Part shown: positions 1-18,698 of the stretch, piece by piece
How the letters are laid out: every line of letters starts with the position of its first letter
Numbering within the stretch: position 1 is the first letter of the stretch
NCBI GenBank assembly: GCA_026014495.1
Contig: JAOZIF010000154.1
Location: 1-18,698 of the forward strand
Direction of reading: 5' to 3'
Length of the DNA stretch: 18,698 nucleotides
Origin: Candidatus Bathyarchaeum sp.
GTDB taxonomy: Archaea > Thermoproteota > Bathyarchaeia > Bathyarchaeales > Bathyarchaeaceae
Made by a program: the position numbers and the translations under genes
The notes under the pieces: model-generated
What the model was told of the DNA's origin: nothing
Seen by the model: the letters and a program-made list of their open reading frames with translations, nothing else
The model's database searches: none

Positions 1-195
1 TACCACAACCTAATTAACCTTTCTGATTGCCTGAAAACAGAGGGAAAATGCTTGTTTTGTTCAAAAGTGCCTTATTTTTGTTTTTCAGCGTTTTGTATTT
101 GATATGTGAATGGGCAATGTTTATGGTTGATACGGATTTTCTGGTCATAAAGTATAATGGCTTATTTGTTTTTGTTCAGTGTACAGGTGAGTGTA

Positions 196-402
196 TTGAG
201 TGAAATTGTTTCAGCTTGTAAGGATTTGATTGCCGACGCTAAACTTGGTTGCGCAGACTTGGTTTTCAAGGATGTATGTTTAGATATTCTTGCGAAGGCA
301 AGGTTGGTGTTAAATGCTGAACAGTTTGAGGAATTAATGGTTTTTGTGTCCGAGAGCCTGAAAGAAGAGAAAGTTTTGGGAAGACGTGTTAGAGTTCAGT
401 AG
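196..402 (+). CDS. small hypothetical protein (predicted helical, ~68 aa)
   Basis: The ORF track gives 157..402. AGGTGA (185-190) sits 5 nt before an in-frame TTG at 196, giving MSEIVSACKDLIADAKLGCADLVFKDVCLDILAKARLVL..., with an amphipathic-helix pattern. No family recognised. Confidence 0.6.
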   Translation: MSEIVSACKDLIADAKLGCADLVFKDVCLDILAKARLVLNAEQFEELMVFVSESLKEEKVLGRRVRVQ

Positions 403-499
403 ACATGCAGCTGTTTTTTGGTAACATCTTTTCTTTTTAGAGTATACTGTGTGCTGTTTCAAAAAAGCTAAGTTTTGGTATGGCAACTGGGTTCGTGAG

Positions 500-1711
500 A
501 TGGGGTTAGCTTTGTCTTTGTTAGATTATGAGATTAATCTTCTTTCTAGGTTAGTGGAGATACCTACTGAGTCAGTTCCGAAAAAAGGATACAATGAGTG
601 TGCTTTAGTAATTGTTGAGGAAGCCGAAAATAATGGTTTAGCCGCAGAGATAGTGGACGGCGAGGTAGGCGCCAAGGATGGTCTTTTGCGCCCAAATGTT
701 ATTGTGTCTCTTGACTCGGGTTCAGACACTACTTTGCTTCTTGAGTCTCATTTTGATGTTGTTCCTCCAGGAACAGGATGGAAATATCCTGCCTTCAAGC
801 TTACAGTTGAGGATGGGAAGGCGTATGGAAGAGGCACTGCCGACAATAAAGCGGGAATAGCGGCGGTTATGGGTGCTTTGCGGCTGTTATGTAAAGAAAA
901 TTTGGATGTTAATCTTAAGCTTGTGGCGGGTGTGGATGAGGAGATTGGGGGAAGATACGGTGTCGACTATGTTATGAGTGATTTTGGGCTAAAAGGTGAT
1001 GCCGCTTTGATTGTTGATGCCGGTCCTGAGGGTCTGTTTTTGGGTGCTAGCGGAATTATTTGGGGAAAAATGGTTGTTTCTGGAAAACAGGGGCACGCGG
1101 GGTATCCTTTCAAAGCTAAAAATGCAATCGATGAAGCCATGAAACTGGTTACCGCGTTTGACAATTACAGAAAACTGGTTGAAAAAAAACAGTCAACTTT
1201 GCGTGCACCTTTGGGGTCTCCGCGAGATTTTGTTTGGGGTAGATACTCTGTAACAATGATTCAGGCTGGAGAAAAAGAAAACGTGATACCTGGCACGTGT
1301 GAAGTTCGTTTTGACCGAAGACTTTTGCCCGAGGAGCCTATCGAGCAAGCTGAGGCTGAGTTGAACGCTTTTTTCCAGAATGCACTTGAGACTACTGGTT
1401 GTGAGGCATCATTGGAGCTTGTGAACCGGCAGCAGGGCTATCATACATCTAAAGATTTACCTTTTGTGCAGACAGTTTCAGAGAATATCAAAAAGACTAC
1501 GGGCCAGAGTGTGCCTTACGCTGCGGAGCTTGGGGGAAATGATGGAAGCTTTTTTGCCAAGAATGGTATACCTGTGGTTTGTTATGGAACCATCAGGGCA
1601 GACACGCGTTATCATGGGGTGGACGAGTTCGTTTATCTTCAAGACCTAAAGAACACGCGAGACTTGATAGTTAACCTAGGACATGTATCTAGGGACAAAA
1701 TAAGGCAGTAG
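500..1711 (+). CDS. M20/M25/M40 family metallo-hydrolase (ArgE/DapE-type deacylase/peptidase)
   Basis: Metal-ligand motifs SHFDVVP, GRGTADNKAG and VDEEIGG; dimerisation-domain GKQGHAG and NVIP; C-terminal GGND and HGVDE. ATG at 500 preferred over the track's GTG at 449. Substrate cannot be assigned. Confidence 0.92.
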   Translation: MGLALSLLDYEINLLSRLVEIPTESVPKKGYNECALVIVEEAENNGLAAEIVDGEVGAKDGLLRPNVIVSLDSGSDTTLLLESHFDVVPPGTGWKYPAFKLTVEDGKAYGRGTADNKAGIAAVMGALRLLCKENLDVNLKLVAGVDEEIGGRYGVDYVMSDFGLKGDAALIVDAGPEGLFLGASGIIWGKMVVSGKQGHAGYPFKAKNAIDEAMKLVTAFDNYRKLVEKKQSTLRAPLGSPRDFVWGRYSVTMIQAGEKENVIPGTCEVRFDRRLLPEEPIEQAEAELNAFFQNALETTGCEASLELVNRQQGYHTSKDLPFVQTVSENIKKTTGQSVPYAAELGGNDGSFFAKNGIPVVCYGTIRADTRYHGVDEFVYLQDLKNTRDLIVNLGHVSRDKIRQ

Positions 1712-1759
1712 TTTTGGGCAAAATAGCTGTGTAAAGTTTGTTTTGTTAACTAAAAGACG

Positions 1760-2488
1760 CTAAAATCTAGTTATTGAACATCCTGTCAGTGCGTTTGTTG
1801 ATTCCCTGCATGCAGAAAATTTTCCCAGTGCAGCTTGTGGTCTAATGTTGGTTGGAAACAAGCCCCTGATATGTAAAGGCAAGACATCGTCAAATTTGAC
1901 TTCTAAAATGATGAATTGATGCTCGTCGACGCGTATTGTGGATGTGTTGTGTTCAAAAAGAGATATTGGGCCAAGATTTGTGTGCAGTCCCATGTCAAAT
2001 GTGATTCGCACGTTACCCACTGGATGAATGTATGCTTCGCGGAGGTAATCCACAATTACCACTGGTCGAAGTAGCTTGTGGCGGCACTCAAGATAGAATT
2101 CGCGAAGAAGACTGTTTTCTGAGTTGGCAAGAAACGAAACATCGCCTGCCACAATTTTGTCGGCCTCTTCGCGGCTGAGCTTTGCACACTCTTTGTTAAC
2201 ATACTGATTGTATTTTGCTTTGCACTCAAACTTGATGAGTTTGTCGCTGTAGTTGTAAATGCGTATTCTATACTTTTTTCTTCGGGCAACTCCGGCCTGT
2301 TTATCAAAGAAGGCACTGTTCTTAAAGTCGTCAAAGTATAGACTTCGAATGTGATAGCAACCGTCAGGTCCCGTATGTGGGTCTGGTTTTAGAACCAAAG
2401 ACAACTTTTTTCTAAGCAGTTGGTATTGCATGAAATCAATTGGATACTTTAACTCGTGCCTCAGGTGTATTTTTTTGTGTGCTGTCAT
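1760..2488 (-). CDS. VTC-domain (polyphosphate polymerase-like, CYTH/TTM superfamily) protein, soluble
   Basis: Motifs RHELKY, IRSLYFD, KYRIRIY, FECKAK, YLREAY, RITFD, ILEVKF and GKF. No hydrophobic segment. Its ATG overlaps the stop of the upstream gene (ATGA, 2485-2488). Confidence 0.9.
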   Translation of the reverse strand: MTAHKKIHLRHELKYPIDFMQYQLLRKKLSLVLKPDPHTGPDGCYHIRSLYFDDFKNSAFFDKQAGVARRKKYRIRIYNYSDKLIKFECKAKYNQYVNKECAKLSREEADKIVAGDVSFLANSENSLLREFYLECRHKLLRPVVIVDYLREAYIHPVGNVRITFDMGLHTNLGPISLFEHNTSTIRVDEHQFIILEVKFDDVLPLHIRGLFPTNIRPQAALGKFSACRESTNALTGCSITRF

Positions 2489-3207
2489 TGGTTTCTCATC
2501 CTTGTGCTTATTCTACCAATAAACACCACAGAAAATGCCACAACAAAAACCAGAATAATGAGTATAGAAACTGCCCAAACAGAGGTTTTGGCGTCACCCG
2601 TAGGGTCTTGGTTGGCTGAGCCCGGGGTTGATTGTGATAAGTAGTCCCAAGTTGAACTGCCGTCAGGAATTCGGCCATAGGAAACGTCTTGAAGCTGTTT
2701 AGTGAAAACTACCGAGTCGATTAAAGTCACACCGTCGCTGGCGAATAGTCCTATTTCTTCTCCATTTGCGTTTAGGCTAAACGTCGCATAGTTGTCTCCG
2801 CCGTTTGTGTCTGCCCATATTATCATGTATTCTCCAGAGCCAATGTATGTGTCCTCTGGGAATTGCCAGCAAGTGGGGTCAGCTAGGTTGTCAGTTAAGT
2901 ACATTCCACTCATGTTGATTGTTTCGGCACCCGCGTTGTATACTTCAATCCAGTCTGGAGAGTTGCCATCAGGGCTTGCAATTGTGATTCCATTGTCGGC
3001 CATGAACTCGTTGATGAACAAAACAGAACTGTTGTCCTTTTGGTTAGTTGAACTTGCATAAGCATCGACTTCAGAAAAGCTATCTGCACTCCACAGGTCA
3101 GCCGTATCTGTGTTGCTGCTACAGTGAACTACTCCAAACAGCAGTGTAGCTATCAACAAAAGGGCAAATAGGCTACTTGGTAACGCTGAATTTTTCGTGT
3201 GTACCAT
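2485..3207 (-). CDS. lamin tail domain (LTD) protein with N-terminal signal/TM segment and C-terminal TM anchor
   Basis: LFINEFMADN, DWIEVYN, MSGMYLTD, FSLNANGEEIGL, DVSYGRIPDG and STPG are typical prokaryotic LTD motifs. Hydrophobic N-terminus (LFALLLIATLLFGVV) and C-terminus (VWAVSILIILVFVVAFSVVFIG plus a basic tail). GGGTGA upstream favours ATG 3207 over the track's GTG 3219. Confidence 0.85.
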   Translation of the reverse strand: MVHTKNSALPSSLFALLLIATLLFGVVHCSSNTDTADLWSADSFSEVDAYASSTNQKDNSSVLFINEFMADNGITIASPDGNSPDWIEVYNAGAETINMSGMYLTDNLADPTCWQFPEDTYIGSGEYMIIWADTNGGDNYATFSLNANGEEIGLFASDGVTLIDSVVFTKQLQDVSYGRIPDGSSTWDYLSQSTPGSANQDPTGDAKTSVWAVSILIILVFVVAFSVVFIGRISTRMRNQ

Positions 3208-3271
3208 GTTTTGTTTCACCCTTTCTTCACTATTTTGTTTGTTTCATGACCTTTTTGCTGCACCTGTGTGC

Positions 3272-3934
3272 TTAGGACACGTCAGCGTTGTAGCTGACTA
3301 GTGCTGCATCATTGACGCCCTTGATTTTTAGTAGTTTGTCAACCTGTGGGGTGTCTTTTGCTTTCATTCGAACTTCAACCATTAGTTCCACTCCATCGGC
3401 GGTTACGGTCCGTGATCTGATTTTGTGTTCTGGAAGTGCTTTTTGGATTGATTCTTCGGCTTGGTCTGTGTAGTGGACTACCAGAAGGTAGGGGTCGTTT
3501 GTGCGAAAGTTTGCTCTGCTTAGCACGAACATAAAAAAGCCGATTACTGGTGACCCAACTATTGCTATCATGTATAAGCCTGCGCCGCTGATGATTCCCA
3601 CGGCGATTGCCCAGAACGTGAAGACTATGTCTGCTGGGTCTTTGATGGCTGTGCGAAAGCGCACAATGCTTAGAGCGCCCACCATTCCTAAAGAGAGGGC
3701 AATGTTTGAGCTGATGGGTAACGTAACGAGTGTTACTACAAGTCCAGTTAGCACTAGTCCAATGTTGAAGTTTCGGGTGTAGATGACTCCTTTGAATGTT
3801 TTTCTGTATACGTAGAATATGAAAAGAGTCACTGTGAATGTGATAATTAGACTCAAAAGCACTCGGTCAACGGTGAGTGATTGGTATGCATTAACAGGGT
3901 TCATGAATTCGTCAATTAATTCTTCTAAGGTCAT
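3272..3934 (-). CDS. DUF4956-family membrane protein (several TM helices plus small C-terminal soluble domain)
   Basis: Signature SNIALSLGMVGALSIVRFRTAIKDPADIVFTFWAIAVGIISGAG; 4-5 hydrophobic segments followed by a hydrophilic beta/alpha C-terminal domain. Confidence 0.88.
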   Translation of the reverse strand: MTLEELIDEFMNPVNAYQSLTVDRVLLSLIITFTVTLFIFYVYRKTFKGVIYTRNFNIGLVLTGLVVTLVTLPISSNIALSLGMVGALSIVRFRTAIKDPADIVFTFWAIAVGIISGAGLYMIAIVGSPVIGFFMFVLSRANFRTNDPYLLVVHYTDQAEESIQKALPEHKIRSRTVTADGVELMVEVRMKAKDTPQVDKLLKIKGVNDAALVSYNADVS

Positions 3935-3963
3935 GTTTCATCCTTTTCGTCAATTCGCAACTA

Positions 3964-3974
3964 TTTATATTAAA
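3964..3974 (-). promoter_or_regulatory. putative TATA box for the DUF4956-LTD-VTC operon
   Basis: Minus strand reads AAAAACTC-TTTAATATAAA about 30 nt upstream of the ATG at 3934; AAAAGGA precedes the start. Confidence 0.55.
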
Positions 3975-4152
3975 GAGTTTTTCAGAATTGAGCCCAAATT
4001 TTTTCTAGTTGTTATAGTTTCAACCCAAACTATGTAACCTATAGTAAAACGTGAGAGGCAAACGAGTTTTTAATTAACGCTTAGTTTGAAATTTTCCAAA
4101 GTCTGCAGTGGCTTATTTTTTGCTAATTCGGGTTAGACTTGTGATAGATTCT

Positions 4153-4170
4153 GAAAAACTGTTTTATAAA
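4153..4170 (+). promoter_or_regulatory. putative BRE/TATA promoter for the Zn-ribbon and beta-helix genes
   Basis: GAAAAA-CTG-TTTTATAAA, ending 32 nt before the ATG at 4203. Confidence 0.6.
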
Positions 4171-4202
4171 AAATCGCTGTTGGATGATTGTAAATTACCT
4201 AA

Positions 4203-4466
4203 ATGTCCAAAAAAGAGGAGACTAAACAAGTGAAACAACAGTTGATGTATCTGATTGATTTATCTCGAATTCAAGGAAACGGAGATTTTCTATGTCCAAA
4301 ATGTGGAGTAACAATATCCCCAGACGATGAAACAGAGGACACCTATTGTATCGTAAACACAAAAGTTAGAAACAACGAATTAGTCGAACTGACGATTCAA
4401 TGCCAAAAATGCAGAAGTAAAATTCGGGTAATTGGTTTCTCCATACTTGATGTGGTGGCTAAGTGA
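4203..4466 (+). CDS. small Zn-ribbon-like hypothetical protein (CxxC...CxxC)
   Basis: CPKC and CQKC pairs separated by about 32 residues with beta-strand character; TATA box upstream. Confidence 0.8.
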   Translation: MSKKEETKQVKQQLMYLIDLSRIQGNGDFLCPKCGVTISPDDETEDTYCIVNTKVRNNELVELTIQCQKCRSKIRVIGFSILDVVAK

Positions 4467-6418
4467 AAATCATGATGAAAAAAAATACAATTATGGTCAT
4501 TGGAGCTGTCTGTATCCTAGTAATAGCTGCATCTGTTATCACTTTAAACTGGAATGCTGATAACAGCAACAGTATAACCGATGATATTACAGCTGATGAT
4601 AGTACAAACACTCCAAGCAATTCGGACACAACTACAGATGATACACCTACTGCGACCGAACCTGACACAACTAACGATAATATTGATGACGATTCCAATA
4701 CTACACCTGACACATCCAGCGACACTGATCAGTCATCTTCAAGTTCAACCAGCGAGTTTTCAAGCACCAGCGTAGCTGAAGCGCTGGCAGACAATAAAGA
4801 TGACCATGACGATAATGACGATTATCTTTGGGATAGCTCCGATGTCATTGCAGTAACGTTGAATACAAACTCCATTAGTGTCGCCGATGAAACAGGTGTC
4901 ATAATCGATGGAACGACACTAACAATTACATCTGCAGGAACCTACAGCATAAGCGGTACTTTGAATGATGGACAAATAATCGTAGATACCAGTGACGAGG
5001 ATGTTGTGAGACTTATTTTAAACGACGCCACAATCAGCAGCACTACAAACGCCCCTATCTATGTTGCAAACGCAGACAAAACAGTAATTGTACTTGCCGA
5101 TGGCACACAAAATTATCTAACAGACAACAAAAACAATCAAGAAAACAGTACAATTCTTAGCAAAGACGACCTTACCATCTGCGGCGATGGCTCGCTTACA
5201 GTTACCGCAAACACTAACAACGGTATTGAAAGCAATGACGGACTTGTAATAAAAAGCGGGACAATTACAGTAACTTCAGTTGATGACGGGATTTTAGGTA
5301 AAGACTATCTGGTGATTAAAGGCGGAGACATAACAATAAACTCGGTTGGCGACGGATTAAAGTCTAGTAACGACGAAGAGCAAGACAAAGGATACATCTA
5401 CATTGAAGACGGCACAATAACAATCACTTCAACACAAGGAGACGCGATTACTGCACAAACCGACCTATTGATAGCTGGCGGAACATTCACGTTAACAAGC
5501 GGCGGCGGAAGTAGTGCATATGCAACTGACCTCCTGTCCACTAAAGGACTAAAATCTGCCGTCAATATAGTTATAGACGGTGGAGATTTTACAATCAGTT
5601 CTTCTGATGACGCTATTCACTCAAATGATTTAATTATAATAAATAGCGGCACATTTGACATTTCTACTGGAGATGACGGCATACACGCAGACACGTCACT
5701 GGAAATCAACGGCGGAACATTTGACATAACCAAATCATATGAAGGACTGGAAAGCGCCTTAATCACAGTTAACAACGGCAACATCCAGATTGTTTCAAGC
5801 GATGACGGAATAAACATAGCAGGAGGCAACGACAATTCTGGCTTTGATGGAAGAGCACGACAAGACATGTTTAGCACTTCCTCTTCGGACACCTACTATC
5901 TGTACATCAACGGTGGAGTTATTGTCATAGATTCAGGCGGCGACGGAATCGACTCAAATGGATACATCGAAATGAATGACGGCGTGGTAATCATTAACGG
6001 TCCAACATCAAGCATGAACGGTGCACTAGATTATTTAGGCTCATTTAAAATCACAGGAGGAATATTAGTGGCAGTGGGAAGCTCAGGCATGGCACAGGCT
6101 CCCAGCAGCGTATCTACCCAATATTCAATAGGCGTAATCTTTAGCACAACCCAGTCAGCTAACACATTAGTGAGTATACAAACCGCTTCAGGTGAAGAAC
6201 TACTCACATTTAAGCCCACAAAAACATACCAATCAATAGTTTTCTCCTCTTCTGAACTTGGAACTGGCTCATACACAATATACCTCGGAGGAAGCTCCAC
6301 CGGTACACTCTCTAACGGAATATACGAAAACGGAACATACAGCCCAGGAACCCAATACACCACCTTTACTACGTCAGGCGTTGTAACAACTGTCGGCAGC
6401 ACTAGCAGAAGACGCTAA
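4463..6418 (+). CDS. membrane-anchored carbohydrate-binding-domain protein (Cthe_2159/DUF4353-like parallel beta-helix)
   Basis: N-terminal TM (IMVIGAVCILVIAASVITL), a D/T/S-rich linker, then ITSAGTYSISGTLNDGQIIVD, LILNDATI, LADGTQNYLTD, SKDDLTICGDG and many (S/T)xxDG(I/L) rungs. Start is GTG 4463 or ATG 4472/4475. Confidence 0.88.
   Translation: MKIMMKKNTIMVIGAVCILVIAASVITLNWNADNSNSITDDITADDSTNTPSNSDTTTDDTPTATEPDTTNDNIDDDSNTTPDTSSDTDQSSSSSTSEFSSTSVAEALADNKDDHDDNDDYLWDSSDVIAVTLNTNSISVADETGVIIDGTTLTITSAGTYSISGTLNDGQIIVDTSDEDVVRLILNDATISSTTNAPIYVANADKTVIVLADGTQNYLTDNKNNQENSTILSKDDLTICGDGSLTVTANTNNGIESNDGLVIKSGTITVTSVDDGILGKDYLVIKGGDITINSVGDGLKSSNDEEQDKGYIYIEDGTITITSTQGDAITAQTDLLIAGGTFTLTSGGGSSAYATDLLSTKGLKSAVNIVIDGGDFTISSSDDAIHSNDLIIINSGTFDISTGDDGIHADTSLEINGGTFDITKSYEGLESALITVNNGNIQIVSSDDGINIAGGNDNSGFDGRARQDMFSTSSSDTYYLYINGGVIVIDSGGDGIDSNGYIEMNDGVVIINGPTSSMNGALDYLGSFKITGGILVAVGSSGMAQAPSSVSTQYSIGVIFSTTQSANTLVSIQTASGEELLTFKPTKTYQSIVFSSSELGTGSYTIYLGGSSTGTLSNGIYENGTYSPGTQYTTFTTSGVVTTVGSTSRRR
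4556..4830 (+). repeat. low-complexity Asp/Thr/Ser-rich linker coding region
   Basis: DNSNSITDDITADDSTNTPSNSDTTTDDTPTATEPDTTNDNIDDDSNTTPDTSSDTDQSSSSSTSEFSSTS...DNKDDHDDNDDY; boundaries approximate. Confidence 0.75.
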
Positions 6419-6421
6419 CTT

Positions 6422-6460
6422 TCGCCTAACTTTTAGGCGATTCACAGTTTTATTTTTGAT
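6422..6460 (+). terminator. hairpin plus T-rich tract directly after the beta-helix gene
   Basis: TCGCCTAA-CTT-TTAGGCGA is a perfect 8-bp stem (6422-6440), followed by TTCACAGTTTTATTTTT. Confidence 0.6.
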
Positions 6461-6577
6461 GCGATTTGCTGCTACAACTTTAATTTTAGGTTTGTAAACC
6501 TTGTTTTACATGAGCTTGTAAAAGTTTCTTCACAAAAATCCTTTTCAAGTGTTGTCCTTCCATTTCAGGTAAGGGTA

Positions 6578-7651
6578 ATGAAAATGGCTGACGACAAAAT
6601 AAACGAAGAAACTTACTCGCTGATTTTCACGTCTCTGAAACATCCCATACGCAGAAGTATACTAAGAATGCTCGCAAACAAACCCTTAACTTACTCTGAG
6701 ATTCTAGAAACCCTAAATATTGACAGCGGGCACTTGAGTTATCACCTTGAAAATTTGGGAGACTTGACCGTTCACTCCAATAATGGACCATATATGCTTT
6801 CAAGTTTTGGAATTGCAGCCGTTAAATTGATGGGCGGGGTTGAAGAGCACTCACCAGCATCGTCTCATCGCAGATTCAAACTACGGACGCTTTTTAGTAA
6901 GGTCTACCCAGTTATTTTGGCGTTAGCTCTAATTGCCGCCAGTGTTCATTTAGTTTCATATTCCAATCTGGTTTTTACTACAACAAGCTCAACAGCAAAT
7001 CTGATACACCCAGTTTACAGCAATATTCCGTTTAACCTTAACACTAACGAAACTCTTACACTTACAGCCCAAATAGAATATTCTCAACTCCCCCAAAATC
7101 ACGGAACAGACATAACTGGCGTCCTTGATTCGTGGAGTTTTACGATACCACAGTTAGAGAACACACTTACAGTCACTGATGAGGCTGTGATTTGGATTGA
7201 TTCAAGGTTTAACCGTACGACAGCGCAAATAACAATCTCATTAAGAAATCAAACAATCCCAGTAATTAACGGCTCCATCACATTGGTGATATGCGACGGA
7301 GGAGTTGTTTCTATTCCAAATTCAGCAACTGATCCATCCAATCTTAAAGTGAAGATTTCTGCACCAGAAGGAACAATAACGCAGGACAGCTTCTTTTCAA
7401 GCGCAGGTATTGCCAGTTCACCTTTAGTCCCAATCACTCAAGAGGGTCGTTACACGTTCGAAATTACAAACAAAGATGTCTGGGCATGGAATGGGTTTCT
7501 GACAGTAAACGTTCAAATTCAACACTTCGAAAAGCCGTATTTCTATTGGGGCGTTATTGGAATCATAATCGCTGGAGCCTACCTTGGATTAGCCACATTT
7601 TTTATCATAAAAAACAACAAGCAAACAGAAACAAATCAAACAAAAACATAG
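6578..7651 (+). CDS. ArsR-like winged-helix regulator fused to a TM-extracellular domain-TM module
   Basis: N-terminal IFTSLKHPIRRSILRML...LTYSEILETLNIDSGHLSYHLENL is an ArsR/wHTH motif; TM1 VILALALIAASVHLV; Thr/Ser/Asn-rich beta domain with several NxS/T sequons; TM2 FYWGVIGIIIAGAYLGLATFFII. Start is 6578 or 6584. Confidence 0.8.
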   Translation: MKMADDKINEETYSLIFTSLKHPIRRSILRMLANKPLTYSEILETLNIDSGHLSYHLENLGDLTVHSNNGPYMLSSFGIAAVKLMGGVEEHSPASSHRRFKLRTLFSKVYPVILALALIAASVHLVSYSNLVFTTTSSTANLIHPVYSNIPFNLNTNETLTLTAQIEYSQLPQNHGTDITGVLDSWSFTIPQLENTLTVTDEAVIWIDSRFNRTTAQITISLRNQTIPVINGSITLVICDGGVVSIPNSATDPSNLKVKISAPEGTITQDSFFSSAGIASSPLVPITQEGRYTFEITNKDVWAWNGFLTVNVQIQHFEKPYFYWGVIGIIIAGAYLGLATFFIIKNNKQTETNQTKT

Positions 7652-7733
7652 AACCAAAAAACAACCCCAAGCACATATTGCAGATTAGTTTCACTTTGCT
7701 CTCCCCTCAATAAACTGTCGTTTGGTCGAGGAC

Positions 7734-7765
7734 CTTAAATGTGTATTCAATCATCAAAAGATTGA
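7734..7765 (+). promoter_or_regulatory. putative TATA box and operator-like inverted repeat upstream of the 7772 microprotein
   Basis: CTTAAAT (7734-7740), then TCAATC-N7-GATTGA (7747-7765) just before the ATG at 7772. Confidence 0.4.
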
Positions 7766-7771
7766 TTCACG

Positions 7772-7930
7772 ATGGCGACCCTGAGTAAAACAGCTGAAAC
7801 CTGCAAAAACCCTTGGAAAAGAAACTGTACAAACACTAACATCGAAGTCTACATCTATTACAAAAACAAGAGCATTCCAATATGCCGCAAATGCTGGAGC
7901 AAAATCGCAGAAAAAGACCTTGAATGGTAA
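7772..7930 (+). CDS. 52-aa Cys4 (putative zinc-finger) microprotein, absent from the ORF track
   Basis: Manual translation: MATLSKTAETCKNPWKRNCTNTNIEVYIYYKNKSIPICRKCWSKIAEKDLEW*. Pattern C-x7-C-x18-CxxC-W; TATA-like box 31 nt upstream; fills an otherwise empty gap. Confidence 0.72.
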   Translation: MATLSKTAETCKNPWKRNCTNTNIEVYIYYKNKSIPICRKCWSKIAEKDLEW

Positions 7931-7939
7931 GTCTTGTTT

Positions 7940-8122
7940 TTAATCATGAGATTGTACTTTGTCGTTATGCTTTTCGATTTCCTCTGTTCTCTTTCTGACT
8001 GCTTCTGCCACGAACTCGGTTACGCTTCTATAGCCTAGGTCTGCTCTGGCTTTAACCAAAATTTTTACTTTCCCATATAACCCTGAGGGCAGATTCACTG
8101 AGTCGTATCCTTTTACAGGCAT
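7940..8122 (-). CDS. ribbon-helix-helix (CopG/MetJ/Arc-like) DNA-binding protein
   Basis: SVNLPSGLYGKVKILV...GYRSVTEFVAEAVRKR shows the beta-strand, helix A, (G)YxSxxEFxxxAVR helix B pattern; AAGGAG RBS; CTTTAAAC TATA-like box at 8171-8178 on the minus strand. Confidence 0.8.
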   Translation of the reverse strand: MPVKGYDSVNLPSGLYGKVKILVKARADLGYRSVTEFVAEAVRKRTEEIEKHNDKVQSHD

Positions 8123-8178
8123 GTTTTTTCGCTCCTTTTTTTGGCTTATTTCTTTTCACAATCTTTGCTCGTTTAAAG

Positions 8179-8550
8179 CTAGTTTTTATTTTTTGACAAC
8201 TCATTTCCCATAATTATAGGTCCAAACGAACGTTCCATGCGATTTAGCATGTTTTGTCCTTGTGATGTTAAGTTGTAGATTCTTTTTGGATGGAAGTTTT
8301 CTGTTTCCCATGTGCTGTCTAAATATTTTCTGTTCTCTAGGTCATTTAATAGTGGATAGATGCTGCTTGGTCCTAAGTATATTCCAAATTTTTTGCGGAT
8401 TATTCTTATTATTCCATATCCGTGCATGGGTTGATTTTTCAGGATGCGTAGTACTATGAAGTATCGTAGTCCTCGTATGATTTGGGCTTGAATTTGGTTT
8501 GTGTTTTCGGTCATGTTTAGTTCATGTTGGTCTTTTATTGGACTTGCCAT
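8179..8550 (-). CDS. PadR-family transcriptional regulator
   Basis: VLRILKNQPMHGYGIIRII...GPSSIYPLLNDLE...STWE...PKRIYNLTSQG is the PadR wHTH signature. ATG 8550 (AAGGGT upstream) or 8514 preferred over the track's TTG 8694, which would overlap the divergent gene. Confidence 0.88.
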   Translation of the reverse strand: MASPIKDQHELNMTENTNQIQAQIIRGLRYFIVLRILKNQPMHGYGIIRIIRKKFGIYLGPSSIYPLLNDLENRKYLDSTWETENFHPKRIYNLTSQGQNMLNRMERSFGPIIMGNELSKNKN

Positions 8551-8566
8551 TGATTTTACCCTTCTA

Positions 8567-8587
8567 ATACCGCAAATATCGCGGTAT
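8567..8587. promoter_or_regulatory. perfect inverted repeat ATACCGC-N7-GCGGTAT (candidate operator)
   Basis: Lies between the minus-strand TATA box (8591-8597) and the PadR start (8550). Confidence 0.6.
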
Positions 8588-8590
8588 CTG

Positions 8591-8648
8591 ATATAAGCAT
8601 TTCGCTTTTGCATTGCATAACCGCAATACAATACCGAAATGCTTAAAA
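8591..8648. promoter_or_regulatory. back-to-back divergent BRE/TATA promoters sharing an identical 11-mer CGAAATGCTTA
   Basis: Minus strand CGAAATGCTTATAT (8604-8591) toward PadR; plus strand CGAAATGCTTAAAA (8635-8648) toward the wHTH-PAS gene, whose ATG lies about 25 nt downstream (likely leaderless). Confidence 0.65.
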
Positions 8649-8672
8649 ATTGTAGCCAACATACACAACACC

Positions 8673-9947
8673 ATGAATCAGGAACAGATATCAAAGATCG
8701 CCAGTTTACTCAAAAACAACGCTCGAGGTATGACCGTAACACAAATCTCTAAAGAAATCAACTTGAACAGAAACTCAGTCGCAAAATACCTCGAAGTCCT
8801 GCTAATATCTGGTCACGTAGAAATGAAGTCATATGGACCAGCAAAAGTATTTTTCATCTCACAAAGAGTTCCAATGTCTGCTCTTATCGACTTTTCTTCA
8901 GACTACATACTCATCTTAGACAGAGACTTCAAAGTAATAAAAGCAAACGACAATTTTCAAAAGCTAGTAAGACTTGAAGTTGACGCCCTAATCGGACAAA
9001 AAATAGAGTTTGTTCCTCTGTCCGAGTTTAGCACTCAAAAAATGAAAGCAGACCTCAAAGACGCCCTGAACGGAAAAAGTGTAACAACTGAAATGGAGTT
9101 CTCAATAGGTGCAATCAAGTACACTTTTAACACCAAAATTATTCCAACAACATTTGAGGATGGATTACCCGGAGTAACTATGATTTTTGAGGACATCACA
9201 GCGCGCAAAATGATGGAAGCTGAGCTACGAAAAAGTGAACAACGGTATAGACGTCTCATCGAATCCATAACTGACGGCGTTTACGTTGTCAACCATGACT
9301 TAATGCTTGTTTTAGTTAACGATGCAGGAGGCTGTTTACTTGGAATTCCAAAAGAAAAACTGTTGGGAACTAAAGTCACTGATTTGCCTTCACATATCAA
9401 AGAAACACCATTTTTCAAGGCTTTTAACCAAGTTATGAAAACACGAAAGCCAGATACTGTTACTAGCGAGCACACCTATAGCGATGGACGCAAGGGCTGG
9501 TATGAAGTACGCCTCTATCCAGTTCCTGAAGGCATTTTGGCTATTGTGGTGGACATCACTAAACGTAAGGTGGCTGAGGCCGAGTTAATGCGACTATCTA
9601 ATGCTATGAGGATGTCGACAGACAGCATCGTAATTACCGATATTGACACGCGGATTTTGGACGTAAATGAAGCCACCTTAGAAATGTACGGAGCACGTGA
9701 AAAGGATGAATTGATTGGAAAATATGCCTTTGAGCTTCTTGACCCCGAGGCTCAAAGTAGTGCTTCTGGTGCTTTGACGGAATTGATGAAAAAGGGTTCT
9801 AAAAAAATCCTGAAATTTAAGGTTCAAACTCTTGGTGGTACTAAGTTTTTAGAGGTAAGTTTGGGTTTAATGAAAGACGATAATGATAAACCAATGGGTC
9901 TTGTAGCAATAAGCAGGGATGTTACTGCAAGCAACAAAACAAAATAA
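8673..9947 (+). CDS. winged-helix plus three PAS domains (one-component sensor/regulator, no kinase)
   Basis: N-terminal GMTVTQISKEINLNRNSVAKYLEVLLISGHVEMKSYG is an HTH. Three PAS units have ILILDRD..VIKAN, VYVVNHDLMLVLVND and SIVITD..RILDVNEA, ending FEDIT, VVDIT and SRDVT. ATG 8673 preferred over 8613. Confidence 0.88.
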   Translation: MNQEQISKIASLLKNNARGMTVTQISKEINLNRNSVAKYLEVLLISGHVEMKSYGPAKVFFISQRVPMSALIDFSSDYILILDRDFKVIKANDNFQKLVRLEVDALIGQKIEFVPLSEFSTQKMKADLKDALNGKSVTTEMEFSIGAIKYTFNTKIIPTTFEDGLPGVTMIFEDITARKMMEAELRKSEQRYRRLIESITDGVYVVNHDLMLVLVNDAGGCLLGIPKEKLLGTKVTDLPSHIKETPFFKAFNQVMKTRKPDTVTSEHTYSDGRKGWYEVRLYPVPEGILAIVVDITKRKVAEAELMRLSNAMRMSTDSIVITDIDTRILDVNEATLEMYGAREKDELIGKYAFELLDPEAQSSASGALTELMKKGSKKILKFKVQTLGGTKFLEVSLGLMKDDNDKPMGLVAISRDVTASNKTK

Positions 9948-9968
9948 AAACATCTGTTTAATATGCTA

Positions 9969-10154
9969 CTACTTTTTCACGGATATTGCCTCAACAGGGC
10001 AAATTAGTTTACATTTTGAGCACGCTGAGCAGTTGATTGGATTTGTGACGATTGGTTGGTCTTCAAACCACTCTATTACACCATAATCGCATGCTTCAAC
10101 ACATTTTCTACAGCCCGTGCAACAACTGTAATCAATCTTTACTGTTACTACCAA
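9969..10154 (-). CDS. 2[4Fe-4S] dicluster ferredoxin
   Basis: CTGCRKCVEAC and CSACSKCKLICP, two CxxCxxCxxxC motifs. TTG 10154 after AAGGAG/GGTG preferred over the track's start at 10199. Confidence 0.92.
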   Translation of the reverse strand: MVVTVKIDYSCCTGCRKCVEACDYGVIEWFEDQPIVTNPINCSACSKCKLICPVEAISVKK

Positions 10155-10276
10155 ACACCAAAGCTCCTTGCTTGTAATGCAAAATAGTTGATTATACAAA
10201 CGTCCTCTTGATGTTAAGCTCTTTTGGGACGTATTCTACAGTAACGCAAACGCGCTGATTAAGTGCTTTGTTAACT

Positions 10277-10486
10277 TTATGTGCCCATCATGCAGTCTAC
10301 TACTCGTGAACAAAGCAGGCATTCTTCTGGAACCGAATTGCTTTTGGGGAGTTTGGATAAGTAGCCAAAATGGTGCGAACATTTTTCTTCATGTTTCTCT
10401 GATTCGTTTGTTTGCTGGTTAACAATTGAGTCTTTCACTTTTTCAAGCACTTCGTCTATTGGAACGTCAGAGCTCATTGTGTCCAC
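10277..10486 (-). CDS. small hypothetical protein with C-terminal Cys/His motif
   Basis: CSHHFGYLSKLPKSNSVPEECLLCSRVVDC; acidic/polar N-terminal half. Start is GTG 10486 or ATG 10477. Confidence 0.7.
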   Translation of the reverse strand: MDTMSSDVPIDEVLEKVKDSIVNQQTNESEKHEEKCSHHFGYLSKLPKSNSVPEECLLCSRVVDCMMGT

Positions 10487-10667
10487 TCATTGTCCTAAAA
10501 GTTTAACTGCTCATATAACACCTATGAAATCAGAATACACATTATAACTAACCATAACCATCCACTAACCCGCGCAACAAACTTTACGGCCTGCTTTGTT
10601 TTCACAATGAAGCTGTTTAGAAAGCAAAACTAAACCAACTTTGATGGTGCAATAGCATACGCTGTGA

Positions 10668-10682
10668 GGTAAAGTTTATAAC
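10668..10682 (+). promoter_or_regulatory. putative BRE/TATA promoter of the rpl3 operon
   Basis: GGTAAAG-TTTATAAC, ending 57 nt before the rpl3 ATG; AGAAGGA precedes the start. Confidence 0.6.
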
Positions 10683-10739
10683 TTGACGTTCTTATTGGAA
10701 AAGACGAATTGCGACTAATAATACAAGAAGGATATTAGC

Positions 10740-11747
10740 ATGGGTCATAGAAAAAAGCATGCTCCTAGGCATGGTTCATTAGCATATTTACCAAGAGGAC
10801 GCGCCAAACGACCTGTTGGGCGAATCCGTTACTGGCCCAAAGTAGAAGAAGGTCCGACAATGCTCGGATTCATGGGCTACAAAGCTGGAATGACTCACAT
10901 CATGATGATAGAGGACAAACCAGGCTCCCTACACTTGGGCAAAGAAGCATCACATCCAGCAACAATACTGGACGTTCCCCCGATCACAGTTTTTGCAATC
11001 CGCGCATACACAAAAGACCAGTATGGACTGCACACCTTTACTGAAGCTTGGATGAAAAGCCCACCAAAAGATTTTGACCGCGCCCTTGTTTTACCTGAAG
11101 AATTCAACACTGAAGAGAAACTAAAAAAGATAGAAGAGAACGCTGACAAAATAGCTGAGATTCGTCTCTTAGCTGCAACCCAGCCTAGGTTGGCAGCTGT
11201 TCCAAAGAAGAAGCCTGATATTTCAGAAATCAAGGTTGATGGAGGTTCGATTCAAGAACAAATCGAATACGCGAAGAGCCTTTTGGGAAAGAATGTGTCT
11301 ATCACAGATGTCTTTAAAGAAGGACACTTTATGGACGCGATAGCCGTAACCAAAGGAAAAGGATTCCAAGGTCCAGTAAAACGGTGGGGAGTTAACATTT
11401 TGCCTCGTAAGTCTCATAAGACTAAACGAGGAGTAGCCTGTATTGGTCCATGGAAACCCGCAAGAGTACTATACTCTGTTCCGCGAGCTGGACAGATGGG
11501 TTACCACCAAAGAACTGAATATAACAAGCGTATCCTAAAAATTGGCGTTGATGGAAAAGATGTTACCCCCAAAGGCGGTTTCATGCATTATGGAGAAGTA
11601 AAAGGAACATACGTTATTGTTGATGGAAGTCTTCCAGGTCCTGCCAAGCGTCTTGTGCGGTTGCGGTATCCTGCTCGTCCTCCAACAAAGATGCCTGATG
11701 TTGCCCCGAATGTTACATACGTTTCTTTGGAGTCTATGCAAAAATAA
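10740..11747 (+). CDS. rpl3: 50S ribosomal protein L3 (uL3)
   Basis: MGHRKKHAPRHGSLAYLPRGRA, GFMGYKAGMTH, TKGKGFQGPVKRWG, RAGQMGYHQRTEYNK and GSLPGPAKRL. Confidence 0.98.
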   Translation: MGHRKKHAPRHGSLAYLPRGRAKRPVGRIRYWPKVEEGPTMLGFMGYKAGMTHIMMIEDKPGSLHLGKEASHPATILDVPPITVFAIRAYTKDQYGLHTFTEAWMKSPPKDFDRALVLPEEFNTEEKLKKIEENADKIAEIRLLAATQPRLAAVPKKKPDISEIKVDGGSIQEQIEYAKSLLGKNVSITDVFKEGHFMDAIAVTKGKGFQGPVKRWGVNILPRKSHKTKRGVACIGPWKPARVLYSVPRAGQMGYHQRTEYNKRILKIGVDGKDVTPKGGFMHYGEVKGTYVIVDGSLPGPAKRLVRLRYPARPPTKMPDVAPNVTYVSLESMQK

Positions 11748-11760
11748 TTGGTGATAAATT

Positions 11761-12543
11761 ATGGGTAAAATTTCAGCTAAAGTGTTTGACCTAAAAGGCG
11801 AGGAAGTAAGTCAACTTAATCTTCCTCACATATTCAATACGCCCAGCAGGCCAGACGTGATAAAGCGGGCAGTAGTTACAATTCAGTCACACAAGTATCA
11901 GCCACAAGGCAGAGACCCAATGGCTGGAAAACGAAACACTGCAGTATCGCGTCATGCTGGTTTGGGAATAGCTCGTGTGCCCCGACTAAGAGAACGAGGA
12001 CAACGAGCTGCTTTTGCTCCCGGCACCGTAGGTGGCAGATCAGCTCATCCGCCTGTCTCTGAAAAGAGTATCAAAAAGAAGCTTCCGAAAAAGGAGATGC
12101 GCTTAGCTTTGCGTTCAGCAGTTGCTGCAACAGCCTCTAAAGAAGCTGTGGCTTGTAGAGGTCATATGGTAGATGATGTTCCAGACTTTCCTTTGGTTGT
12201 TGTTGATGACATCCAAAACCTGAAAAAGACCAAGGACATTGAAGAAGCACTAACCAATCTTGGAGTATGGGCAGACATCTTTCGCGTGAAGGAAAGCCGC
12301 AAAGTTAGAGCAGGCAAAGGAAAGATGAGAGGACGAAAAATGAAGCAAGCTATTGGTCCTTTGTTGGTTATAACCAAAAATGAGGGCGTGGCTGAGGCGG
12401 CTCGTAACCTTCCTGGACTGGATGTTGTTTGCGTTGAGAGCTTGAATGCTGAACTTTTGGCGCCCGGAACTCATCCGGGACGGCTGACTGTTTGGACGAA
12501 TTCAGCTTTTGAGAAACTTGAAACTGTCTTTGGAGGAAACTAA
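11761..12543 (+). CDS. rpl4: 50S ribosomal protein L4 (uL4)
   Basis: RPDVIKRAV, QPQGRDPMAG, APGTVGGRSAHPP, RAGKGKMRGR and LAPGTHPGRLTVWT; directly follows rpl3. Confidence 0.98.
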   Translation: MGKISAKVFDLKGEEVSQLNLPHIFNTPSRPDVIKRAVVTIQSHKYQPQGRDPMAGKRNTAVSRHAGLGIARVPRLRERGQRAAFAPGTVGGRSAHPPVSEKSIKKKLPKKEMRLALRSAVAATASKEAVACRGHMVDDVPDFPLVVVDDIQNLKKTKDIEEALTNLGVWADIFRVKESRKVRAGKGKMRGRKMKQAIGPLLVITKNEGVAEAARNLPGLDVVCVESLNAELLAPGTHPGRLTVWTNSAFEKLETVFGGN

Positions 12544-12544
12544 A

Positions 12545-12805
12545 TTGGATCCATACAAAACTATTCGTTATCCTGTTATGACTGAGGTTACAAGCCGTAT
12601 ACTTGAGTCCGAAAATAAGCTGGTTTTTATGGTCAGCAAGAGCGCTACAAAGCGTGACATTAAGCTGGCGGTAGAAGAGCTTTATGATGTGGCTGTTGCT
12701 AATGTCAATTCTACTATTACTCCTGACGGCGAGAAGAAAGCGTTTGTGAGGCTTACTCCAGATTATAAGGCAGCTGATATAGCCATTAAACTAGGTATCC
12801 TCTAA
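12545..12805 (+). CDS. rpl23: 50S ribosomal protein L23 (uL23)
   Basis: MDPYKTIRYPVMTE...NKLVFMV...KRDIKLAVEELYDV...GEKKAFVRL. GGAGG (12532-12536) supports TTG 12545 rather than the track's 12509. Confidence 0.97.
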   Translation: MDPYKTIRYPVMTEVTSRILESENKLVFMVSKSATKRDIKLAVEELYDVAVANVNSTITPDGEKKAFVRLTPDYKAADIAIKLGIL

Positions 12806-12828
12806 CATGAGGATTTCTGGTTTTTAAA

Positions 12829-13551
12829 ATGCCCTCATCTACCAAGTTTCTTTCTGCTATAGTTTTTCTGTTAGTTATTGCTGTTTCTGTTGTCCTTTAT
12901 GTTTACCCTGAAGTAGTTTATAGCATTCTAATTGTTGTGATAGAATCTTTTCAAGCGGGAGGACTTCCTCTCCTGTTTGCCATGATGGTTATACAAGCCA
13001 TAGCCATCCCAATTCCATCCGAGCTTGTTTTGATTGCTGGCGGCTTAGCGTTTGCTTTCCCCTTTGGGTGGCTTGTTGGCGCATTAGGCTCAATAGTTGC
13101 GGCTATTGTAAGCTTTTACATCTCCAAAAAAGGTGGCAGAGGACTTGCCATAAAGCTTGTTGGCGAAAACGCAATCAAGTTTGCGGATAACTGGTTTAAC
13201 CGTTGGGGTGGCTGGGCTATTCTTCTGGGGCGCTTTGCACCGTTCATACCCTTTGATGCCATATCATACAGTGCGGGTTTGACTACAATGAAACTAAAAA
13301 AGTTCCTAATTCCCACTGTGATAGGCACTTTGCCTCGAACCCTATTCTACACTTATTTGGGAACATATTTGGGAGTAACTTTCGAAGACCTCATAGATTC
13401 CTACCGCACTACTGGACAAATACCCGATAACCTTCAGAACTTGGTTTCTCAGTTCAATTACGTTTTGTTGGCTGCTGTTGCAGTGATTGGAGTTATTTTT
13501 GTGGTATACACACTTGTAACTAGGCGGTATTCTAAGGGTAGCGAAAACTAA
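12829..13551 (+). CDS. TVP38/TMEM64 (VTT domain, DedA superfamily) membrane protein
   Basis: QAIAIPIPSELVLIAGGLAF, GSIVAAIVSFYISK, LLGRFAPFIPFDAISYSAGLT and TVIGTLPRTLFYTYLG; multiple hydrophobic segments. Confidence 0.9.
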   Translation: MPSSTKFLSAIVFLLVIAVSVVLYVYPEVVYSILIVVIESFQAGGLPLLFAMMVIQAIAIPIPSELVLIAGGLAFAFPFGWLVGALGSIVAAIVSFYISKKGGRGLAIKLVGENAIKFADNWFNRWGGWAILLGRFAPFIPFDAISYSAGLTTMKLKKFLIPTVIGTLPRTLFYTYLGTYLGVTFEDLIDSYRTTGQIPDNLQNLVSQFNYVLLAAVAVIGVIFVVYTLVTRRYSKGSEN

Positions 13552-13562
13552 AAGTATTTAAA
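13550..13562 (+). promoter_or_regulatory. putative BRE/TATA promoter for rpl2
   Basis: AAAAG-TATTTAAA immediately after the DedA stop, ending 46 nt before the rpl2 TTG; AAAGGAAG precedes the start. Confidence 0.55.
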
Positions 13563-13608
13563 CTGTTTTGTGTGTAGAACCTAAGCGTTTCAAAGGAAGA
13601 TGTGACAT

Positions 13609-14346
13609 TTGGGTAAACGAATTCGTGTGCAAAGACGCGGAAGAGGAAGTTCAACTTTTAGGGCATCATGCCACAAGCGGGTAGCTCCTGTTAAGTACCC
13701 TTCAGTGTCGGTCACTGAACAAAAAGGAGTTCTTAATGGTCAAGTTAAAAGCATACTTCATGACCCTGGACGAGGCTCTCCAATGGTCGCCGTGAAGCTT
13801 GAGAACGGAGACACATATTATTCGATTGTTCCAGAGGGTGTTTATGAGGGTCAGCCCACCCAAATCGGCGAGGAAGCTTCAGTTGAAATAGGAAACGTTC
13901 TTCCTATTGGCAAGATTCCTGAAGGAACAATGATATGCAACATTGAGATGTCTCCTGGCGATGGAGGCAAAATGGTGCGCGCATCTGGAGCATACGCAAC
14001 AATCATTACCCACACAGCTGACGGAACAATCATAAAGCTTCCCTCAAAACGAACAAGATACATCAATGATAATTGTAGAGCAACAGTTGGAGTCATCTCT
14101 GGAGCAGGACGTATCGAAAAGCCTTTCCTTAAAGCAGGCGCCAAGTTCCATTTAATGAAGGCAAAAGGTCACATGTATCCGCGTACCCGAGGTATCGCCA
14201 TGATTGCTGCATGTCACCCTTACGGTAGCAGCAAGAAAGGTGGACGCAAAGTTACTACAGTTTCAAGGAATGCTCCTCCAGGCAAAAAAGTTGGTTTAAT
14301 TGCGGCAAGAAGTGCAGGCAGTAGACTAAAAAGAAAACGTGTATAG
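13609..14346 (+). CDS. rpl2: 50S ribosomal protein L2 (uL2)
   Basis: MGKRIRVQRRGRG, HDPGRGSP, LPIGKIPEGT, PGDGGKMVRASG, KLPS, RIEKPFLKAG and RNAPPGKKVGLIAAR; TTG start. Confidence 0.98.
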   Translation: MGKRIRVQRRGRGSSTFRASCHKRVAPVKYPSVSVTEQKGVLNGQVKSILHDPGRGSPMVAVKLENGDTYYSIVPEGVYEGQPTQIGEEASVEIGNVLPIGKIPEGTMICNIEMSPGDGGKMVRASGAYATIITHTADGTIIKLPSKRTRYINDNCRATVGVISGAGRIEKPFLKAGAKFHLMKAKGHMYPRTRGIAMIAACHPYGSSKKGGRKVTTVSRNAPPGKKVGLIAARSAGSRLKRKRV

Positions 14347-14353
14347 GTTCTGG

Positions 14354-14390
14354 AGCAAAAGTTTTCAGAAAAAGCTAGTTTTCTTTTGCT
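14354..14390 (+). terminator. inverted repeat with T-tracts after rpl2 (putative terminator)
   Basis: AGCAAAAG (14354-14361) and CTTTTGCT (14383-14390), with internal AGAAAA/TTTTCT and TTTTCTTTT. Confidence 0.45.
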
Positions 14391-14399
14391 AAAAACTAA

Positions 14400-14424
14400 A
14401 ATGGCAATTTTTAAATCAGCCATT
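14400..14424 (+). promoter_or_regulatory. TATA box flanked by an inverted repeat, upstream of the cupin gene
   Basis: AATGGC-AATTTTTAAATCA-GCCATT; GAGAGG RBS before TTG 14453. Confidence 0.45.
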
Positions 14425-14452
14425 ACGTTTCTATTTTTGAGAGGTTGTTATT

Positions 14453-14791
14453 TTGGAGATTACAAAAGTTAGTGAAACATCAAGTTCGAAGAATGCTCAT
14501 GGAGTGGATGCTCGACCTATTTATGCTCATGAGAATGCGCAGGTCATCATTTTAACTCTCAAGTCTGGTGAGTCTTTAAGGCGCCATATTACTCCAGTGG
14601 ATGTTTTCTTTTATGTCCTTGAAGGCAAGGGTATCGTAGAAGTTGGGGACGAAAAAAAAGAAGTTGAGAAAGATACAATCGTTCACAGTCCAGCAAAAAT
14701 AGTTCATTGTTGGTATAACCAATATGACAAGCCGTTACGGATTTTGGTCGCTAAAACTCCCAAGCCAACAGAGTCAACAATTCTATTATAG
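14453..14791 (+). CDS. cupin domain protein (single-domain cupin_2 type)
   Basis: LKSGESLRRHITPVDVFFYVLEGKG (motif 1) and DTIVHSPAKIVHCWYN (motif 2). Confidence 0.9.
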   Translation: MEITKVSETSSSKNAHGVDARPIYAHENAQVIILTLKSGESLRRHITPVDVFFYVLEGKGIVEVGDEKKEVEKDTIVHSPAKIVHCWYNQYDKPLRILVAKTPKPTESTILL

Positions 14792-15031
14792 GCCCCACTT
14801 CTTAGAAAACGGGGAGCTTTGTTGTTGCAGTGTATCCGCTTAGTAAGCGTCTGTAATGTTTAGTATTAGGTTACATATCACGCCAGCAATTCACCAATTC
14901 TGTTGCTGGTTCAGCTATTTTTTGGCGCCTTTTCTTGTTTGGATAAAAAATAGTGGGTTCTTGTAATTGTTTTTGTGAGAAGGGATTTTATAGTACGTTT
15001 GTCCCTTCCCTTTTTTATCCTCGTGATTTGT

Positions 15032-16312
15032 ATGATGCATGAGCTTAGTGATTCAATTAGAAACCATGATAACGGCGGTTTTTTGTATCCCTGTTACGAG
15101 GAGAACTGTATTTCAAACATTCCAGGAACAATACTGGACTTGTTTAATGTTAAAACTAACCTGCCAAAGCTTCCAATTGAAGTAGACAATGGAGCTGAGG
15201 AAATCAACAAAGTTGTGCTTTTTGTGTTGGATGGCTTTGGCTATAACCAGTTTTCGCGTTACCACGAAGATAACAAGTTTTTGACTAAGCTTGCTGAAAA
15301 AAGCGAAGTTTTTCCACTAACAAGCATCTTTCCATCACAGACAACAAATGCGCTTACAACATTGAACACTGGTTTGACGCCTCAAGAGCATGGGCTTTTT
15401 GAGTATTACCTTTACCTTAAAGAGGTTGACCGTATAGTCAACACTTTGCGTTTTGAGCCATTAGGCTCTAACCTTCGAAATGAGCTTTTGGACAGCGGCT
15501 TTAAGCCAAATATTTTGTTTGACGGAAAAACTATCCAAAGCTCACTAAAAGAGGCAGGCATCAAATCCTTCACGCATATTTATGCCTCATACGCGTACAG
15601 CCACTACTCTAAATTACTCTTTGATGATAGCACATTTATTCCATCTTTGAAGTCTTCAGATTTGATTGTCACCTTAAAGAAAAAGCTGCAAAAAGAATCT
15701 GGTCCAGCATACTTTTTTGTGCATTTGAGCAATCTAGACACAATATCTCACGAGTATGGACCAAACAGCTACGAATACGGTGCAGAGTTATCTGCTATCT
15801 CGTATCTTTTAAACAAAGAGTTAGTCCAAAAAATTGATCCACAAACTGCAAAAGAAACATTAGTCTTGTTGACTTCGGACCATGGGAGCGTAAACATTGT
15901 TCCTGAACAGACAACGTACCTAAACGGTTTTTCTGACATAATCAAGAACCTGCAAAAAGGCAACAACGGAGAACCTGTTTTGCCCACTGGAAGCGCAAGA
16001 GACGTTTTCTTGCATGTTCAAGAACAAAAGCTTACGCAAACGCAGAAGCTACTTGAGCAGAAAGTTGGTCACAAAGCAAAAATTGTTGAAACTAAAGATG
16101 CGCTAGCTGATGGCTTATTTGGGCATGGGAAAATATCGCGTCAGTTTGTTGACCGCGCAGGAAACCTGCTGATTTTGCCCTACCGAAACGAAACAGTCTG
16201 GTTTGACCATTTTCCAAGCATACGCTACAACCCTGTAGGACAACACGGCGGACTAAACGAAGAAGAAATGCTCGTCCCCCTAGCAATAACTAACCTTAAC
16301 AATCTAAAGTAG
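15032..16312 (+). CDS. alkaline phosphatase superfamily protein (type I phosphodiesterase/nucleotide pyrophosphatase-like)
   Basis: VLFVLDGFG, SIFPSQTTNALTTLNTG..P.EHG (Thr nucleophile region), DTISHEYGP, TSDHG and GQHGGL. ATG 15032 preferred over the track's GTG 14975; no signal peptide from that start. Confidence 0.9.
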   Translation: MMHELSDSIRNHDNGGFLYPCYEENCISNIPGTILDLFNVKTNLPKLPIEVDNGAEEINKVVLFVLDGFGYNQFSRYHEDNKFLTKLAEKSEVFPLTSIFPSQTTNALTTLNTGLTPQEHGLFEYYLYLKEVDRIVNTLRFEPLGSNLRNELLDSGFKPNILFDGKTIQSSLKEAGIKSFTHIYASYAYSHYSKLLFDDSTFIPSLKSSDLIVTLKKKLQKESGPAYFFVHLSNLDTISHEYGPNSYEYGAELSAISYLLNKELVQKIDPQTAKETLVLLTSDHGSVNIVPEQTTYLNGFSDIIKNLQKGNNGEPVLPTGSARDVFLHVQEQKLTQTQKLLEQKVGHKAKIVETKDALADGLFGHGKISRQFVDRAGNLLILPYRNETVWFDHFPSIRYNPVGQHGGLNEEEMLVPLAITNLNNLK

Positions 16313-16332
16313 CAAACCTAATATAACAAGAC

Positions 16333-16355
16333 TGGTGGACGGGGCGGGATTTAAC
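16333..16355 (-). pseudogene. 3' fragment of a tRNA-Ala gene (T-loop to CCA), degenerate; possible att-site scar
   Basis: Minus strand reads GTTAAATCCCGCCCCGTCCACCA: a T-loop lacking C56, the T-stem 3' strand, an acceptor 3' strand with U70, the A73 discriminator and CCA. No 5' half or T-stem partner is present upstream. Confidence 0.7.
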
Positions 16356-16589
16356 AAAAGACCATCCTTGTGGACTGTGAACTTTCTCAAAAGCCTATTG
16401 CGCCTCAGTTTCATTACATTTTGTAGTGCATACGTTTGAACTGTGAAGAAAATAGGTTTGCTGAGGCTCCTGCACAGCGCATTAAGAGGAGAAAAAAATG
16501 AAAATCAACAAACAGCTACTATTGCTTTAGTTATTTTTCATTTTCTGTGCAAGGAACCTTTTCAGCCCCTTCTTTGAGGGGTTACTCCC

Positions 16590-16612
16590 GAAAAAAGAGG
16601 GAGGGAAAATTG
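16590..16612 (-). terminator. pyrimidine/T-rich archaeal terminator after the beta-propeller gene
   Basis: Minus strand reads AATTTTCCCTCCCTCTTTTTTCG shortly after the stop at 16619. Confidence 0.5.
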
Positions 16613-16618
16613 GTTGGT

Positions 16619-18697
16619 TTATTTTTGTTTTTTGAGTGCCAAGATACTGACTAGTCCAACGATTATGGCTACTATGACTGCCACGAGGATGACTAGTTCC
16701 ATTGTTGTGTATTGTGGGGATTCTGTTGCTTCTTGTGTTTCTGGAAGTTGGTTTACAACTGCTTGAGCTACTTCTTCAGCAGTAGGAACGTTTGGGTACT
16801 CTGGGTCTGCAGGTAGTTGGTTTATGATTTCTTGTGCAATATCATTGGCGCTAGGACTAGTTGGTAGGTTGTCTATGACATTCTGAGCGATTTCTTCAGC
16901 TGTTGGGTATGTAGTTTCTGGCGGAGGAGTATATAGTTCTGCAGGAGGAGCCTCTTCAAAACAGTAAACACCGAAGTTTGTGCTGGTTACGTAGAGTTCA
17001 CCGTTATAGGGTGTTGGGCTTGACCTTGACAAACCTAACTCTGCGTAATAAGAAAGTTTCTCACCAGTTAATGCATCAAGAACGTAGAGCACTTTTGCGT
17101 CTGTTACCACATATATTCTATTATACGAGTAAGTTGCGCCTTGCGACATAGTTTCACGTGCGAGATAAGTATACCATAACTCTGTAGCATCCGTTGCATT
17201 CAGACAGACAATACCATAGTAGTCATTAAAGTAGACTTTTCCATACTTGTACACGACAGCATCATAAAGAGCGGTGCCTGCAACTTGTTGAGGTGTAGAT
17301 GGATTATATCTGCCGTCATATTTCCATATCTCCTCGCCTGTGCTTGCATTGATGGCGAAAGTATAGTGAAAATCACTTCGCGCGTAAACAACTCCCTCAG
17401 CAACTGTTGGCGATGCGTATATAGCTGAAGAATACCAGTTGAAGTAAGGAAGCGTGAAATTCCAGATCTGGTTTCCAGAGTCTGCATCAAGCTTGATTAC
17501 TAGTCCTTTTACGTACGGAATGGCTGCTGTAATATAGACTTCGTTGTCGACCGCGGCTGGCGTAGCATGGACAGTTCCACCTGTTGCATATGTCCATATT
17601 AAATCTCCAGAGGATATTGAATAGCAGTAAACATTTCCGTCAAGAGAACCGACATAGAGTTTGTCTCCAGAAACTGTCGGAGAACTGCGTACAAGACTAT
17701 CATGAATCAAGCTATCCGTTGGTTCGCTTCCTGTCCATATCAAGTTACCTGTAGCGGCGTCCAGACAGTAGACGTTTCCATCGTCAGCACCAGTATATAG
17801 TCTGCCATCTACAACTGCCACTTGAGACCTCACTTGGTCATCAGTTTTGAACTTCCACAATTCCGTTCCAGTTGTGACATCGATAGCATAGATGTTACTA
17901 TCTAAACAGCCAACGTAACATATACCATCCACGAGGGTAGCTGGAGATACAATTGCAGAATCGGCATCGAATTTCCATTTAAGTTTCAAATCTGTAGGGC
18001 CTGCTCCACTAGCTGAATTTTCCGGGTCACTAAGTAACATTGACCAATCTGCGACTTCACTACTGATACACCAGAGTTCACGTCCCTTGCTAAAGGAATA
18101 TTCGTATTCGCCCGTTTTTGTCGACGATACCGTGGGTATGACATATAGGTTTCCATATGCAATACATTGGTAATTCATTGGAGCATCAGTCTCCAGAGGC
18201 AGAGTCCATATCAGTTCCCCAGTGTATGCATCGTAGCAATTATACTCGGAATAAGCATATTCGCCTGTTTCATAGTCGCGATAGATGTTCTCACCCATTT
18301 GAGAGTAAATCTTACCATCTGCAATTGCTACTGTCCCAGGATAGGAGACACCGGGTCCTTTTGCTTGCCATATCAATTTGCCAGTTGTACCATTTACTGC
18401 ATACAAGTATGTGTCTGTGTTCATAGAGTATACAATGCCATAAGCGTAAGCTGTTGATGAAGAAAATGCGCTGAAGAAAGTTCCTGGATTGTAGGTCCAC
18501 ACTAACTCGCCAGTGTCAGCATCCCACGCGTACATGTTTCCATCTACGGTAGCATGAAATACCTTACCATCACCATAGGCCATTCCATAATTCCAATACT
18601 CTGAGGTGGTAGGTGTTTCCCACAGCAATGTTCCATTTTTGGCGTCATATGCTCTTAGAAACGTGTCCGAGCAACCTAAGAATATTTTTCCATCACC
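16619..18697 (-). CDS. PQQ-binding-like (BamB-type) beta-propeller repeat surface protein with C-terminal TM anchor; 5' end lies outside the window
   Basis: The frame stays open to the window edge (GDGKIFLGCSDTFLRAYDAKNGTLLWE...). At least ten (Y/F)x(L/I/W)(D/N)xxTGxxxW blade repeats; C-terminal ELVILVAVIVAIIVGLVSILAL-KKQK. Confidence 0.92.
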   Translation of the reverse strand, partial: GDGKIFLGCSDTFLRAYDAKNGTLLWETPTTSEYWNYGMAYGDGKVFHATVDGNMYAWDADTGELVWTYNPGTFFSAFSSSTAYAYGIVYSMNTDTYLYAVNGTTGKLIWQAKGPGVSYPGTVAIADGKIYSQMGENIYRDYETGEYAYSEYNCYDAYTGELIWTLPLETDAPMNYQCIAYGNLYVIPTVSSTKTGEYEYSFSKGRELWCISSEVADWSMLLSDPENSASGAGPTDLKLKWKFDADSAIVSPATLVDGICYVGCLDSNIYAIDVTTGTELWKFKTDDQVRSQVAVVDGRLYTGADDGNVYCLDAATGNLIWTGSEPTDSLIHDSLVRSSPTVSGDKLYVGSLDGNVYCYSISSGDLIWTYATGGTVHATPAAVDNEVYITAAIPYVKGLVIKLDADSGNQIWNFTLPYFNWYSSAIYASPTVAEGVVYARSDFHYTFAINASTGEEIWKYDGRYNPSTPQQVAGTALYDAVVYKYGKVYFNDYYGIVCLNATDATELWYTYLARETMSQGATYSYNRIYVVTDAKVLYVLDALTGEKLSYYAELGLSRSSPTPYNGELYVTSTNFGVYCFEEAPPAELYTPPPETTYPTAEEIAQNVIDNLPTSPSANDIAQEIINQLPADPEYPNVPTAEEVAQAVVNQLPETQEATESPQYTTMELVILVAVIVAIIVGLVSILALKKQK
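16742..16906 (-). repeat. three copies of a 15-aa helical motif in the propeller stalk
   Basis: PTAEEIAQNVIDNLP, PSANDIAQEIINQLP and PTAEEVAQAVVNQLP. Confidence 0.85.
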
Positions 18698-18698
18698 A

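What the first reader, a model, noticed from the sequence alone, without database searches (positions are those of the whole stretch)
1760..6418. Candidate archaeal polyphosphate synthesis-and-export/surface system: DUF4956 + LTD + VTC operon back-to-back with a Cthe_2159-like beta-helix
Seen: three minus-strand genes behind one TATA box, with LTD and VTC coupled by ATGA, and a divergent surface-anchored acidic beta-helix protein. Established: eukaryotic Vtc4 polymerises polyP from ATP and threads it through an associated TM channel. From recall, VTC, DUF4956 and Cthe_2159-like genes co-occur in bacteria such as Firmicutes, often with a CotH kinase, and their function is unassigned. Inference: this is a split prokaryotic VTC machine made of a soluble polymerase, a membrane partner/channel (DUF4956) and two outward-facing proteins that could capture the exported polyanion or Ca2+. 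It would have been acquired by an archaeon, where polyP metabolism is otherwise mostly discussed through PPK/PPX enzymes. Possible outputs are surface polyP, Ca-phosphate handling or modification of surface glycans/proteins.
Basis: partly seen in the sequence, partly recalled or inferred. Interest (0 to 1): 0.82.

Follow-up and report, generated by a model that had tools for sequence, protein, structure and literature searches.

The report
Archaeal VTC–DUF4956 polyphosphate module, CotH-less
A Bathyarchaeia genome carries a version of a widespread but never-tested gene set: a yeast-type polyphosphate-making enzyme, an MgtC-like membrane protein and acidic cell-surface proteins. Here the usual surface kinase is replaced by a beta-helix protein, and the enzyme is the only polyphosphate synthase found in the genome.

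Summary
Pfam confirms VTC (1760-2488), LTD (2485-3219) and DUF4956 (3272-3934) on the minus strand, with an ATGA overlap between LTD and VTC. Cthe_2159 (4463-6418) is divergent and is preceded by an unnoticed 87-aa zinc-ribbon ORF.

- **VTC:** it keeps the Vtc4 tunnel residues and its model is closest to Vtc4.
- **DUF4956:** it is not Vtc1-like. It is a five-helix, MgtC-like membrane protein with an ACT-like tail.
- **Linkage:** VTC and DUF4956 are adjacent in every VTC locus that has enough flank. In 201 Bathyarchaeia genomes, 11 carry both, within 4.5 kb of each other.
- **Third component:** it varies between CotH+LTDx5, a short LTD, and Cthe_2159. A congener has CotH+LTDx5 in the slot where this window has one LTD.
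- **This genome:** no hit for CotH, PPK1, PPK2, PPX or Vtc1.
- **Diderm relatives:** they add phosphate-selective porins and HlyD-type adaptors.

The best reading is membrane-bound polyphosphate synthesis with delivery to the envelope, but export is inferred, not shown. The bacterial cotH/VTC/DUF4956 trio is already in print with no assigned function. This scan has flagged the cassette hundreds of times on other DNA. I rate this a new variant of a known, unsolved kind.

The parts
1760..2488 (-). VTC-domain protein (242 aa, pI 9.35, no TM). It is a cytoplasmic Vtc4-like triphosphate-tunnel enzyme and the candidate polyphosphate polymerase.
   Evidence: Pfam VTC scores 112 bits against a cut-off of 23. 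A profile of 19 homologues hits the Vtc4 core 3g3q at E 3.8e-6. Invariant R10, K14, R74, R76, E88, K90, Y148, R150, R161, E196, K198 and K223 align to Vtc4 R196, K200, R264, R266, E279, K281, Y359, R361, R373, E426, K428 and K458. The AF2 model (pLDDT 80.7) has Vtc4 3g3r/3g3q as its top Foldseek hits (E 2.6e-12, TMq 0.68). Other TTMs score E 4e-7 or worse.
2485..3219 (-). Membrane-anchored single lamin-tail-domain protein (244 aa). It has an N-terminal signal or anchor, an acidic LTD ectodomain and a C-terminal TM with a basic tail. It is translationally coupled to VTC by ATGA.
   Evidence: Pfam LTD, E 1.5e-15. ATGA overlap. The ectodomain has 27 D/E against 3 K/R. It is the only LTD found in the genome. 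Residues 67-242 are 54-56% identical to the last LTD plus TM anchor of the 1252-1289-aa CotH+LTDx5 proteins. Those proteins fill the same slot in L006, L011, L015 and the congener G160 (L026).
3272..3934 (-). DUF4956 membrane protein (220 aa), first gene of the operon. It has five predicted helices (22-140) and a cytoplasmic ACT-like domain (142-218), and is MgtC-like.
   Evidence: Pfam DUF4956, E 3.8e-11. NCBIfam MgtC/SapB PRK09977, E 4e-7, and Pfam MgtC, E 0.023, are both below their cut-offs. hhalign against 15 archaeal MgtC sequences gives probability 82.6%, E 9.6e-6, over 113 columns. In the AF2 model (pLDDT 72.7) the C-domain matches ACT folds at Z 11 and MgtC C-domains 7qa5/2lqj at Z 8.6. 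Invariant residues include N77, G83, G86, R92, R94, K98, D102 and W108.
3935..4202 (.). Divergent intergenic region (268 nt, A+T-rich) with one TATA-like element facing each way.
   Evidence: Read from the sequence. TTTAATATAAATA on the minus strand lies about 27 nt before the ATG at 3934. TTTTATAAAAAA lies about 31 nt before the ATG at 4203. Neither was tested against chance. The sigma-70 and terminator scan is at background level.
4203..4466 (+). 87-aa zinc-ribbon ORF (CPKC...CQKC), first gene of the divergent unit. Its stop overlaps the listed start of the beta-helix gene. Role unknown.
   Evidence: Listed as an ORF. Only weak zinc-ribbon Pfam hits. A 61%-identical copy sits directly upstream of Cthe_2159 in L003, and a 45%-identical copy in L027 (same genus). 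It was not found in the more distant loci.
4463..6418 (+). Cthe_2159-family right-handed beta-helix protein (651 aa, pI 4.05). It has an N-terminal membrane anchor, an acidic Ser/Thr/Asp/Asn-rich linker (31-148), a beta-helix and a C-terminal Ser/Thr-rich domain.
   Evidence: Pfam Cthe_2159 scores 319.8 bits. Composition. Cthe_2159 lies next to VTC-DUF4956 in 20 of 86 VTC-centred loci. In the class sample, 8 of 9 genomes with Cthe_2159 also have the VTC-DUF4956 pair, 7 of them on the same contig. Of the 80 nearest Cthe_2159 loci across phyla, 40 have VTC and/or DUF4956 within 9 kb.

Best explanation
This is a Bathyarchaeia copy of the widespread prokaryotic VTC-DUF4956 module, in a CotH-less form.

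**Shown**
- A soluble, basic Vtc4-like tunnel enzyme with the polymerase residues intact.
- An obligately linked MgtC-like membrane protein with a cytoplasmic ACT-like domain.
- Membrane-anchored, very acidic ectoproteins as the variable third part. Here these are one LTD, a short form of the CotH+LTDx5 protein seen in a congener, plus a zinc-ribbon ORF and a Cthe_2159 beta-helix.

**Inferred mechanism**
- VTC polymerises the gamma-phosphate of ATP into polyphosphate at the inner face of the membrane.
- DUF4956 tethers and gates VTC, with its ACT domain as a ligand sensor. As an oligomer it passes the chain, or its product, to the outside.
- Outside, the LTD and the beta-helix hold or process it through bridging Ca2+/Mg2+.

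VTC would be this genome's only polyphosphate synthase. The confidence given is for the whole chain including delivery to the envelope. My own estimates for the parts are about 0.9 for module identity, about 0.6 for polyP synthesis and about 0.35 for export.
For: **VTC identity.** Pfam, conserved residues, and a fold closest to Vtc4. Vtc4 R264A/R266A/E426N is the published catalytically impaired mutant (PMC9911596). All three positions are invariant here.

**Linkage**
- DUF4956 is adjacent to VTC in every one of the VTC loci that has enough flank.
- In 201 genomes of the class, VTC is in 12 and DUF4956 in 13. Eleven genomes have both, on one contig, within 4.5 kb.

**Compartments.** The module joins a cytoplasmic enzyme, a membrane protein and ectoproteins with signal or anchor segments.

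**Envelope partners**
- CotH occurs in 35 loci and Cthe_2159 in 20 of 86 VTC-centred loci, never both in one of those loci.
- All 4 CotH genes in the class sample lie beside DUF4956; in G154, G160 and G166 they sit between DUF4956 and VTC, while G168's contig holds no VTC.
- 8 of 9 genomes with Cthe_2159 have the pair.

**Diderm relatives**
- A phosphate-selective porin O/P (E 1.6e-63) lies upstream of VTC in 4 of the 4 loci of the nearest bacterial group that have upstream flank.
- A purple-acid-phosphatase-like phosphoesterase lies downstream in 3 loci.
- An HlyD_3 adaptor (38 bits) lies in L178. Weak HlyD-like and OEP-like genes lie between DUF4956 and VTC in L140.

**This genome.** It is 93% complete and gave no PPK1, PPK2, PPX or CotH hit.
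Against: - No prokaryotic VTC protein has been assayed in the papers I found, so polymerase activity is inferred from residues alone.
- DUF4956 resembles MgtC. Characterised MgtC proteins are regulators that bind other membrane proteins, not channels (as summarised in 10.1101/2024.04.20.589940). No pore is evident.
- Both ectoproteins are strongly acidic, so direct binding of a polyanion is unfavourable without cations.
- In Streptococcus intermedius, deleting the DUF4956, VTC or CotH homologue did not abolish Pel production or aggregation (10.1101/2024.04.20.589940).
- The porin, phosphatase and phytase-like partners fit phosphate import as well as export.
- Apparent DUF4956-VTC fusion proteins in the protein database are not real at the DNA level. 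None of 79 loci has a fused frame; the closest loci read stop, Shine-Dalgarno, ATG.
Confidence: 0.35

Rival explanations
1. Phosphate scavenging and storage. The envelope proteins capture or free phosphate from external polyanions. Phosphate enters the cell, and VTC stores it as cytoplasmic, membrane-proximal polyP. DUF4956 acts only as an MgtC-like regulator or anchor whose ACT domain senses a phosphate-status ligand. Nothing is exported.
For: - DUF4956 is MgtC-like with an ACT-like domain. Salmonella MgtC acts on phosphate homeostasis through PhoR (cited in 10.1101/2024.04.20.589940).
- Partners in diderm relatives are typical phosphate-acquisition parts: phosphate-selective porin O/P, a purple-acid-phosphatase-like phosphoesterase, and an SdiA-regulated-type (PF06977) beta-propeller with a faint, sub-threshold phytase-like hit.
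- The S. intermedius authors also proposed that the polyP stays cytoplasmic.
- The genome has no other polyP synthase hit.
Against: - No phosphate transporter (Pst or Pit type) is linked in the window or in the loci examined.
- It does not explain why a storage enzyme is so strictly tied to surface kinases, LTD arrays and HlyD-type adaptors, which belong to export systems.
- The window's neighbours are unrelated to phosphate, and the distant phosphodiesterase gene is not conserved at the locus.
Confidence: 0.25
2. Phosphoryl-donor supply for envelope chemistry. The module's purpose is to deliver a phosphoanhydride donor to an extracytoplasmic enzyme, CotH in most lineages, that phosphorylates surface glycans or proteins where ATP is absent. 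In this window the kinase is lost and the Cthe_2159 beta-helix takes the acceptor-side or processing role.
For: - CotH is the commonest partner (35 of 86 loci) and carries signal peptides and a TM anchor.
- CotH and Cthe_2159 alternate at the same locus within one small archaeal subclade and within one genus.
- The window's LTD corresponds to the tail of the CotH+LTDx5 protein.
Against: - No CotH hit in this genome, so the kinase step cannot operate here.
- To my knowledge no CotH-fold kinase is known to use polyP.
- Cthe_2159 has no known phosphotransfer activity. The literature reports only binding of cellulosic and pectic polymers (10.1101/401869).
- The alternation is a tendency, not a rule. 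Two of 80 Cthe_2159-centred loci also carry CotH, and G160 has both on different contigs.
Confidence: 0.15
3. VTC is not a polymerase here. It acts as a tunnel triphosphatase or nucleotide-processing enzyme, and the operon has a role unrelated to polyP, such as signalling to the ACT domain.
For: - The TTM superfamily includes triphosphatases and cyclases, and these appear further down the fold list.
- The prokaryotic proteins keep a Glu (E12) in strand 1 where Vtc4 has Thr. This is closer to the ExExK motif of hydrolytic TTMs (and my own knowledge of the motif).
Against: - The model is clearly closest to Vtc4, Vtc2 and Vtc3 (E 1e-9 to 1e-12), ahead of CYTH-type TTMs (E 4e-7 or worse).
- Every Vtc4 residue I could align is invariant across 19 homologues.
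- The phosphate-selective porin linkage points to a phosphate-type species.
Confidence: 0.1

Closest known systems
Eukaryotic VTC complex (yeast Vtc4/Vtc3/Vtc1; PDB 3G3Q, 3G3R, 7YTJ, 8I6V)
   Same: The catalytic protein has the Vtc4-type tunnel fold and keeps R264, R266, E426, K200, K281, Y359, R361, R373 and K458 equivalents. In both systems a soluble tunnel enzyme is tied to a membrane component.
   Different: There is no SPX domain, no covalently attached TM domain and no Vtc1/DUF202 protein in the genome. The membrane partner belongs to a different family (MgtC-like with an ACT domain). The target compartment would be the cell exterior, not a vacuole. Activity and translocation are untested.
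cotH / polyphosphate-polymerase / DUF4956 accessory genes of Gram-positive pel operons (Whitfield et al., 10.1101/768473; S. intermedius SIR_1592-1594, 10.1101/2024.04.20.589940)
   Same: The same VTC and DUF4956 families are adjacent. The membrane protein is described there as a four-TM, MgtC-assigned protein with an intracellular ACT domain. An exported third protein is present, and the function is unassigned.
   Different: This locus is archaeal, has no pel genes and has no CotH anywhere in the genome. A single anchored LTD and a Cthe_2159 beta-helix take the exported role. The gene order is DUF4956-LTD-VTC instead of the usual bacterial VTC-DUF4956.
MgtC/SapB/YhiD family membrane proteins
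   Same: The architecture matches: a small helical membrane domain followed by a cytoplasmic ACT-like domain. The motif region GxGxxGA...W..A.G...G.G.Y aligns. JGI names DUF4956 homologues 'YhiD'.
   Different: Scores are below the family cut-offs (Pfam 15.5 bits against 31.4; NCBIfam 29.9 against 214). DUF4956 has its own invariant R92/R94/K98/D102 patch. The genome also has a separate short true MgtC on another contig. MgtC is not known to pair with a TTM enzyme.
Cthe_2159 of Clostridium thermocellum (beta-helix, PL9-like; Close et al. 2014, as cited in 10.1101/401869)
   Same: Strong Pfam membership (319.8 bits). It is an extracytoplasmic beta-helix.
   Different: Here it is membrane-anchored through an acidic linker and genetically tied to VTC-DUF4956. 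I found no paper that links Cthe_2159 with VTC or DUF4956.

Membership tests
Vtc4-type TTM polyphosphate polymerase (Pfam VTC, PF09359) | Match to the VTC domain model above the curated cut-off | tested here: met
   112.4 bits against a cut-off of 23, covering profile positions 2-230 of 235.
Vtc4-type TTM polyphosphate polymerase (Pfam VTC, PF09359) | Tunnel fold closest to Vtc4 rather than to other TTMs | tested here: met
   The AF2 model has pLDDT 80.7. Its top Foldseek hits are 3g3r, 5iiq, 3g3q and 8i6v at E 2.6e-12 to 1e-10. CYTH-type TTMs score E 4e-7 or worse.
Vtc4-type TTM polyphosphate polymerase (Pfam VTC, PF09359) | Catalytic and tunnel residues (Vtc4 K200, R264, R266, K281, Y359, R361, R373, E426, K458) | tested here: met
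   All equivalents are invariant in 19 homologues and align in the profile hit to 3g3q. The R264/R266/E426 mutant is catalytically impaired (PMC9911596).
Vtc4-type TTM polyphosphate polymerase (Pfam VTC, PF09359) | Synthesis of polyP from ATP | not testable with these tools
   Needs an enzyme assay. I found no assay of any prokaryotic VTC protein in the papers searched.
Eukaryotic VTC complex | Vtc1-type (DUF202) TM channel subunits and an SPX regulatory domain | tested here: not met
   The protein is 242 aa with only the VTC domain. PF02656 gave no hit in the 93%-complete genome.
Prokaryotic cotH/VTC/DUF4956 cassette (pel accessory group) | VTC gene adjacent to a DUF4956 gene | tested here: met
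   They share an operon in the window. The pair is adjacent in all VTC loci that have enough flank.
Prokaryotic cotH/VTC/DUF4956 cassette (pel accessory group) | Exported CotH kinase in the cassette | tested here: not met
   No CotH hit in the window or the genome. The congener G160 has CotH+LTDx5 in the same slot.
Prokaryotic cotH/VTC/DUF4956 cassette (pel accessory group) | Contiguity with a pelDEA(DA)FG operon | tested here: not met
   No pel-type genes are among the window's ORFs. The neighbours are an M20 peptidase, HTH regulators, a PAS protein and ribosomal protein genes.
MgtC/SapB family | Match to the family models above the curated cut-offs | tested here: not met
   Pfam MgtC scores 15.5 bits against 31.4. 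NCBIfam PRK09977 scores 29.9 against 214.
MgtC/SapB family | Homologous membrane domain by profile-profile comparison | tested here: inconclusive
   hhalign gives probability 82.6%, E 9.6e-6, over 113 columns against 15 archaeal MgtC sequences. Against only the five long forms it gives 6%.
MgtC/SapB family | C-terminal ACT-like cytoplasmic domain | tested here: met
   Residues 142-218 match ACT folds at Z 9-11 and MgtC C-domains 7qa5/2lqj at Z 8.6. Foldseek gives rmsd 2.0 A over 83 columns for 2lqj.
Cthe_2159 beta-helix family (PF14262) | Match above the curated cut-off | tested here: met
   319.8 bits against 25.8, with the full 262-position profile matched.
Lamin tail domain (PF00932) | Match above the curated cut-off | tested here: met
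   57.9 bits against 34.3. It is the only LTD found in the genome.

The most novel reading that the evidence does not exclude
VTC plus DUF4956 is a prokaryotic synthase-translocase, distinct from PPK, that extrudes polyphosphate. In CotH-less archaea such as this one, the chain is deposited as a cation-bridged polyP layer held or trimmed by the acidic LTD and Cthe_2159 beta-helix. Cthe_2159 proteins would then be polyP or Ca-polyP handling proteins rather than carbohydrate binders, and MgtC-type proteins would descend from a polyanion conduit.
Probability: 0.2. Interest if true: 0.85.

Novelty: new variant of a known kind. Interest (0 to 1): 0.5.

Why it matters
Polyphosphate synthesis in prokaryotes is attributed to PPK1 and PPK2. 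Many archaea lack both, and their source of polyP is an open question.

This 93%-complete Bathyarchaeia genome gave no PPK1, PPK2 or PPX hit. It does have a Vtc4-like enzyme with every tunnel residue intact, so the module is a concrete candidate for that missing synthase.

The variable third component ties a cytoplasmic phosphoanhydride enzyme to the envelope in both domains of life. It can be a CotH kinase, LTD arrays, a Cthe_2159 beta-helix, a phosphate porin or an HlyD adaptor. If export is real, this would be a new way of bringing phosphate chemistry outside the cell. It would also give a function to three large families of unknown role: DUF4956, prokaryotic VTC and Cthe_2159.

The kind is already noted in print and has been seen many times in this scan. 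The value of this window is the CotH-less archaeal variant and the context evidence, not a first discovery.

Tried and rejected
- **Complex prediction.** VTC with DUF4956 scored 0.06 against a mark of 0.32. That is no verdict and counts neither for nor against binding.
- **Fusion proteins.** The protein database lists 458-464-aa DUF4956+VTC proteins and CotH+VTC proteins.
  - I fetched 79 genomic loci for the DUF4956-then-VTC form. None has a fused frame. In the closest loci (L215-L223) the DNA reads stop, GGAG, then ATG 9-15 nt later.
  - These fusions are gene-calling artefacts, so I dropped them as Rosetta-stone evidence.
- **Single-sequence PDB search with VTC.** It found nothing relevant. 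The profile was needed.
- **PDB sequence search with the DUF4956 profile.** No hit. No solved membrane-domain relative appeared in the fold lists, which were filled by the ACT domain.
- **Sequencing runs.** No RNA holder was listed. The only holder is one sediment DNA run with 0.08 of the words. I did not lay it.
- **Window neighbours.** The M20 peptidase, HTH regulator, PadR, PAS protein and the phosphodiesterase at 14975-16312 are not conserved at related loci.
- **Literature.** Searches for DUF4956, CotH with polyphosphate polymerase, VTC domain with bacteria, and Cthe_2159 found no functional test of the module.
- **Strict CotH/Cthe_2159 exclusivity.** Rejected as a rule. L154 and L171 carry both, and G160 has both on different contigs.

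Full report
**What is in the window**

ORF listing and Pfam confirm three co-oriented minus-strand genes:
- DUF4956 at 3272-3934, E 3.8e-11.
- LTD at 2485-3219, E 1.5e-15.
- VTC at 1760-2488, E 3.2e-32.

A divergent Cthe_2159 beta-helix gene lies at 4463-6418 (E 1.6e-95). The LTD stop and the VTC start share ATGA. DUF4956 and LTD are 52-64 nt apart.

The 268-nt A+T-rich spacer has a TATA-like element about 27 nt before the DUF4956 ATG. It has another about 31 nt before the plus-strand unit. I read these by eye and did not test them against chance.

The plus-strand unit does not begin with the beta-helix gene. It begins with an 87-aa CxxC...CxxC ORF (4203-4466) whose stop overlaps the listed start of Cthe_2159. 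That ORF is conserved (61% and 45% identity) in the same position in L003 and in a congener, L027.

The rest of the window is unrelated: an M20 peptidase, HTH, PadR and PAS regulators, and ribosomal protein genes. None of these neighbours recurs at related loci.

The genome is a 2.19-Mb, 93%-complete MAG. A genome of the same order is a named Bathyarchaeia record (L079 is the same contig as G032:C1). The nearest homologues are labelled Bathyarchaeia.

**The enzyme**

A 19-sequence profile of VTC homologues hits the yeast Vtc4 catalytic core 3g3q (E 3.8e-6). I converted chain positions to Vtc4 numbering by adding 185. This places K200 in the TTKYW motif.

| Window residue | Vtc4 residue |
|---|---|
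| R10 | R196 |
| K14 | K200 |
| R74 | R264 |
| R76 | R266 |
| E88 | E279 |
| K90 | K281 |
| Y148 | Y359 |
| R150 | R361 |
| R161 | R373 |
| E196 | E426 |
| K198 | K428 |
| K223 | K458 |

All of these are invariant in the 19 sequences. R264A/R266A/E426N is the published catalytically impaired Vtc4 (PMC9911596).

The AF2 model (pLDDT 80.7) has Vtc4, Vtc2 and Vtc3 as its first dozen Foldseek hits (E 2.6e-12 to 4.5e-9). Hydrolytic and cyclase TTMs start at E 4e-7. The protein is basic, soluble, and has only this domain.

One difference is worth noting. Strand 1 reads R-H-E-L-K, so it keeps one Glu of the ExExK motif where Vtc4 has Thr. This leaves some room for a hydrolytic activity.

**The membrane partner**

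DUF4956 is not Vtc1-like, and the genome has no DUF202 hit. Several lines point to MgtC instead:
- It gives sub-threshold hits to MgtC/SapB models: NCBIfam E 4e-7 over residues 73-208, and Pfam E 0.023.
- JGI names its homologues YhiD.
- hhalign against 15 archaeal MgtC proteins gives 82.6% probability and E 9.6e-6 over 113 columns, spanning the glycine-rich helices.
- The AF2 model (pLDDT 72.7) has five helices between residues 22 and 140.
- Its C-terminal domain (142-218) matches ACT folds at Z 9-11 and the MgtC C-domains at Z 8.6.

The same MgtC/ACT assignment was made for the S. intermedius homologue (10.1101/2024.04.20.589940).

The invariant residues cluster at N77...G83..G86ALSI-R92-F-R94-xA-K98-D..D102...W108. 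By the positive-inside rule, and by analogy with MgtC, this basic patch and the ACT domain face the cytoplasm. That is inference.

Nothing here shows a pore.

**Is the association real?**

*VTC-centred loci.* I examined 24 and then 80 VTC loci from species-representative genomes, plus six taken from related genomes. DUF4956 is adjacent in every locus with enough flank.

*Class sample.* In an even sample of 201 genomes of the class:
- VTC is in 12 genomes and DUF4956 in 13.
- Eleven genomes have both, on the same contig and strand, 0.1-4.5 kb apart.
- The exceptions are a weak VTC-like hit and short contigs.

The distribution is patchy: 6 of 87 genera, and 3 of 6 genomes in the window's own genus. 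The cassette is therefore accessory.

*The third component varies.*
- Among 86 VTC-centred loci, 35 have CotH, 20 have Cthe_2159 and none has both.
- In the class sample, all four CotH genes lie beside DUF4956; three sit between DUF4956 and VTC, and the fourth is on a short contig with no VTC hit.
- Eight of nine genomes with Cthe_2159 have the pair, seven of them on the same contig.

*Reverse test.* Of the 80 nearest Cthe_2159 loci across Chloroflexota, Bacillota, Desulfobacterota, Planctomycetota, Bacteroidota and archaea, 40 have VTC and/or DUF4956 within 9 kb. Twenty-six have both.

The alternation between CotH and Cthe_2159 is a tendency, not a rule. L154 and L171 carry both, and G160 has a second-contig Cthe_2159.

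**The LTD protein**

It is the only LTD found in the genome. In congener G160 and in L006, L011 and L015, the slot between DUF4956 and VTC holds a protein of 1252 aa (L006) to about 1290 aa. That protein has a signal peptide, a CotH kinase domain, five LTDs, a TM anchor and a basic tail.

The window's protein aligns, at 54-56% identity, to the last LTD plus anchor of that protein. It is the short, kinase-less form.

On the tree, the short-form/Cthe_2159 loci (the window, L059, L027) are sister to the CotH+LTDx5 loci (L026, L060, L065, L004). The swap is therefore recent.

**Origin**

I built a VTC+DUF4956 tree of 77 rows (quick IQ-TREE, midpoint root).
- 25 archaeal rows form one group (SH-aLRT 91). 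They come from Bathyarchaeia, Methanomethylicus, a Promethearchaeota MAG, Methanocellaceae, and Thermoplasmatales and Halobacteria MAGs.
- That group sits inside a starred clade with six diderm 'bacterium' MAGs, then three 'Rickettsiales' MAGs, all among Bacillota clades.
- One Bathyarchaeia genome (G172) falls separately among Bacillota, but on a long branch.

This fits acquisition from bacteria followed by spread among archaea. The root is not inferred, so the direction is not proven.

The M. acetivorans control rings for VTC, DUF4956 and CotH, so archaeal carriage is not new in itself.

**Evidence on direction of function**

The nearest bacterial group has a phosphate-selective porin O/P (E 1.6e-63) upstream of VTC. 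This holds in all four loci with upstream flank, at 46-86% identity to one another. An SdiA-regulated-type (PF06977) beta-propeller, with only a faint sub-threshold phytase-like hit, and LTD proteins lie downstream.

The 'Rickettsiales' loci have a purple-acid-phosphatase-like phosphoesterase.

Two diderm Cthe_2159 loci carry membrane-fusion-protein genes. L178 has HlyD_3 at 38 bits. L140 has weak HlyD-like and OEP-like genes between DUF4956 and VTC. This partly reproduces earlier notes of this scan on VTC/DUF4956/HlyD/TolC operons.

These contexts say that a phosphate-type species crosses the envelope in connection with the module. The adaptors favour export. The porin and phosphatases would equally fit import.

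**This genome's polyP set**

There were no hits for PPK1, PPK2, PPX, CotH or DUF202 at 93% completeness. Absence in a MAG is not proof. If it holds, VTC is the only candidate polyP synthase.

**Reading**

The shown facts are these:
- The module's identity.
- The intact Vtc4-type site.
- The MgtC/ACT nature of the partner.
- The obligate pairing.
- The envelope location and acidity of the third components.
- The variant architecture.

The inferred steps are polyP synthesis at the membrane, gating by DUF4956, passage of the chain outward, and cation-bridged capture or processing by the LTD and the beta-helix.

The main rival is phosphate scavenging with cytoplasmic storage, with DUF4956 as regulator only. 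A polyP-fed surface-kinase circuit cannot operate here because CotH is missing. A non-polymerase TTM role is least likely.

In S. intermedius, deleting the three homologues did not abolish Pel production or aggregation. No phenotype yet guides the choice between these readings.

**Cautions**

The complex prediction gave no verdict. No RNA data were available.

**Novelty and score**

The kind is known and unsolved (10.1101/768473; 10.1101/2024.04.20.589940). This scan has flagged it in 768 findings on other DNA, including beta-helix and archaeal forms.

This window adds four things:
- The CotH-less archaeal variant with Cthe_2159.
- A within-genus swap between the CotH form and the LTD/Cthe_2159 form.
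- The absence of PPK-type enzymes in the genome.
- The porin context in the nearest bacterial relatives.

I rate it a new variant of a known kind, with interest 0.5.

Noticed in passing
window 12829-13551 (+): A 240-aa VTT/DedA-family membrane protein gene (Pfam VTT_dom, E 3.6e-26) sits between rpl23 (12509-12805) and rpl2 (13609-14346). It interrupts the otherwise conserved L3-L4-L23-L2 run.
   Followed up: no
window 4203-4466 (+): An 87-aa zinc-ribbon ORF is conserved directly upstream of Cthe_2159 only in the closest relatives (L003 61%, L027 45%). It has no family assignment and its role is unknown.
   Followed up: partly
L215-L293 (Christensenellales and other Clostridia gut MAGs), e.g. 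L215:6983-8374: The protein database holds 458-462-aa 'DUF4956+VTC fusion' proteins (P0126, P0141, P0155). In none of 79 genomic loci do the two domains share a reading frame. In the closest loci the DNA reads TAA, GGAG, then ATG 9-15 nt later, often in the same frame. The fusions look like read-through gene calls.
   Followed up: yes
L064:553-1833, L067:6326-7609, L071:1830-3197, L073:6479-7651: A phosphate-selective porin O/P gene, together with a conserved 209-aa unknown ORF, lies upstream of VTC-DUF4956. This is in the diderm 'bacterium' MAGs that are the nearest bacterial relatives of the archaeal cassette.
   Followed up: partly
L018:5854-7317; proteins P0121, P0124, P0135: Christensenellaceae-type VTC proteins carry a 250-390-aa Lys/Glu/Ala/Pro-rich, low-complexity N-terminal extension with no Pfam match and no TM segment.
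   Followed up: no
G000:C187:153-572 (locus L038): The same genome also has a separate true MgtC gene (Pfam E 7.4e-39). It is a short 139-aa form without the ACT-like tail.
   Followed up: no
L138, L141, L153, L154, L156, L163, L168-L171, L197, L198: Several Cthe_2159 loci have a weak VTC-like ORF (HMM E 1e-3 to 1e-7; stop-to-stop frames of 258-372 codons) 1-3 kb away, mostly without a detectable DUF4956 (L153 has a weak one). This may be a second, divergent tunnel-enzyme partner.
   Followed up: no
window 16619-18697 (-): A PQQ/BamB-like beta-propeller protein of at least 692 aa runs off the window end. It is unrelated to the finding.
   Followed up: no
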